A stretch of 64,000 nucleotides of DNA, taken from sequence record ON286975; one strand, 5' to 3'. The number at the start of each line of letters is the position of its first letter. Positions within the stretch are counted from its first letter, which is position 1. The notes under the pieces are model-generated. The model was not told where the DNA came from. It saw only the letters and a list, made by a program, of their open reading frames with translations, and did not search any database. The position numbers and the translations under genes are program-made. This document shows, one piece after another, positions 1 through 64,000 of this stretch. This stretch comes from Escherichia phage I29.

Positions 1-1983
1 TTATTTGATGTTATTCTTTGTATCGATCAGTTCACGGTATTCAATCATAGCAGGAGTGTCCCAATATTTCAAGCCCACATGCTTCAAAAGTGGATATTTC
101 TTTTCCAATCTTGCAATATAGGCCTTCCCGCACTTAACCCGGTTGGCGATTAAGATTTTGGCACGATGATTTAGCTCACTGTGCTTCCACGCGGTGTTAC
201 CTTCCCACTTGTGGAAATGTGGCCGATAATTTCCAAAATCCTGCATGGGGATAATTTTCCCTAATTGTCTATACAGGCTGTCATATGAAGTTTCATTTGC
301 TGCGCGAGTCAGTAAGAATTTCCAGGCGTCCTCTTTCAACAAATGTTCCACATTTTTCTCTGTAACATACTGGCAATCAGGATCAGTCCAAAGCAGACGG
401 GATTCTGATACCAGGTACAGGTCTTCCCCTTCAGGAATCTGGAGTGCCGCACGCACACGGTCATAATTTTGCTGGTAGATGTTACTCAGCTGTCCCAGCC
501 AACAACTTCCACGTTGGATATCACCCTCATAAGGAATGCAGTGCTTAATCTTCTTGAACTCTGCCTTAGTAATACGTTCACGACGGAAGTAACCATCCTT
601 CTCAAGCTTTTTAACCCAATAACCTGGCTCGTAATGAGTTTTTGTTTCACCTTTCTTCGCAGGTCGGCGAGGGAGCTCTGATAACAATTTGACAGTATCT
701 GCAAAGAACGGATGGTGTGCCGCCTCTTTAAACTCTTTCACTAGATCCGTGTTCCGGCAATAGAAAACGTTGCGTCCGGTGATTTCGCTTAAATAGTTAC
801 ACTTATTTCGGTTATATTTGCCATCTCCGTCGTTAAATACAAGGTATACACCTCGTAAGAACTCCGACTTTCCGTAACGAGCATAGCCTATGCGGCCTTT
901 ATTTAAGCCTCCAGCGAAAATTTCACAATCGCCTAAGTCGCCAAGCCCTGTTTCTTCCCATCTGTCCCACATAAAATTCTTACCGAAGATGTGCCCGAAC
1001 ACTCCACTGTTCTTCATCATCTCACGTGCTTCTGAGGATGTTTTTGCTGTCTCCAATTCCGCAACAACTTCTGCCCCACGAAGACGGATACCCTCTTTGA
1101 CAAAAGCCTCCAGACGCTCTTGGAATCCACCATCGTCGTGCCCCTCTATGGTCCATTCGCGCCCAGGGTTAATATTGCAATCCCCGATAGGGATCTCTAC
1201 ACAGATTGCAGGGTAGTCTGTCAATGTTTCCAGAAACTTAGAGCGGTAAGGTTGGTGTCCCATCACCACACGGCTCTCATCAGAGCTGGTATAACCTTTC
1301 AGGATGGTCATTTTCCAACCATCCTTCTCGTAGTGATACTGCGCCTCAACCTTGTCACCTTCCAGCATCTTACTGGTCATAGGGTCGGTAACGGTAAACG
1401 GAAACTTTGCATAGCGTAGGCATGACGCAATAGCAGTGCGATATTTCAGGACATGCTCTTTCTTAACATGGAACTGAACTTTTACCCCGTTGTGCTCTTC
1501 AGTCTTCCGCTCGCGGATCTTGGTAACGTTTGGGATACCCTGATCCAAGAACAATAGATATGTGCTTTCAACACCATTGTGCACACTGATAACATCGAAA
1601 GTGTCCACCATGCTGAACGGAGCCTTTGAACCAACACCTTTATTACCTACCAGAGCGTTGCTGTTGCGCTTGGTTGACTCACCGAGGTTCATGAAAGTGT
1701 TGCGGACCATCTCTTCTGACATGCCCAATCCAACGTCCTGCACAAAGAAGTATGGTTCAAGGTCTGTAGGAGAGTGAATAATGATCGGCACATCACCCCG
1801 TCCAGACTCAACATGAGAGTCCACAGCATTGAAGATTGGTTCACGGCAGCTTGCCAGCACCTTATCTTCGTAAATCCCTTTAATGATTAGCCCAAAAGTC
1901 TCTTTGTTAAGAGAAATTGAGCCCCTGGTGACCTCCATATTTCCGGTTAGCACTGCTTTAGTTTCATTACTGTTTACAATCAT
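1..1983 (-). CDS. GHKL-type (HATPase_c-like) ATPase domain protein, 660 aa
   Basis: Complete ORF; AAGGAG 8 nt upstream of ATG at 1983; N-terminal motifs FFVQDVGLGMSEEMV and GNKGVGSKAPF resemble the Bergerat/GHKL ATP-binding fold; C-terminal ~400 aa unassigned. Confidence 0.55.
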   Translation of the reverse strand: MIVNSNETKAVLTGNMEVTRGSISLNKETFGLIIKGIYEDKVLASCREPIFNAVDSHVESGRGDVPIIIHSPTDLEPYFFVQDVGLGMSEEMVRNTFMNLGESTKRNSNALVGNKGVGSKAPFSMVDTFDVISVHNGVESTYLLFLDQGIPNVTKIRERKTEEHNGVKVQFHVKKEHVLKYRTAIASCLRYAKFPFTVTDPMTSKMLEGDKVEAQYHYEKDGWKMTILKGYTSSDESRVVMGHQPYRSKFLETLTDYPAICVEIPIGDCNINPGREWTIEGHDDGGFQERLEAFVKEGIRLRGAEVVAELETAKTSSEAREMMKNSGVFGHIFGKNFMWDRWEETGLGDLGDCEIFAGGLNKGRIGYARYGKSEFLRGVYLVFNDGDGKYNRNKCNYLSEITGRNVFYCRNTDLVKEFKEAAHHPFFADTVKLLSELPRRPAKKGETKTHYEPGYWVKKLEKDGYFRRERITKAEFKKIKHCIPYEGDIQRGSCWLGQLSNIYQQNYDRVRAALQIPEGEDLYLVSESRLLWTDPDCQYVTEKNVEHLLKEDAWKFLLTRAANETSYDSLYRQLGKIIPMQDFGNYRPHFHKWEGNTAWKHSELNHRAKILIANRVKCGKAYIARLEKKYPLLKHVGLKYWDTPAMIEYRELIDTKNNIK

Positions 1984-2480
1984 TTATTGCGCTCCTTGTA
2001 GTAGATATGGCTCCCGAATTGAGCTGTCCTCTGCATCTTTTTTGCCCATTTCGGTCGTACTTTGGTTGTATGGTAGTGTGTTGCTCCACCTGTTATGTCC
2101 ATAGCCATGTATGCAACATGGTTGTTATTATAGACCTTTAGAAGCATCTTTGCAAGACTTTTAGCGTGATCCCATGAATCTTTTTCTGTCACCTTAAAAG
2201 TTTTGCCGTGGTTTGTCCACGAAAACTGGTTAGGTTGGTAGACAATCTTTCTTATGGTGTCTGGGTATTTGGGGTGAGATTTCCTGTTTAGGGTGGCAAA
2301 CCCAGATGCCAGCATACCCATCGTGCCATCCCCTCTAGCTTCCCTGTAGATATTGCATGCTAGAATGTTTTCCTTAGTATCTGATGGCTTGCAAGTATGG
2401 TATACTTTTTGTTTTGGTGCTGCAACAACAGGCAGCGATAAAAATGCGCTCAAAATAATAGCAAAGATCTTAATTTTCAC
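1980..2480 (-). CDS. secreted SleB/CwlJ-like cell-wall hydrolase
   Basis: GTG start with GGAG SD; N-terminal signal peptide MKIKIFAIILSAFLSLPVVAAP; NIYREARGD...VYQPNQFSW core typical of SleB-family hydrolases; stop overlaps next start (ATGA). Confidence 0.65.
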   Translation of the reverse strand: MKIKIFAIILSAFLSLPVVAAPKQKVYHTCKPSDTKENILACNIYREARGDGTMGMLASGFATLNRKSHPKYPDTIRKIVYQPNQFSWTNHGKTFKVTEKDSWDHAKSLAKMLLKVYNNNHVAYMAMDITGGATHYHTTKVRPKWAKKMQRTAQFGSHIYYKERNK

Positions 2481-2488
2481 AATAACTC

Positions 2489-2518
2489 CAAATAGAAAAT
2501 CCCCGCCGAAGCGGGGGA
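2489..2518 (-). terminator. intrinsic terminator, UUCG-tetraloop hairpin
   Basis: Minus-strand RNA CCCCGC-UUCG-GCGGGG (2501-2516) followed by AUUUUCUAUUU; same hairpin recurs at 28749 and 34014. Confidence 0.6.
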
Positions 2519-2529
2519 GGTCTTAGAAA

Positions 2530-2910
2530 TTAATCGTAGTGTGCCAAAATCTCTCCATCGTTGCAAGTTCCCTCTACAAAGTTATGAAGATTCATGCACT
2601 CATCTTGATAGAAGAATTTACCGCTTTTCAGCCGTAAGCCAAACAACTCCGCATCTCCACGATGGCAAGCCTCTACAAGTTCATAGATTTCATACGGCAA
2701 CTCTCCGTCGTCATGGAAGAACCCAGCCTTATCGTTGACATAGATGAAGAAATAATCACTGCTGTCGCAAGCGTCCAATATTTTAAACCAGATTTCATCT
2801 ACATCTTTTTCTCGGATATCGATCACGCAAGTGGAGCTGCATTCGTACTCCTTCTCCGGCTCCTCGGTCAATACCACCAGGTAGTTTCCCCGCTTACCTA
2901 CTTTAGCCAT
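2530..2910 (-). CDS. hypothetical protein, 126 aa
   Basis: ORF in co-oriented block, ends just upstream of terminator hairpin; no motif recognised. Confidence 0.5.
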   Translation of the reverse strand: MAKVGKRGNYLVVLTEEPEKEYECSSTCVIDIREKDVDEIWFKILDACDSSDYFFIYVNDKAGFFHDDGELPYEIYELVEACHRGDAELFGLRLKSGKFFYQDECMNLHNFVEGTCNDGEILAHYD

Positions 2911-2919
2911 ACAACCCCC

Positions 2920-4104
2920 TTAAGCTTTAGCCAAAATGGCGCTAAACTCTTCACCAAACTCTTTTACAATCTTCATCAGGTTTGGGTATGCTTTGATCAG
3001 CTGAGCAACAATCTTGTCACGCCCTTTGCCGATAAGCAAGGCATTTCCTAAGGCATTAGGTTTCATCATCGCCATAAAGACTGAGAATACAAAATCTCGG
3101 TTCTCGTCCTTGAAGTTTTCCCAAAGGAAATCGAGGAAGTTTGCCACGCAGCTGACAAGATCTTCGTCTGAGATACTTGCATTTTCCATCATATTACGAA
3201 TAGCGATACAACCTTCAGATCCAAGAATCCACAAAATGTCTGGCTGCTTAGGACCTACGTATTCTTTGCAACCACCTGCCATAATCCGACCGATTTCAGG
3301 TAAATTGCGTTTCTTGGTGTGGTATGTCCAGATCTCTACCGCTGCAGTGTGACCAATAGCACCTTGCAGAAGAACACGGGCCATAGCGTCAGAAATAATA
3401 CCGCTGTCAAAATCGTGCAAGATATCAGATGCAGCAACCCAAGATCGCGGTGTGGCAAAAGATGGACAATTAATCTCAGCCATGGCCTCATAATTATCGA
3501 TAGCTGATGGAACTCTTTTCAGATATCCAATTACAGAGGAGTGCACCCCATTAAGGAATGCGTAGTCCTCAATAAACACCTCTGCATTGCTTGTAACCTC
3601 TACAATGATAAAACGGTTAGCCAGAGGGGCTTCGAGCGCCGAAAGAACCGCACCATCTGTAGAACGGTTACCAGCAGCCACAAAAACAGAACCCTTAGGG
3701 AATGCATAGGTACCGCACTTGTGGTCAAGCATAATTTGCATTGCAACCTTTTGCAGGTAGTTATCTGCATGAGTGAGCTCATCCAGAAAGATAATTCCGC
3801 CCCAGTCAGGATCCGCAGGCCAAAATTCTGGAATTGCAAACACTGTACGTGTAGTTCCATCCGCCTCTACAGGGATAGGTAGCCCAGATAAGTCGGCAGG
3901 ATCTTTATCTGACAGTCGCACGTCAACAAGGTTGTCATCTCGCTCACCGAACATATTATCAGCGATCTGCTTCATCACCTGGCTTTTACCCACACCCATT
4001 GGTCCCAAAATTAGGACAGATCGGCTATGACGTTGGGCAAACTGAATAATAGCTGGCAACTCACGGACAGTGATTTGACCACTTTCGAATACGTTTCTTG
4101 ACAT
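2920..4104 (-). CDS. MoxR-like AAA+ ATPase
   Basis: Walker A LILGPMGVGKSQ and Walker B IIFLDELTHAD in a ~390-aa single-AAA protein, typical of MoxR/CbbQ-type ATPases. Confidence 0.8.
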   Translation of the reverse strand: MSRNVFESGQITVRELPAIIQFAQRHSRSVLILGPMGVGKSQVMKQIADNMFGERDDNLVDVRLSDKDPADLSGLPIPVEADGTTRTVFAIPEFWPADPDWGGIIFLDELTHADNYLQKVAMQIMLDHKCGTYAFPKGSVFVAAGNRSTDGAVLSALEAPLANRFIIVEVTSNAEVFIEDYAFLNGVHSSVIGYLKRVPSAIDNYEAMAEINCPSFATPRSWVAASDILHDFDSGIISDAMARVLLQGAIGHTAAVEIWTYHTKKRNLPEIGRIMAGGCKEYVGPKQPDILWILGSEGCIAIRNMMENASISDEDLVSCVANFLDFLWENFKDENRDFVFSVFMAMMKPNALGNALLIGKGRDKIVAQLIKAYPNLMKIVKEFGEEFSAILAKA

Positions 4105-4373
4105 TAGTAAAAGTCCTCTACTTGTGTGTAAGTGTTTTCAAAGTTTTCCAAAACAGATATCACATCGGATCTGTCAATATCATACGTGACTCTCCAGTTG
4201 TACGCAACCCTTTCTGCTGTTGCCTCTTCTGGCGCTAGTCGTCTGCTGGCATAAAAGAGTGTTGGAGTACACTTTCTTGCTTGCCCTCTAACTTTCCCAT
4301 AATAATATCTGTGAATATCTTTGTCAAAATTTAACTCTTTTTCTGCACGAAGTTCATATTGCTGGTATAACAT
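4104..4373 (-). CDS. hypothetical protein, 89 aa
   Basis: ORF whose stop overlaps the MoxR start codon; no motif recognised. Confidence 0.45.
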   Translation of the reverse strand: MLYQQYELRAEKELNFDKDIHRYYYGKVRGQARKCTPTLFYASRRLAPEEATAERVAYNWRVTYDIDRSDVISVLENFENTYTQVEDFY

Positions 4374-4417
4374 CTCTACTACTCCTTAAGCAGCATCCTT
4401 GCCGCCATTCCTGCCCA

Positions 4418-4798
4418 CTAAAATGCAGTCCGAATCCAGACAAGGTTCTTATCTGCCCAATCATAGAGGCAAGTCATTGCACTATTGAATTGCTCACACG
4501 GAGGATAATCTTCTTCCATCTGACGCATAGCAGAGCCTTGTGGGTAAAGCTCCCGTGCTGCAAACCACGCGTCGTAGTCATCAACGGTGTCGAAGTAGTA
4601 TACAACATCCTCCAACTCAGGATCGAACTTTGAACTATCAGGATCCAGTTGTTCAGGGAACTTGGAGCGTAACTTGCCAGCCACAATACTTGCCAACTCG
4701 CTAACATGCTTATTGTCCCACTCCACTAGCTTCCCGTCTTCAGTGATGCGTCCTAACCACTGATCATGAAGGTCAACTGTTGTCTTCCACCGAGCCAT
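4418..4798 (-). CDS. hypothetical protein, 126 aa
   Basis: ORF in tightly packed minus-strand block; acidic, no motif recognised. Confidence 0.5.
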   Translation of the reverse strand: MARWKTTVDLHDQWLGRITEDGKLVEWDNKHVSELASIVAGKLRSKFPEQLDPDSSKFDPELEDVVYYFDTVDDYDAWFAARELYPQGSAMRQMEEDYPPCEQFNSAMTCLYDWADKNLVWIRTAF

Positions 4799-4800
4799 TA

Positions 4801-5058
4801 TCAGTCCACCTCTTCTTCTCGTTGTAGTTCAAGATACCCGTAGGTCTGGACATCTTCAAGGGTGTGGAACTCCCCATCTGCCGCTAATGCACGAACAACT
4901 TGGCACAAAACCTTATGAGGAACTTCATCCAGACCAAGATTCAGTGCAGGGAACACCTTATCTAAGTCAACAAAATAAATGAACTGGAGCTCACCAGCTT
5001 CAAAAGGTGTATCTTCAATAAACATCTTCTCGGCATTAGTCAAGATCTGCACTTTCAT
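4801..5058 (-). CDS. hypothetical protein, 85 aa
   Basis: ORF in tightly packed minus-strand block. Confidence 0.45.
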   Translation of the reverse strand: MKVQILTNAEKMFIEDTPFEAGELQFIYFVDLDKVFPALNLGLDEVPHKVLCQVVRALAADGEFHTLEDVQTYGYLELQREEEVD

Positions 5059-5435
5059 TATTCTACCTCCTCTTCTTTTTCTTCGGCATTAGTTTCATGG
5101 CTACCCCACTCTGGAGTTTCCACCTCGATAGTAAACTCACGCACTACACGGTAATTGCCCATGAAGCGCTCCACTTCGTCAAGGCTTATGGAGAAGCCAT
5201 TGGCAACCAGGTCTGCAGCACCCTCTTCTACCAGGTAGTCCAGATTGGCTTCCAGAGCTTCAGGTTCAAACCCTGTCAATGCAATCAGATAACCTTTCCC
5301 TTCATCAGGGAGGACAATACATCCCAACTGATTTTCTTTAAAAAGGCAGTGACCATCATTGTTGATTGGGTGTTCATTGCAGTAAATAGCTGCACGATAA
5401 GTAACTTTAGACATCGGTAAGGTCTCCTTAGGCAA
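5058..5435 (-). CDS. hypothetical protein, 125 aa
   Basis: ORF in tightly packed minus-strand block, acidic C-terminus. Confidence 0.5.
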   Translation of the reverse strand: MPKETLPMSKVTYRAAIYCNEHPINNDGHCLFKENQLGCIVLPDEGKGYLIALTGFEPEALEANLDYLVEEGAADLVANGFSISLDEVERFMGNYRVVREFTIEVETPEWGSHETNAEEKEEEVE

Positions 5436-5706
5436 TTGTCATTTTACATTCTTGAAATTTTAACACAAGACGGTGATTGTGTCTAGTGTCTAAAAAGATT
5501 TTTTCAACCATCAGGCACACGGTATAACCGTCCATCTTGTTGACAACAAAATCTCCAGGATGAGGGAGGATGTCTCCCGGATTGGGGAAACATAGTCCAC
5601 TCAGAAAGGCATCGTCAGTGGTGGACTTAATAGATTTCCACACACTGTCTGCCTGAACATGTTCACCGACGTAATATACATTACCACATGCCTTCATCAT
5701 AGTCAA
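5428..5706 (-). CDS. hypothetical protein, 92 aa
   Basis: ORF overlapping neighbours by a few nt (operon-like packing). Confidence 0.45.
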   Translation of the reverse strand: MTMMKACGNVYYVGEHVQADSVWKSIKSTTDDAFLSGLCFPNPGDILPHPGDFVVNKMDGYTVCLMVEKIFLDTRHNHRLVLKFQECKMTIA

Positions 5707-6602
5707 ACCCTCGCATAAATTAAACTTGTATCAGTATACTTCTTTAATGGGTAAATATCCTGTCCATAGATGCAATCATTAAACACCTCATCTACCCAAA
5801 GGCTACACTTATATCCCATCATTTCTAAAACACTCATCTCTTCTTCGGTAAACTTATCACCACTCTTGCAAGATGTCAATACCTCATTCTGAACTCTTGC
5901 TACCTCGAATCGGTTATTGGCAATATCGCTATTGGCGATCAAATACTCACCTAGAGGGTGTGCGGCATTAAAGATGCACAGTGGACGGCTGACGTAATAG
6001 TCTCCGGGTGTATAAAAATTGTTGAGGTCTTTCACTAGAACATTCTTATCAGTCACTTCATTTATAACATCATGCATATCGCACATCTTTATATGTTTGA
6101 GGATTCCATCTCCCATCACAAAATAAAAACTTGCTGAGACACTTTCGGCATAGATCTTACTAGATCCGTTGTAGTTGTATTTTACTCGGATGCTAACGGG
6201 GGTTTTTCCTGTCGCGTTAGCCATCATCCAAAGAAATGGCAGCTCATACTTCTCCTCTGAGGAAACAAAAGGTGAGGTAGCCAGAGATCGAAAACCTCCA
6301 GAGAAGTTGAAAGTTACAGAACCGCTCCGGCGGTATGATACCGCGTATTCTACTTTTATATCGACGTACCCATTGGAATAGGTGTGTCCTTCATTATCTA
6401 AATATGTCCACTTATCAGACCCAGATACCAATCTACGCTCAATAACCTTCATCACTACAGGAATTAGCGGGTTGGTACAAACCGCTTTTGAAGTAGCTTT
6501 ATCATCTAAAGCCTCGTAAATTGCAGAAAGGATGTCCCCAGCTGAAAGATTGGTTGTTATGTCCTGTTTCCACCGCGTACTAAAACTGTTAAGATTTGCC
6601 AT
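5703..6602 (-). CDS. hypothetical protein, 299 aa
   Basis: First gene of minus-strand block next to divergent intergenic region; no motif recognised. Confidence 0.5.
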   Translation of the reverse strand: MANLNSFSTRWKQDITTNLSAGDILSAIYEALDDKATSKAVCTNPLIPVVMKVIERRLVSGSDKWTYLDNEGHTYSNGYVDIKVEYAVSYRRSGSVTFNFSGGFRSLATSPFVSSEEKYELPFLWMMANATGKTPVSIRVKYNYNGSSKIYAESVSASFYFVMGDGILKHIKMCDMHDVINEVTDKNVLVKDLNNFYTPGDYYVSRPLCIFNAAHPLGEYLIANSDIANNRFEVARVQNEVLTSCKSGDKFTEEEMSVLEMMGYKCSLWVDEVFNDCIYGQDIYPLKKYTDTSLIYARV

Positions 6603-6684
6603 AAGTAAGTGCTCCTATGTTAGTTTTCTTTCGAATGGGTGCACTATATTGTAGAGTTAGAGTAAAGTCAACACGTTTTTGATG

Positions 6685-6713
6685 TTGACATCTGTTGAGA
6701 CAATTGATACGAT
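6685..6713 (+). promoter_or_regulatory. putative sigma70-type promoter
   Basis: TTGACA (6685-6690), 17-nt spacer, TACGAT (6708-6713) in the divergent region, upstream of ATG 6745. Confidence 0.4.
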
Positions 6714-6744
6714 TTCTTCACTTACAGAGCACGAGAGACGACTC

Positions 6745-7722
6745 ATGAATCTTGAAAAATATTATACACCAGAAGAGTTAGAGCGCTTGCTCAAAAAATA
6801 TAGACGCAAACAGAATAACGCACGGAAACGAGATATAGAGTTCGACCTGTCATGGGAAGAATACCTCCTATTTGGTAAAAAACTTTTAGGAGATGGAGTA
6901 TGCGACTATACCCTTATACCTTTTGACATGCACACAGATGAAAACGGGCTGGGGAATCCTTTCTACCCATCTTTGGAGCGTATAGATGATGAAGGCCCTT
7001 ACGCAATTGACAATTGTTGTGTGGTAGGGTTGAGGTGCAATGCTCTGAAAGACTGTCTGGTAGATAAAAAGACTGCAATCCTGATTAAAGACGAAACTGA
7101 TCGAAAAATTGTCCAGCAGATGATGCTCCACCTGAGCGAAGAGCGTATGGAGAAATTGAAAGGTGATTATACTTTTGAAGATTTCATCTTGCAATATGGA
7201 ACGGAAGAGGATAAACTAGCACTATTTGACGAAGAGGAAGAAGATATGTCACCAATGCAGGACTTTAAAAATTTCATGGCTGATCGTGCAGCCAACAAAC
7301 ACATTTCAGACATCGTGAACGAGACTGTGACAGAAGAAGTTGAAGAACAGAACTCTGAAGAGGAAAAAGAGCCTCAGGAGGTCGAAGAGGGGATTGCAGA
7401 AGAGGTTCCTGCACTGCCTGATGATGTTGAGATTGCTAAGGCTTACACTTTCTATTGTCAAACGTTCTACGATGCAGGTATGAAAGTTGATCTGTCGTTC
7501 AGCCAATTTAAGAGTTCGTATATTCGCAAATGCTGTGCTTTAACTGGTGAACGTCTCGGAGCTGGACTTAAACCACTGTTGGTGACCGACTGGAATAAAG
7601 GTTTCACTAAAGGAAACTTTATGGTAGTATCTCCAATTATGGAGAAAGCTATGACAGATCTTATGAAGACCACCCGCATGACAATGACCGAGTTGGCAGG
7701 TATTTTCAAACACGTTAAATAA
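6745..7722 (+). CDS. protein with two degenerate HNH-like segments and an acidic linker
   Basis: ORF track starts at TTG 6679; ATG 6745 lies downstream of the putative promoter; segments CDY..PSLERID..NCC..CNALK and CALTGERL..DWNKG..KGN flank an E/D-rich linker; no canonical catalytic His seen. Confidence 0.45.
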   Translation: MNLEKYYTPEELERLLKKYRRKQNNARKRDIEFDLSWEEYLLFGKKLLGDGVCDYTLIPFDMHTDENGLGNPFYPSLERIDDEGPYAIDNCCVVGLRCNALKDCLVDKKTAILIKDETDRKIVQQMMLHLSEERMEKLKGDYTFEDFILQYGTEEDKLALFDEEEEDMSPMQDFKNFMADRAANKHISDIVNETVTEEVEEQNSEEEKEPQEVEEGIAEEVPALPDDVEIAKAYTFYCQTFYDAGMKVDLSFSQFKSSYIRKCCALTGERLGAGLKPLLVTDWNKGFTKGNFMVVSPIMEKAMTDLMKTTRMTMTELAGIFKHVK

Positions 7723-7727
7723 TGACA

Positions 7728-7742
7728 GGGGCCAATGGCCCC
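7728..7742 (+). promoter_or_regulatory. GC hairpin GGGGCC-AAU-GGCCCC
   Basis: 6-bp GC stem directly after stop of upstream gene; contains the first in-frame ATG (7735) of the VWA ORF. Confidence 0.4.
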
Positions 7743-7755
7743 TTCTGGAGTTTTA

Positions 7756-9216
7756 ATGGATAGCAGAAGTTCAGAAATCATTGCCTCACAGAAAGATGAT
7801 GCCCTGAGAATGTTGCAGGCTGCACGTATGTATCTCCTTGAAAAGCTGCCGTTTTATGGCACACTACTGTCAGGGTTGCAGTTCGTAGAAAACCACACAT
7901 GGTGCTCCACCATGGCAACCGACCATAAACGCATCTATTACAGTCCTGAGTTCATTATGGGATTGGCTGATGAACGCAAGGCTATTCTTAAGGCTTCTCT
8001 AACTGACGAGCAGTTTGAGATGGCTGAAGTTTTCTATTCCCCAAAATCTGTGAAAGAGGTGGCCTTCCTTCTGTCACATGAGGTGGGGCATATTATCTGT
8101 GATCACCTGGTCCGTGGTAAAAGCTTTGAGCCGGAACTGTTCAATATTGCTTGTGATCACGTTATCAACACAGGCCTTGTGGTTGACTTTAGCAAACCTC
8201 CTTGTGTTTTCTTCCCGAAGGGGAAAAGCACTACGTTCGTGAAAGGTAAGCCTTTTGGCTTCTTAGCCAGCTGCTACTGCGACATGAAGTTTCATGGATG
8301 GATTGCTGAGAACGTTTATGCAGTTCTTGATAAGCAAAGAGATCAGAATAACGGTAAAAGTAAGAGCGGTAAAGGTGAGAACTCTCAAGGTGATAAGCGA
8401 CAAACCGATGATCACATGAGTGGGAATGGTGGCACCAGTGATAATCTTGGAAAGGCTATGGGGTATGATCAGCCACAACCTGTAATCAGCCAATCTGATA
8501 AAGATCAGGCCATGCAGGACTCTGGCGATATGCTGGAGGCAGCAATGCAAGCGTCCGGAGGCCGTTGCCCTGAGGCGGTGCGTGAGTTTGTCAAGAACAG
8601 AGGTAAGCCTGTAATCAACTATATAGACATCATTAAGCAACGCATGTTGTCTAAAAGAAAGGCCGAACTGACCTACAGAAAACCTGGTCGCCGATCTGGT
8701 TCTTTGACCAGCACAATGCGAAAAGTTGGGGCTATAAACAAGAACCAGCACGTTATTGTTCCCGGTCGTAATCCTGAAAACACTATAGATATTGTTGTAG
8801 CTTTAGACGTTTCTGGCTCGATCTCTCAAAGAACTTTAAAGAAAATGTTCAATGAAATCACCGGACTGTGCAATCTGTATAAAGAGTTTAAGGTTACGAT
8901 GTTCTGTTGGTCAACCGAGGTTGGAGAGGTCAAAGTATACACTCGCGGCAACATAGACGAGATGATCAACTATGAGGTCCACTCAACATGGGGCACAACA
9001 GCTGCTTGCGTGTTCGAGTATCTGGATGCCAATATACCGAATGCAAAAGATGTCATCGTCCTGACCGACCTATACTTTGAGCATAACTTTGAACAAAAGG
9101 CTGTTGACAACAAGTGGAAAAAGTACGATACTTTATGGGTTCTCACCGAGGGGTATAATAAAAATTATATCCCGAGCTTTGGGAAAACTGTGGAATTAAT
9201 CGAGTACGCCAAGTAA
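7756..9216 (+). CDS. VWA domain protein with N-terminal metallopeptidase-like segment
   Basis: MIDAS-type motif ALDVSGSIS in C-terminal half; N-terminal HEVGH...CDH segment; ATG 7756 preceded by GGAG, preferred over hairpin-buried ATG 7735. Confidence 0.7.
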   Translation: MDSRSSEIIASQKDDALRMLQAARMYLLEKLPFYGTLLSGLQFVENHTWCSTMATDHKRIYYSPEFIMGLADERKAILKASLTDEQFEMAEVFYSPKSVKEVAFLLSHEVGHIICDHLVRGKSFEPELFNIACDHVINTGLVVDFSKPPCVFFPKGKSTTFVKGKPFGFLASCYCDMKFHGWIAENVYAVLDKQRDQNNGKSKSGKGENSQGDKRQTDDHMSGNGGTSDNLGKAMGYDQPQPVISQSDKDQAMQDSGDMLEAAMQASGGRCPEAVREFVKNRGKPVINYIDIIKQRMLSKRKAELTYRKPGRRSGSLTSTMRKVGAINKNQHVIVPGRNPENTIDIVVALDVSGSISQRTLKKMFNEITGLCNLYKEFKVTMFCWSTEVGEVKVYTRGNIDEMINYEVHSTWGTTAACVFEYLDANIPNAKDVIVLTDLYFEHNFEQKAVDNKWKKYDTLWVLTEGYNKNYIPSFGKTVELIEYAK

Positions 9217-9231
9217 GAGAGGACGTTATTT

Positions 9232-9489
9232 ATGGCAACAGAAGTAGTAATCAAATCTGAACGCCCAGTTAAAAAAGCTATCAACACGTTCCCTGTGGGA
9301 ACCATTGTGAGCATGATCACAGAGTCAGGCCGTGTATCTACGCTGCTGATTGTGAAATCTGCATGTTCTTCTTGTGTGTGGGCTTACGATCTGGACGAGA
9401 AAGAACTAAAAGATTTTGTTGGGGAGCTGAAAGCAACCGAGCTCGATGCTCGTATCGAAGTATTTGGTGAAACTATGGAGGAAGAGTAA
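9232..9489 (+). CDS. hypothetical protein, 85 aa
   Basis: ORF in plus-strand small-gene array. Confidence 0.5.
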   Translation: MATEVVIKSERPVKKAINTFPVGTIVSMITESGRVSTLLIVKSACSSCVWAYDLDEKELKDFVGELKATELDARIEVFGETMEEE

Positions 9490-9752
9490 TGACCACGAAA
9501 ATCACTATTGCAGAACCGAAAGCTAACACTCAACCCATCGAAAAGTTTAAATGCGGTGAGGTGGTAACATTTACGCCAGATAATGAAGATGCTAAGATTT
9601 TCGCCATGGTCACAGCTGAGTGGATGTGTGACAACACCACACAGGTTCTGCGTTTTGACACCTACCTTACAGATGAAATCAGGAACGATAAGATCGTGAC
9701 TGGTGTAGATACTGAAATTATTTTCTACAAGAGCTTTTTAGAGGGTTTCTAA
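9489..9752 (+). CDS. hypothetical protein, 87 aa
   Basis: ORF with start overlapping upstream stop. Confidence 0.5.
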   Translation: MTTKITIAEPKANTQPIEKFKCGEVVTFTPDNEDAKIFAMVTAEWMCDNTTQVLRFDTYLTDEIRNDKIVTGVDTEIIFYKSFLEGF

Positions 9753-9753
9753 T

Positions 9754-9990
9754 ATGGCGAAAATTCGTAAATTATCCAACAATCAGGTTGTTAAAGATTT
9801 TGAACCCGGGGAGATTCTGTATGTTCGTGATGCAGATGACGAAGGAGAAGATCTTGTTATGCTGCTAGGACACGCTGCTGAGGACGGATGCATCCAGGCT
9901 GTTTTTCTTGAAACAGCTATGGTGCACTGGATAGAGCTGGACATGAAAGCACGAAAACCTAAAGCAGAAATCCTGATTTACGAAGATTAA
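9754..9990 (+). CDS. hypothetical protein, 78 aa
   Basis: ORF in plus-strand small-gene array. Confidence 0.5.
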   Translation: MAKIRKLSNNQVVKDFEPGEILYVRDADDEGEDLVMLLGHAAEDGCIQAVFLETAMVHWIELDMKARKPKAEILIYED

Positions 9991-10006
9991 CAAAAAGGAG
10001 AGAGCC

Positions 10007-10456
10007 GTGTTGAGCAAACGTGAATGCGACAGCATTAGCCTGAATTCTTATAAGAAACAATGGTTTGGGGTAGAAGTTTGCCGACTGCGGCTAGGCTCCT
10101 ACCTGAACTTCGTTTATTACGAGAGCGACAGTCGTATCGTTTCTTATGAAGTGTTCTACACTAAGAACACATTCGAACTGCGCCGTAAAGTAGAGGGAGG
10201 GAGAACTACCACCCAGAATAATTGGGAAACTATTCTGCCTCCAGATGTTATAGGAAGTCCCCTGAATGTATCTGAAGATGAAAATCTTATGGTTCATGCT
10301 ATGATGGGACTTGACAGCTTAGAGCTGGCGATCTATGATATGTCCATCGAAGCAGTTAAGCTGGACTACATCGAAAACACTTTAGAGGAAGGTATCAAGA
10401 AGTTTCTCAGTGAGAAATTAAAAGATCACTTTCATAAGGAGCTATACCTGTTATGA
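10007..10456 (+). CDS. hypothetical protein, 149 aa
   Basis: ORF in plus-strand small-gene array. Confidence 0.5.
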   Translation: MLSKRECDSISLNSYKKQWFGVEVCRLRLGSYLNFVYYESDSRIVSYEVFYTKNTFELRRKVEGGRTTTQNNWETILPPDVIGSPLNVSEDENLMVHAMMGLDSLELAIYDMSIEAVKLDYIENTLEEGIKKFLSEKLKDHFHKELYLL

Positions 10457-10698
10457 AGACCCGTAAAGAACGTAACAAAATTTTACCTGGGGCTCTCGAA
10501 CACCTGATGAAGTGCAGATCTATTTGGCACTCTGCCAAGGAAGGGCAGAAGGTGGTTGTGGTTAGTGACAATACCAACCCGTTTGGAGATTATACCACCA
10601 TGATGGCCCCATATGTCCGTGATGGCGTTGTGGAAGTGGTCCCTTACAACGGTCTGCATGAACGTCACTTTGAAAGCACTTTGCTAGTGGAGCTATAG
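10453..10698 (+). CDS. hypothetical protein, 81 aa
   Basis: ORF overlapping upstream stop by 4 nt. Confidence 0.5.
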   Translation: MKTRKERNKILPGALEHLMKCRSIWHSAKEGQKVVVVSDNTNPFGDYTTMMAPYVRDGVVEVVPYNGLHERHFESTLLVEL

Positions 10699-10700
10699 TC

Positions 10701-11267
10701 ATGGCGGTCAATGTGGCTTACAACACAGGAAAGCTTGACAGAGACATTGGGTGTCTTGTCCTTTCAGATACAGAAGAGTATTGGGGTCATGGGTTGCTGT
10801 CAGACCCACACCCGAGCAACCTTGTATCAACAGTGCTATACCGCTACGACCCTGTGCCAACGGTACACGACAAAGACATTCACGACCTTCGGATCAAGTG
10901 TCTGGAAGATCTGCTGAACAATGGTTGCAACGATCTGCGGGTAGCCAAAGAGAAGCTTACAAACATTCACAAAGAGGAAGTGATGAGCACCCTCAGTAAG
11001 AGATCAGTGCACAAAAAGATGATGCTGAACTTTGCAATGGGTATCTACATGGACGGGTATAAGGGAGGTGATCCGGTCCTCAAGCTTCGCTGCCCGACAC
11101 TGTGGGAAAGAGTGGTTGACAGTAAGGACGGCACTGCCCTGCTCGAACTCCACACCGCAGGTTGGATTTGGCGGTATGTAGACGGATACCCTCTGTGGGC
11201 ATGTGGGCCTGGGGAATTTGTTGACAGACCTAGCGCGGTAGTGGACTTGCTATTACAGTTTGAATAA
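10701..11267 (+). CDS. hypothetical protein, 188 aa
   Basis: ORF in plus-strand array; no motif recognised. Confidence 0.5.
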   Translation: MAVNVAYNTGKLDRDIGCLVLSDTEEYWGHGLLSDPHPSNLVSTVLYRYDPVPTVHDKDIHDLRIKCLEDLLNNGCNDLRVAKEKLTNIHKEEVMSTLSKRSVHKKMMLNFAMGIYMDGYKGGDPVLKLRCPTLWERVVDSKDGTALLELHTAGWIWRYVDGYPLWACGPGEFVDRPSAVVDLLLQFE

Positions 11268-11326
11268 AAGGTGAGTTATAAGGTATTCATGCACCTACCA
11301 ACAACAATACAACAGGAGAGACTGAG

Positions 11327-11602
11327 ATGACGAAAGAAGAGGCCGACGTATTAGATTTTGCACTAGAGGCTACGCAGGAGGCTTTGGTGTTAGCTTGGAA
11401 AATGAACCAGCGTGCTGCAGAATGCAACCGCCGCATCAATGAGATTCTGGGCATGTCTATGTATGATTTTACCATGCATGCCGGAGAGATTCCTGAATTA
11501 ACTGCAGAGATGAATGATCTTGACAATAAAATTAATATCATTCTGAAGACAGCAGAAACAACTCACCAAACCGCCCGTAAATTTATCAACGAGAAGGTGT
11601 GA
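11327..11602 (+). CDS. hypothetical protein, 91 aa
   Basis: ORF in plus-strand array. Confidence 0.5.
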   Translation: MTKEEADVLDFALEATQEALVLAWKMNQRAAECNRRINEILGMSMYDFTMHAGEIPELTAEMNDLDNKINIILKTAETTHQTARKFINEKV

Positions 11603-12069
11603 ATATGGACTACAGCTACTGCGGGGAAGAAGTTCCTTTTAACTACAGCAATCTTACCACGAGCAATCCATATGAGACTCGCCACGGCACGCACATCATC
11701 GCCATTGACTTTGATGGAACGTTTAATGCGAGCCCTTTCATCTTCTCCCGCCTGATCAGGGATCTGAAGAAAGAGGGGTGGACAGTCTACCTTGTGACTT
11801 TCCGATTCATTACTCAAGACAATGTAGACATCGAGTATTGGCGCAAGGAGCTCAATGTTGGTGTGTTTTATACTGGTGGTGTTCAGAAGGCAGCCTATCT
11901 GGCGCAGTTTGATATCTACCCAGATATCTGGATTGATGATTCTCCGGCATGTATCCCGGCTAAGAATCAGTTAGAGTTTGCAATGAAGGAGATCGAGTAT
12001 AAGTCTGAGGCTAAGCGGAACGGATGGCCCTTTATTATTGAAGATTACCCAGATCCTGAACCGGAGTAA
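11599..12069 (+). CDS. HAD-superfamily phosphatase-like protein
   Basis: DxDGT motif (IIAIDFDGTF) near N-terminus and DD motif (IWIDDSP), typical of HAD phosphatases. Confidence 0.55.
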   Translation: MNMDYSYCGEEVPFNYSNLTTSNPYETRHGTHIIAIDFDGTFNASPFIFSRLIRDLKKEGWTVYLVTFRFITQDNVDIEYWRKELNVGVFYTGGVQKAAYLAQFDIYPDIWIDDSPACIPAKNQLEFAMKEIEYKSEAKRNGWPFIIEDYPDPEPE

Positions 12070-12074
12070 GAGCC

Positions 12075-12245
12075 ATGAGGCGAAGATATCATTACCTGAT
12101 GTGGAAGTTATATCAAAATGCTGCCAAAGCCTATCATACCATGTTTGGCAATGACGATCACTACATCATGCTACATCTCACCGCTATTGAGCATCACAAT
12201 GAGTGGATTCATGCAATCGTGGCAGGTGATAAAGACTTTAAGTAA
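12075..12245 (+). CDS. possible small protein, 56 aa
   Basis: ATG 12075 with GGAG 8 nt upstream; His-rich; below the ORF-track length cut-off. Confidence 0.3.
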   Translation: MRRRYHYLMWKLYQNAAKAYHTMFGNDDHYIMLHLTAIEHHNEWIHAIVAGDKDFK

Positions 12246-12370
12246 GATATGACTTAAAACGCAACGAGCCCCTGCAGCGCACTTAACTCACCGCAGGTAT
12301 AAGATTGCATTGCTAGGTAGTTTTGTGCGTCATTTTTAGTTACATAGCTTTCTAGACAGAGACTGATTAA

Positions 12371-12751
12371 ATGTGCAAGTGTAAATCCTATAATTGGAAA
12401 GTGAAAGGTGCCAAGCATCCAAATGTTATCGTTGATGTGCCTAAAAAGCTCCGTGACGGCAAAAAACGTGTGTGCCTTGATAAGTGCATGGTTAAGCCTA
12501 TTATGAGTCTATGGGCAGCAGGATTGAAAACTCTAAACTGCTGCTGTGGTCACAACAAAGATGTTCCAAGCATCATTATCCCAGAAGATGCAGACCCTAA
12601 AGCTTATGCCAAAATACTGACCCGCTACCCAAGCACCTTTCTGATCGGAAAATGGTGTCACGATGAACTTCAATGGTGGATAGCGTACGGTAGTGTAGGT
12701 GCTGCTTTTGGCTTCCCAGCTTTGTCAGAGCGCTACGTCAAAGCGTCATAA
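12371..12751 (+). CDS. Cys-rich hypothetical protein, 126 aa
   Basis: ORF with clustered Cys (CKCK, CLDKC, CCCGHNK). Confidence 0.5.
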   Translation: MCKCKSYNWKVKGAKHPNVIVDVPKKLRDGKKRVCLDKCMVKPIMSLWAAGLKTLNCCCGHNKDVPSIIIPEDADPKAYAKILTRYPSTFLIGKWCHDELQWWIAYGSVGAAFGFPALSERYVKAS

Positions 12752-12760
12752 TCTGTTTTA

Positions 12761-12778
12761 AGGCCTCAAACGAGGCCT
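12761..12778 (+). promoter_or_regulatory. RNA hairpin AGGCCUC-AAAC-GAGGCCU
   Basis: 7-bp stem 10 nt after stop at 12751; no U-tract, so more likely a processing or stability element than an intrinsic terminator. Confidence 0.35.
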
Positions 12779-12876
12779 GTGCCTTCATAAATTGCCCTAC
12801 CTTATGTGATTACCCTCCTGAACAAAATACCTCCCCAAAATCGTTTAAAATTAAGCTTGACCCCAACATCAGATCT

Positions 12877-13323
12877 ATGTATGATTATCTCACCAACCAA
12901 ACAGGGGAGATCGTCATGGATAATCTTGCAAATGTGAACGTCGAAATTGTTAAACTAAAGTTTTTGGGATTTCGAGACCCTAATTCTTTAACAGCTATAC
13001 TAATGGATACCCACTTCACGCCAGGGAAAGAGTACACCGCCTTCCGTTATATTTGTGGAGATCACGAATCAGCTTATAGTGTGAATACAAACCTCGGCGA
13101 GGGATATTTCATCAGAGATATCACAGATCACTTATGGGGAATGTGGGAGTTGGTGGAAGAAGAGAATAAATCCCTTCCTAAAGAGATTTGGGTGCACACC
13201 TTCCACACAGGTAAGTTTGGAGGTACGGAACATAAGTCTATCCACTATGATGAAGAAAGTGCCATCAAACAACAAGCTGTGCTTGGTGGATCTGTAGAAA
13301 AATTTGTTAAATGCGAGGACTGA
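12877..13323 (+). CDS. hypothetical protein, 148 aa
   Basis: ORF in plus-strand array. Confidence 0.5.
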   Translation: MYDYLTNQTGEIVMDNLANVNVEIVKLKFLGFRDPNSLTAILMDTHFTPGKEYTAFRYICGDHESAYSVNTNLGEGYFIRDITDHLWGMWELVEEENKSLPKEIWVHTFHTGKFGGTEHKSIHYDEESAIKQQAVLGGSVEKFVKCED

Positions 13324-13326
13324 TAA

Positions 13327-13527
13327 ATGGCTGATTTTTGTAAAGATTGCTCTGAAGAGTTGTTTGGCTTTGACTGCAAAGATTTGGAAGGTCTGATCAC
13401 TGAGGATCAGTGGAAGGAAGGCTATGCAGCACCTGTTATTTGTGAAGGTTGTGGCTATACCTATGTTGACCATAAAGGTAAGCGCGTCAAGCCGTCTGAA
13501 GATGGGGCATGTTGGGAGTATTACTAA
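13327..13527 (+). CDS. small zinc-ribbon-like protein, 66 aa
   Basis: Two Cys pairs (CKDC ... CEGC) in a 66-aa ORF. Confidence 0.45.
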   Translation: MADFCKDCSEELFGFDCKDLEGLITEDQWKEGYAAPVICEGCGYTYVDHKGKRVKPSEDGACWEYY

Positions 13528-13540
13528 CTATAAAAAGAAA

Positions 13541-13565
13541 GGGGCCAAACGGCCCCTTTTTTATT
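13541..13565. terminator. bidirectional intrinsic terminator
   Basis: GGGGCC-AAAC-GGCCCC hairpin flanked by A-run upstream and T-run downstream, between convergent gene ends 13527 (+) and 13576 (-). Confidence 0.7.
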
Positions 13566-13575
13566 TACCCCCTTG

Positions 13576-16500
13576 TTAACGAGAAAAGGTTGCGTAGGCT
13601 TCTAGACGATACTGCTGGTCACCAGGGAACATAACACCTATAGAGGCTGTCCCTAGAATCCTGCCTTCCTTTCCAGACTCCATTCTGAACCCTACCCATC
13701 CTGAACTCCTTGCAGCCTCGATGTTGTCGCTATACCCGAAAGTGGCAAGATCGTCAACACCAGCCCCAAACAGCAACTGAAGCTGACTTCTAGGAAGCCC
13801 TATAATTTCAGGAATATACGCACCAAAGTACACCATCTGCCCTACCTTAGGACCGCTGCCGTACTCCATCGGTTTGCTTGTAGAGAAAGTCTTCATACCA
13901 GAAGTACCTGCCGGATTAGGGTATGCCCCGTTTGTTGCTGTACCTATCCACATTCTCCACTGTGGTGCCATCTGTTTGACAGTAAAAGATGTTGAAGACG
14001 TTTTGCGCCCTGCATCATCAGTAACTACAAACTTTATGGTGACATTCCCAGTAGCTTTAAATGTTACCAGCCCTGTGGCAGCATCCACTGTTGCAATGTT
14101 GGTATTACTACTTTCCCAAGTCTTTCTAATACCGGATACGTTGGAAGGGGTAATAGAAGGTTCCTGCATCTGCAGTTTACCACCCACAATCCCTATGCCG
14201 TTACCTGGATTATACAGCACACCAACCTCGTCTACAATGTTCCCTGCTTTGAGACTATACTTCCTTGAGAAGTTGTAGGTTCCGTTATAAGTGTGTGTCC
14301 CTGAGAAGGTGACATCTGCCTTCCCGTAAGAGATGCAAACCAAAGCATACTTCCTGTCAGGCAACGTTTCTCCAGTCTCTGGGTGAGTTTTACCCACCTG
14401 GAACACGCTCGGGTCAGTAGAGTCGTGACTATCGCTAATGGAGCTTGGACCGCCCATCAACTGTGACAAACAATTCCTTACCCATGTCCAGTTATTATCA
14501 CTGGAGAAGTCCACAGTCAAATCAAACACAACCCACTCATTCGGCTTCCACACAGGTGTTGCAATGGACTTGCCTGCACCGCCTCCTTGGAGTGTTGCCG
14601 ACTGTTCGGTGATCAGGGCCGCATAGGCCAGAGTCCCTAAACTCAGAGTCTGGCTTGCTGTCCTTACTACCTTAGAATCAGCATCTGTGAAGTTGTTGAT
14701 GATTTGGAATGTGCCATAAGTGTTTTTACAGGTAATTCTGGCGTTCAGTGTGTCAATCTTCCTCACATCTGCCATAGCAGTGTTAGACACAGAGAAGTCA
14801 GAAGCTTTAGCTGAGTTTGCCGCAACAGCAGGATCAACGTTAAGAGTTGCGTTGAACTGACAGGCAGGGGTAACCAGCAGCTTGTTATCACCTATTTGCT
14901 TCCATGAAACACTTTGAACAGGGAGATTCCATTTAATACCTGAGAAAACCTTAGCAACCCTTGGCCCCAAAGCTCCAGTCCTGTTGTCTTTACAGCACAT
15001 AGACATGGTGATCGTTGACGGAGTGGCCTGACCAAATAATTGCTGTGCTTTTGCAGAGGACATGGTGTAGAAATTGTCCTTAACAAACTCATCAGCGGCT
15101 AAAGATCCATCAGCCCTCCACCACTGGACCTGATACCCTGTTTTATCCCAGCCTCCAACCTGCTTCAAGTCCTCCCAAGAGATTTCCAGATCCCCCGTGG
15201 TAGGGTTGATTGCAGCAGTTCCTGGTGTACCGGATGACCACAATGGGATATCAAACCACGCAGGTTTAACAGATTGCACTGCATTAGGACCTATTGCAGC
15301 AGCAAGTTGTTGACCCATCAGCACGCGAGCATCTTTCACCAGGCCCCATTCTATCATAGACCCAGAGTAACCTTCTTTCTTGTAGGCAGAGGATCCGTTC
15401 AAATGGATGAGCCTGCTGCAGTCGAAGCCATACGCTCCACCACCGTTAGGATCTGCAAAGTTGGTTATGATTCTATCCCTAATATTTTTCCATGCCCTAC
15501 CTCCAATCTCGTAGTCATGGTCATAACATCTTTGCAACGTTGTCCAGCAAATGATTGCCATTCTTCTGCCGCCTGTGAACCCGAAAGCGCCGTCATTCAG
15601 CTCTTTCCACAGGTAACAGTTGGTTGTCCACATAGCCCTGTGGATATTGAACCAGTTTATAGATTTGGCTGAGTTGTTCCACTGAGTCCCAGGTAATTCA
15701 GGCCACACTGCATTGACTAGCATGTCCTCTGTACCGGCATCCATTAAGAAGCCTCTTACCTTCTTGCCCATACCTACCCTGTCTTTAGCAATCCAATTGC
15801 CAAACAGTCTCAGTTTTGGACCATAAACAACATCCTCTGGGTGCTCAAAAGAGACATACTTTAAGTAGATTGTTGGGTCACCGTAGGTGCCATCACAAAC
15901 ACTTTTGTGCATGTTTTCGCCAAGGTCTAGACGAAGCCCCGTCACTACTTTAGACGTGTCGGTGAATTTGTCTGTTAAGTCAAATTCATACCACCACCAC
16001 CCACCACCTAGCATAAATTTCTTGCATCGCACAGCGTCTGTGTCAGATATTCTCTTATCCCCTGCAAAAGGTGAATCAGCAAACTGATAGTGCAGAGCAG
16101 TCTCAAATAGGTGGGTGGAAGTTCCGTTCTCTGCAAGAACTTGCTTACCTATCAGATCGCACTTAATGATCATCACAACACGCTTGTATCCGTTTGTTAC
16201 CGGAACTTGCATAGATATGGATGTTCCATCCATGTTCGATCTTAGATCACTCATGATGATATAGGGGTCGACAGCGTTGCCTAAAGTTTCAGGCCCTGGA
16301 ATTATCTTGTATTTCTTGACCTGGCCCATAAATCTGTCACTGGCGTAAGTTGCAGCCTCAAAACAAGAGCCACCACCAGGTAATTCTCCAGGTCCCCAGA
16401 AAAATGCCCCATAGCAGTTATAGAACCACTTATTAGGGTCGTATTTGTTCTTGAAGGTCTGGACCTCGTTGGCCTGTTTTGTCAAGAAAACCTGCGTATC

Positions 16501-19212
16501 TGTAAAGATTGCAGGATTTACCCTTGCCTGACGCGGAGGGTAACCTGTAGTTTGGTTAAACCACAAATTACAAGAGTAATCCCTCATATAGTCATAATCA
16601 GAGTATTTGTTTACATCTTCGTTCCAACACATGTTTAGGTTGGTACCGCCCATGCATACAATATATTCTGCGACATACTTATCACTTCTGGTAGGAATAC
16701 CTATGAACCATCTGTTAACAGGCTCATCCCAAGCTGTGCGCTCATCTTTAACGCAGATAGCAATCCAGTCATGTGTTCCTGTTTTCTTGCACACATCTCG
16801 CTTCATACCGTAGTAGAACTCTTTAGTATTCGGCTCAGGTGCATTTATCAGATAACTCCATGCCTGATTTGCATAAGTCCCATTGGTGCGCGGATCATGA
16901 TCAAAGGCATACATGATGATCCTTTCCCCACCAAGATGTTCGCCAAGAGTAACTTTGACATTCACATCGCCGTAACCGTTGCGAACAACATCTATGTTGT
17001 CAATAGAGATGCCCCTAGGGGTGTAGGCAATTTTCAGGGAGTTATCCTCACTAGTGCCACCAAGGGTGATCCCTATGTTGTTTGTTGTCCCGTCGGCATA
17101 TCTTACTGTGGCTTCCCAGCGTATTCCGAAATATCCTGCATCATGGCTAACAATTTTCAGTGTACGAGCACCAGAGTTAGGTTTTCCAGGATCAGGCCAA
17201 GGATCTGGATGTTCATGGACAGTCAACGATGTCCCGTTTTGCTCGTTGACCTGCAACATTTTACCGCCTCTGCCGTTAGGGTTGAACTCCCACAAGGCTT
17301 GTGTTTTCACAACATTGTCATACGTGGTACGTCTCTGATCGTAGATCTCCTGAGTCACATCGTAGGTTACAGACCCGGCATCCATTCTATGGAGTCGTAC
17401 TATATACGATGTATCGCCTTCTACAGCAGGTTGAGCTGCGTTAAGCCCGAAGTATACAGTATCGTTGACATGGAACTGTTTGTTTCTACCGACAGTATGC
17501 CACTTGCCGTTGGACGGATACGCAGGAACTATGGTGTTCCAGTTCAAAGTCCTTGTCGTATGGGTTCTGCCTGTGCCATGCTTGTCATGATAGGTTATTT
17601 TTACAGAGTACAGGCCACGTCTGTTAACATTTCTGTTATACTGGGTAACAACAACTTCGTTGGCCCCGCCGTGGTTCCAGTTGGTGGAGAATTGGTAATT
17701 TGCATCTGTAACAACCGTACCTGCAGCATTTACCAGTTCAATCTTGTCAATAATGAACGTAGCCCCCTCTGGCTGAGGCTTCAACTTCATCTTGACCGTG
17801 TCACCAATGTAAATATTGCTAACGCTGCTAACACCGTTAACGTCGAAAATATCCTCAACACCCCAACTGTCTACCGGGACATTTTTATACCAATTCTCAG
17901 GAACCTCTGTGAACCCCTGGCTATTAAGTCTGCCTCCAAACAGGTTGTTAGAGCCTGCAAAACTTCCCCTTGGGATGCCTGACCACCAAAGTTTACCATT
18001 AACAACAGTAAAGGTCCCTAAGAAACCTTCTCTATGGATGCCTTGGAAATAAACACTCTCTGTCCAGCTAACTGGCAGGCGTTGCTCAACATATTTAGCT
18101 GTAGCAAGAGCTTGATAGTGGATAAAATCGGACCTAGGACTATTGTTTGCAGATTGTGCACCAATATCATTACACAAGTTGCGAGAGAATCCACGATACT
18201 GCTTGGTGCCATTATTGAAGAAAATGCCACTTGTGCCGTACCCACGAGCCATTATTACCTCATGGGTGTAGGTGATATTCAGTTCCCGCCATGTATCATC
18301 TCCCCAAATGTTTTGACCATAAAATACGTTAACAAGCTGCTGGTCATCGGGTCTATGCATCCTCTGTGTGGCAATTATTGCCCCGTTAGGACCGCACATA
18401 AACCCTTTCCACTCCTCATCTGCAGGAATGCCCCTCAAATCGTTACGAGTAATCTGCACAGGAGGCCAAACAAGGTCGTTTCTACTGTTATTTCTCAGAA
18501 AGTCGTATCCAGCAATCCAGAAACCTCTAGGACCACCGAAAATAACAGAGTTGTCATGCACCTCGCAGTTGATGCTTGGGTTTTTCCAAGGACCTGTTTC
18601 AGGATTTTCCGATGTCTCACCAATCTTTACAGGGGTTGCATGCTGATTTTTGTCAACATGAAGAGAGCCGTAAGTATTATTGCCAGAGCCGTACAGGTGA
18701 AGCATACCATCAGCCTCTGGTGCAGCAATTACCCACACTGTATTGTTTACGCCACCCATTACTTCAACAAGTCTCTCAGGATGGGTGTCCAAATGCAACC
18801 CTGTTACGATCTGTTCCGGCAAAGGTGTCCACTCTCTGACACAAACATCGTTTCCACCTGCTGCCTCCGATCCGATAAGACCAGCTGTGCAACCAATATA
18901 GAAAAATTTATTATCGAATGTGCGGATTACAAATGCACGGTCAGCTCTCCAAACATGGTCTACGTTCCAAGCTGCCTCATTAGGATAGTTTATTGTATCA
19001 AGATCTCCAGTCCGACACTCTCCGAACCTATTATAGCCAGTAATATTAAGCTGACCATCATCAAAAAGTATAGCTAAGCTATTTACATAGGATACTGTGT
19101 TGCTTGTACCATCACTGTTGTCTATTGGGTATGACAGAACAGCAAGTTCCTTAATTCCACCCCTCTTATCGAGGAAATGACGACCAAGTTTTAGCAAAGG
19201 GATTGGAAGCAT
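13576..19212 (-). CDS. giant virion-associated protein, 1878 aa (fibre/adhesin-like)
   Basis: Uninterrupted 5.6-kb ORF at distal end of the fibre block; N-terminal Gly-rich repeat segments of propeller type (LYGSGNNTYGSL); C-proximal Ig-like segment. Confidence 0.55.
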   Translation of the reverse strand: MLPIPLLKLGRHFLDKRGGIKELAVLSYPIDNSDGTSNTVSYVNSLAILFDDGQLNITGYNRFGECRTGDLDTINYPNEAAWNVDHVWRADRAFVIRTFDNKFFYIGCTAGLIGSEAAGGNDVCVREWTPLPEQIVTGLHLDTHPERLVEVMGGVNNTVWVIAAPEADGMLHLYGSGNNTYGSLHVDKNQHATPVKIGETSENPETGPWKNPSINCEVHDNSVIFGGPRGFWIAGYDFLRNNSRNDLVWPPVQITRNDLRGIPADEEWKGFMCGPNGAIIATQRMHRPDDQQLVNVFYGQNIWGDDTWRELNITYTHEVIMARGYGTSGIFFNNGTKQYRGFSRNLCNDIGAQSANNSPRSDFIHYQALATAKYVEQRLPVSWTESVYFQGIHREGFLGTFTVVNGKLWWSGIPRGSFAGSNNLFGGRLNSQGFTEVPENWYKNVPVDSWGVEDIFDVNGVSSVSNIYIGDTVKMKLKPQPEGATFIIDKIELVNAAGTVVTDANYQFSTNWNHGGANEVVVTQYNRNVNRRGLYSVKITYHDKHGTGRTHTTRTLNWNTIVPAYPSNGKWHTVGRNKQFHVNDTVYFGLNAAQPAVEGDTSYIVRLHRMDAGSVTYDVTQEIYDQRRTTYDNVVKTQALWEFNPNGRGGKMLQVNEQNGTSLTVHEHPDPWPDPGKPNSGARTLKIVSHDAGYFGIRWEATVRYADGTTNNIGITLGGTSEDNSLKIAYTPRGISIDNIDVVRNGYGDVNVKVTLGEHLGGERIIMYAFDHDPRTNGTYANQAWSYLINAPEPNTKEFYYGMKRDVCKKTGTHDWIAICVKDERTAWDEPVNRWFIGIPTRSDKYVAEYIVCMGGTNLNMCWNEDVNKYSDYDYMRDYSCNLWFNQTTGYPPRQARVNPAIFTDTQVFLTKQANEVQTFKNKYDPNKWFYNCYGAFFWGPGELPGGGSCFEAATYASDRFMGQVKKYKIIPGPETLGNAVDPYIIMSDLRSNMDGTSISMQVPVTNGYKRVVMIIKCDLIGKQVLAENGTSTHLFETALHYQFADSPFAGDKRISDTDAVRCKKFMLGGGWWWYEFDLTDKFTDTSKVVTGLRLDLGENMHKSVCDGTYGDPTIYLKYVSFEHPEDVVYGPKLRLFGNWIAKDRVGMGKKVRGFLMDAGTEDMLVNAVWPELPGTQWNNSAKSINWFNIHRAMWTTNCYLWKELNDGAFGFTGGRRMAIICWTTLQRCYDHDYEIGGRAWKNIRDRIITNFADPNGGGAYGFDCSRLIHLNGSSAYKKEGYSGSMIEWGLVKDARVLMGQQLAAAIGPNAVQSVKPAWFDIPLWSSGTPGTAAINPTTGDLEISWEDLKQVGGWDKTGYQVQWWRADGSLAADEFVKDNFYTMSSAKAQQLFGQATPSTITMSMCCKDNRTGALGPRVAKVFSGIKWNLPVQSVSWKQIGDNKLLVTPACQFNATLNVDPAVAANSAKASDFSVSNTAMADVRKIDTLNARITCKNTYGTFQIINNFTDADSKVVRTASQTLSLGTLAYAALITEQSATLQGGGAGKSIATPVWKPNEWVVFDLTVDFSSDNNWTWVRNCLSQLMGGPSSISDSHDSTDPSVFQVGKTHPETGETLPDRKYALVCISYGKADVTFSGTHTYNGTYNFSRKYSLKAGNIVDEVGVLYNPGNGIGIVGGKLQMQEPSITPSNVSGIRKTWESSNTNIATVDAATGLVTFKATGNVTIKFVVTDDAGRKTSSTSFTVKQMAPQWRMWIGTATNGAYPNPAGTSGMKTFSTSKPMEYGSGPKVGQMVYFGAYIPEIIGLPRSQLQLLFGAGVDDLATFGYSDNIEAARSSGWVGFRMESGKEGRILGTASIGVMFPGDQQYRLEAYATFSR

Positions 19213-19220
19213 TGTGTTCT

Positions 19221-19253
19221 CCAGATAAGAAAACCGCCCCGTCAGGAGCGGTT
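19221..19253 (-). terminator. intrinsic terminator-like hairpin
   Basis: Minus-strand AACCGC...GCGGUU stem followed by UUUCUUAU, between the 581-aa gene and the giant gene. Confidence 0.45.
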
Positions 19254-19262
19254 AGATATATA

Positions 19263-21008
19263 TTAACGTTGTGCAATTACTACGTCTACGATATCACCAA
19301 CACCACAATATGTTAATTGCAGCAAGGTAACACTATTAGCCTTGTTATTAATAACAGGCGTTGCCGACAGGATAGCATACTTATCGTGCAAAGTCACGTT
19401 GTGACCTACAGCATCCTGAATGACATAGATAACCGCAGTGAATGGATAAGGTTTATCTTCCGCTGATGTACCAGGCCATTGTCCTATTGTAAAATCCCCT
19501 TTCGCGTGGACAACATACATACTGGCCTGCCCGTTAGGTGTCCATGTCCCACTGGACGCGTCAACCTCCTCTAAATCAAAATCTACCTTTCCTGCGTGGA
19601 AAGTAGGGGCAGTAATGGTTTTACCCGCCTCAATTTCTTGAGAGGTGGTTATCTTGCCACTGGAGTTAATGCCATTACAAACAAAGTTGACATTAGAGAA
19701 GTCTGGCAGCCACCCAGTCACTGTGCCGGATATTTCAAGGTTGTGAAGGTAGGTGGTGCCCGTCCCTGCTGCGTTTAAACTAACATCTCCATTTACCTGC
19801 AAGTTTCTGGTAACGTTGCAGTTTTCAGAGTTTGCAGTTGTTGCAGTTAAAGTAGTGGTTGTCAGCTCGGTAATTACACCTTTGTTGGCTGTAAGCCCTT
19901 CCCCTTCAAAAGTTGCACGCTCATTGACTCTTAGGGTATTCAGAGCTATGTTTTGGATAGAGGCTGTACCTCGAATAACTACAGATCCGCCAACTTCTAA
20001 ATCACCATTTATTAATGCGTCCCCCGTGCTTTCAATATAGCTAGGGTAAATCATGGTGCCATCGACAGAGTAGGTTATCCCTGTAACAGTGCCTGTCACC
20101 TCAAGGTTCTTAACCCTGGTGGTTCCATCTACCTGCAATGTCGGTTCGGTTGCTGCCTTCATGGCATTACCACGAATGTACACGTAGTCAAAAAAGTTAT
20201 TACCTAGACCATCAAAATGCACATCGTTATTATTAGCCACTGGTTTCCCAGAAGTTATAGTGTCAGCTATAACCCTGTGGGTGGACACTTCATGAGGTTG
20301 CAGCTCTGTGCTTCTCCAGTCTGCATGCTTAGGATCACTCCACGCAAAAGTAAGTGTAGAAGTATTTGCCGTGAGGATTAGGTTCCTGAAGCGTGCAGTA
20401 GAATCTGCTCCATTAACAGACCCATGTAAGGTGAGTGTGCCACCAACTATAGTGTTAGCAAGTTCTGTAAGACCTTTTACCACCAAAGACCCTACAGTAA
20501 CTTTCATTCCCTCCATGGCTTCAAATATGCTATCCACATAGTCAACAACAAACTCTGTGTTTGCTATAGACTCGGATTTGTCGTCCATTGGAGGCGTAGG
20601 TACTCGCGGGTCACCTTCGAACCTCGGACTGTTAAGTTTTGCGTAGTATTTTGCCATTACTGCAGAATCGGTATATAATCTCCAGTTTGGAGATTGTGAA
20701 GGATCTGCTGGCATTCTAACCGGGTTAGATTTTGATGCTGCGGGAGCGTACCACCACTGAGGGCCTGTGTCCCCTTTAAACTCGTACAGCTGGTTAAAAA
20801 CTGTTGTGGATGCACCATACGCCCAAGGGATCGGTGGCGTTTTAAAATAAAGGGTGTCAAGCATGGCTTTTCGTACCGTAGGGATGGTGGTCCCATCCTC
20901 TACGACAACTTCATCCACAGCGTTACCGTTGACAATCAGGTGCAAACGCTCAGAATCAACAATTACTTGATCTACCGCCTGCTCAAAGCTTGTCATGTCT
21001 TGCGCCAT
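19263..21008 (-). CDS. tail fibre/spike-like protein, 581 aa
   Basis: Repetitive Thr/Gly/Asn-rich beta-type sequence typical of fibre shafts; located in fibre block. Confidence 0.45.
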   Translation of the reverse strand: MAQDMTSFEQAVDQVIVDSERLHLIVNGNAVDEVVVEDGTTIPTVRKAMLDTLYFKTPPIPWAYGASTTVFNQLYEFKGDTGPQWWYAPAASKSNPVRMPADPSQSPNWRLYTDSAVMAKYYAKLNSPRFEGDPRVPTPPMDDKSESIANTEFVVDYVDSIFEAMEGMKVTVGSLVVKGLTELANTIVGGTLTLHGSVNGADSTARFRNLILTANTSTLTFAWSDPKHADWRSTELQPHEVSTHRVIADTITSGKPVANNNDVHFDGLGNNFFDYVYIRGNAMKAATEPTLQVDGTTRVKNLEVTGTVTGITYSVDGTMIYPSYIESTGDALINGDLEVGGSVVIRGTASIQNIALNTLRVNERATFEGEGLTANKGVITELTTTTLTATTANSENCNVTRNLQVNGDVSLNAAGTGTTYLHNLEISGTVTGWLPDFSNVNFVCNGINSSGKITTSQEIEAGKTITAPTFHAGKVDFDLEEVDASSGTWTPNGQASMYVVHAKGDFTIGQWPGTSAEDKPYPFTAVIYVIQDAVGHNVTLHDKYAILSATPVINNKANSVTLLQLTYCGVGDIVDVVIAQR

Positions 21009-21017
21009 GATTTCTCC

Positions 21018-21284
21018 TTAAGCTTTTTGCTCTTCGTTTTTAACGTGGTCAGGGTGCTGGCAACCCCACCGGAGCGAGATGAATTTGCTAATAAGCTGGG
21101 GGCAGGCTACTGAAGGTGCATATATCCACGCATACCATTCAGGAAGCGTATCATTGTACCCCATATGAATAAACACCCCAGTCATCACCGCCATGCCTAT
21201 GTTTGACCATAGCTTAGATTGGGACACTTTCGTAGGGTCATCAGATGCCGCAACCAGTCCCCATAAAAACTGAGTTAGTTTCAT
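21018..21284 (-). CDS. small membrane protein, 88 aa
   Basis: Two to three hydrophobic helices and a charged C-terminus (HVKNEEQKA). Confidence 0.4.
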   Translation of the reverse strand: MKLTQFLWGLVAASDDPTKVSQSKLWSNIGMAVMTGVFIHMGYNDTLPEWYAWIYAPSVACPQLISKFISLRWGCQHPDHVKNEEQKA

Positions 21285-21295
21285 TTACCCTCTTT

Positions 21296-22342
21296 TTAAG
21301 CATAAGATATAGTGATCCATTGACCATTTACAAGTTTTTGGATAGCACCTGTCCAGTAATCACCTTGATAAGGGTGTTTATAAGCGTAGTTACCCGAGCA
21401 CATCACATGTCCAGGGTAGACTCTTGACTCTCTGTAGGTGGTTTTGAAACGGTTTGCTATCCTTACATCATCAACCCCTCTGCTGGGCATAGGGATAGTA
21501 AGGTTACCACTACTGTCTGCGCCGTTACCATTTACCCTGCGGACCACGTTTCTTCCACCAACTGTTGCATATTGACCCCTGACTGTTTCATCGTTACAAT
21601 CAACTCTTCCACCTATTTGAGCGCTTCCACAGGATTGTTGTCCATTAACAGTAGCTCTTGGTATCGTAACTGCATTGGCATTTGCAGAGGAACTTTTTGC
21701 ATCGTTGCATTCAAGATTTCCTTGGATAGCCAGTCTTGCACGGTTGGCAGTTATAGCATTGAGCTTCATAGCCGAAAACACAGGATGCCCGCCAGAAGGT
21801 TGAAATCTCCAACGGAACCCGTCTATTTGGTGAGAAGGATCATCAAGGTCTGTGCCGTCAGCACCACCGATGTTGTCCATAATCCAGAAGTCCATCGTCG
21901 TCTTGTCTGGAGTTATGGTGGTATATATTGCCGCATTGTCTGTTGACGCAGATGCAAACTCGATTCTTTGAAGGCCTAAAGTTTGAGTCTGAGTCATTAT
22001 GTCTCCAGACTTGTCAACATACAGATCGTCCATTTCTTCAGGCGAGTATACATTGAGAACTTGACGTGCAGCAGCTTTGTCTGGAACGTCTGCTAGATTA
22101 TTAGTGACCCTTAAGAATCTATTATCCCATCCTGGGACAACATCTTCTGTTAAATGCTTTAACCACGCAGAAAGCATGTGAAGTTCAAAGTTAACAACTT
22201 CACATGCCACTCTTTGTGTCATATCCCAACCTTTCAATCTCTCTTCTTTTTTTGGTTGAGACTTATTCAACTCTCCCGTATTTTCAAGCACAACATCCTG
22301 ATTGGCCCAAATATCAAGAGGGATAACTGGTTTAGTCATCAC
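21296..22342 (-). CDS. tail fibre protein (paralog A), 348 aa
   Basis: Paralogous to 23354..24394: shared N-terminus (PLDIWA / PLEIWA, KGWD) and C-terminus LQKLVNGQWIT. Confidence 0.6.
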   Translation of the reverse strand: MMTKPVIPLDIWANQDVVLENTGELNKSQPKKEERLKGWDMTQRVACEVVNFELHMLSAWLKHLTEDVVPGWDNRFLRVTNNLADVPDKAAARQVLNVYSPEEMDDLYVDKSGDIMTQTQTLGLQRIEFASASTDNAAIYTTITPDKTTMDFWIMDNIGGADGTDLDDPSHQIDGFRWRFQPSGGHPVFSAMKLNAITANRARLAIQGNLECNDAKSSSANANAVTIPRATVNGQQSCGSAQIGGRVDCNDETVRGQYATVGGRNVVRRVNGNGADSSGNLTIPMPSRGVDDVRIANRFKTTYRESRVYPGHVMCSGNYAYKHPYQGDYWTGAIQKLVNGQWITISYA

Positions 22343-22428
22343 GTTCTCCTGAGAAAATTCCTTAGGACTATTTTAACACTTTAGGGAACAAAATGCAAGA
22401 ACGGAGTCCTTTCCGTTCTGACCTTTGT

Positions 22429-22743
22429 TTACCTTTTACTATGCTCTACAAGCATGTGCAAAATCTTTTGTACATCGGCTCTGATGCCGGAGACATCTGT
22501 CCTGACATCCTGCTTAAGGTCGTTAATATCGGCCTCTAGCTTGCTTAACCGGGTCTCTATAACGGAATCAAGTTTATCTTTTGTAACCATACTGTTTTTC
22601 ACTAAGATGAGGTCTTTCTCCAGCTCATCCAACCTCTTGGAAATGCCTTTCCATTTGGTGTGCCACTGGTTGAAAGCCCATACACAGATCGGGACAACGG
22701 TACCCATGCAGATACCGTACAATGCCGCCAAATCCAACTCCAC
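22429..22743 (-). CDS. membrane-anchored coiled-coil protein, 104 aa
   Basis: N-terminal hydrophobic helix LAALYGICMGTVVPICVWAF followed by charged coiled-coil-like segment. Confidence 0.4.
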   Translation of the reverse strand: MELDLAALYGICMGTVVPICVWAFNQWHTKWKGISKRLDELEKDLILVKNSMVTKDKLDSVIETRLSKLEADINDLKQDVRTDVSGIRADVQKILHMLVEHSKR

Positions 22744-22754
22744 AACACCTCCTC

Positions 22755-23339
22755 TTAGAGGGTAGGTCGCTCCGGGAAGAAAATGTCAGGGGCTTTAGAT
22801 GTATCTATTTCAAGAAGTTTTACCCTGTACATTTTCAAATCTCTGATGTTACGTTTCTGGTCATCAGTAAGATCATATTCAAGGTCAATCATGTCTTGAT
22901 AGGCACCAATTCTAGCAGTAGCCCAAGCAAGTTCTGTCTCTATGACACCCTCTGCCTGTTGAACAAAGAATTCATTGTCTGTGACAAATTCATCACCAAC
23001 TAAACGCAAAGCGTCGTGGTGAAGCATAATGTTTTCTGGTACCTCTTCTTTTTTGGCGATAACCACACGAAGACCTGGAGCAGGCCATAAGGCATCAGGT
23101 TCTTCTGTAGATGTCTTAAGAATTCCCTTCTCGTCAACAAGTAGGAAGATACACCCTGGATTTTCTTGTCGTAATGTTCGTGACTGCACATACCAATCAC
23201 CATCATCATTACGTAAAAAATACCCAGTGTATGCGGTGTAATCCTCGACCTCTTGAGGGGTCAGCTCCTTGGTTTCCTTGTTGGAGTAGTATTCGCCAGA
23301 TCCCGGTTGGTAAAGTTTAAACTCTTGAAGTATTTTCAT
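22755..23339 (-). CDS. tail fibre assembly protein (Tfa-like chaperone)
   Basis: C-terminal segment YRVKLLEIDTSKAPDIFFPERP resembles the conserved C-terminus of tail fibre assembly proteins; lies immediately downstream of a fibre gene. Confidence 0.6.
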   Translation of the reverse strand: MKILQEFKLYQPGSGEYYSNKETKELTPQEVEDYTAYTGYFLRNDDGDWYVQSRTLRQENPGCIFLLVDEKGILKTSTEEPDALWPAPGLRVVIAKKEEVPENIMLHHDALRLVGDEFVTDNEFFVQQAEGVIETELAWATARIGAYQDMIDLEYDLTDDQKRNIRDLKMYRVKLLEIDTSKAPDIFFPERPTL

Positions 23340-23353
23340 GCTAGTCCTCCGAT

Positions 23354-24394
23354 CTATGCATAATTAACAGTGATCCATTGACCATTTACAAGTTTTTGTA
23401 AAGGTCCTGCCCAGTAGGTTGAACCACGCATCTCTTTTTTGTCACCGAAATGCCAGCCTGTGACAACGTAGCCGTTGCGGATTGGAGATTCAGAAACGCC
23501 GTCCACAAGTCTTGCACCGATTCTGATGTCTTGCACACCTGTCTGCGGGATAGTGATCGTTACATCACCGTTACCGTTAGCCGTCACTCCATTCACGGAG
23601 CGCACCACATTTCTGTTACCGACAACACAGTGCTGGCTTCTTACAACCATACTGTCACAACTTGCACCACCATTAACATATACTGACCCAGCCGTCAACT
23701 GACTAGCCACATTACAGTTGGTGAATGTTGCTGTATTGCTGATAGTAAGGTTATTGCACCTCATGTTATCGACAACTTCAACATTGCCTACCACTTTCAA
23801 CAGTGCACGATTAGCCGTGATCGCGTTAAGGTACATCAAAGTGAACTCTGGATTAATATCCGGCTGAGTTGGCTGGAATCTCCAACGAAACGCATCTACT
23901 GTAGATGTACCACCATCATCAAACGACCCGGTATTATCACTTAACCCAAAGTCGAGAGTTGTCTTATCTGGGCCAATAGTTGTCTCTATCCAAGCCTTAT
24001 CTGTCTCGGCAGCTTTAAAGTTGATACGTTGCAACCCCAAGGGGCCTGTCATTGTATCACCTGTAACTTTTACATACCTGGCGTCTGCCTCTTCCTTAGT
24101 GATAATCCCAAGGTTTCTACGGGCAACAGGGATGTTCAAAAGATCGCTCAAGTTATTATCACGTACCAGATAACGGCCTTCTTGAGCGGGGATCTGCTCG
24201 TCAGCAATGTATTTTGCCCAAGTTCCGAGCATATTGAAAATATAGTTAAGTTCTTCACAGGATGGCTTTTGACCAAGATCCCAACCTTTTCTCCACAAAT
24301 CATCAATCGGGCGTAGCCTGTTCTGTCTGTGGGTGTTAGGCAGAACCTGATCCTCCTCTGCCCAAATCTCTAATGGAAAACTAGGTTTTGACAT
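23354..24394 (-). CDS. tail fibre protein (paralog B), 346 aa
   Basis: Paralog of 21296..22342 (see above); followed by Tfa-like gene. Confidence 0.6.
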   Translation of the reverse strand: MSKPSFPLEIWAEEDQVLPNTHRQNRLRPIDDLWRKGWDLGQKPSCEELNYIFNMLGTWAKYIADEQIPAQEGRYLVRDNNLSDLLNIPVARRNLGIITKEEADARYVKVTGDTMTGPLGLQRINFKAAETDKAWIETTIGPDKTTLDFGLSDNTGSFDDGGTSTVDAFRWRFQPTQPDINPEFTLMYLNAITANRALLKVVGNVEVVDNMRCNNLTISNTATFTNCNVASQLTAGSVYVNGGASCDSMVVRSQHCVVGNRNVVRSVNGVTANGNGDVTITIPQTGVQDIRIGARLVDGVSESPIRNGYVVTGWHFGDKKEMRGSTYWAGPLQKLVNGQWITVNYA

Positions 24395-24406
24395 TTTATC
24401 TCCTGA

Positions 24407-26479
24407 TTATGAGAAGTCTGGAGGGACAACATCTTCTACATACCCTTTCAGAGCAACCTGCCCCATATGAAGCACGGTAGAATCTCTGGCTGTAACAGTG
24501 ATGCTGTCAGACATTACTTGCGGGTATGCCCACACATACTGTTTTACCTCAGGGTATCTATACTCTATGGTTGCCATGTTTCCGCAGATACATCTCCATA
24601 AAAATTCTTGGTAATTCCTGGTTGGGTCGTAGCCATATACCGGAGCAAGCTCTTTACTAGGAACGAACCCTGCAAGGTATTGTATTTCAGACGGTTGCCA
24701 ACCTAACTTAACGATAGGTATGTTTACAGACTCTTTTGCCTTTTCAATACCTCCCTGCATCACCCAATCGTAGCACTCGGTGCAGAAGAAATCAAGAGCA
24801 CCTGCTTCCTTTTTATATTGGTCAGCAAGGTTCAGCTTTTGCGTAAGCTCGGTTTCCATGATGGTTGGGAAAAACAGCAAAGCTGTCATCTGAGCTGATG
24901 CAGCGTGTGCCTTTATTGCCTTTGAAATAGCCGCAATACGAGCGCCAAGCTTACCACGACAAAATGCTACATACTTGTCGTAAACACCGCCAGTTTTAGG
25001 ATCGTCAATAGTCCCAATATCTAATGCATACTCACCTGTCTCATCATAAAACGCCTGCTTTGTAGGGTAATCATAAATACAAGGTCTACGAGTATCGGTA
25101 TTGTACCACCACCACGGTTCACCAACCTGCATAATCACTGGCAGGTTGTTTCTCATAGCGGCTGATGCAAAATTCTTAAATACTGCAGTAAGGAAATTCA
25201 TACCCTCTTCAATGGTTGGAGACAGGAGGTAGCTACAGGGTGTATACCCTGTTTTAGCGTAGTTATCGTTCCAGTCTCTTTGGGTCCATTCCAACGGGCA
25301 GGCATCGCTGAAAAGCTCAAAACTTACAGATTGCATAACGTCGAAGTTATGTCGTTTGGCATTGTACATAAAATCATCATGCCATTTATAAGCTGCAGCG
25401 TTTAGCGCCCCTGTTCTGTTTATAGACCATTGGGTTCCTGACCATGTGTAGTCATAATAATGACTCATACCAACATAATGGTTTATGGTTCCGGTATAGC
25501 CCAGACGCTTGATATTGTTCAACACCCTTAAAGGAGATACGTTCCACATATCGTCATATGCGGTGCAGATCCCAACGTCGTGCTCTTTAACCTGAATATT
25601 GTTAAGTTGCATCATTTTCCAGCCTGTGTCTGGCTGGAGCAGATCTAGGCGCAACTCACACTCTACATTTTCCGTTCTCGGGTCTGTGCTATTACTTACC
25701 CAGTCTTTAGGCATAAGCGGTATTAAAATCCTTCTCACCTGTCGAGGATCAACACCCATCATGTTGTTGTTCTGATCCATCCCGACGCAGTCCTCGAAAT
25801 CAATATGAATCTCTGCAACATTCTTATCCTCTGAGATGCTGACAGCATATTGAGCTAAAGGAACATAGATGATTGTGCCATCAACAAGGTCTACAGTCAT
25901 AATCATCTTTTCAGGGGTGGAGAAGTTGCTGGCATTGGTTATTGACATTCTGAACCAAAGCTTGGTGTTTCTCATCTCATAGTGATCATCAAACCCAATA
26001 CCGAAATGGTCATACTTGTCAACTGTTTCCCAAATGCACCCAGCCATACCTCCATATGTTCTTGACACTAAACGGTTAATACAACAGTTGTTATCTGCAA
26101 CAATACAGGTACTTTCAGTCTGCTGAGTAGTTGTAACCCAATACCTTGGGTGAAACATTCTCTCCTCAACAGTATCCCAAGATATCCTGTCAAGATTCTC
26201 ATCTGAAACTATTGTACATTTCGCCCTTTGTGTTCCAATCATCACCCCTTGAGATTTTGATGAAAACTCCATAAAGAAGCTTCTTGGCAACCTGTTGGGT
26301 AATTTGTCAACAATTTCCACAGGGATCTCAATACTGGTTGCCCCAATTGGGATAGTTACATCGCCCTCAACATGATTATAATCCCTACCAGGAACGGCAG
26401 TATCCTGAACTGTTCGGTAATGAAACTGTGCAGCCATTGTAGAGTAATCACGGTAAGGTTTAAAAACAGCTGTTGCCAT
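24407..26479 (-). CDS. tail-associated protein, 690 aa, with Calx-beta-like N-terminal motif
   Basis: N-terminal VPGRDYNHVEGDVTIPIGATSIEIPVEIVD resembles Calx-beta repeat; Trp-rich central region of unknown function. Confidence 0.45.
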   Translation of the reverse strand: MATAVFKPYRDYSTMAAQFHYRTVQDTAVPGRDYNHVEGDVTIPIGATSIEIPVEIVDKLPNRLPRSFFMEFSSKSQGVMIGTQRAKCTIVSDENLDRISWDTVEERMFHPRYWVTTTQQTESTCIVADNNCCINRLVSRTYGGMAGCIWETVDKYDHFGIGFDDHYEMRNTKLWFRMSITNASNFSTPEKMIMTVDLVDGTIIYVPLAQYAVSISEDKNVAEIHIDFEDCVGMDQNNNMMGVDPRQVRRILIPLMPKDWVSNSTDPRTENVECELRLDLLQPDTGWKMMQLNNIQVKEHDVGICTAYDDMWNVSPLRVLNNIKRLGYTGTINHYVGMSHYYDYTWSGTQWSINRTGALNAAAYKWHDDFMYNAKRHNFDVMQSVSFELFSDACPLEWTQRDWNDNYAKTGYTPCSYLLSPTIEEGMNFLTAVFKNFASAAMRNNLPVIMQVGEPWWWYNTDTRRPCIYDYPTKQAFYDETGEYALDIGTIDDPKTGGVYDKYVAFCRGKLGARIAAISKAIKAHAASAQMTALLFFPTIMETELTQKLNLADQYKKEAGALDFFCTECYDWVMQGGIEKAKESVNIPIVKLGWQPSEIQYLAGFVPSKELAPVYGYDPTRNYQEFLWRCICGNMATIEYRYPEVKQYVWAYPQVMSDSITVTARDSTVLHMGQVALKGYVEDVVPPDFS

Positions 26480-27165
26480 TAACCCTCCTGTCTAGTTGCG
26501 TTTACTGTAATACTTTCACAATAAATGGTTGTGGTGTCCCAATCAGGTCTTACGTCAGGAACATATAGCAAAGTAGCCAGCCCACCAACTCCGAATTGGC
26601 TTTCTTCCCACACTGATCCGAAGCCAAGAGCTGTAGAGTCCCCTTCAAAACCAAAAGCTTGCCCTTGCGATTCTGTAAGACGCAAATGACAAGGTAATGG
26701 TAGCATATCTAAGATCTGATCGATAGACTGCAATATGTCAAAGCAAGTTTTTCTAATATTTATGTCAAACCTGAAGTTGTCTCCTTTCCACGTATCGAAA
26801 TTGTCTCTTCCGAACAATTGTCGCAAGGTGGAGATGACATCTTCGCGAGTCCCGCCCCTTGATGCTGCGGCCTGCTGAATAATTAGTGTGGCACGAAAAT
26901 CAGCATCTGAAAGTCCATTCCTAAGAATACCAAGTTGATTACCAACTTCGTCAAGGTATCTTCCGCTGGCATTGTTAAGCAATCTTCCTTCAGCCAAACC
27001 TACCAGCATCTTATCAACATCCTCCAACCTTTTAAGGTATACGGTTAAGAATGTGACTAAATTAACCTTCTCAGCCAGAAAATCTCCAGGTAGGTAGTCA
27101 AGACCTCCCTGAACAAAATCTGGCAGAGCGTGGATGTGGTTAACATCCGACTTAATCTCTGCCAT
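26479..27165 (-). CDS. hypothetical tail/baseplate protein, 228 aa
   Basis: ORF in baseplate/fibre block, start overlapping upstream stop. Confidence 0.45.
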   Translation of the reverse strand: MAEIKSDVNHIHALPDFVQGGLDYLPGDFLAEKVNLVTFLTVYLKRLEDVDKMLVGLAEGRLLNNASGRYLDEVGNQLGILRNGLSDADFRATLIIQQAAASRGGTREDVISTLRQLFGRDNFDTWKGDNFRFDINIRKTCFDILQSIDQILDMLPLPCHLRLTESQGQAFGFEGDSTALGFGSVWEESQFGVGGLATLLYVPDVRPDWDTTTIYCESITVNATRQEG

Positions 27166-27176
27166 ATCTCGCCGCC

Positions 27177-27554
27177 TTAAATAGTTTGTTGGAAAGTTAT
27201 ATTACTTTCGTCGAGGTCAAACACCTCGGTCATGTTCGCAACAATATCGTTTGTAGTGTAAGCTTCATCAGAAGCTCCTACGGATTTAACTTGAATTACC
27301 AGTCTATTAAATCTGCCTATTGACACAGCAGCAGATGCAGCACCTACCAATTGGATATTATACAACGTATCTGCAACATCCAGTCCGTTAACAACCTGCA
27401 AAAGAGCCTCTATAATGGCATCTTTTTCGGTTGTTAACGGACTGGATGTTGCAGATACGTTGTATAATATCCAATTGGTAGGTGTTTGCCTTGGAGTAAT
27501 AAATTCTTTCAGTTTGACCGTCAGATGTAGTGACATCGTAGAAAATATTACCAT
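27177..27554 (-). CDS. ORF fragment, possibly C-terminal part of the split baseplate-J-like gene
   Basis: +1 frame relative to the upstream ORF, overlapping it by 167 nt; reads in frame through both arms of the 56-bp inverted repeat. Confidence 0.35.
   Translation of the reverse strand: MVIFSTMSLHLTVKLKEFITPRQTPTNWILYNVSATSSPLTTEKDAIIEALLQVVNGLDVADTLYNIQLVGAASAAVSIGRFNRLVIQVKSVGASDEAYTTNDIVANMTEVFDLDESNITFQQTI
27341..27484. repeat. perfect 56-bp inverted repeat with 32-bp spacer
   Basis: 27341-27396 is the exact reverse complement of 27429-27484; flanking bases 27340/27485 and 27397/27428 do not pair. Confidence 0.9.
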
Positions 27555-28668
27555 AAGTCCTGTTCGTACAGGCTATAGTTTGGTAAAGTGCTTGGCAAAT
27601 GTCTTCCGTTGCACCACCAAACACAACCACTTGGAACTTGTAAGGAGGTATACCTTTAGCATCAGTTTTATCGGTGTTGTTGGAGAACACTCTCACTTTC
27701 TCAACACCTTTCACCTCGCTTACAGCGCTAAGGATTGCAGGACGGGTAGCCTTAGATGTTAACTGTTTTGTGCTGGAAGCTCTTAAGCGATACTCTGAGT
27801 CTTTCTCAACATCCCTGCCCTCATTGAATCTTTCTCGGTTGGTAAGCTTGATAAATCCACTAGGAGTAGGTGACATTGTTGTCACGGTTTCTGCTTCTCT
27901 TGACAGCTCACCAGCCTCGTTAGCGATAACATCCAGTGTGATAGTTCTTTCCCCTACAATCGGGGATACTCTGAAATCTACCCTGCTGTTAAGCCCAACT
28001 TGATCAAGATTCGAATTGTACCCTATCCACAACGTTCCTGTCAACATATCGATCTGAATCAAATCGTCGTTCAACAGGGTTGTATTATCGACAATGAATT
28101 GCTTAATCTCTCCGTAAAAGCTTGGCAAATCAGAAGAGTCCAGAGACTTATCTGTTAAAACCAGGCTTTTTGTTTTGATACTTCCATCTGTCTGGTTGGT
28201 AATTTGGAAGTTGTATTTCCCAATCCTTAGGTCTGGAGCATTTATTCTGTGAGCAATAAGATTCCCTGCTACTTGCACATCGTTGCTAAGAACAAAGTTG
28301 CCACTGTCCAGCGTATAAGTTTTGGAATCATAAATCATATTGTACGGCACAGTTGTGTTGATTGTCAACTGGCAGGTACCTGATGATTTAGAACGGCCTC
28401 TTCGGTAAATACCCTGTCTTCCAAGAAGCTCATCTAGGTAAATACCTTCTGCCCCATACAGCGTCTGTGATGCGTATACAGATGCTGCCATAAGAATAAG
28501 TTGATACTCTCGCTCGTTGAAGATAGTGGTCAGCTTATCTGCAACGGAGTTACTCTGTACGTTGAAGTTTTCGCCAAAAGCACGGATCAGGCTTTGCTTA
28601 GTTTCAACGATTAGGTCATTTAGGGTTGGTATAACGAAACCAGCCTCTGTCAATCCATACTTAGCCAC
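27388..28668 (-). CDS. baseplate J-like protein (apparently truncated at the inverted repeat)
   Basis: N-terminus MAKYGLTEAGFVIPTLNDL... follows the pattern of baseplate J (gp47/gpJ)-family proteins; stop codon lies 6 nt into the second repeat arm. Confidence 0.55.
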   Translation of the reverse strand: MAKYGLTEAGFVIPTLNDLIVETKQSLIRAFGENFNVQSNSVADKLTTIFNEREYQLILMAASVYASQTLYGAEGIYLDELLGRQGIYRRGRSKSSGTCQLTINTTVPYNMIYDSKTYTLDSGNFVLSNDVQVAGNLIAHRINAPDLRIGKYNFQITNQTDGSIKTKSLVLTDKSLDSSDLPSFYGEIKQFIVDNTTLLNDDLIQIDMLTGTLWIGYNSNLDQVGLNSRVDFRVSPIVGERTITLDVIANEAGELSREAETVTTMSPTPSGFIKLTNRERFNEGRDVEKDSEYRLRASSTKQLTSKATRPAILSAVSEVKGVEKVRVFSNNTDKTDAKGIPPYKFQVVVFGGATEDICQALYQTIACTNRTYGNIFYDVTTSDGQTERIYYSKANTYQLDIIQRICNIQSVNNRKRCHYRGSFAGC

Positions 28669-28737
28669 GTCACTCCTCCGGTATGAAAATCTCTACAAGG
28701 TATTTTACCAAATTTTGTAACAATAGTCAATCTGAGC

Positions 28738-28766
28738 ATAAAAATAAACCCCGCCGAAGCGGGGCT
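28738..28766 (-). terminator. intrinsic terminator, UUCG-tetraloop hairpin
   Basis: Minus-strand CCCCGC-UUCG-GCGGGG (28749-28764) followed by UUUAUUUUUAU, directly after stop of J-like fibre gene. Confidence 0.65.
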
Positions 28767-28773
28767 TTAAAGG

Positions 28774-31700
28774 TTAGTCGTGAGACTCGTTCCAAGGTCC
28801 CTGGAAGCTTGAGTTAGAACGACTAACGATCACAGTGGGACAGGAGATTGTGACACCTGTCACGCTCGACGTTGACCACGGTGTGTAAATCTCGATAACA
28901 ATGTCTATAGTTTGTTCACCCAGACCTGTTATCCCTACCGCACACATGCCGTTGTTGTCGTTAAAATACTTCTTGCCAGCAAGGATCTGATGACCAGCTA
29001 TCCATGCATTCAGTTGGGAGCCGGCAAGAGTACCGTTCAGTTTAAAGAAGAATGTTACGTTCTTACCCTGACCTGAAACGTTATCTACGTATCTCCACCT
29101 CCAACGGCAAACCCTTTGCTGGGAGTTATATACTGGAGCACAATCTCCGTAAGTCCTGTGTGCAACAATCGCACCTTCGAACTGGTTAGCACGGATAACA
29201 GAAGCTTCTACACGACCACGGAAGGTACCTCCGGTTGCATCTATGGTGCCTCTAAAGCTACCATTATTGGCATAAACATCACCACGGAAGGTACCACTGG
29301 TGGCGTTAACTGCCCCTGTGAAGTTACCAGAACTGGCGTTGATGTTACCTTTCACCCACACATCCATAAATTGGGCGTGCCCGTTCTTGTTAATATACCA
29401 ACCGTAGTTATGGTACCCGTTGCTATCGTAGTTGTTTGACGAAATTTCTTGTGCGATCTTGGCAGAGGAGATCGTGCCATTCTCTATAAAAGCGTCTTTC
29501 AAGAACGCTTGGTTATTCTTGATTGCGAAAGCAAGGGTTGCTGTGCCGTTACCAGGGTTGTACACCGCAAAGTTGTTTGCACTAACCATAAAGTATGATT
29601 GAACTTGTCCTCCAGACCCCTCCATGCCCAGCTGGATACCTGCCACATATTTATTACCATGGCTGTCAACCTGAATCTTAGCCCCCCACTGAGCATCTAT
29701 TTTACCCTCAAGTGTTGTTACAGCTTTAGAGGTATTAGATACTGTAGCCCTAAGCTCATCAATATTACCCATTTCGTCAACAATTTCTTGTTTTGCAGAG
29801 GTAAGTTCTTGACGGATCGCTGTGGCTGTATTATTAACAAGATCAACTGTTGTACTATTAGTTTCTTGAATAGATGCTTGCAGATTGGCAACCTCTTTCT
29901 GCACATCATCTTCCAGCTTGGTGATCTTCCCTGTAGCTGCCACCAGATCCTGCTTAATAGCTTCCGTTGTCTTATTTAGCAGGTCGGTTGTTGCCTTGTT
30001 GGTTTCTTGAATAGAGGAGTTAAGTTTGCTCTCAGTGTTCTTCAACTCTTCCCGCAGAGTACCTTGAGTTGCAGTTATTTGCTCACTCAATGCTTGAGTT
30101 TTACGATTAACAAGATCAACGGTTGATCTATTTGTTGTCTCGATTAGTGACCCAAGCCTACCAGACTCTGCTGCAAGTTTATCGTCAAAGGATTGCTGAG
30201 CTGCTACCAGCTTACTGTTAAGGGCAGAAATTTCTCCATTAACCCCTGTAAATTTTTCTGTCGTCTCTCTGACAACACCCTCTATTGTATCTCCAAGCTC
30301 TTCAAAAATGCTAGTAACACGGTCATTGACTGCACCAACATTTTTATCCATTTCCTTGACTGCATTATCGAGATTGGCGGTAAGCTCTTTATAAGTCTCT
30401 GTCTTTTTGAACTCAGCATCAATCTGCGGCATAAGATCTTCTATGGATGTGTAACAGTGGGCTGCACACTCCACAAAAGCAGATGAACCAAAAGCATTTG
30501 TTGTCCTGATATACCAATAATAAATCTTATCGTTCTGCAGACCTTCAGATGTCCAAGTTGAACCAACACCCATACGAGTGGCTTTTGAAGTAACGGTTGC
30601 ATCACTGGTATCTGGCAATCTTGTCATCCCAGATGTCCAAAAGTCATATTGGGTGCTTACACTGGCCAAGGCTCTGCTATGCGGGATCAGGGTAATAGCA
30701 AAGTATCCCTGTTTAACTTCTACAGAAACCGGAGCCTCAGGTGCCTGAATGTTAAACTCACAGTATGCTTCTGGAGATACACCACCTTTATAAGATGTTG
30801 CAACAACAGTGGCTGTGTAGGAACCTTTAGTCAGACCTTCAACACGGACAAACTGCTCAACTGTCTGCGCTGTCCAGACAATCTCTCCGTTTTTCCTGAC
30901 CTGCACAATGTTTTGAGCATAAGTCCCAACGTTGTCCCAAGCCAAAACACCGTGAGTTACTTCTCCAGCTTGGAGAACGGAATATCTGAAGTTTTGCGGT
31001 TGAGCTACACCAGATGGAGATATCGGAATATCTACATCGCCAGAATCCGGAAGTTGCCCTGTGGCATCATTCCACTCTTTAGCATCTTGACGAAGTTTTA
31101 CCTTGACACCACCCTTTTTGGTAAACTCCCATTCAAGAACTCTCATTTCTTGGCCTACTATACCAATACTTGGGAGGTCCATTGTAACGTAACGACCAGG
31201 TTTAAATTTGAAACCTCGCATATTGCAGGTGACTTCAATAATCCTGCCAGCTCTGGCACGTCTTAGGAAGATTGCAGAAACACGTTGAGCTTGATAAGGA
31301 CTGGTAACAAAGCGATAGTCTATATCGATTATCTTTCTTTCTCCATCCTTCCCTATCCACTCTGGGACAAACACTGATGGAAAATCTGTTTCAGAATACC
31401 CTTTGGTCGGACTAGTGAATCTGCCAGTTATTGTGTTGGATCTTTTGTCAAATGAGGCTTCCGGATAGATCTTGACCTCACCACAGACACAATCCTCACT
31501 CAGCGTCATTGTTGCCGGGCCATAGTATGCACCAACCAGCAAACCATACTTACCAGCTACATAGCTGAGATCTGCGCCACAAGCTTTCAGCATCTCTGCC
31601 ATAATGCTTGCCGGAGCCTCGTCCATGTCAAACTCGCCATTAATGGTGTATCGGCGCTCACTGGTTCCGTCTGCGTTTTTTACCGCCTCGTCGCATATGT

Positions 31701-32373
31701 TAGCAGCCTCCTTGAAGGACTCCCAGTTGATGGTTTCGTCAGGACATTTAAGGTACGTTCTTAAATAGTCTAGAATCACCAAGGCCGCGTTATTGGTATA
31801 CACCTCTTTACTGATGCGAGGATCATAGCATTTTTTACCAACCTTAACGAGTGTAACGTTTGGCAACCCAAAAGGAAACTTGTTAGGGTCAAACCTGAAG
31901 CTGGCACGTAGCCAACTGATCCCTCTACCTATCATGTCAGGTGACCATGATGGGCAGTGTGTACCCATGAAAGGATCAGATGTTTTTCTGTCGTTATGTA
32001 GCTCCCACGATACCAGATCTCCATACGAGGAAATAGGATTACCGTCGATGAGTATGTCCTCTATACCTTCCAGAGGATGATTAGCAAGAACAATGGCACA
32101 ATGGAGGGTTCTGTCTCTGTCCTGCTCCAAAAACGCAAGCAGTCCAGACGTGCGTGTCTTCCCATACACTACAGAGCAGGGTGCAGCAGAAGATCTGAGA
32201 AGCTTTTGTCTATCTTGCTGACTTCTGTAAGATTTGTTGCCCTCAAAAATCTTATCCAGAGTTCTGGTGGTAACAGTGTTCAGGCTGTCAGCCAGAGCTG
32301 CCTTGGATGCGTTCCAGTCATAACTTGAAGATCTTGCAGAAGCAACGATGTTATCAATCATTGCAATTGGCAT
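28774..32373 (-). CDS. host-specificity J-like central tail fibre protein, 1199 aa
   Basis: Large ORF preceded by three small tail-tip assembly-type genes; N-terminal region resembles lambda J-type proteins; central coiled-coil-like segment. Confidence 0.5.
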   Translation of the reverse strand: MPIAMIDNIVASARSSSYDWNASKAALADSLNTVTTRTLDKIFEGNKSYRSQQDRQKLLRSSAAPCSVVYGKTRTSGLLAFLEQDRDRTLHCAIVLANHPLEGIEDILIDGNPISSYGDLVSWELHNDRKTSDPFMGTHCPSWSPDMIGRGISWLRASFRFDPNKFPFGLPNVTLVKVGKKCYDPRISKEVYTNNAALVILDYLRTYLKCPDETINWESFKEAANICDEAVKNADGTSERRYTINGEFDMDEAPASIMAEMLKACGADLSYVAGKYGLLVGAYYGPATMTLSEDCVCGEVKIYPEASFDKRSNTITGRFTSPTKGYSETDFPSVFVPEWIGKDGERKIIDIDYRFVTSPYQAQRVSAIFLRRARAGRIIEVTCNMRGFKFKPGRYVTMDLPSIGIVGQEMRVLEWEFTKKGGVKVKLRQDAKEWNDATGQLPDSGDVDIPISPSGVAQPQNFRYSVLQAGEVTHGVLAWDNVGTYAQNIVQVRKNGEIVWTAQTVEQFVRVEGLTKGSYTATVVATSYKGGVSPEAYCEFNIQAPEAPVSVEVKQGYFAITLIPHSRALASVSTQYDFWTSGMTRLPDTSDATVTSKATRMGVGSTWTSEGLQNDKIYYWYIRTTNAFGSSAFVECAAHCYTSIEDLMPQIDAEFKKTETYKELTANLDNAVKEMDKNVGAVNDRVTSIFEELGDTIEGVVRETTEKFTGVNGEISALNSKLVAAQQSFDDKLAAESGRLGSLIETTNRSTVDLVNRKTQALSEQITATQGTLREELKNTESKLNSSIQETNKATTDLLNKTTEAIKQDLVAATGKITKLEDDVQKEVANLQASIQETNSTTVDLVNNTATAIRQELTSAKQEIVDEMGNIDELRATVSNTSKAVTTLEGKIDAQWGAKIQVDSHGNKYVAGIQLGMEGSGGQVQSYFMVSANNFAVYNPGNGTATLAFAIKNNQAFLKDAFIENGTISSAKIAQEISSNNYDSNGYHNYGWYINKNGHAQFMDVWVKGNINASSGNFTGAVNATSGTFRGDVYANNGSFRGTIDATGGTFRGRVEASVIRANQFEGAIVAHRTYGDCAPVYNSQQRVCRWRWRYVDNVSGQGKNVTFFFKLNGTLAGSQLNAWIAGHQILAGKKYFNDNNGMCAVGITGLGEQTIDIVIEIYTPWSTSSVTGVTISCPTVIVSRSNSSFQGPWNESHD

Positions 32374-32810
32374 TAATACCTCCAGACATCAACAACGATA
32401 GAATCTTTCATGTCGAACATAAAGACCCCTTTATCACCTTTCGCCCAAATCTGGTTGTTCCAGAACACACCAGCGGTGAGCCCGTTCAGACCTTCGAAGA
32501 TAACAATATCGCCACGCTGAACCTGTTTAGGAGTATCTAGTCGAGTCATAAAGAGATCAAAAATAGTAGGCAGGTGTGTGGTTTTGAAACGGAGCATGCA
32601 CCATCTTTTGCTTTCCAACTCTGTTTTATACGTTCCTTCGAAGTTAGAAAGAAAATCTGTTCCGTATTGGGCATCAACACACTTAGCTGCAAAGGTGCAG
32701 CAATCGTGGAATCCCCATTCAAAAGGTATGGTGGCCTCTTCGTCAAACACTCTCCACAATCTTTCTTGCCAATCCACTAAACGAGGGTGTGTGCTCATTA
32801 AACCTCCCAA
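32373..32810 (-). CDS. tail-tip assembly protein, 145 aa (possible NlpC/P60-like)
   Basis: Position immediately upstream of J-like gene; FHDCC motif; assignment by synteny with lambda/GTA-type tail tip modules. Confidence 0.35.
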   Translation of the reverse strand: MGGLMSTHPRLVDWQERLWRVFDEEATIPFEWGFHDCCTFAAKCVDAQYGTDFLSNFEGTYKTELESKRWCMLRFKTTHLPTIFDLFMTRLDTPKQVQRGDIVIFEGLNGLTAGVFWNNQIWAKGDKGVFMFDMKDSIVVDVWRY

Positions 32811-33364
32811 ATGATCGGGCGGCTCGCCACCTGATCCACATATTTAAAAAATCTGTCATTATCGTTTCTTGAGCTGTGGCTTTCCTCCGTGTACCGATAA
32901 GGAAAACCTCTTAACCAGCTGTTGAAGATGGAAGAGATGGATATGGACAAAGCACTATTCTCACCTGTCTGAATAGCCATATCTGTTATAAGTCCGTCAA
33001 ACAAGCCATTAGTTGTAACAGGTAGACCATTCTCCATAGCGGTAATGTACAACGTGGCACGACAACCAGAATACTCCGTCTTCAGCAGATCACCCACATA
33101 CTTGGGATCAAACCCGTTTAATGTTGCTACCACAGATCCGAAGTTGGTGGCATCTTTCTCAGACACAGCAGTTAATGTTGCTGATCCACCTATCCCTATA
33201 AAATGTTGCCCCTCAATTACTACAACACCAGTGCCTGAGCACACTCTGACAGTTCCTGTCGGTAGCTCCAGCTTTGCAGCAATTAAGATCTCAACACCAT
33301 CAAGCTCCAGCTTTTCAAGAAATAAATTATCTAATGGCGCTCTGATCATCTTAAAAATCCTCAA
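32798..33364 (-). CDS. tail-tip assembly protein, 188 aa
   Basis: Second of three small genes upstream of the J-like gene. Confidence 0.35.
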   Translation of the reverse strand: MRIFKMIRAPLDNLFLEKLELDGVEILIAAKLELPTGTVRVCSGTGVVVIEGQHFIGIGGSATLTAVSEKDATNFGSVVATLNGFDPKYVGDLLKTEYSGCRATLYITAMENGLPVTTNGLFDGLITDMAIQTGENSALSISISSIFNSWLRGFPYRYTEESHSSRNDNDRFFKYVDQVASRPIIWEV

Positions 33365-33941
33365 AGAAGTTGATAACTATATTATCACCTTTTTGCATAG
33401 CATCGACTTTTTGCTTAATTTTATAAATATCTCTGATATGAAACCTACCCTTCGGAGATTGAGTTATTATCTTCATGGTGTCCCCTGCGGCAATAGGTTT
33501 TCTAAGTCTTGGAGATATGCCTATAACAGCAGACCCAACACCATCACTACGCACTGGAGCTGTTACCACTTTCAACTCATCGTTCACAGATATTTTATCA
33601 CCAGCTCTGGCTATGTCTCTGTTTGGCTCCCACCCGACCGTCTTCAAAAAATCGTCGTTACCAGTAGGCCCAAGGGCGATTGGCTCGTTAGCTGTTACAG
33701 AGTGACCGTAAGTTTTAATAAGAAAGATGTTCCCATCTTTATACACCTGATCAACAAAGCTCTTAAGCTCTAGCAACTGTGACTCGCTGATATTGGAGAC
33801 CGTCAAAGTGCCTTTCCAGTTAGGTGTGGCATAGGTTACTTTTTGCGTTTTACCTGTAAACGGACTTTTAAACGTAACAATATCTGCCAGCAGCTCCAAT
33901 CTAATATCTGGAAGGTATCTAGGCCTTTCCCATAAAAACAT
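33351..33941 (-). CDS. tail-tip assembly protein, 196 aa
   Basis: First of three small genes upstream of the J-like gene. Confidence 0.35.
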   Translation of the reverse strand: MFLWERPRYLPDIRLELLADIVTFKSPFTGKTQKVTYATPNWKGTLTVSNISESQLLELKSFVDQVYKDGNIFLIKTYGHSVTANEPIALGPTGNDDFLKTVGWEPNRDIARAGDKISVNDELKVVTAPVRSDGVGSAVIGISPRLRKPIAAGDTMKIITQSPKGRFHIRDIYKIKQKVDAMQKGDNIVINFFEDF

Positions 33942-34000
33942 TGTGCCTCCAGGTTAAACAATCATGATAGTTATTTTACCAGATTTTGAGTTAATACGCA

Positions 34001-34033
34001 ATACAAACAAAAAGCCCCCGCCGAAGCGAGGGC
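34001..34033 (-). terminator. intrinsic terminator, UUCG-tetraloop hairpin
   Basis: Minus-strand GCCCUCGC-UUCG-GCGGGGGC (34014-34033, one G-U pair) followed by UUUUUGUUUG, after stop of the 1266-aa fibre gene. Confidence 0.65.
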
Positions 34034-34040
34034 AAAACAG

Positions 34041-37000
34041 TTACTTCAGTTTCTCTTGCAACCCAGTAACAACCTCTGTCAATTTTTTAACCTGCTCCTC
34101 AAGGGCGGTTATTTTATCGTCCTGTTCCCTGCAAACCTGGACAAGCAAGCCTGTTACAGCTGCATAGTCAACGTTATAGAATCTTTCCTCAGTCATCAGA
34201 GGGGTGCCGTCTTGAGTAGGCCCTGGAACCTCTTTCCTTTGCACGAAAGACCCAACCGCTTCTGGTAATGCTTCCATAACTTCTTGAGCAATTACCCCTG
34301 CGTAAGGCATACCATTCTCTTTTAAAGTATAGGTATAGCCTTTCATCTTCCGGATAGCTTCTACAGCGTTAGGTATGACCTCGATATTATCCTTCAGGTC
34401 ACGGTCAGAACTTTGACTAACAGTGGTGCATTCTACTGCACCATTGACAGCAAAATATCTTGATTTGGCCTCATCTGTCTTGGCCCCGCAATGGAATACC
34501 CAGTTGGAGAGTGTTGAGTTATCACTTATCTGGAACTCAAGCACATTCTTCCGGTCTGCACCATTGCCCCAATAATATAACCTACCTGTATTAGCAGGTA
34601 TGTTGGAACTGTTGCCAACAGTAGCTCCGCCGCCAGTGTGGATTATAAACTCTGGGTCAAGATTCGAACCTTGAGTTTTCAAAGTGATCCCTTTGCCACC
34701 AAGCTGCTGCCAAGGTCCCCATGTGAAAACACTACCTATTGTTGTTCCATAACGCAGGAATTTTTCCCCAAGATATGATACATATTCCTGCACACAGCTC
34801 TCAGGCACGTTGGCGTAATTCCTGTACACAATAAGTGTACCTGCCTGAGCACAAGGGTAGTTTCTCTCCGGAGTGGCCTGAGCATTGGCCTCTTGGTGAT
34901 AAAAACCCTCTCTATCCCCTTTGTAGTCGTTAAGGTCATTAGTTCCCAACCCTTGACCACGGTGCTGAATAACTTTGTTCCACGCTCTGTGGTTTCCCTG
35001 CTCTATGGAACGAGTGTACAGCTGGTCTAAACGACCTGCCATCTGGAAAGCGTAGTTTCCAGAAAAACCAACCGACAACCCTGCTACAACCATGGAACCT
35101 TCAGGTCCGTTGACGTTACCAGCCATTATTTTAGAAGGGTTGTTATTTCCGAACTGGTTGTTCCAGTCTGCACCTGTGTGGCATACAAAACCACCAGGAG
35201 CTGAGAAAGTGCCATCTTTGTTGAAGTTGTAGAATTTGTGAGCAGAACCTACAACATCACGAACAATAACTTGACCAGCCTCTGGAGTAGATCTGAACTC
35301 TGCCTGTCCTTTGAGACCAGCACCATTACCGCATTTAGAGGTAAACGTACCGTTAGTCAGATCCTCTGTCCCATCTGATGCACACTGGAAGCCTGCATTA
35401 GAGAATAACGCCTTTCTAGGACTGCCGTAGCACAAATAGTTAAGACCGTCTGCCCATAGCTCGACTTTTGGCATATTCATTTTGCTCATCACAGCATAGC
35501 GTTCAGCAGTGCCTATATAGTGCCACTGTGTGCCGCCACCAGTGTAGAACCCTGAAGTCCCTTTGAAGTCAACAATAGGTCTGGTGTTGGTATTATTATC
35601 TCCAAGAACAGCAAGATTCAAATCTGCTGACTGGAGAGGTGCAACGAACTTAACACCGTCCTGATTGTCTGTTACAGAGCCAACCTGGTAATCTTGCTCC
35701 CTGGTAAACACCTCGACAACATTTCTACTTGCGTATATGCTGACAGGGAAAGCACGCGCCTCTGCATAGAAAGCAACATATTCTTGTTTACCCCTTGTTG
35801 GAGCAACCATCCCAAGAAGTGCTTTTTCATTCTGGTAGAAATTTACTACCCCGTAGAAAGAGTCTCCTCTGTCTGTCCAACCACCAGTTCTATAGTGACA
35901 CTGTAAGGTCGCACAGTTCATAGGGTCATTTCCAGATGAAGACCTGGTGACTATAGTAATATCTGTACCTGTCGAAGGGGCGTAATACGGATCTGTTCTA
36001 ACGATGATTGGGTAGTATTTCCCATCTTCCATCCCTGCGGTTCTTGGCAGTGTTAAGAAGTCTTTTACACCTGCTGCTATAGGAACTTTGAACAGATTCT
36101 GAGCATCTGCTAAAGTTGTAGCCCCAGTGCCACCTGCGGCTTGAGGTAGAGGTTCCCACTTGGCCTTCCGGTTGTTATAAACACCCCATTCAAGCGTTCC
36201 TTCACCTTGCTCGTCCATACCGCCATCCCAGACAACCATCTTGGCGGCTTTCTTGGACCCCCAGAAGCCTCTTTCTGCCCCTGAACTACGGATCCACTCT
36301 CCAAGTCCCCAGTTTGCCAGCTGACCGTTCAGATCACCAACCTGCATATATTTAGGACAATCTAAGACCCCATCCTCACGGAAGCCTAAATAGCTATGAG
36401 TTTCAGATCCTTTTGCGCCTTTGTGCAGGTGGATTGTCAACCAAGCCTTATTGTCGTTTCTTACCTCAGAGTAGATCCTATACCCATGCTCAAGGACACC
36501 GTCAGCGCCGTATTTATCCCCATGGAGAATACCTGATGGAGACTTAACCTCAGAAGTGCTTTGAGATAGGTAAAGGTGCCCGAAGGTAGGGGTATTTCTA
36601 GACCCGAGACCGATGTGCGATCTAAAGGTATCATCGTTACGAGGTCTGACCATCGGCTGCCATGCAGTCCACTGATTTGTGTTGGCCTGATAGGTTCTCA
36701 AATACCAAACATCTACGTTAGAGAATGGATAGTATTCCTGACGACAACCTGTACCGCCGTTAGCATTGTTCTGCCAGACAATCAAGTGACCAGCACCAGA
36801 ACCTGCAGGGTAACCATTTGCCTCAGTTGCATAAGCAGTCATCGGCTGGTAGTATACACCATCCTGATTACCAGTCAAGTTATTGATATTGAAATTTGGC
36901 TCAAGGGCTGCACGTTGCTTATAGAAAGCACCGATATTGATACGGACTCCAGCGGCATCTCTAGCCCCTGTGCCGCCTTGCTCTATAGCAAGAGGTTGCC

Positions 37001-37841
37001 ACGAAGCTGTTTGTTGGTTCCACATACCCCAACGGCCTGTTGCATCAAGCTGCAAGTACCCTGCCGTATTTAAATCATCTCCAGCACGGATAACTGTTCT
37101 TGTTGGGTTGTTTGCCTCTAGGCGTTTAAATTCATCACGAAGTGCTATTCTTTTCGTTGTTGCTACACCGTTGGTTACTGCAATGGTGTACATGGCTCCG
37201 GTGGTAGCGCCACGGAAAATACCATCAACAGTTGTAGTATCACGACGAGATACCACACCGTTCAGAAATTTTTCACCAGCTGCTACAGAAGGGTAGTTGG
37301 TAGTTCTTCCCTCTTCAATAACTGCAGGGCCAACAAAGTTATCAAGGTGAATAACATCGCCTACAGTGTGCACTGTACCAAAATCTACACGCTGTGCAAG
37401 TGCTTTGGCATCGTTAGCTGTCTGAACAGTAACATCCATTACATCCTGGACAGACTGCCCTTCGGCTGTCATGATCATAGATGCGCCAATGGTAGATTCC
37501 AGCTCCTCCCTTAAGGACGGGTCAGTATATACCATCCATGCAGCATCAGTGATCCCACCATCGGAGTACGGTGAAGACAGTGCAGGAACAGTGTGCGGAA
37601 ATTCGCCTTTCCAACGTAGGTAGAGGTCTTCCTCTTCGAAGTAGGCAAAATCCATTGGGCCGTTTAACTTACCACCTTCCTTAAAGGAGATTACATGAGA
37701 AACAGTCCCATCAACATGGACAACATCGCCAATTTTTACACGACGGGTCAGGTCTGGTTGTTGAACAACCAGGTAATCATCCTCTGTCACTGCGGTAGTG
37801 GCAGGAAGAGATTCAATTCTGACAACTTTAATATCAGCCAT
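34041..37841 (-). CDS. tail fibre protein with C-terminal intramolecular chaperone (S74-type)
   Basis: C-terminus DRDLKDNIEVIPNAVEAIRKMKGYTYTLKENGMPYAGVIAQEV matches the self-cleaving chaperone domain of tail fibres/endosialidases; Gly-rich shaft. Confidence 0.75.
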   Translation of the reverse strand: MADIKVVRIESLPATTAVTEDDYLVVQQPDLTRRVKIGDVVHVDGTVSHVISFKEGGKLNGPMDFAYFEEEDLYLRWKGEFPHTVPALSSPYSDGGITDAAWMVYTDPSLREELESTIGASMIMTAEGQSVQDVMDVTVQTANDAKALAQRVDFGTVHTVGDVIHLDNFVGPAVIEEGRTTNYPSVAAGEKFLNGVVSRRDTTTVDGIFRGATTGAMYTIAVTNGVATTKRIALRDEFKRLEANNPTRTVIRAGDDLNTAGYLQLDATGRWGMWNQQTASWQPLAIEQGGTGARDAAGVRINIGAFYKQRAALEPNFNINNLTGNQDGVYYQPMTAYATEANGYPAGSGAGHLIVWQNNANGGTGCRQEYYPFSNVDVWYLRTYQANTNQWTAWQPMVRPRNDDTFRSHIGLGSRNTPTFGHLYLSQSTSEVKSPSGILHGDKYGADGVLEHGYRIYSEVRNDNKAWLTIHLHKGAKGSETHSYLGFREDGVLDCPKYMQVGDLNGQLANWGLGEWIRSSGAERGFWGSKKAAKMVVWDGGMDEQGEGTLEWGVYNNRKAKWEPLPQAAGGTGATTLADAQNLFKVPIAAGVKDFLTLPRTAGMEDGKYYPIIVRTDPYYAPSTGTDITIVTRSSSGNDPMNCATLQCHYRTGGWTDRGDSFYGVVNFYQNEKALLGMVAPTRGKQEYVAFYAEARAFPVSIYASRNVVEVFTREQDYQVGSVTDNQDGVKFVAPLQSADLNLAVLGDNNTNTRPIVDFKGTSGFYTGGGTQWHYIGTAERYAVMSKMNMPKVELWADGLNYLCYGSPRKALFSNAGFQCASDGTEDLTNGTFTSKCGNGAGLKGQAEFRSTPEAGQVIVRDVVGSAHKFYNFNKDGTFSAPGGFVCHTGADWNNQFGNNNPSKIMAGNVNGPEGSMVVAGLSVGFSGNYAFQMAGRLDQLYTRSIEQGNHRAWNKVIQHRGQGLGTNDLNDYKGDREGFYHQEANAQATPERNYPCAQAGTLIVYRNYANVPESCVQEYVSYLGEKFLRYGTTIGSVFTWGPWQQLGGKGITLKTQGSNLDPEFIIHTGGGATVGNSSNIPANTGRLYYWGNGADRKNVLEFQISDNSTLSNWVFHCGAKTDEAKSRYFAVNGAVECTTVSQSSDRDLKDNIEVIPNAVEAIRKMKGYTYTLKENGMPYAGVIAQEVMEALPEAVGSFVQRKEVPGPTQDGTPLMTEERFYNVDYAAVTGLLVQVCREQDDKITALEEQVKKLTEVVTGLQEKLK

Positions 37842-37877
37842 TCTTTCTCCTGAAAGGGGGCAAACAGCCCCCCTATG

Positions 37878-40475
37878 TTAAAGGTACAATCCACGGTATT
37901 GAGCATAAAGGCCCAGACCGCGAAGGATTTCGCCAGAGTGATAGCCAACCGGATCAGAAACTGCCCAGCAGCCGTTTAAAATATTATCCCCATTAATGAA
38001 GTGGTGCTTTTGCAGTAGCTTCACACAGGCTTCCACAACAATATCTATTTGAGGTATTGTCTCTGAATACCCGCACAGACCTAGCCAGCAGCAACCTGCA
38101 AGCCATTCACCTACCACCCACATCCTGTCTCCTCTGTCCTGATAAGAATATCCCCCAGAGGTGTTAAAGTCTGTAGGCAGATTTCCTGAATGAGATGACT
38201 GGAATCTGTTGAGGAACCATGCCCATTTCTGGCAGAACAGGAATAGTCTTTCATCAACAGGTTCTTTATGTTTCTTGAGCTCATATATTGTGCGGCACGC
38301 AGCAACAAAAGATCTTGACTGGAGCTTAGAGTTATCTACCATCTCCCACCAACCAGTCAACCCTTCATTACCTCTTTGCCATACATAACGTGAGGCAACT
38401 GGACCCTCTGTCTTAAATGTATTATTATACCAGACTTGAGCGTCATACAGAAAGCCTATTGTATTTGACAATCTATGGCGATCTATGTTTTCTGCACCCA
38501 TGCAGTAGACTGCTGGGTATTGCATGCCAGGGTAGGGCCAATTTGGCCTTTCCTCTAAGAGATAGTTTTCCTTATCTATCACCTTTCCGGCAGGGAACAC
38601 ACCTGGTGTGTGCCTGTATGCACCTTGCTTGTAGTTTCTGACATAGCAATCACCAACCTTGGCGGTTGATTCTGTCTTGCTTGCCATCCATACGCTAAAC
38701 CAGATTAGATAAGCATCCCTATCTGCAATATAGAATTGCGGCAGTGTGTTGACGCAATATAGATCAAACAAGCCATTACCTATCTGCCTGTCGCTTAGGC
38801 TGAAATCTACAGAGGTGAGTCCCTTAGGATTAGCAAAGAAAGGTTTAATCTCTTCTTCAGTGTGATGAGGTTGTGTCGGATCTAGTTTGAAATCTCCTAG
38901 AGTAAGAGTTTCTGTTATCCATTGTCCATTAGTGGCATATAGATCAGCATACCATAACCACCTGTCTTTGTCAAGAAATTTGACCCTTACCATCTCATCA
39001 TCTGATCGATAAGTTACTGAGTTTAAAGAAATCTCTCTTCCAAAGTTGAAAGTTACTTTGCCTCTTGCTATATTACAACGGGTGAAGTTGTCAGAGTGGT
39101 TGTAAATGTCAGTATCGTACTGCATACTAACACTGGCACCACCGCTCACGGCAATGTTTTCCTCTTTAGGTAAGAGGTACGGATTACCGTCTTTACCAAC
39201 TACCTCTACGAAATCAGTAACCTTGGCAACTATTTCTGTTACCTCTGCCCCTCCAAAAGGAACCCCTATCCTGTACTGTTTTTTGTTATTGTTGCCATCA
39301 TTAAGGATGAAATGTGGCTGGAACAGAACCCCTTCTCCTCCGAAATTCATAACAATTTCAGCATCTCTGCCTATTTTGTATGTAGTCCCTTTTTGAATTA
39401 TTTCGCAAGGCTGGCGTGCGTTCATTCTAAAATTGATATACCCGTCACTGTCTCTGCTCATGACAGGAACTGTTCCTGCAACAAGACAAGTACCGTCTGT
39501 AAACGGTGCCTTAATCAACGTGGTCTTTCTAAACAACTTGTCGTAGGCGTTTATATCACTGAAATTAAGCAACTTGTTGTAAGACTGTTTAAACGCGGTG
39601 TAATACTTTTCCTCACCTGTCAAGGTGTAGAGTTGATAACAAGCGTCACACCACATTTCTTCCCCGTCCAACTCTGGGGCCTGATTATCTGCAACCACGT
39701 TTATAGGATTTACAATTACAGGGGATCCAGCAGGTATCACCGATCCACCCTGCTCTTGAGGTAATCTTACACAATAGGTCACCTTGTGGCTTCCTGTAAC
39801 ACCCTTATCTTGTAATTGGATTGTGCCGAACTCTATAGACGTATGCCCACTGTCGGCTATGCTCCCGTTAGCCCAATAGCGGTTACCATCCCATGCTATG
39901 TACCACTCAACCCACCAACTTAATCCTGATGTTGTCCAATCTGGGTTAGCATCTGTGCCACCGTAAACATCAGAGTCTACAGTGTTTCTTCCTAACACAC
40001 CGTTATACGCTTGGAATGCCTTGTCCAGGTATTCCCCCCATGTCGGAGATCCAGCTGGGATTTTTCCTCTACCGTTGGTAAAAGACACTACCACATCTTT
40101 AAACCCACCGTGTGATGGAACCCCATCTGTGGATAGAGGGTAGTGGGACAATCTTTGCATTTTACTTTCTACGGCATATGCACCCAGAAGATGACTATTG
40201 TAAGCTTCCCAAGCATCTTTTGCCCTATCCAGATAGAAATCGCTTTTCGATGCCCTGTATGCTTCAATGTATCCCAGAATCAACACAGCTTGGGACTCAT
40301 GCATTGCCCAATCGTTATTTATCTTATTACCTGCCCACCCTGCAGCTATAAGACCATCAGGGTTTACTAGCTTATTTTGTGTAGGTGTGTTGGTAATACC
40401 TGTGTTGTTATCGAGGCACTTCCTGTGCCCCTCAATCATCTGAAATACGTTATCAATGTTGTGTTGAATACGCAT
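37878..40475 (-). CDS. large tail-associated protein, 865 aa (possible glycan-active spike)
   Basis: Trp/Tyr-rich sequence with helical N-terminal segment reminiscent of alpha/alpha-barrel glycosidases; assignment tentative. Confidence 0.4.
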   Translation of the reverse strand: MRIQHNIDNVFQMIEGHRKCLDNNTGITNTPTQNKLVNPDGLIAAGWAGNKINNDWAMHESQAVLILGYIEAYRASKSDFYLDRAKDAWEAYNSHLLGAYAVESKMQRLSHYPLSTDGVPSHGGFKDVVVSFTNGRGKIPAGSPTWGEYLDKAFQAYNGVLGRNTVDSDVYGGTDANPDWTTSGLSWWVEWYIAWDGNRYWANGSIADSGHTSIEFGTIQLQDKGVTGSHKVTYCVRLPQEQGGSVIPAGSPVIVNPINVVADNQAPELDGEEMWCDACYQLYTLTGEEKYYTAFKQSYNKLLNFSDINAYDKLFRKTTLIKAPFTDGTCLVAGTVPVMSRDSDGYINFRMNARQPCEIIQKGTTYKIGRDAEIVMNFGGEGVLFQPHFILNDGNNNKKQYRIGVPFGGAEVTEIVAKVTDFVEVVGKDGNPYLLPKEENIAVSGGASVSMQYDTDIYNHSDNFTRCNIARGKVTFNFGREISLNSVTYRSDDEMVRVKFLDKDRWLWYADLYATNGQWITETLTLGDFKLDPTQPHHTEEEIKPFFANPKGLTSVDFSLSDRQIGNGLFDLYCVNTLPQFYIADRDAYLIWFSVWMASKTESTAKVGDCYVRNYKQGAYRHTPGVFPAGKVIDKENYLLEERPNWPYPGMQYPAVYCMGAENIDRHRLSNTIGFLYDAQVWYNNTFKTEGPVASRYVWQRGNEGLTGWWEMVDNSKLQSRSFVAACRTIYELKKHKEPVDERLFLFCQKWAWFLNRFQSSHSGNLPTDFNTSGGYSYQDRGDRMWVVGEWLAGCCWLGLCGYSETIPQIDIVVEACVKLLQKHHFINGDNILNGCWAVSDPVGYHSGEILRGLGLYAQYRGLYL

Positions 40476-40476
40476 C

Positions 40477-41145
40477 TTAGATAGCTCCTGCGATAATCAA
40501 TGCCCCGTACCAAGTTAACCCGTTGTCGTAGGTTTCCAACTTGAAAATGTCTGTTGCACCAGCTGTAAATGTTAGGATAGGATCTCTTCCGTAGGACCAT
40601 TTAACATTACCAGGCCAATAGACTTTGTTGCCGCCAGAGGTCTGAGTAATGCATACGGTTATAGTTCTCGCCACCCCTTCAAGACCTTCTGTTTGATTTT
40701 CAAAAGAGATTGTGGTATTTGAAGTTAGTCGAACCTTAAAGGTATCCGCAACTTCAAGATCCATATCAAGCTGACCACCGATAGATCCGTAATCAACTAT
40801 TCTGCCAGAAGAAGTTGCAGCAAGCTCACCAAAAACAGACCAGGCGTTTGCAGACACACCCCCAGCACCCTCTACAGTGGAGTCTGGGAGGATTATTTTA
40901 GGATAATCCCCGTTCCACGTGTAGTAGCGCTTAGTTTCTGGATCATAAGCAAAGTCCTTCTTGCTCTTAAGATAACCACCCTCTGTGAAATAGACTATCT
41001 TAGTAATGCTAAGATCGTTGACAACATCGTCAATCTTAGCCTTTCTTGTCCCATCAGTCTGGTTGACAACCAAGAAGTCATCACTCAGGACTGTTTCTGC
41101 ATCTTCAAGATCTGGAATTGGTATTGTAGGATAAGCTACAGCCAT
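40477..41145 (-). CDS. baseplate-attached fibre-like protein, 222 aa
   Basis: N-terminal ~100 aa homologous to the N-terminus of the 1266-aa fibre (DDFLVVNQTDGTRKAKIDDVV vs DDYLVVQQPDLTRRVKIGDVV; FTEGG..DFAY vs FKEGG..DFAY). Confidence 0.5.
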   Translation of the reverse strand: MAVAYPTIPIPDLEDAETVLSDDFLVVNQTDGTRKAKIDDVVNDLSITKIVYFTEGGYLKSKKDFAYDPETKRYYTWNGDYPKIILPDSTVEGAGGVSANAWSVFGELAATSSGRIVDYGSIGGQLDMDLEVADTFKVRLTSNTTISFENQTEGLEGVARTITVCITQTSGGNKVYWPGNVKWSYGRDPILTFTAGATDIFKLETYDNGLTWYGALIIAGAI

Positions 41146-41154
41146 GATTTCTCC

Positions 41155-41871
41155 TTAGTTAACATCAATAGCACGACCAGACTGGTTGGCAATAGCCTCA
41201 TCATTGGAGGTAGCAATAACACCAGAGTATTCGCGCTCATCTGGAGCAAGAGTCCAGGTATTGCGGTTAATGGTTTGTTCTGCCTCGGTCATCAGCAGAT
41301 CTTTATCCTGAGTCAACAGAGAGCCTACAGGGATAGGGTTTTCCATCTCAGGACCAGCATACTGGTTCCACCATGTGGCATCTCCGGTTCTAGGCAATCT
41401 GAAGTTGATCAGGTAGTACAGTTTATTGGCCCACTTAATCCAACCTTCATCATCACAGAGAGAGGTTGTCCCAGAATCAGGCTGTGGGTAGGTAAACTGA
41501 TCAAGACCTACGAAAGCCAGCCTTACAATCTCGTTCTCTTTGGTAACAACCTCAAAGAACGCTTGGTATGTTCTCGATCTTCGATCCATGGTAGACTGGA
41601 AGTTTACGATGTTTAGCACATCCGGCTCTTGTCTTGCCACTTCCATAATCTTGTTATCAAGAACAGTCTTCATGACCTTCTTACTGAGAAAGTCCATATA
41701 AGGGAAGCCAAACAACTCGTCAAAGTACCAGCTCCCCTTCCACGTATTAAACCTCATCCACAAGCGCTGGCGCAGACTTACCTGGTTTGAATCTATCAAC
41801 TCAAGACCTTTGTCTATCGCCAAATCGCCTGTCTGTGGGTCCATCAATATATCACTATAAAGCGTAGCCAT
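41155..41871 (-). CDS. baseplate-associated hypothetical protein, 238 aa
   Basis: Located between spike-like gene and fibre genes. Confidence 0.4.
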   Translation of the reverse strand: MATLYSDILMDPQTGDLAIDKGLELIDSNQVSLRQRLWMRFNTWKGSWYFDELFGFPYMDFLSKKVMKTVLDNKIMEVARQEPDVLNIVNFQSTMDRRSRTYQAFFEVVTKENEIVRLAFVGLDQFTYPQPDSGTTSLCDDEGWIKWANKLYYLINFRLPRTGDATWWNQYAGPEMENPIPVGSLLTQDKDLLMTEAEQTINRNTWTLAPDEREYSGVIATSNDEAIANQSGRAIDVN

Positions 41872-41883
41872 GAAAGCCCTCTA

Positions 41884-42561
41884 TTAGTGCGGTCCACTTG
41901 TCTCGCCATCAGGGCAAGAGTGGGTATGACCTTTATATTCTGCATAGAATGAATCCAAATCCACACCAGCAGCAGTTATAATTCTACCAGATGGGTCTAT
42001 TGTGGCACCATTCATTCTGATATTTCCATCCACAGCAGCTCGCAAATTGGCAGCACCGTTAGTGAAAGAAAACTCCCCGCTGCTGTCGCACCGTAATGTC
42101 CCACCCGGTGTTTGAAGCTCAAAATCTCCAGAAGGTGTCAGTTTAAAATAGACCTTATCATTCCATAACTCTACGTTATCAGGATCGATCTGTAAAGCGT
42201 TTGAGTCTGAATGAACAGAGGTTATTGCCCACCCAGGAAACAGGCCGTGAGTTTGTTGATCGTCGTTATTGTTTTCATTTCTCTCTGAAAACTGCAATCC
42301 TACAACATCACCAGCTTTAATAGGAAGTGTTAACCTTGCCTTTCCACTGTTTGCAGACATCACTTGAATTGGAACGTCATAGATAAGAGGGTATCTCTCC
42401 ACATCTCCATCATCAAACGTGGTTTCAGCTATTGGCTGCACGGCTGCAGAAGGGATACTGTAGTCTACACTGACAACTCTGGCCCTGATACTGGTGTGGT
42501 AGTCCCTCATTATTTTTTCTATAAAGGATCTTACAGCAGCATCTTTCCTATTTATTGCCAT
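41884..42561 (-). CDS. baseplate central spike protein (gpV/gp45-like)
   Basis: 225 aa; beta-rich with C-terminal apex motif KGHTHSCPDGETSGPH resembling metal-binding tips of P2 gpV / Mu gp45-type spikes. Confidence 0.55.
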   Translation of the reverse strand: MAINRKDAAVRSFIEKIMRDYHTSIRARVVSVDYSIPSAAVQPIAETTFDDGDVERYPLIYDVPIQVMSANSGKARLTLPIKAGDVVGLQFSERNENNNDDQQTHGLFPGWAITSVHSDSNALQIDPDNVELWNDKVYFKLTPSGDFELQTPGGTLRCDSSGEFSFTNGAANLRAAVDGNIRMNGATIDPSGRIITAAGVDLDSFYAEYKGHTHSCPDGETSGPH

Positions 42562-43565
42562 TATACCTCCTCAGTTTTGTCAACAACCCCACCGACTGTT
42601 TCCCCAAGGCCAAGCTCTGTGATGTAATCACCTCCTTCTATGGTTCCTTTATGATGCACCGTGATCACCTTATAGAAGCCTGTATATTGCTTGCTTTTAA
42701 GATAAATAGTGGACTCTGGGAGGATAGCTCCGTTAAGGCATGTGGTTACAGTAAGGCCAACATCCTCTCTCGGGTTTTTCTTTTTCTTTTTAGATGTCGA
42801 ACCACCTTTGGCAGCAGCTTTAGCTTTTCGTTTTTTAGCAGGTTCTGGATTTTTAGGGGTAGGAGATCCGTGCATCCCAGACTCTGCACTTATTTCAAAC
42901 ACAGAGTCTTTGAACCTTTTTCCAACCTTGGTCCAATACAAAGCCCCATCCTGAACGCTAAATGTGGAGTTGGTCAGCCTTGCAAACCTGCGGAGGTTCT
43001 CTGCAGTGTTTCCAGAGAAAGCCATAGAGTATTGTAAAGTCTGGTTTCCAAAACCAACAACCCTACCTTTTGGCAAGTTCATATCCTTCAGTAGGTCATT
43101 AAGCACAGAGTTCAGAGGCGTGCCTTTCTGATAAGATCTTGTGCTTTGGCACTTAATGATGTTCTCAGTGCCATCCCCAAAGATGAACTTAGTTTTTCTG
43201 GTAGGGCCTTCCCATCTGTCTTCAACAAACTCCACAGTTCCGGAGAATATCAACTGGTTCTCATTATCATAGCCAGCTTCAAACATAACTGCAAGGGCAT
43301 CAGCCTGATGCATATCCAAGTAGTTAACTGTATCGTCAGACAGGTTGTAAACTGTCACATAACCTTTGTTTGGCTCTTTGGTATTGTCCTTTTGTATGTC
43401 AAACTCTATATTGGCAGCACCAGTGTCCGAGCTAACTTCATAAACTCCGGAATCACTCTCCCCTTTCTTTTCAACAGATTTTGGGATATTGGTTTTTGAT
43501 TTGCCGCCATGTTCTACAGGACGACCAAACAATAATCGCCATGTTCTACGTCTGTACTCTGCCAT
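42561..43565 (-). CDS. baseplate/tail protein, 334 aa
   Basis: Lys-rich linker KKRKAKAAAKGGSTSKKKKK between two domains; between tape measure region and spike. Confidence 0.4.
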   Translation of the reverse strand: MAEYRRRTWRLLFGRPVEHGGKSKTNIPKSVEKKGESDSGVYEVSSDTGAANIEFDIQKDNTKEPNKGYVTVYNLSDDTVNYLDMHQADALAVMFEAGYDNENQLIFSGTVEFVEDRWEGPTRKTKFIFGDGTENIIKCQSTRSYQKGTPLNSVLNDLLKDMNLPKGRVVGFGNQTLQYSMAFSGNTAENLRRFARLTNSTFSVQDGALYWTKVGKRFKDSVFEISAESGMHGSPTPKNPEPAKKRKAKAAAKGGSTSKKKKKNPREDVGLTVTTCLNGAILPESTIYLKSKQYTGFYKVITVHHKGTIEGGDYITELGLGETVGGVVDKTEEV

Positions 43566-43945
43566 TATTCTAACCCTTGCTGTTCCTTGTAAAGATCAAC
43601 CGGGGTGCCGTATACAAGTTGTAGCTCAGATCTCGCCCCAAGGTTATATCTTCCAACCCTGCCCCAATATTGATCGTCTTTAAACGACAGCGCCATCAGT
43701 CTACCTTTCGGTAAATCATCTCTGTAATGCAGTCCGTCTAAAATATCTTGACAAGCTGTTACTTTTCTGGTTACTAAAGGACTGTCACCTACTGGACCAA
43801 GAGATAACCACCAGGACTCATCCCTCTCATTCCATTGCATACGCATTTCATACGTTTCATTGTCTAAAACAACACGCATGGTTTGATCAGGAAAGCCGTC
43901 AATGTCCCACACAAAGGTGATTATGCACCAATCTTTAAGCTCCAT
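43565..43945 (-). CDS. hypothetical tail protein, 126 aa
   Basis: ORF with start overlapping upstream stop in tail block. Confidence 0.4.
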   Translation of the reverse strand: MELKDWCIITFVWDIDGFPDQTMRVVLDNETYEMRMQWNERDESWWLSLGPVGDSPLVTRKVTACQDILDGLHYRDDLPKGRLMALSFKDDQYWGRVGRYNLGARSELQLVYGTPVDLYKEQQGLE

Positions 43946-43957
43946 TATACGCTCCCC

Positions 43958-44842
43958 TTATTTCCCGTTAACTTTGTTGTAGTTTCCCTGCTCAGATGGG
44001 ACTATGGTAGAAGGTCTTCCATATTCCTGATAATACCAATCCGCAGCCGATTGGGTAACACCGTTTTCATCTGTCCACATCATAGATTTGTATGGCTGCC
44101 ACTCCTCTGCAGCGTTTGTGGATGCAGTGTCTGCGAATGCTCCTGTGTCCCTCTTGTTACCTACGTTACTACCATTCTTACAGTCGTTGACAGCGCCTTT
44201 TTGTTGGGTCTTGCCTACTTTCTTAGGATTGCTGTATACAGTTGCATTAACAACCTTATTCAAGTAGAATGTGCGGAACTCTGTAAGTTCTACATCAAAC
44301 ACCATTGCAGCGCCTTCACCAACAGACTTGTTGGCAGAAAGACTGGTTATGATGTAGTTCTCAAGAAGTCTCTCCTCGGTAACCAAAGAAACCAACTGGC
44401 GCTTATTAATGATCTCAGTCAAAGCCTCCAGTGCAGCGCCCGGTCGCATAGATGCTGCAGGGTTTTTAGAGTCAGTATTCCTGTCAATGTAGTTTTGCTC
44501 ATAGATTATATGTGGAGATGTATTTACCCTGCCAGTAAAAGAAAATACACCATCTTTAATTACAGCGTGGTCTGACAGGGTAGATTTATCTTCCACCGCA
44601 AACCCAGTCTTATCAACAGAATGTTTGAAAGAGTAATTCTCAACCTGATCGAAGATAATGGCAAGATCGTTAGTAAAGTTTTTACCCTTCATCTCCGTAT
44701 TGCGACCACCATAGTTAAGACCGCTGACAAACATAGTATACTTTACATCGCTTTCAGTTTGCTGCTCTGCCTTTTCAGCCTTTGGAGATTTAACCTCTTG
44801 AGGCTTGTACAGGTCTTTTTCATCAACTATATTGCTTGGCAT
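43958..44842 (-). CDS. tail/baseplate protein, 294 aa
   Basis: First gene downstream of tape measure gene. Confidence 0.4.
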   Translation of the reverse strand: MPSNIVDEKDLYKPQEVKSPKAEKAEQQTESDVKYTMFVSGLNYGGRNTEMKGKNFTNDLAIIFDQVENYSFKHSVDKTGFAVEDKSTLSDHAVIKDGVFSFTGRVNTSPHIIYEQNYIDRNTDSKNPAASMRPGAALEALTEIINKRQLVSLVTEERLLENYIITSLSANKSVGEGAAMVFDVELTEFRTFYLNKVVNATVYSNPKKVGKTQQKGAVNDCKNGSNVGNKRDTGAFADTASTNAAEEWQPYKSMMWTDENGVTQSAADWYYQEYGRPSTIVPSEQGNYNKVNGK

Positions 44843-44907
44843 AACCTCTCCAGGACACTCCTATACCATCTAGATATTGTATCATAAAATAGCCGTTTTT
44901 ACAACAC

Positions 44908-44935
44908 CGATAAAATAAAGGGGGCCGGAGCCCCC
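44908..44935 (-). terminator. intrinsic terminator-like hairpin
   Basis: Minus-strand GGGGGC-UCCG-GCCCCC followed by UUUAUUUUAUCG, after tape measure stop. Confidence 0.5.
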
Positions 44936-44946
44936 TGCACAGTTTA

Positions 44947-47283
44947 TTACCAAAGGTCGGTAGACATGAAGTTGATATCTTTATTGTTCTCCCACTCAAG
45001 TTTTGCATCAAATATTTTGTTAAACTCACCCTCATCTATTGAAATCGTGATTTTCCCATCACTGATCTCTAAAGGTAGCATTTCCATAGTTCTTAATTGA
45101 GAAGCAAAACCAGGGCCACCCGGCAACGGAAGAGTCCCGCCCGGTAAGGTGTCCAAAGGATTAACAAACCCGTTACCTCCCGATATGATATCTTTGCGAA
45201 TCATATCGCTGATAGTGTCCAGCTGCTGATTTCTTTCACTTAGTGGGTTGTAACGGTCATTAAATAATTCCCCGGCGCTTAGTATTGTACCGATAATGCC
45301 CAGCTTACCGAGCAGACCAACTTTGCCACCAGGTGTCTTGAGGCCACCCCCACCTTTTCCTGCCGGAGCTCCACCACCAGATCCTTCTGTAGTAGCGGCA
45401 CCCGCTGCTCCGGCTGCACCCCTTAGAGAGTTAAGGAATTTAAAGGTTTTTACAAGCATGGATGCCATGACAAAACCTTTTGTTAGGGCATTGACTACCA
45501 GCATGATGGCAGCAGCAAACCCTGCCCATTTAGCATAGCTAAAGGTGTCATGAAGCTCTTCAGAATATTCCTTCGTCTTAGCTGTTATGAATCCCCATTT
45601 AATCCCCCATTCAAGGAAAAACATGCGGATCTTGACTATGGTGTTGTTTAGTTCACCAACTACCCAGTTAAGGCCTCTCACAAACCCGCTAACAAAATCA
45701 CCAGAGGCATCCCACACAAATTGCAGAGTCTCACCAGTGCGGATTAGTGTATAATAGAACTCTGTTAGTTCGTCGGACCAACGGGTGAACAGTTTCTGAC
45801 GAGTCAGTTCGATGAAGGTTTTCAGTCTGTTTTCTGCCAGCACGTTAGACTTCTGCATTCTTTCATAACCAGCTGCAGATGCCTCGTTCATGTACTTAGC
45901 CACATACTTCATGATCTTGGCTGTTTTAACCTCACCTTTCTTCATCATGTCCATGAACTGATCCATGGAGAGTTCAGAAAGACCAAAAGCCTCTTTGGTG
46001 GCCTTGATAAAAGGTTCGTATGCACCGGGCAATGCTTCAGCAAGTTGTTGCTTCAGTTCTTCGGACATTACTTGTCCCTTGCCAAGCATCTGTTGGATAG
46101 CCATAATACCGCGCTGGTATTTTACCTCATCGGCACCATAAGCAGCAGCATACTGTGAGTATGCAGAAAACAGCTCATGCACTTCCTGATTTGTCATCTG
46201 GTTTTTGGCGTTTACCGACATCTGGGCGTAACCTTGAAGACCAGATTTGAGATCAAAACCAAGACGCATAGCCTCTTGCTGGACAAACGCAACCTCACTG
46301 TTGGCTTTGTTTGGATCTCCAGTAACAGCAGTAAGAGCAGCACTTGCCCCCTCCATCATGTGACCGGATCTGTTAACCGCAGCAAATCCAGAAAAAGCCG
46401 TATACGCAGCTGTTGCATTAATAACAGATCTACGTAAGTCTCTCATGGCATCGCCTAGTGTAAGCGTTTGGCTGGTGGCGCTTTTAAACCCAGACTGCAG
46501 CGCTGACAGGTGGGCGTTAAAGGTTGACTTCTTCATCTCCCCGCGAGCAAACCTGGACTCTAACTCTGAGTATCCTGGTAAGCTTCCACGGAATCCGGCC
46601 CCATACTTGGCAGAAAGTCTTATCGCGGAGTTGTAGAGGTGGGTTCTCCTTGCCTCACGATCCGACATAAGCTTATTATCCATACCAGCTTTACTGTCTC
46701 TTCTTAGCTGTCTATGATAACGATTCATAGCGGCTGTCTGAGCTTTCACAAGGTTAGGGTCGGAAGCCACACCACCCATATTAGGGTTACCGGGGATATA
46801 TTTGAAAGATTTGGCATTAGCCAAAACTCTTGCCTTAGGTGCCTTATAACCACCGTAAGACACTGGTGCAGATTTGGCAGCCTTTTTGGCCTCTTTAGCT
46901 TGCTGCTGGTAGAACTTACGCATCCTAGCCATTTCTGGATTTTTAGCGGTAAGATTACCTACAGCTTGTTTACGTCTCGCATTCTCCCTACGTTCTATTG
47001 CAGCCCTTACTGCAGCCTCTTTCTTGGCCTGTGCTACGCTCTCTCTGTGCAGTTTAGCATTTGCCTGAGATTGCTGTCTGGCAACCCGCTGCATTGTCTG
47101 CTGGGTTTTAACAGCTACCGCCTGCCATCTGCTCATGGGGTTGGCTGAGTTAAAATCTTCGCCCAGTTTCCTGAACTCCCTCCCAATACTGCGAATTTTC
47201 TCTACAGCTTTTTTGTAGGAGGAGTTCTCTATCTCAAAGCCAATCTTGTTGACTGTTGTGGCAACTATTTTGTTTGTAGCCAT
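44947..47283 (-). CDS. tail tape measure protein, 778 aa
   Basis: Long helical Ala/Gln/Lys-rich protein with hydrophobic segment and Gly-rich stretch; follows sheath, tube and chaperone genes. Confidence 0.8.
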   Translation of the reverse strand: MATNKIVATTVNKIGFEIENSSYKKAVEKIRSIGREFRKLGEDFNSANPMSRWQAVAVKTQQTMQRVARQQSQANAKLHRESVAQAKKEAAVRAAIERRENARRKQAVGNLTAKNPEMARMRKFYQQQAKEAKKAAKSAPVSYGGYKAPKARVLANAKSFKYIPGNPNMGGVASDPNLVKAQTAAMNRYHRQLRRDSKAGMDNKLMSDREARRTHLYNSAIRLSAKYGAGFRGSLPGYSELESRFARGEMKKSTFNAHLSALQSGFKSATSQTLTLGDAMRDLRRSVINATAAYTAFSGFAAVNRSGHMMEGASAALTAVTGDPNKANSEVAFVQQEAMRLGFDLKSGLQGYAQMSVNAKNQMTNQEVHELFSAYSQYAAAYGADEVKYQRGIMAIQQMLGKGQVMSEELKQQLAEALPGAYEPFIKATKEAFGLSELSMDQFMDMMKKGEVKTAKIMKYVAKYMNEASAAGYERMQKSNVLAENRLKTFIELTRQKLFTRWSDELTEFYYTLIRTGETLQFVWDASGDFVSGFVRGLNWVVGELNNTIVKIRMFFLEWGIKWGFITAKTKEYSEELHDTFSYAKWAGFAAAIMLVVNALTKGFVMASMLVKTFKFLNSLRGAAGAAGAATTEGSGGGAPAGKGGGGLKTPGGKVGLLGKLGIIGTILSAGELFNDRYNPLSERNQQLDTISDMIRKDIISGGNGFVNPLDTLPGGTLPLPGGPGFASQLRTMEMLPLEISDGKITISIDEGEFNKIFDAKLEWENNKDINFMSTDLW

Positions 47284-47337
47284 GGTTTCCTCATAATAAA
47301 AAGGGCCAGATCCCAGAAAAGGAATCCGGCCCTTAGA

Positions 47338-47586
47338 TTATCCTCTCCTGCGCTTAGCTTTCGCAGCAGCTGCGGCAGCCTTCTGCTCCCGCTCCATTTC
47401 CCTGTTTTGGACGGTATCTAGGAATTCTTCGATATCAAGATACTCACAGAGCTTCAGGAAATACGCCATATCTGCAAGATTTAGCGATTCAAAATTTTCC
47501 CCTTTGAAATTCTTGAGCACCCTGCACCAAAGAAAGTCGAACCAGTTGAGTGAACTGTTCTTGGCTGCCCACTCACTGGCCCTCAC
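47338..47586 (-). CDS. tail assembly chaperone, -1 frameshift extension (GT-like)
   Basis: ORF in the -1 frame relative to 47598..48071; this frame is open from 47712 and joined via slippery site. Confidence 0.6.
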   Translation of the reverse strand: MRASEWAAKNSSLNWFDFLWCRVLKNFKGENFESLNLADMAYFLKLCEYLDIEEFLDTVQNREMEREQKAAAAAAKAKRRRG

Positions 47587-47597
47587 AACAACCTTAC

Positions 47598-48071
47598 TTA
47601 TTCCTGCTCTTCCGGAGTCTGATCCAGGTTGTTCACCTGCTGAATCATACCCATCTGCTGTAACATCTCCAGAAGGCTTCCTAAACCGTCTTGTGTGAAA
47701 AAACAGCCGTAGTTAACCTCCAGAACCTTACCTGCCAGCTTAATCATCTCCAGCAGATGCCCTGCAAACACAACATCCGGGTTAAGCTTATCCACACCAT
47801 CTACGGTAATATCTTCGAACAAGATTTTAAATAACTCTTCAATAGAATTATCATCAAGTTCTTGGAACAGGTAAGCCAGAGCAGTAGGAAGGACCTCTGC
47901 CATATTCTGACCACCAGAGATAATAGATCCACCGATAGCACCTAGCGGGACAGCCACAATCTTACCGATTTTAGGCATGTTTTTCATTGCTTTCATCGGT
48001 CCCCAGTGGGTGATCACAAAGTTGTGCCCTGCTAAATCAATCTCTGTTGTAGGTCTAAAGTTTATAGCCAT
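47598..48071 (-). CDS. tail assembly chaperone (G-like)
   Basis: 157-aa acidic protein between tube and tape measure genes; contains slippery heptamer near its 3' end. Confidence 0.65.
   Translation of the reverse strand: MAINFRPTTEIDLAGHNFVITHWGPMKAMKNMPKIGKIVAVPLGAIGGSIISGGQNMAEVLPTALAYLFQELDDNSIEELFKILFEDITVDGVDKLNPDVVFAGHLLEMIKLAGKVLEVNYGCFFTQDGLGSLLEMLQQMGMIQQVNNLDQTPEEQE
47697..47703 (-). promoter_or_regulatory. -1 programmed frameshift slippery site U_UUU_UUC
   Basis: Minus-strand T TTT TTC in zero frame (codons Cys-Phe-Phe); -1 frame continues into 47338..47586. Confidence 0.6.
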
Positions 48072-48180
48072 TTTATAGCATCCTTATTAGTCATGTTGTG
48101 CACCATATTTGTGTATTTTACCATGATTATGGTGCATTGTCAATTTAACCTTTCAAGCAATTCAAGAACGTGTGTCAAAA

Positions 48181-48217
48181 CCATAAAAGCAAAAAGCCCC
48201 ACCCTAAGGTGAGGCTT
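48181..48217 (-). terminator. intrinsic terminator-like hairpin
   Basis: Imperfect GC stem followed by UUUUUGCUUUUAUGG on minus strand, after tail tube stop. Confidence 0.45.
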
Positions 48218-48233
48218 ATGCTAAAATGTGCCC

Positions 48234-48707
48234 TTAGATAATACCTGCAAGACCTGCGAGGCCAGTGAGAGCACCAGTAATGTTATCACGGTTGAGCCAT
48301 GCATCCAGAATACCGATATCCCAGTCCAGTTGACCTACTTCGGTTCCGTAAGTCAGGTCAGGCTGTTTCTGGATCCAACCGATTGTGGAAATACCAGGGC
48401 CCTGGCTACCTTCCAGCAGAACCGGGAAGAATACCAGGCCAGTAATAGATGCCTGTTTCTGCCAGTCAGAAAGGTAAGCGTTCCATACAGAAGTGTTCTG
48501 CAAAGACACAGTCATAACACCAGATTGGTTACGGGACAGAGCTGCAGACATTTCACCATCCACACCAACGTGAGGATAAATGTTGTCTTCGTTTCTTGAA
48601 ACAACAATCTTGGTGTCAGCAGCGAAGCCAGTGACACGCTGCTGCATCAGATACAGTTTGACCTTTTTAGGGTCATACGCATAAGGAGTTAAAATTTGAG
48701 TTTCCAT
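48234..48707 (-). CDS. tail tube protein
   Basis: 157-aa ORF immediately downstream of sheath gene. Confidence 0.6.
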   Translation of the reverse strand: METQILTPYAYDPKKVKLYLMQQRVTGFAADTKIVVSRNEDNIYPHVGVDGEMSAALSRNQSGVMTVSLQNTSVWNAYLSDWQKQASITGLVFFPVLLEGSQGPGISTIGWIQKQPDLTYGTEVGQLDWDIGILDAWLNRDNITGALTGLAGLAGII

Positions 48708-48717
48708 CTAGGCTTCC

Positions 48718-50094
48718 TTATTCAGTCATTGCAACAGCATTGGTGGATTTAGAACCAACTTTGTCCAGAAGGACGTTGATCCGGATACGAACGAAGTGCA
48801 GGGCGTTGTTATACACCAGTTCTACTTTCACACCTTCCAGAACACGAGCAGCCAACTGATTGGTTGGGATTTCTGCACGTTTAGGAACTGTGATGATCGG
48901 GTCGTAGAACACATTGTTGTCTTCGTCAAAACCTGTCAGGATCGCGCCATTCTTAATGCCAGTATTGATCGGGTTGTTCATCAGAACAGACTTGATAACC
49001 GGAAGATCATCATCAGACATCTTCATGCTTAAACCCATGTTGGAGCGACGATGCATGTACCCAAACATAGATTCTTCAGATCTGAACTTGATCCAGTGTG
49101 CAAAACGAATAGCGTCTGCATACTGACCTGAAGCACACTTACCTTCCCAGAAAGCGCCAACACCGTTAATCATTCTGTAGAAGTTAACGTGGTTTTCCCA
49201 AATAGCCATACGCTGAGTTAAAGTCAGAGACGGTGCAATCACACCTGGCATCTGTTTTAAGTGCAAGCTGTCGCCGTAAGACGGATCGTTGGATGCCATA
49301 GCACCTATGATACCACCCTCCGGGAAGTCCTTATCTGCACGAGGATCGTACATGCCGACACTGTCATATTGTGCAGATTTCAGTTTGGTGGCGATGTTAT
49401 TATCTTTACCAGTCACATCTTCTGCAGTAGAGTAGACATGCAGCTTGTAGTTAGCCTGAGCCCACTTAGCACATGCTTCAATGTCGGTGTGGTCTTCATG
49501 GCACAGGAAGTACCAATTGTCACGCTCAGCATTGATCTTATCAACTACTGTAGAAGGTTTTTCAGCATTGGCGATATTTTTGATTGTATAGTTACCAGTA
49601 TGGTAACCAACAGTACAGTCACCAGTGATGGTGATAACACCATCAGCAGCCTCTACAGTGATATCGTCCAAGTTATCATCTGCTTCGATTTTAGTCTTCA
49701 TTGACTCTGCAATCTGAGTTGCAGCTGTTCCACCAGAGATAGGGACTATCAAAGAGGTATTGTAGCTACCTTTTGCAATAGTCATTACGACATCGGTATC
49801 AGCTGCGGCAGCAATACCTTTAAAATCTACAGTGGTCTTTTCTTTGGCCTGTCTGCCGATCATAACGTATTGTGGAGGGAATACACCACCAAAAGCTTTT
49901 GCTGCAAACTCATACGCTGCAGAGCCTTGTGCGAAACCATCTTCCACCATCTGATCCAGCTCTGCATATACGCGAGCTCGCTCAGTAAAGTTGTTGTGGA
50001 TAGCGATGAACAGGGGAGTTTCGAAACCTACAGTGTCAATAGGCTGGGTTCCGAGGTTAACTGTAACATCTACCACTTTATCTAAATATGGCAT
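48718..50094 (-). CDS. tail sheath protein
   Basis: 458-aa ORF upstream of tube, chaperone and tape measure genes; position and size typical of contractile-tail sheath. Confidence 0.65.
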   Translation of the reverse strand: MPYLDKVVDVTVNLGTQPIDTVGFETPLFIAIHNNFTERARVYAELDQMVEDGFAQGSAAYEFAAKAFGGVFPPQYVMIGRQAKEKTTVDFKGIAAAADTDVVMTIAKGSYNTSLIVPISGGTAATQIAESMKTKIEADDNLDDITVEAADGVITITGDCTVGYHTGNYTIKNIANAEKPSTVVDKINAERDNWYFLCHEDHTDIEACAKWAQANYKLHVYSTAEDVTGKDNNIATKLKSAQYDSVGMYDPRADKDFPEGGIIGAMASNDPSYGDSLHLKQMPGVIAPSLTLTQRMAIWENHVNFYRMINGVGAFWEGKCASGQYADAIRFAHWIKFRSEESMFGYMHRRSNMGLSMKMSDDDLPVIKSVLMNNPINTGIKNGAILTGFDEDNNVFYDPIITVPKRAEIPTNQLAARVLEGVKVELVYNNALHFVRIRINVLLDKVGSKSTNAVAMTE

Positions 50095-50166
50095 TTGTTT
50101 CCTCTTAATATCTGTGCACGGATATCAAACACGCAGTGTAATCATTACACTACACAATTATAACGA

Positions 50167-50718
50167 TTACTGACCACTGTCTGTAACCGCTTTACCAGAA
50201 TTGGGTGAAGGGAAGTGTGTGGTTATTTCAGCCTTAATTCCCTGAAGATCCTCAAAAGCCCCAATGTCTGTTTCAACAAACCTTACGTTAAATGTCAGCA
50301 TCACAGTGGCTCTATTTTCATACGTCTGCTTATTCAACGGCACTCTTTGAGGTGAGATTGTTGAATTGTTAGAGTAGGCAAAGCACGATCCCAGAGGGAA
50401 ATACTTGTCATAAAACATTGGAAGGTTTATTGCTTGCAATACTCTGCTAAGTGCAGCATATGCCCTGCCACGATAAGCTGTTAACAGATAAGTAACAGTG
50501 TAGCTGTGGGTGACGTAAGCATTACCCTCCGCATCTTGAAACTCATTATCTTCCCAAGTGGTGGGATTGATCGCCAAGGTTTGTAAGAGTACAAACTCAC
50601 CTTCCGGCTTCGGTATGGTAGAGCTTTCTGCCAGAACTACAGTTCTTCCTGTGGCAACCTTGACAAGCTTAGCAATGGTTGTTTCAAGATCAGAAAAAAC
50701 TTTTTCGAAAGCTTCCAT
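50167..50718 (-). CDS. neck/tail completion protein, 183 aa
   Basis: Between head genes and sheath gene. Confidence 0.4.
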   Translation of the reverse strand: MEAFEKVFSDLETTIAKLVKVATGRTVVLAESSTIPKPEGEFVLLQTLAINPTTWEDNEFQDAEGNAYVTHSYTVTYLLTAYRGRAYAALSRVLQAINLPMFYDKYFPLGSCFAYSNNSTISPQRVPLNKQTYENRATVMLTFNVRFVETDIGAFEDLQGIKAEITTHFPSPNSGKAVTDSGQ

Positions 50719-51143
50719 CAGTTTTCTCCTTCAGGCTCTTCTACCACAAAAAATCTATATCTCCCACCACCAGAGGTAACATATGCATCGCATTTTAAAA
50801 CAGTAAACCATTTCAAGTCACCACGGATGTCAGGCAGCTGAATTTGGTCAGCCATTGCATATGTTCCTTCGTCCGGACTATACAACTTGGTTGAGGAGTA
50901 AACTGTAAAAGCCTCGTACTGTCTGTCACCTTCAGGGTTTATTTGAGAGGAGTAATCTTTAGCTGCCCTTCCTGTCAACGGCTGCACAACACACTCTAAG
51001 ACATCAAACTCTTCATACTCAAGTTCTAACCCCTCGTTGGCAAAAGGGCCACCAACTGTTTTGTTATACACTCTGTGGCGACCTTTGAATGTTTTACGAG
51101 GTATTAGTCTGTTCTTTCCTATCAGCTTATAACCTGCTGCCAC
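50718..51143 (-). CDS. head-tail joining protein, 141 aa
   Basis: Start overlaps upstream stop; neck region. Confidence 0.4.
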   Translation of the reverse strand: MAAGYKLIGKNRLIPRKTFKGRHRVYNKTVGGPFANEGLELEYEEFDVLECVVQPLTGRAAKDYSSQINPEGDRQYEAFTVYSSTKLYSPDEGTYAMADQIQLPDIRGDLKWFTVLKCDAYVTSGGGRYRFFVVEEPEGEN

Positions 51144-51159
51144 TCAACCCCCTTATTTT

Positions 51160-51630
51160 TTACTGTCCGATTTTAAAGGTTGCAGATTCAAGCAGCACAT
51201 CGTAATGCCGCATAGCCTCGTTGAAGCCTTTCTCTTGTGCCCACTGCTCGCTAACAGTAGGATTACTAAACTGCCCAGCCTCAATAACAAACTGGATAGC
51301 TTTGGCCCCTGTGTCCCCCATCTGCTTAAGAATAGCCTCTGCACTTGATCCTCTAGCCATAGCTCTCAACAATTTTTCTGTCAAGGTCTGTAGTTGAGTG
51401 CTGTGAAATGCAAAGGCTGTCTCCATGAAATTGCGAACAGGCAGCCCGTTCCAACCGAAGTTGTGAATGGCTGCCAATGTTGCCATATTTAAGCCTGACG
51501 GGTGAGGTTCATCATAAAAGCCGTAGGTTATTGTTTTACTTTCAAGTCTCACAAGTTCTTTGTAGAAGCTATCTAAACGCTTTAGGTTGAACCTTGTTTG
51601 ACATTTAACCTTTAGCATTATATCCCTCAC
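51160..51630 (-). CDS. head-tail connector-type protein, 156 aa
   Basis: Neck region ORF. Confidence 0.4.
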   Translation of the reverse strand: MRDIMLKVKCQTRFNLKRLDSFYKELVRLESKTITYGFYDEPHPSGLNMATLAAIHNFGWNGLPVRNFMETAFAFHSTQLQTLTEKLLRAMARGSSAEAILKQMGDTGAKAIQFVIEAGQFSNPTVSEQWAQEKGFNEAMRHYDVLLESATFKIGQ

Positions 51631-51671
51631 TAATGTATTTTACCACAAAGATACATCAAAAGCAACAATTT

Positions 51672-52292
51672 TTAAAAACTGCGTTTGCGTCTTGGGTGGC
51701 GGGGAGGTTGGTTATTTAGACCACTGATAGGTGTAATACCCTGGACATCGAACGGCCCGTTGCTGTTTTCATTAAATTTAACCCGAATTCCTTCATCTAC
51801 ACGAACACCACCAATGATAATCATTCTGCTGTAAGCATCTAGCTCAGAATCTACATAGTCTGGGTGTGCCAGCAGCCAATCAAGGAAATCTTTCCATTGG
51901 GCGTAGGAAGATCCACCACGAATCTCTATGGTCTCATCACCTATTTTTTCCAGACGGGAAGTTATACTTGCATTACCGCTGGACACTTCCTGCATCATCA
52001 GCCACCGCACAAGCTGCACAAGCACATTGTACTTAAGCAGGGGCAGCTTATCAGGATCTGCCGGATAATTTAGTTTCAACTTCTCCATGTCAAGGAATGT
52101 TTTAATTACCTCATCAGGGAGGGTTTCCTCATCAACATTGCCAAGCAACAACCTCATAATATTAATAAGAGGTTGGTCTGGATCAGGTTCCGGAGGTACA
52201 GGATCTTCTTTTGGTGGTTCTTCTGGGGTATCGACTACACCATCATGGTTAGGCGGGGACGGGATAATCTCTTCATCTTCATACCATGCCAT
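51672..52292 (-). CDS. neck/head completion protein
   Basis: ORF track starts at TTG 52349; ATG 52292 (MAWYEDEE...) lies after a hairpin and U-tract and is preferred; Pro/Glu-rich N-terminus. Confidence 0.4.
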   Translation of the reverse strand: MAWYEDEEIIPSPPNHDGVVDTPEEPPKEDPVPPEPDPDQPLINIMRLLLGNVDEETLPDEVIKTFLDMEKLKLNYPADPDKLPLLKYNVLVQLVRWLMMQEVSSGNASITSRLEKIGDETIEIRGGSSYAQWKDFLDWLLAHPDYVDSELDAYSRMIIIGGVRVDEGIRVKFNENSNGPFDVQGITPISGLNNQPPRHPRRKRSF

Positions 52293-52351
52293 TTGAAAAT
52301 ACCTCGTAAAAATAAAGCCCCATTCCTGATTTGGAAGGGGCCTTAACAAAA

Positions 52352-53197
52352 TTATGCCAGTGCAGCCTCAAAATCTTTCATCATATTTTGGAAAGTTTTT
52401 GCCTTACTTAAGGTAACACCGTGCTCTTTGGCGAAGGTTTGGAGTGCATCTTTTGAACCACTTTTGTCATCTTCGTTGTTAAGAGCTGCGGCCTGCTGCA
52501 GTATGGCATCAATATCACTGCGAGAAGATCTTGATTCTTGTGCCTGTTCAGGATCCTGCTCAGTACCTCCCGGTGCAGCCGGATCTGGGGATTCTTCACC
52601 GTCACCACCAGGTTCAGTAGGACCTACAGGCAGCTCCGGTTCTGGTTCAGGCGGTGGAGCTATCGTAGAAACCAGTCCAAGATTTACAACCTGAGAACGT
52701 TTCTTAGGCCACTCAATGGTGAAAGTTTGGGTATCTTCTTCATAAACAATGTTGCATTGCTCATCGTTTATGGTCACTTTTTTAGGCATCCCTACAGGGT
52801 CCCATAGATGGCCCTCTGCCACGGAAACTTGGAAAGCAGCATCTACCTCTTTAAACACTGACGGGGTGAGGGTGATATTGACATCCCCGCTTTGCAGTGT
52901 TAAAGTGCTTTCATCAAGGTTCTCTGTGAAGAACAGAAGAATAACACCCATACGGATAGTTGAAATACCAGTATCAATTGGCAGGCCTGTATGTTTTGCA
53001 ATCTTCTCGAAGAAGTCTACAATCGTTCTACATGGATAGTGAACACTGCCAATAACGAATTCTGTTGGTGGCAGCAGAGCTGATAAACCAACATTGATTT
53101 CTTGATTGTATTGTGCTAAAAATTGATAAAAACTTAATTGATTGTTGAAAACTCTTAATAGAGGATCATACTCAACTGGATATACAGCTCTCTTCAC
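52352..53197 (-). CDS. structural protein, 281 aa
   Basis: First gene downstream of major capsid terminator; Pro/Glu-rich segment PPPEPEPELPVGPTEPGGDGEESPDP. Confidence 0.4.
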   Translation of the reverse strand: MKRAVYPVEYDPLLRVFNNQLSFYQFLAQYNQEINVGLSALLPPTEFVIGSVHYPCRTIVDFFEKIAKHTGLPIDTGISTIRMGVILLFFTENLDESTLTLQSGDVNITLTPSVFKEVDAAFQVSVAEGHLWDPVGMPKKVTINDEQCNIVYEEDTQTFTIEWPKKRSQVVNLGLVSTIAPPPEPEPELPVGPTEPGGDGEESPDPAAPGGTEQDPEQAQESRSSRSDIDAILQQAAALNNEDDKSGSKDALQTFAKEHGVTLSKAKTFQNMMKDFEAALA

Positions 53198-53220
53198 GGG
53201 ACACTCCTGTTAAACCCTAA

Positions 53221-53253
53221 TAAATAAAAAGGGGAGGGGAGAACCCCCTCCCC
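53221..53253 (-). terminator. strong intrinsic terminator
   Basis: 9-bp stem GGGGAGGGG / CCCCUCCCC followed by UUUUUAUUUA on minus strand, directly after capsid gene stop. Confidence 0.7.
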
Positions 53254-53277
53254 ATATGGGATGAATCACCTTAGTGA

Positions 53278-54288
53278 TTAGCCACCGTTTTTCAGAGTTA
53301 CTTTAACAACCAGCTCTGGGCGGGTGTTAACTGCCAGCATAGAAGTTTCAGATTCAATCTTCTCTTCACGCAGGTATGCAGAGTGTTTATACCACATATA
53401 CAGTTCCTGTGCTGGGGTATTTGCTTCGTTAACATCGTCTGCCGGAGCAAAGTGCAGCTGGAACATCTGATCAATACCCATCGGCAGAATGCGAGCTTCT
53501 TTCTTAGGAATATTGCCAGAGATATCTTCGATAAAGGTGATACCTTTATGCTCAAACACACGGTATACGCTGTCTTGACCGCCAGCACCCAGACGGCGAC
53601 GCAGAGGTTCCTGAGCAGAGCCGTAATAGGTGTATGCCAGTTCTACCAGCGGGTGATGGGTAATAGCACTGAAGAACTCTGGTGAGCACAGGGCTACAAT
53701 ACGATAGCCAGCTGCATTATCACCAGCTTGCAGTGCGATGTGCAGACGAGCTTCTTCCAGAACCTCCATAGGATCCTGATCTGCTTTTGCAGGGTCAATT
53801 TCAACAGATTTCTGAGACACACCCCACAGAGTGTAGTAATCATACTGACAGGTGGTGTCACCAGGTGCATAGGATTTACCCAGAATAGCCTGGAACAGCG
53901 CTTTCTCACGCAGTGCTTCATGAGAAACACGGATACGGCGAACAACGCGGGTTACTACGTCCTGAACAGTTTTCGGAGCATCAGGAGTGAAGTAACGACG
54001 GAAGTTCTGAACATCTGCGGCAGTGATGCCTTTGTCCAGAGGGAAGAACGGGATGTTCAGGTTTTTAACCTGAGCACGTTCACTACCAACGTAGTTACGC
54101 TCACCACCACGACGGCGTGCCGGAATGTCGGTTACAACTTCATCAACACGTTCGATCTGAGCAATTGTTGAGGTGCCGAGACGAGTTTCGAACAGATCCA
54201 TACCAGTAATCAGGCGGAATTGACGCGGAACAAGGTCCAGAGTAGCACCTAAATCAACAATGCCAAATTCATCTTTACGAGTAATCAT
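53278..54288 (-). CDS. major capsid protein
   Basis: 336-aa ORF downstream of scaffold and small head protein, followed by strong terminator; assignment by position and size. Confidence 0.55.
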   Translation of the reverse strand: MITRKDEFGIVDLGATLDLVPRQFRLITGMDLFETRLGTSTIAQIERVDEVVTDIPARRRGGERNYVGSERAQVKNLNIPFFPLDKGITAADVQNFRRYFTPDAPKTVQDVVTRVVRRIRVSHEALREKALFQAILGKSYAPGDTTCQYDYYTLWGVSQKSVEIDPAKADQDPMEVLEEARLHIALQAGDNAAGYRIVALCSPEFFSAITHHPLVELAYTYYGSAQEPLRRRLGAGGQDSVYRVFEHKGITFIEDISGNIPKKEARILPMGIDQMFQLHFAPADDVNEANTPAQELYMWYKHSAYLREEKIESETSMLAVNTRPELVVKVTLKNGG

Positions 54289-54336
54289 TTATTTCTCCAA
54301 AATAAAACTTAAATATTTTCCCGAACAATTTAGGGC

Positions 54337-54726
54337 TTACTCTTCACCAAGAGTCTGGACCTGAACCTTGTTGCCCAGAGCCTCAAGCTTGTCTAACACA
54401 GCCTGTTCTGCTTTAGCGCCACCAGTTGCCAGCAATTTATCCTTGGCAAAAGTAACACCACGCACAGCAACAACCAGTTTATATTTCTTTGTGCCAAGAG
54501 GTTCAGCGATATGTACTTTACCAGCAGAGTCTGGAATTAAAGCACGATCCACCAGAACGCCGTAGGCGTCTGAACCGTCCTGATTAGCAATGCTGCCATC
54601 TTTGGTCACAACCGTGCCAGCATGATGGTGCTCTGTCAGTGTAATTTCCATCTCTTTAAAATTGTAGCCAGCATCGCTAGAATCAACTTTGCCGAGCACG
54701 ATATCAGAATATTGAGCGGTAATCAT
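54337..54726 (-). CDS. small head protein (decoration-type), 129 aa
   Basis: Between scaffold and capsid genes. Confidence 0.35.
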   Translation of the reverse strand: MITAQYSDIVLGKVDSSDAGYNFKEMEITLTEHHHAGTVVTKDGSIANQDGSDAYGVLVDRALIPDSAGKVHIAEPLGTKKYKLVVAVRGVTFAKDKLLATGGAKAEQAVLDKLEALGNKVQVQTLGEE

Positions 54727-54746
54727 TTATTTCCCCCGTTAATGTC

Positions 54747-55724
54747 TTATTTGTTAGATTCTGCACGTGCACGAGCAAGTGCTTTTGCAACGTTTTCAGC
54801 AAGAATTTCTTCTGCGGATTTTGCAATATCATCCACAACAGGTTCGCCATCATTACCATGTTCAGTGGTGGCAAACTCTTCTTTGGTTTTATGAACCTCT
54901 GCTTCCAGCTCTTCAATTTTTGCTTGAGCTTTCTCCAGCATAGCTACGATAGGTTCGTTAGCTTTTTCCAGCATGAAGTCAACCAGGGTTGCGTGATCTT
55001 CTTCACCAACAAAGCTTAAAGCTTGAGCCTTAGTCAGCATTTTAGCTTTTTCAACTTCAACCTGGGCCTTGATAATTTCTTCAGCTTTACTCTGGGTTGC
55101 TTTCAGCTCTTCTACTTGCTTCAGCAGATCCAGATACTCTTTAGTTTTGGTTACGTCCACCGGATTCTCCTCGGTATTTGCGGATTTTGCAACATCATCC
55201 ACCTCGGTAGTTTTATCCACCTCAGCAGGTTCCTGTACCGCCTTGATCAGGTTCCCTTCTTTATCGAAGAGATCAGCGGTTACTTGTTCAAAAATCTGTT
55301 GTGTTTTTAACAGACTGTACTGATCTACCACACTAAGCTGCTTGCCTTCTTTTGCAGCTTTATGAATGGTCACGTTATCACAACGCTCTTCCAGCCATGC
55401 AATACAAGACTCTGCGTCAGCTTGCGCCCATTCCCAATCGGGGTGCTCTTTAGCCCAAGCCTCTTCTTCAATCTCAAAACCAAGCATGTGTGCAAGTGCT
55501 TTAGCATCATCATACCACATATCGAAGAAACGACGCAGGTATTCTTCAAAACTAAGCTCCACAGTAACTTGGCGAAGTGCCTTAACAATATCGTCTGTTA
55601 ACTGCTCCGGCTTAAGATCACTCTTCATCAAAAGAGATACAGGTCTGTTGTTAGCGCTATAGCCTTGCGCCTTATGGCACAGGGCGATCCCCTTCTCTTT
55701 AATAGTAATCGTTTTTTCAGACAT
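54747..55724 (-). CDS. scaffolding protein
   Basis: 325 aa, long acidic E/K/A-rich helical C-terminal half; between portal region and capsid. Confidence 0.5.
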   Translation of the reverse strand: MSEKTITIKEKGIALCHKAQGYSANNRPVSLLMKSDLKPEQLTDDIVKALRQVTVELSFEEYLRRFFDMWYDDAKALAHMLGFEIEEEAWAKEHPDWEWAQADAESCIAWLEERCDNVTIHKAAKEGKQLSVVDQYSLLKTQQIFEQVTADLFDKEGNLIKAVQEPAEVDKTTEVDDVAKSANTEENPVDVTKTKEYLDLLKQVEELKATQSKAEEIIKAQVEVEKAKMLTKAQALSFVGEEDHATLVDFMLEKANEPIVAMLEKAQAKIEELEAEVHKTKEEFATTEHGNDGEPVVDDIAKSAEEILAENVAKALARARAESNK

Positions 55725-56155
55725 TATTCATTGCCCTCTTCTACAACACTGATCCCGAAGTTTACGTTGGTAATTTCACCAGTTTCTTCATCAACATTAC
55801 CTGTTGCCTGAATGCTTAGGCCACCGACAATGCCAGCCTTCTTAGCTTCCCATAGTTCAGGATTATTGTATTTAACTTTAGCAACCCAAGAGCCAGCCTT
55901 GATGACCTGCTCAGTGCCAATTACTACAACATCAAACTCTTCTTGAATCCACGTCTTTTCAATAGTGAAAGCATCTGTAGAGGTCAAGTGGAAAAGGTTT
56001 TCAGAAACTAGGCCTGCAGCGTATGCTGCGTCCCAGTTATCTTTAGCCTTTTTGATGGTGTCTTTACTCATCCACTCACCGTGAGCATCTTTAGTGTCAG
56101 GCTCGTAGATGATTTCGTAGGAAATCATTTCTTCCTGTGGCATCTTATTCCCCAT
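55724..56155 (-). CDS. putative prohead protease / head maturation protein
   Basis: ORF track start 56299 overlaps portal gene; internal ATG 56155 or 56143 more likely; position between portal and scaffold. Confidence 0.35.
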   Translation of the reverse strand: MGNKMPQEEMISYEIIYEPDTKDAHGEWMSKDTIKKAKDNWDAAYAAGLVSENLFHLTSTDAFTIEKTWIQEEFDVVVIGTEQVIKAGSWVAKVKYNNPELWEAKKAGIVGGLSIQATGNVDEETGEITNVNFGISVVEEGNE

Positions 56156-56210
56156 GTGGATTATTTTATCACGCCAAAGGAGGTTTTGCAACCCCCTGTG
56201 TTGATAATTT

Positions 56211-57767
56211 TTAATTTTCCATGTTGGATATGGAATTATCTCTGGTTGATGATATCTTAGAAGTGCCGTTGCCAGTGGATCCTGCAGCCATTCCATCACC
56301 AGCTCTACTGATGTCCTGGCCCAAGAGCTTCATCAGCTCTTCCTGATCCATGTCCTCGTCAAATCTTTCATCAAACCCGCCTACTTCAAGAATCTTATTA
56401 ATTACTGCAGGAGTTTTTGGCAAGTAACCTACAGCACCGATCCTCTGGACAAACTTGGAGAAGCTCTCCATATCCACTTCTTCAATCAGACCAGGTTTCA
56501 GTTTAGGCATATCATCATCTTCAAGGATGATACCATTCAATGCCAGAAGCTGTGGAATAAGATCCTTATTGAAGGCTTCAGTGATAATATCTATATCACG
56601 CTGAACAAAATGACCATGGATAGACTGTTTTGACTCAGACAGAGAGAAGGATCCAACGTTATCGTTACCGAGGTTAATAAAGCCAGCACCGAAACGGTCA
56701 AGAATCGCCTTCTTACGGGCATCAATCAAATCTTTAGTGGAATACTGCTTACCCATACCGTCAACCCCCTTCAGGGTCATGGAGTAAAGCTCTTTACCAG
56801 ACTTATCTCTATCAGACGGAAGTATAAAGAAACTTTGCTCACCACTATGGGCGTTTGCTGCGTCAAGCATAAGGTCTGCAACCATTCTCCCTTCCATTGA
56901 ATTCGGGTCAATGCTGGCCTTGTTCAAAATATTGGAAGGAATTTTCAGCTCAAGCACACCACCAAGGTCTTTGGAACAGCCAACAACCTCAAGGTTTTCA
57001 ATCAGAACTTTCTCACGGAAAGATCTGTAGCAACCTATCATAGGTGACACACCTGCAGGGTTAGATTCTGTTCCTGACAGGGTCATGAGCATAAGCTTTT
57101 TAGCAGGGATGAAAATTTCAGGCTCATTAAAGCCTTTTGAAGGCATTGCAGCAAGAGGTCCAGCCCAGCGTGCATTCTGAGTGTTTAGAAATGCATTAGG
57201 TGACTGATAAATACCTGTCAGTGTTCTGCTATTCTTATCAAAAACAAACGGCTCTGATCTGGACAGGCTGGCCTGAGGCCGGAATGCAATTTTATCGATA
57301 AGAAGCATCCCGGCATATTTACCTTCTTTCTCTCTGCGGTATACTTTCTCAAACAGTGAAAAACCATACTCGTTAAAGGTAGCTGCGCTTCTTGCAATAT
57401 CTCGAAGAGTTTGTTGGTTTGCCAAATTACGCAAAGAATACTCTATAAGCTCGGCAGCTTTCTTAGAGTCTTCACTTTTAACATTATAAAGGATCTTAAA
57501 ATCATTGAATGCTTTCGTGATGAAAACATATTTTGTATCTAAGGCAGTAGCAACTGTGGAATCACATTTCATAGTCTCCACTGTGGCAATCAGCTGAGGC
57601 CAACGCAATTCCTCAACCATCATAGATTGCGATTCTGCCATAATTTGGGAAAGTGCGCCAGAACCGATCTCACTCATACGAACATTATGAGTTGGTGCGC
57701 CTGCGTTCCCAGATTTATTCACAGTTTTGGCTGTGGCGTTGTGTTTCCTGCGGTTCTTTTTGGACAC
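56211..57767 (-). CDS. portal protein
   Basis: 518-aa ORF (GTG start) immediately downstream of large terminase gene. Confidence 0.6.
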   Translation of the reverse strand: MSKKNRRKHNATAKTVNKSGNAGAPTHNVRMSEIGSGALSQIMAESQSMMVEELRWPQLIATVETMKCDSTVATALDTKYVFITKAFNDFKILYNVKSEDSKKAAELIEYSLRNLANQQTLRDIARSAATFNEYGFSLFEKVYRREKEGKYAGMLLIDKIAFRPQASLSRSEPFVFDKNSRTLTGIYQSPNAFLNTQNARWAGPLAAMPSKGFNEPEIFIPAKKLMLMTLSGTESNPAGVSPMIGCYRSFREKVLIENLEVVGCSKDLGGVLELKIPSNILNKASIDPNSMEGRMVADLMLDAANAHSGEQSFFILPSDRDKSGKELYSMTLKGVDGMGKQYSTKDLIDARKKAILDRFGAGFINLGNDNVGSFSLSESKQSIHGHFVQRDIDIITEAFNKDLIPQLLALNGIILEDDDMPKLKPGLIEEVDMESFSKFVQRIGAVGYLPKTPAVINKILEVGGFDERFDEDMDQEELMKLLGQDISRAGDGMAAGSTGNGTSKISSTRDNSISNMEN

Positions 57768-57780
57768 AAGCTTTACCCCT

Positions 57781-57818
57781 CAAAACAGTATAACAAAATA
57801 GCCCTCGTCAGAGGGCTA
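57781..57818 (-). terminator. intrinsic terminator-like hairpin
   Basis: Minus-strand UAGCCCUC-UGAC-GAGGGCUA followed by UUUUGUUAUACUGUUUUG, between terminase and portal genes. Confidence 0.45.
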
Positions 57819-57867
57819 GTATCTCCAATTACTTTATTGTACCACATCTAATTAAGATTGGCAACAC

Positions 57868-59415
57868 TTAGATAAAACGCTTGAACATAGAAGGTGATGA
57901 GATTGATGGAATCACACAAGGAAGTGCTACCTCCTCTTTCTCTAGGAAATTAATCGCAGAAGCTACACAGTCGGCCCAGTCGTCTTTTCTGTTAAATGTT
58001 GATCTTTCCCCGTTGAATTTTTCAAGTTCAGTCAGAAATGCTTCCAGAGTATCAGGATGGAAACTGGATTTTACAATCCTCACCATTCCTTGTTGGGCAA
58101 GATTGGCAAAAGGTGAGAACCTTGTCAGTTTAGACTTGTTGGAAGGCATTGGGTCTTCTTCAACCCTGAACCCTTCGGCAAGCAAGGATCTGGAGGAGGT
58201 TAAGAACTCACTCTTACCTGCCTGCCCTGGGTCCACAGAGAAGACGATTATGCAATCATCACCATCGAACTGCGCCTGTTTCCTGATGATCACATCTCGT
58301 TCACCAGCCTTTTTACAGAACTTGCCTTCCAGACCTGTGGAATACCTCCCGTCATCCACGTTCTCAGGACAATAATCACCGGACAGGTAATAAAAGCCGT
58401 CGCTATCTTTACTTACCTTAATACTGGCAGTAAAGTCAGGAAATTTATTACCGGAAGTTCTCTCGGTTCCTGCCTTATCCCATGCCCTGCAAGATACTGA
58501 CCCAAGAGGTACTCTATCGGCATCACGAAGGAAAGATCTTTGAAAATAGTTTGCACCCTCAGGCTTTGCAAACCAGTTACCATGGAGAAGCTGAGCTTTT
58601 TCCAGCTCTGGTAGACCTTCGAGGAAAGCAAGGTATTCTGGGTTGTCTCTCAAACAGACAGGATTATCGAATATTGTTGCGCCTATGAACGAGAATGACA
58701 ACGGTCTTGGCTTGATCTCTACGCCAAGTCCGTTAACCGTGGTGTATTTCTCTATCAACTCTTCTTTAGAGTCTCCCCAGATAAATTCACCGTCGCGTCG
58801 GATAAAATATCTTTTCTTACCGCATTTCTCCGGATCTGGATACCCTTCATCGTCCAACCACCATCTAACCAGTTTGGCAAGCATGTGTTCTGAATCGGGG
58901 TTACAGCTGATAACCATTCTTGATGGATACTTTGACTGAGATCGCAGACGAGACATCAGATAGTCTATCTGCTCCCATTCGAACTGCGTGCCCTCATCGA
59001 AGCAAACCATGGTGTACTCAAGCCCCTGATGGTTAAGCTTATCTTGTACATACTCCATATGGCAGTATTTTACAACAGCTCCCTTTTTGCTTCTATCCCA
59101 CTTACCAGTGTTCGGATCAAACCGTGGAAAAATGAACTTATGATCCTTCTCTCTGAACTTTGGCTTAATGTTTTCAGGCAGATCACTGTAAATAGCTACT
59201 GCTTTAGGCCATAGTCCACCCTCACCTTCCAACTGTGGGGTTGTTCTTCGGAACATAACCACAGAGCTGTGGGGGTCATCAATAATTTTAAGTGGCATCA
59301 ACTGCAAGAGGAACGACTTGCCAGACCCTGCGGCACCGCCGATTACCAAAATATCTGCATCGTTTTCTAGGATCATCTTCTGCTTTTCAGAACACGGTCC
59401 GTAAATCTTAGACAT
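57868..59415 (-). CDS. terminase large subunit
   Basis: Walker A ILVIGGAAGSGKS near N-terminus; 515 aa; upstream of portal. Confidence 0.8.
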   Translation of the reverse strand: MSKIYGPCSEKQKMILENDADILVIGGAAGSGKSFLLQLMPLKIIDDPHSSVVMFRRTTPQLEGEGGLWPKAVAIYSDLPENIKPKFREKDHKFIFPRFDPNTGKWDRSKKGAVVKYCHMEYVQDKLNHQGLEYTMVCFDEGTQFEWEQIDYLMSRLRSQSKYPSRMVISCNPDSEHMLAKLVRWWLDDEGYPDPEKCGKKRYFIRRDGEFIWGDSKEELIEKYTTVNGLGVEIKPRPLSFSFIGATIFDNPVCLRDNPEYLAFLEGLPELEKAQLLHGNWFAKPEGANYFQRSFLRDADRVPLGSVSCRAWDKAGTERTSGNKFPDFTASIKVSKDSDGFYYLSGDYCPENVDDGRYSTGLEGKFCKKAGERDVIIRKQAQFDGDDCIIVFSVDPGQAGKSEFLTSSRSLLAEGFRVEEDPMPSNKSKLTRFSPFANLAQQGMVRIVKSSFHPDTLEAFLTELEKFNGERSTFNRKDDWADCVASAINFLEKEEVALPCVIPSISSPSMFKRFI

Positions 59416-59702
59416 TAACCTCTCTCCTTTGGAAACAGTGTTCTAATATAGTCTTGCAAAATGATCAATTTAGCTCTATCATTGCTACAAGACAGATTAT
59501 TATCCCTCATAATGCCAGAATTCACTGCATCTGGCGCACCTTTCTTCAAAGGCATAGCTTTAGCAGGTGGTTTCATGGCACCTTCCGGGGGTTTAACAAT
59601 CAACCTTCCTACATCCGGAGGGTCAATCTTGTATTCTCTCTCAACGCTGGTTGCACACCCACATAATAACAAGCACACAATAAACAGTGTAGCAACTCTC
59701 AT
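59415..59702 (-). CDS. o-spanin (outer-membrane lipoprotein, Rz1-like)
   Basis: Signal peptide ending in lipobox-like LLCGC; Pro-rich mature part; C-terminal ...ERG; start overlaps i-spanin stop. Confidence 0.6.
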   Translation of the reverse strand: MRVATLFIVCLLLCGCATSVEREYKIDPPDVGRLIVKPPEGAMKPPAKAMPLKKGAPDAVNSGIMRDNNLSCSNDRAKLIILQDYIRTLFPKERG

Positions 59703-60097
59703 CTACCCTCCTGATTAATACTCTCATTATAAATATCTATAAGCTGATCAGGGAGTGTTGACTTCTTACCCTCAGGTGACTGGAGGTAAATAATCTGCTT
59801 TTCTTTACCTGCCTTCTCAGCCATATTTAATTTATCCTGTAGATCAGAAAGGGATTTTTCAAGGTTTTTAACCTCCTCTGCGTGGCCCATTTTAATTTTG
59901 TCGGCCTGCTTTTGTTGCTGATCAAGGATCCGTTCCCACTTTAACTCTGTTGCTGACACACCTTCTTGGTAGGCATCATTAAGCTTAGAGTTAAACCAAT
60001 ACACGGCCCCAAGATAAGCTGTACCTATCGCAGCTGCAAAAACTAAACCTTTTATGATCCATCTATACCTGCTCAGCCATGTTAAAACTGAAATCAT
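59699..60097 (-). CDS. i-spanin (Rz-like)
   Basis: N-terminal transmembrane helix IIKGLVFAAAIGTAYLGAVYWF followed by coiled-coil-rich periplasmic domain. Confidence 0.6.
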   Translation of the reverse strand: MISVLTWLSRYRWIIKGLVFAAAIGTAYLGAVYWFNSKLNDAYQEGVSATELKWERILDQQQKQADKIKMGHAEEVKNLEKSLSDLQDKLNMAEKAGKEKQIIYLQSPEGKKSTLPDQLIDIYNESINQEGR

Positions 60098-60202
60098 TTT
60101 AAGGCTCCAGAAACGAAAAAACCCCGCAGCTATACAGCTAACGGGGCGGGTTAAAATTGAGTAACCTAAATAGATCGAAACTAACTAAAAGGAGACTAAT
60201 AC

Positions 60203-60472
60203 TTATCGAGGCACTCGGTGGATGATTCTAACAGTAACTGCATTTTCATTCATCAAGTATGCATCTACATCTCTGTAAATATAAAACTTCTGCTCACTAT
60301 CAACAACACAAGCTACCGCCCCTTCAGAGTTGTCTTCAAAAAAGACCACCACTGCATCGCAGCTGAGTTCATGATATGACTCTCGAAGATTTACAGCCAG
60401 AGGATTGAAATCGTCACGAAAATCTACGGTATGGGTTGGATTTACACGCTCTACAATTTTAAGTGTATACAT
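60203..60472 (-). CDS. hypothetical protein, 89 aa
   Basis: ORF-track start 60562 (TTG) overlaps tRNA-Pro; ATG 60472 with AGGAA SD taken instead. Confidence 0.45.
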   Translation of the reverse strand: MYTLKIVERVNPTHTVDFRDDFNPLAVNLRESYHELSCDAVVVFFEDNSEGAVACVVDSEQKFYIYRDVDAYLMNENAVTVRIIHRVPR

Positions 60473-60518
60473 TTTAAAGGTTCCTTTTGTTTGTATATGT
60501 TTAAAGTATAACTGAAAG

Positions 60519-60595
60519 TGGTCTCCACGGAGTGATTCGAACACTCGACCTCCTGATCCCAAATCAGGCGCTCTACCAAGCTGAGCTACGCGGAG
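60519..60595 (-). tRNA. tRNA-Pro (anticodon UGG)
   Basis: Cloverleaf read by eye on minus strand: 7-bp acceptor, T-loop TTCGAAT, anticodon loop UUUGGGA, CCA encoded. Confidence 0.8.
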
Positions 60596-60606
60596 TATTT
60601 ATTATT

Positions 60607-60681
60607 TGGTGGCCCTGGGTGGAATTGAACCACCGTCTGGCGATTATGAGTCGCTTGCTTGAACCTTCCAGCTACAGGGCC
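60607..60681 (-). tRNA. tRNA-Met (anticodon CAU; elongator or Ile2 not resolved)
   Basis: Cloverleaf on minus strand; anticodon loop CUCAUAA; CCA encoded. Confidence 0.75.
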
Positions 60682-60682
60682 A

Positions 60683-60758
60683 TGGTGCTGATGGCAGGAC
60701 TTGAACCTGCAACCTATTGATTACAAATCAATTGCACTACCAATTGTGCTACATCAGC
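60683..60758 (-). tRNA. tRNA-Thr (anticodon UGU)
   Basis: Cloverleaf on minus strand; D-stem GCAC/GTGC, anticodon loop UUUGUAA; CCA encoded. Confidence 0.8.
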
Positions 60759-60763
60759 AAAAA

Positions 60764-60862
60764 GGTGCTAGGTGATGGAATCGAACCACCTATGTATTCA
60801 ACGACTACCTCGTCTATTTTCAGGATTAAAAATCCTCGCCCTTGCCAAAGGGCTTACCTAGC
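60764..60862 (-). tRNA. atypical tRNA-like gene (possible anticodon UUU, not resolved)
   Basis: Good acceptor stem, D arm and T arm, but 30-nt insert between anticodon arm and T arm; CCA not encoded. Confidence 0.4.
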
Positions 60863-60960
60863 TCAGTATGTTGACCATGTTGCTAGTCGGCGATGACGAC
60901 TGTAACATTTGATAATCCGGTTCTGCTTCCGGCTTTCGCTTAATTACAAGGTCAACAATA

Positions 60961-61051
60961 TGGCTGAGGGTAATGGAATCGAACCATCATCAAGTCATCC
61001 TCAACGGGACGGTTTTCAAGACCGCTTGAGCACCATTGCTCCCTACCCTCA
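60961..61051 (-). tRNA. tRNA-Ser (anticodon UGA)
   Basis: Class II cloverleaf with long variable arm; anticodon loop CUUGAAA; G73 and CCA encoded. Confidence 0.75.
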
Positions 61052-61165
61052 TTTATAAACAATACTGATAATGACACTGATTTTCGAGCAGTTAGTGACT
61101 AGTATAAACGACGATAAATATCAATGCCATTATCTGTATGATTTATGCATTTAAAACTATAAATT

Positions 61166-61252
61166 TGGTGGGGAGTGGTGGAGTCGAACCACCCGAGTCG
61201 CAATGACAATAGATTTACAGTCTACACCGCTACCCCTACGGGATAACTCCCC
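61166..61252 (-). tRNA. tRNA-Tyr (anticodon GUA)
   Basis: Class II cloverleaf; anticodon loop CUGUAAA; 15-nt variable arm; CCA encoded. Confidence 0.8.
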
Positions 61253-61256
61253 AATT

Positions 61257-61331
61257 TGGCACCCCGTACTGGACTCGAACCAGTGTCAACGGCTTAGAAG
61301 GCCGCTGCTTTATCCACTAAGCTAACAGGGC
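61257..61331 (-). tRNA. tRNA-Arg (anticodon UCU)
   Basis: Cloverleaf on minus strand; anticodon loop CUUCUAA; acceptor stem with two G-U pairs; CCA encoded. Confidence 0.75.
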
Positions 61332-61427
61332 ACTGGGTGGCTTTCTTTTACACCTTAGCCGCCAGAAAAGGTGGGAGACCATGTTTACAATATTACACTG
61401 TTAAGCAAAGTTTGTCAAGAAAATATT

Positions 61428-61766
61428 TTAGCTATTGCTAACAGGTTGTATTTCTGTGGTAAATGGCATAAAAGGTGCTGGTTTTTCAGCCTCTTCTACT
61501 ACCACCTCTTCCTCTTCACCAAACATCTCATCATATTCTTCCTGCATTCGGTCTGCCTTATCAAGAACATACTCTGCAATGCTTTGACGAATATTTTGTT
61601 TGGTTTTCGGGTCCAACATCAGCTCTCTTAAAACTTTGTGAGCTTCTGGAACCATCGCTATAAAAGATTCCTTCATATCAAGGATGTTCTTCTCTAGCTG
61701 AATGGCGTTGGACTCCTCTTTCAGAGGTCTGCCTCTACGGCGACGCTTTTTAGTTGTATCCGCCAT
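61428..61766 (-). CDS. small basic protein with AT-hook-like motif
   Basis: ATG 61766 with GGAGG SD (ORF-track start 61886 lies in non-coding DNA); N-terminal KKRRRRGRPLK; acidic C-terminus. Confidence 0.5.
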   Translation of the reverse strand: MADTTKKRRRRGRPLKEESNAIQLEKNILDMKESFIAMVPEAHKVLRELMLDPKTKQNIRQSIAEYVLDKADRMQEEYDEMFGEEEEVVVEEAEKPAPFMPFTTEIQPVSNS

Positions 61767-61777
61767 GTTTCCTCCAT

Positions 61778-61789
61778 TATCACGTGATA
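61778..61789 (-). promoter_or_regulatory. perfect 12-bp palindrome TATCACGTGATA (operator-like)
   Basis: Between the -10 element and the SD of the 61766 gene, around the predicted transcription start. Confidence 0.4.
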
Positions 61790-61794
61790 GGTGG

Positions 61795-61823
61795 ATTTTA
61801 TCATAGCAAATACTGATTGTCAA
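61795..61823 (-). promoter_or_regulatory. near-consensus sigma70 promoter
   Basis: Minus strand TTGACA (61818-61823), 17-nt spacer ending in TGA, TAAAAT (61795-61800); upstream of AT-hook gene and the tRNA cluster. Confidence 0.6.
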
Positions 61824-62110
61824 GTTCGCCGCAGGGTGGTATTCCCTGCGACTTGTCCAGCGTCCTGGACCAGAAAGACCCAACAAGTGGGTTACCAGAG
61901 CCCATTACCGCACTTTGGCTCGACCTTATTACAGGTTGGCTGGGGTCACATCGTCATGTGCTGGCTGCCCCTACCATTTTAAGTGTGGTGCACTATCAAG
62001 CCCTCTAAGGGGAACTCAGCCTTCTCCGAACCCTGTTTCAAAGCATCCGGAGATAAAGCCATCAAATTCATCTTTAAATTGGATATTCATCATGATACAC
62101 GAAAACAACC

Positions 62111-62353
62111 TCATTGTAAAGCACAAATAAATAAAACATACTTAATTTGTTTGTTATCAGGCTCAGGGTAGAAGTAGAAGATCTTGCTATCACCGATCTG
62201 AACACCACCATCCCAACAGCATAGCCCATAACCCGTATTCATACAAGCTAAGTCGTTGGCAAAATCTATTGCATCATCCAGTGCACGAAATTCACCTTCA
62301 TCTTCTAAATAATCCTCATTCATGGAACGAAAAACGAGCTTAACCTTAAACAT
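62111..62353 (-). CDS. hypothetical protein, 80 aa
   Basis: ORF, acidic, several Cys. Confidence 0.45.
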   Translation of the reverse strand: MFKVKLVFRSMNEDYLEDEGEFRALDDAIDFANDLACMNTGYGLCCWDGGVQIGDSKIFYFYPEPDNKQIKYVLFICALQ

Positions 62354-62429
62354 AGCATTACCTGTAGACCTCGTAAGTTAAAATTGCATCACATCATATT
62401 GCAGATCTTATCAGGTAACACTATTTTTG

Positions 62430-62639
62430 TCAACAGATTCCGGCCTTATCCTTCCTGTCTGCGTATTCTTTAATCGCAACCTCATCTGCATTAGTGACCA
62501 GGTCTTCAAAGTAACTCTCAAGCTCCTCGTCAATGTCAGGAGACCAGCTCTTTTTCCTGTCAGTGTGAATTGCAGACTTGTTGAACTTATTACAGTTCTT
62601 TGCTACCGGGTTGTTCATTAAGCGCTCCTCAGCGTTCAT
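62430..62639 (-). CDS. hypothetical protein, 69 aa
   Basis: ORF overlapping upstream stop. Confidence 0.4.
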   Translation of the reverse strand: MNAEERLMNNPVAKNCNKFNKSAIHTDRKKSWSPDIDEELESYFEDLVTNADEVAIKEYADRKDKAGIC

Positions 62640-63207
62640 AGTAAATCTTATTTAACATTACCTCATCCTTTGCAGAAAGGATATCAAGATATGCATCACC
62701 AAATCTTCCTGCAACAACCTCTGCATGATACATCACTTCGTTAACATCGTCAAGAGTGATAACCGGATGACCATATCTTTCTGAATATTGTCTCAGGGTG
62801 CGATGTAACGAGTCGTCATCATATGCAGACTTTTTAATATCACAAACACGACGAATAGCCTTGATGTCGAAAAAACCTGTGCGATACCACCCAAGAAAAA
62901 GGTTTCGTGCAGTGTCAACATCTACATTGATACCATCAAGAACCTTATCTACAAGATAGCTGTCATCCTTTGGACCAGCGTCCTTAGTGCGAATGTAGTT
63001 GCCATCTTTTCCAGGCGACATCTCCTTCTCATCCCCAACCTGCATGCCATCATTTGGCGGTGTTAGCCACTTATCCGGATGCTTACGATCACGAGCGTTA
63101 GAATGATTACGCTGGAAACCGGGCTTCCACTTGAAAGTTTTCTCCATCTGTTCTTCATTCTGATAACGTTTTGCAATCTTTTCACGGTCATCTTTGCGTG
63201 AACCCAT
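62629..63207 (-). CDS. hypothetical protein, 192 aa
   Basis: ATG 63207 preceded by GAGGAGG; preceded by ~350-nt GC-rich leader. Confidence 0.5.
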   Translation of the reverse strand: MGSRKDDREKIAKRYQNEEQMEKTFKWKPGFQRNHSNARDRKHPDKWLTPPNDGMQVGDEKEMSPGKDGNYIRTKDAGPKDDSYLVDKVLDGINVDVDTARNLFLGWYRTGFFDIKAIRRVCDIKKSAYDDDSLHRTLRQYSERYGHPVITLDDVNEVMYHAEVVAGRFGDAYLDILSAKDEVMLNKIYYER

Positions 63208-63711
63208 AGCTGCCTCCTCTTCAAGTTATAGAAAAACTAACTGTATCGCTTTGTAACGAGCTTTTCTATCAAACTGGTGCGATTGCATTACCTGGTATAG
63301 TTTATATAGCTGTGGAGCGATTTAGGGGCCTTCTTGTCAGTTTCCACACATAAACTTCATCCAAGCTCGCGCGGGAGACTCTCAACCGACTCCTTACGGC
63401 GCTGGCAAGCTTTCGTCGGTGGTCCACATCAGTGCTCGGCCTTTGGCCTGCGCTATCGCTTCGCTCCCACACATGTTAACAGACCTGTATGTATGAACTT
63501 CTGTTATTGTGTGCACCAAAGAGGCCCGGCATCTCGCCCCTCGTAGGCGAGTGCCAATGAAGGGCCGACACTGCCCATAGTAAGTAATAAATTTAAAACA
63601 TGGTACTTAGGATCTAGTATATTCTACATAAGTTAAGTATATGTACTTAGTACCATAAGTACTAGATCTTTTATTTTTTTATTATTTAGTTATTTTAGTT
63701 ATATTCTTTAT

Positions 63712-63794
63712 GTGTCCGTATCACGGACAGCTAGTGTCCGTATTACGGGCAGATGTGTCCGCGTGACGGACAGTAGTGTCCGTATCACGGACAG
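63712..63794. repeat. four tandem 19-bp palindromic sites GTGTCCGTATCACGGACAG
   Basis: Units at 63712, 63734, 63755, 63776, spaced 21-22 bp; each a 7-3-7 dyad TGTCCGT-N3-ACGGACA; units 1 and 4 identical; degenerate fifth copy near 63801. Confidence 0.85.
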
Positions 63795-64000
63795 TTAATA
63801 GTATCCGTTCCATGGCGAACATAAAACATACGAATCCTTATAGTACAGATATTTAAGTTTTTACTGGTCTAACCAGTTGTTGACATCCGAATAACTTCTT
63901 CTGGTGGCAAAACTTTGGAAAATGTGCATCTTTTACCTCTCCCTTGTGTGGATGTTTCAACCACTCCTGCACATTCTAAAGTTTTAACGCACGCTGCTGC

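Follow-up and report, generated by a model that had tools for sequence, protein, structure and literature searches.

The question posed by this locus is what kind of sequence separates an array of palindromes from the 192-aa gene near the end of the window, the window being the whole 64,000-nucleotide stretch of Escherichia phage I29 (sequence record ON286975) that was analysed. A first-pass annotation had described positions 63208-63560 as GC-rich, rich in hairpins and devoid of a plausible ORF, and had suggested as possible either a structured 5' leader of the riboswitch or attenuator type or an independent small RNA. The source phage belongs to the rV5-like coliphages (Vequintavirus); over 63100-63700 its sequence is 90-99.7% identical to that of 118 phage records. 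The minus strand carries all genes in 59.7-64 kb, and in the wider layout, as read from the complete relative EmilHeitz, the region of interest is located 1.6 kb inside a 53-kb co-directional block that includes the structural genes. The order within this block is polynucleotide kinase, phosphoesterase, 116-aa helix-turn-helix protein and the region of interest, followed by the 192-aa gene, small genes, tRNAs, spanins, the large terminase, the portal and all structural genes. The 192-aa gene is restricted to Vequintavirus; searches of Pfam and PDB with its product returned no match, and in PHROG it matches the uninformative family given in Table 1.

The GC-rich character of the region is borne out, with 50-58% GC at 63300-63550, 22-33% just upstream and ~40% in the flanks, and both hairpins that had been singled out are present: CTCGCC...GGCGAG is the apical stem of a hairpin here called H1, and GGCC-TTT-GGCC is found at 63438-63448. 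H1 folds at -28.1 kcal/mol, which corresponds to z = -3.0 against shuffled sequences, and this fold makes up 87% of the ensemble. The whole 393 nt folds no better than shuffled sequence (z = -1.8 for the minus strand and -1.3 for the plus strand), and the core segment taken alone shows no folding excess over shuffles (z = +0.2), so that the counting of hairpins fails to beat chance. What does beat chance is conservation and covariation, and it is on these, thermodynamics alone being insufficient, that the case for the element is built: the stretch of high GC content is a real nucleic-acid element, folded and strongly conserved.

The first-pass view that the region contains no plausible ORF also holds. 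Two minus-strand CDS of 56 aa (63302-63472) and 31 aa (63476-63571) are annotated in some records, and it could be argued that these, or the 70-aa ORF on the plus strand, are real genes; automatic annotation in several records, together with an 18-nt deletion and a 3-nt insertion in relatives, both in frame, speaks for this. It is nonetheless highly improbable. The frames are not kept in L003, an IMG/VR contig, where the stops differ and come earlier and a different 65-aa ORF opens; a 1-nt indel inside H1 of a plasmid copy breaks one frame; and the paired substitutions described below are non-conservative in amino acids yet keep the base pairs. The careful, curated annotation of the Murica record leaves the region without a CDS.

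The conservation of the individual segments (Table 1) was read from an alignment of up to 12 phage copies, among which L003, with a 192-aa protein that is 82% identical, is the most divergent phage copy. Within the 192-aa gene, diversity is 0.017 at codon position 2 and 0.128 at codon position 3, and the respective distances to L003 are 0.052 and 0.33. H1 and the core are conserved about as strongly as second codon positions, whereas the intervening spacers (0.083-0.146) drift like third positions. The first-pass annotation had made its proposal dependent on conservation in related genomes, and such conservation is evident, H1, M3 and the core having diversities of 0.011-0.034 against the value for third codon positions. 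Hairpin H2 appears dispensable: a natural 18-nt deletion takes out its 5' arm in Murica and in O157 typing phage 5, and in L003 it shows one compensatory change, from A-U to C-G. The low-diversity blocks, set against the drifting spacers and the deletion of the H2 arm, point to an element that is a set of selected blocks with free spacers between them. Segment M3 is missing from the plasmid copies described below, where other hairpin modules occupy the same place. The fast-evolving tail holds a second TGTGTGG (63344-63350) and the motif GCCCCTAAAT (63320-63329), the latter common to the plasmids, in which a 19-mer that starts in the tail (63276-63294) appears reverse-complemented. The nearly invariant leader that follows is the same in L003 except for its loop and is absent from the plasmids; it is this leader, rather than the GC-rich blocks, that is the likeliest candidate for an action on the 192-aa gene.

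Table 1. Features in and around the folded element, in the order in which they are met on the minus strand (positions in the window)
Feature	Position	Strand	Diversity	Distance to L003	Sequence or structure	Basis or remark
116-aa winged-helix gene, 3' part	63868-64000	-			cut by window end; full gene to ~64218	mapped from EmilHeitz locus L001:3769-4119
Four palindromic repeats	63712-63797				17-19 bp (TGTCCGTATCACGGACA), 21-22 bp spacing	candidate initiator-binding sites (iterons) or operators
AT-rich stretch	63575-63711				22-31% GC; short inverted repeats	candidate unwinding and/or promoter-operator region
H1, 15-bp interrupted hairpin	63523-63566	-	0.011	0.044	stems GGCCC/GGGCC, GGCA/UGCC, CUCGCC/GGCGAG; 6-nt internal loop UUCAUU, bulged A, loop UACGAGG	fold z, covariation, diversity
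H2, variable hairpin	63468-63513	-	0.083 (linker plus H2)	0.35 (linker plus H2)	CACACA..AACAGA / UCUGUU..UGUGUG	diversity
M3, conserved segment	63430-63467	-	0.034	0.068	mini-hairpins GCGAAGC (63458-63464) and GGCCAAAGGCC (63438-63448)	
Core domain, 64 nt	63366-63429	-	0.032	0.078	AUGUGGACC, then helix S1 enclosing invariant GAAAGCUUGCCAGCGCC-GNRA-GGA, then invariant GAGUCUCCCGCGCG (63368-63381)	covariation, conservation, model R1
Helix S1, 6 bp, within core	63415-63420 / 63385-63390	-			ACCGAC / GUCGGU	
Fast-evolving tail, 76 nt after core	63290-63365	-	0.146	0.38		40/76 columns variable
Nearly invariant leader before the 192-aa gene	63225-63289	-	0.038		A/U-rich 11-bp hairpin, AUAGAAAAGCU (63259-63269) / AGUUUUUCUAU (63228-63238)	diversity
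SD and 192-aa gene	62629-63219	-			SD GAGGAGG (63213-63219)	PHROG 12226 (unknown function)

The comparison of phage with plasmid copies provides the covariation, as five base pairs are altered on both sides and none is broken. All 15 pairs of H1 are intact in each of the 5 distinct sequences, and two of them are double-changed from G-C to U-A, converting GGCA/UGCC to GUCA/UGAC and CUCGCC/GGCGAG to CUCUCC/GGAGAG. Helix S1, which surrounds an invariant 24-nt segment with a GUAA or GGAA tetraloop among the phages (both of the GNRA type), retains 6/6 pairs in all 7 distinct sequences with three double changes, phage ACCGAC/GUCGGU corresponding to plasmid GCUGCC/GGCAGC; in plasmid CP134895, S1 is replaced by UCCGGAU/AUCCGGA with a different loop, and the flanks AUGUGGA and GGAGUCUCCCGCGCG are kept. 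The double changes represent one deep split, between phage and plasmid, and one further plasmid variant, i.e., few independent events, and the covariation support is genuine, if shallow. G.U pairs occur in S1 of two phage lineages, and it is because of such wobble pairs that the fold is assigned to the gene-sense (minus) strand. Compensatory substitutions and conservation above the neutral level, the generic signs of a structured nucleic acid, are both found here. A core pseudoknot (GGAG/CUCC, GCG/CGC) is possible and is suggested by a loop stretch complementary to the invariant GUCUCC in each of three lineages, though at 4-5 nt this complementarity is not significant. Two possible long-range helices were rejected, since variation without compensation contradicts both: UGUGGGAGCG paired to CGCUCCACA, and GGAC paired to GUCU.

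The idea of a structured 5' leader stands insofar as the element is non-coding, structured, selectively maintained and located on the strand of the 192-aa gene, but it fails as regards a riboswitch or attenuator of that gene. The Rfam scan suggested at first pass (cmscan, 4227 families, E <= 10) gave no match in 63208-63560 except a chance-level one to rli43, with 22 bits where the gathering score is 100, and the same scan of two plasmid copies gave nothing. Since there is neither a terminator between the element and the gene nor a helix sequestering the SD, a riboswitch or attenuator looks absent. The conserved blocks stop ~150 nt before the SD, the fast-evolving tail and the separately conserved leader hairpin intervening, and the same blocks recur in plasmids that have no 192-aa gene and in which strong promoters lie downstream of the element. 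Other known families were considered and rejected. A repeat array of the ToxI kind is contradicted by the lack of tandem repeats in the element, the modules of which differ in sequence. The segment CCGGAAGGAGGCAGCAAAG resembles 4.5S (SRP) RNA, but no SRP model match was obtained and the phage copy diverges exactly at this place.

Parts of the element turned up in four small plasmids when 5426 complete E. coli genomes were searched with a sensitive method. Further carriers came from a plasmid collection and from a metagenome scan, which returned six loci: four phage copies, the L003 contig among them, and two plasmid-like contigs. The plasmid carriers are circular E. coli plasmids of 13-14 kb, along with one 39.6-kb record with matches at three places. 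Their gene content was taken from the full annotation of one plasmid, NZ_CP020521, which encodes a major head protein, a neck/tail-completion protein, a tape-measure protein and a baseplate protein, the last 54% identical to the product of 44156-44713 in the window, as well as small HTH proteins and a Rep-like winged-helix protein with weak matches to phrog_428 and phrog_391; neither a terminase nor a portal was recognised in this annotation. Both H1 and the core recur in the plasmids, and the element is single-copy in each plasmid and in the 140-kb phage genome, model R1 (core) finding one copy per genome and model R2 (H1) one per phage genome and one in NZ_CP020521. Hairpin modules are shuffled among the plasmids; when the other plasmid modules were sought in phages, only the core matched any phage, and only Vequintavirus. 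A conserved-word search of viral contigs produced one true relative (L003/L005) and a chance match in a terminase gene, an exact-pattern search of genome contigs found none, and the gapped-pattern matches (48 in GC-rich bacteria and 7 viral) were all due to chance, the S1 helix being present in none of them. The surroundings of the phosphoesterase gene follow a different arrangement in 4MG (Seunavirus) and ECGD1 (Justusliebigvirus), and they contain no equivalent element. Across the searches made, the element was found only in Vequintavirus and in these capsid/tail-encoding plasmids. In the literature we found no description of capsid/tail-encoding plasmids carrying the element and no satellite-helper relationship between such plasmids and rV5-like phages.

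Between phage and plasmids the element is 84-87% identical in patches, far above the structural genes that they share (~40-54% amino-acid identity). This disparity, together with the reshuffling of hairpin modules among plasmids, would suit a trans-acting non-coding RNA engaged in a phage-plasmid conflict, in which it could sequester an RNA-binding protein as a decoy or sponge; one partner may have copied it from the other in order to interfere or to sense. A precedent exists in the same phage group, PhiTE, classified with rV5-like viruses, encoding the RNA antitoxin mimic pseudo-ToxI (PMC3475682). We consider such a role unlikely, however: no promoter-terminator pair bounds an RNA, tandem identical repeats of the ToxI type are absent, and 12-13-mer complementarity to other phage or plasmid sites is at chance level among the matches listed, from which self-antisense matches were not removed. 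The three compensatory changes round an invariant loop imply long co-maintenance and not recent copying.

Unlikelier still, in our estimation, is that the element is a packaging (pac) recognition site, in which case the plasmids, which encode a capsid protein but no recognisable terminase or portal, would carry the pac region of a helper for recognition by its terminase. Known satellites provide the precedent: what P4 and cos-type PICIs have in common with their helpers outside coding sequence is the packaging site. The single copy would fit, as would the location, since a basic protein of 112 aa that weakly matches a small terminase (E = 0.06) is encoded ~1.6 kb downstream of the element, and TerL, in EmilHeitz coordinates, ~4 kb downstream. 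Terminal redundancy and circular permutation have been reported for the rV5-like phages PVP-SE1 and PhiTE (PMC3475682), which makes the existence of a pac site likely. However, the small-terminase assignment is weak, no phage record starts at or near the element among the matches listed, and duplex recognition by a small terminase predicts no nested intrastrand helices, bulges, G.U pairs or compensatory changes.

The surroundings of the element point in another direction. The 116-aa protein encoded upstream matches PHROG 12838 'replication initiation protein' (5e-80) and Pfam HTH_36, with weaker matches to phrog_8102, phrog_428 and phrog_270, which bear the same PHROG description. As far as sequence features go, the parts of an iteron-type origin are all present in the phage: an initiator-like gene, repeated sites and an AT-rich region. 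The place of the 116-aa protein is taken in L003 by a homologue of 28% identity, the gene of which is adjoined by five different palindromic repeats (GATACATATTTGCATCAGAT), and L003 keeps the flanking genes and the folded element although the initiator-like protein and the repeats differ. A divergent protein accompanied by different repeats indicates that the two are swapped jointly between relatives, as would be expected of an initiator-iteron cassette, although repressor-operator cassettes behave likewise. In the plasmids the element is flanked by iteron-like repeats and AT-rich palindromes on one side and by the operon of the Rep-like gene on the other, and two strong sigma-70-like promoters are found downstream of the element rather than upstream; upstream of it, NZ_CP020521 has a promoter-like site, which is weak, and three palindromes. 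In the complete relative, cumulative GC skew reaches its minimum 1.5 kb away, at the divergent gene switch, and as GC skew tracks gene orientation it does not serve as independent evidence for an origin. In the rV5 genome paper the origin could not be placed, and the skew changes, among them one at 66.7 kb, were noted to fall where the direction of transcription changes (PMC3606486). Taken together, the neighbourhood looks like a replication origin.

The explanation that we rank first, and hold tentatively, is that the element is an origin-associated structure on the gene-sense strand, serving as a priming or helicase-loading signal or as part of an origin transcript. It builds on the observed conservation, covariation, folding strand, single copy, sharing with plasmids, and neighbouring repeats and initiator-like gene, from which we infer an origin in this neighbourhood, a role of the element in replication and the nature of a partner protein. 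The modules follow one another in the order initiator-like gene, four palindromic repeats, AT-rich stretch and folded element. The initiator would bind the repeats and the AT-rich stretch would open, after which a fork or transcript would travel leftwards and the gene-sense (minus) strand would fold, so that H1 and the core display their invariant loops on stems free in sequence. A replication protein, perhaps the primase-helicase of the phage, which looks T7 gp4-like and has a DnaB_C domain, or else a host primosome component, could recognise this fold and prime or load a helicase there in the fashion of a single-strand initiation (ssi) signal; alternatively, the same fold may work within an origin transcript. 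The plasmids, which keep the fold beside their own iterons, could make use of the same protein during phage infection.

The phage element is almost certainly transcribed, because it is situated inside a co-directional gene block without a terminator; no terminator-like site was found in 62500-64000. Ranked second, and rather doubtful, is a cis-regulatory leader RNA. Its promoter would lie within the AT-rich region or farther upstream, and its folded domains would bind a phage or host factor and thereby control the 192-aa gene, the tRNAs, lysis, the terminase and the structural genes. The control may consist of processive antitermination, processing or stabilisation, and the tail and replication operon of the plasmids would respond to the factor of the helper via the same RNA. 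A leader RNA accounts for the co-orientation of the element with the long late block, every downstream gene sharing its strand and direction, for its early position in this block, for the absence of terminators within it, and for the sense-strand G.U pairs and the loops of the GNRA and cUUCGg types. RNA hairpins that bind proteins typically combine invariant loops with covarying stems, the palindromic repeats of the phage could be operators for the adjacent HTH protein, and the palindromes and weak promoter-like site upstream of the element in NZ_CP020521 are also in line with a leader. Against it, no sigma-70 consensus promoter was found in the phage AT-rich stretch or elsewhere upstream of the element, the strong plasmid promoters are downstream, the element has no Rfam relative and the 76-nt fast-evolving tail separates the conserved blocks from the gene. 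The single copy per genome also contrasts with the four transcription units proposed for rV5 (PMC3606486).

The origin-associated fold, by comparison, accounts for the fact that two replicons which otherwise differ both have the element next to repeats and an AT-rich region, for its single copy in a 140-kb phage genome as in each plasmid, for the downstream position of the plasmid promoters and for the presence of mini-hairpins that are stable in DNA. Such stability is known for C-GAA-G and GNNA mini-hairpins from the d(GCGAAGC) work, and phage G4 too has a GAAA-capped hairpin in its bona fide single-stranded origin. The complete retention of the H1 and S1 pairs through double changes, the low diversity of the conserved blocks and the retention of the folded element in L003 despite the swap of protein and repeats are further points in favour. 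If the AT-rich region is the origin, the folding strand would be the lagging-strand template for a fork leaving it. On the other side, the PHROG designation comes from annotation, and the repeats could instead be the operators of a winged-helix repressor; GC skew goes with the orientation of the genes; the double changes stem from few independent events; and GNRA loops, cUUCGg loops and G.U pairs suit RNA at least equally. As transcription and the presumed fork share their direction, RNA and single-stranded DNA would fold the same strand. Homology to the G4 origin was rejected, only chance-level 8-10-mers being shared and models R1 and R2 not matching the G4 genome, and primase-helicases of the T7 gp4 type, to which that of the phage appears to belong, are known to recognise trinucleotides rather than hairpins. 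In our ranking the origin-associated fold comes first, followed in order by the leader RNA, the trans-acting RNA and the pac site.

The presence of the element in plasmids suggests that this group of virulent coliphages acts as helper to satellites, with the element as the sequence likeliest to mediate the relationship. The 13-14 kb plasmids may be undescribed plasmid-borne satellites of virulent rV5-like phages, an interpretation that we put forward with reserve, in which the element would be the handle by which a helper function is captured; with the same reserve, this function could be replication priming, packaging or late expression. If this were true, the phage-satellite pair would define a new class of structured nucleic acid. 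The rV5-like phages are widely used for therapy and typing, and for them the present analysis supplies a concrete candidate origin module, adjoined by a previously undescribed folded element that has covariation support and no Rfam family.

Several known systems invite comparison. The cos sites of P4 (identical to that of P2) and of PICIs are, like the element, non-coding sequences conserved far beyond the proteins; they differ in being duplex DNA recognised by terminase, with no base-pair covariation, and the plasmids here are only candidate satellites. In the ToxI-type family, the RNA is built of tandem near-identical repeats of ~36 nt (PMC3475682). With the boxB hairpins of lambda nut and with HK022 put, the element shares invariant-loop hairpins on free stems, a place early in a long transcription unit and a position downstream of an operator-like array, but it is single-copy and much larger, has no boxA/boxB-like sequence and no known family, and no terminators to be overridden were identified. 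In a lambda-type origin the O protein binds four palindromic iterons, next to which comes an AT-rich region, and the phage locus likewise shows four ~19-bp palindromic repeats leading to an AT-rich stretch beside a winged-helix initiator-like gene, with protein and repeats swapped jointly between relatives; the lambda iterons, however, lie inside the O gene and are not followed by a conserved GC-rich folded domain, and the candidate initiator here is only 116 aa long. Finally, the ssi signals, represented by the complementary-strand origin of phage G4, the G sites of R1/R100, and ssiA and ssiB of RSF1010, differ in that the element is longer (~200 nt of conserved blocks) and is embedded in a transcribed gene block, and in the case of the G4 origin there is no significant sequence or model similarity. 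Yet ssi signals are strand-specific multi-hairpin DNA of ~40-150 nt, read by primase or primosome and located beside the unwinding region of an origin, a setting that the element would share if the AT-rich stretch is the origin; they have GNNA- or GAA-capped mini-hairpins such as those of the element, and those of RSF1010 adjoin iterons and an AT-rich segment, much as the element has candidate iterons and an AT-rich stretch beside it.

Of 5426 complete E. coli genomes, 4 contain circular plasmids of 13-14 kb that bear the conserved folded GC-rich element, and two metagenome contigs add to this set (L011; also L007, L008, L009, L010, L012 and L014). The annotated plasmid NZ_CP020521.1 (L011) encodes major head, neck, baseplate, tape-measure and Rep-like proteins and carries iterons; its baseplate protein is 54% identical to the product of window 44156-44713, and no terminase or portal is recognisable in it. 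No literature on these plasmids was found, and we regard them as candidate satellites of rV5-like phages. The octamer TGTGTGGG is strongly repeated in one such contig of 13.9 kb (L012), with 11 copies vs 0.28 expected. In NZ_CP020521.1 every copy is oriented away from the iteron region, often forming one arm of a hairpin whose partner is CCCACA. Across the phage genome the heptamer TGTGTGG shows no enrichment, but two of its copies lie within the folded element. Phage and plasmids also share an inverted sequence: the 19-mer CAGGTAATGCAATCGCACC (window 63276-63294, minus strand) is the reverse complement of GGTGCAATTGCATTACCTG, which occupies the equivalent plasmid position (L006:1385-1403). 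The 19-mer has the palindrome GCAATTGC at its centre and is not constant among phages; it may be a protein site on duplex DNA.

Features in and around the GC-rich region of the phage
Feature	Window position	Strand	Remark
tRNA-like gene	60764-60862	minus	97-99 nt
112-aa protein gene	61431-61766	minus	
Second GC-rich island	61832-62040	minus	without ORF
Leader of the 192-aa gene	63225-63289	minus	65 nt, nearly invariant, 11-bp A/U-rich hairpin; directly before the SD
TGTGTGG heptamer	63344-63350	minus	
TGTGTGG heptamer	63467-63473	minus	
TGTGTGG heptamer	63945-63951	plus	

The leader is not present in the plasmids, and for control of the 192-aa gene it is a better candidate than the GC-rich blocks. 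Four palindromic repeats (63712-63797) adjoin a 116-aa gene (63868-64000 in the window) that PHROGs names as replication initiation protein. In the most divergent phage copy of the region (L003:1819-2380), a different protein (28% identity) accompanies different repeats, both having been replaced as a pair. The repeats and the 116-aa gene together form a candidate origin of the phage; for rV5, the authors of the genome paper were unable to locate the origin (PMC3606486). Outside the window, the complete relative EmilHeitz has 2.4 kb without an annotated gene at 94,635-97,082 (L080:44635-47082), where two gene blocks converge and the cumulative GC skew reaches its maximum. This stretch may correspond to the 'non-coding' box on the genome map of the rV5 paper (PMC3606486).

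ARAGORN calls the tRNA-like gene tRNA-??? with a four-base anticodon (atcc), its Rfam score is just 35.5 bits, and it is annotated as tRNA-Lys in EmilHeitz. It may contain an insertion or an intron. The 112-aa protein combines a KKRRRRGRP motif at its N-terminus with an acidic tail and weakly matches a small terminase subunit in the PDB (7joq, E = 0.06); the annotation of these phages includes no small terminase.

The 112-aa gene and the tRNAs are served by a strong sigma-70-like promoter, upstream of which lies the second GC-rich island. The island is conserved above its flanks (93% identity in L003), has no Rfam match and folds with a z-score of -0.3. Within it, a 43-nt non-coding sequence, GCCAACCTGTAATAAGGTCGAGCCAAAGTGCGGTAATGGG (window ~61901-61943, minus strand), is 90-97% identical to unannotated intergenic sequence in ~870 T4-like phages; unrelated myoviruses have it in common. 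The T4 copy (L085:1504-1543) occupies the denV-regB intergenic region; ~25 nt downstream of it comes a promoter-like TTGACT...TATAAT site, and then regB.
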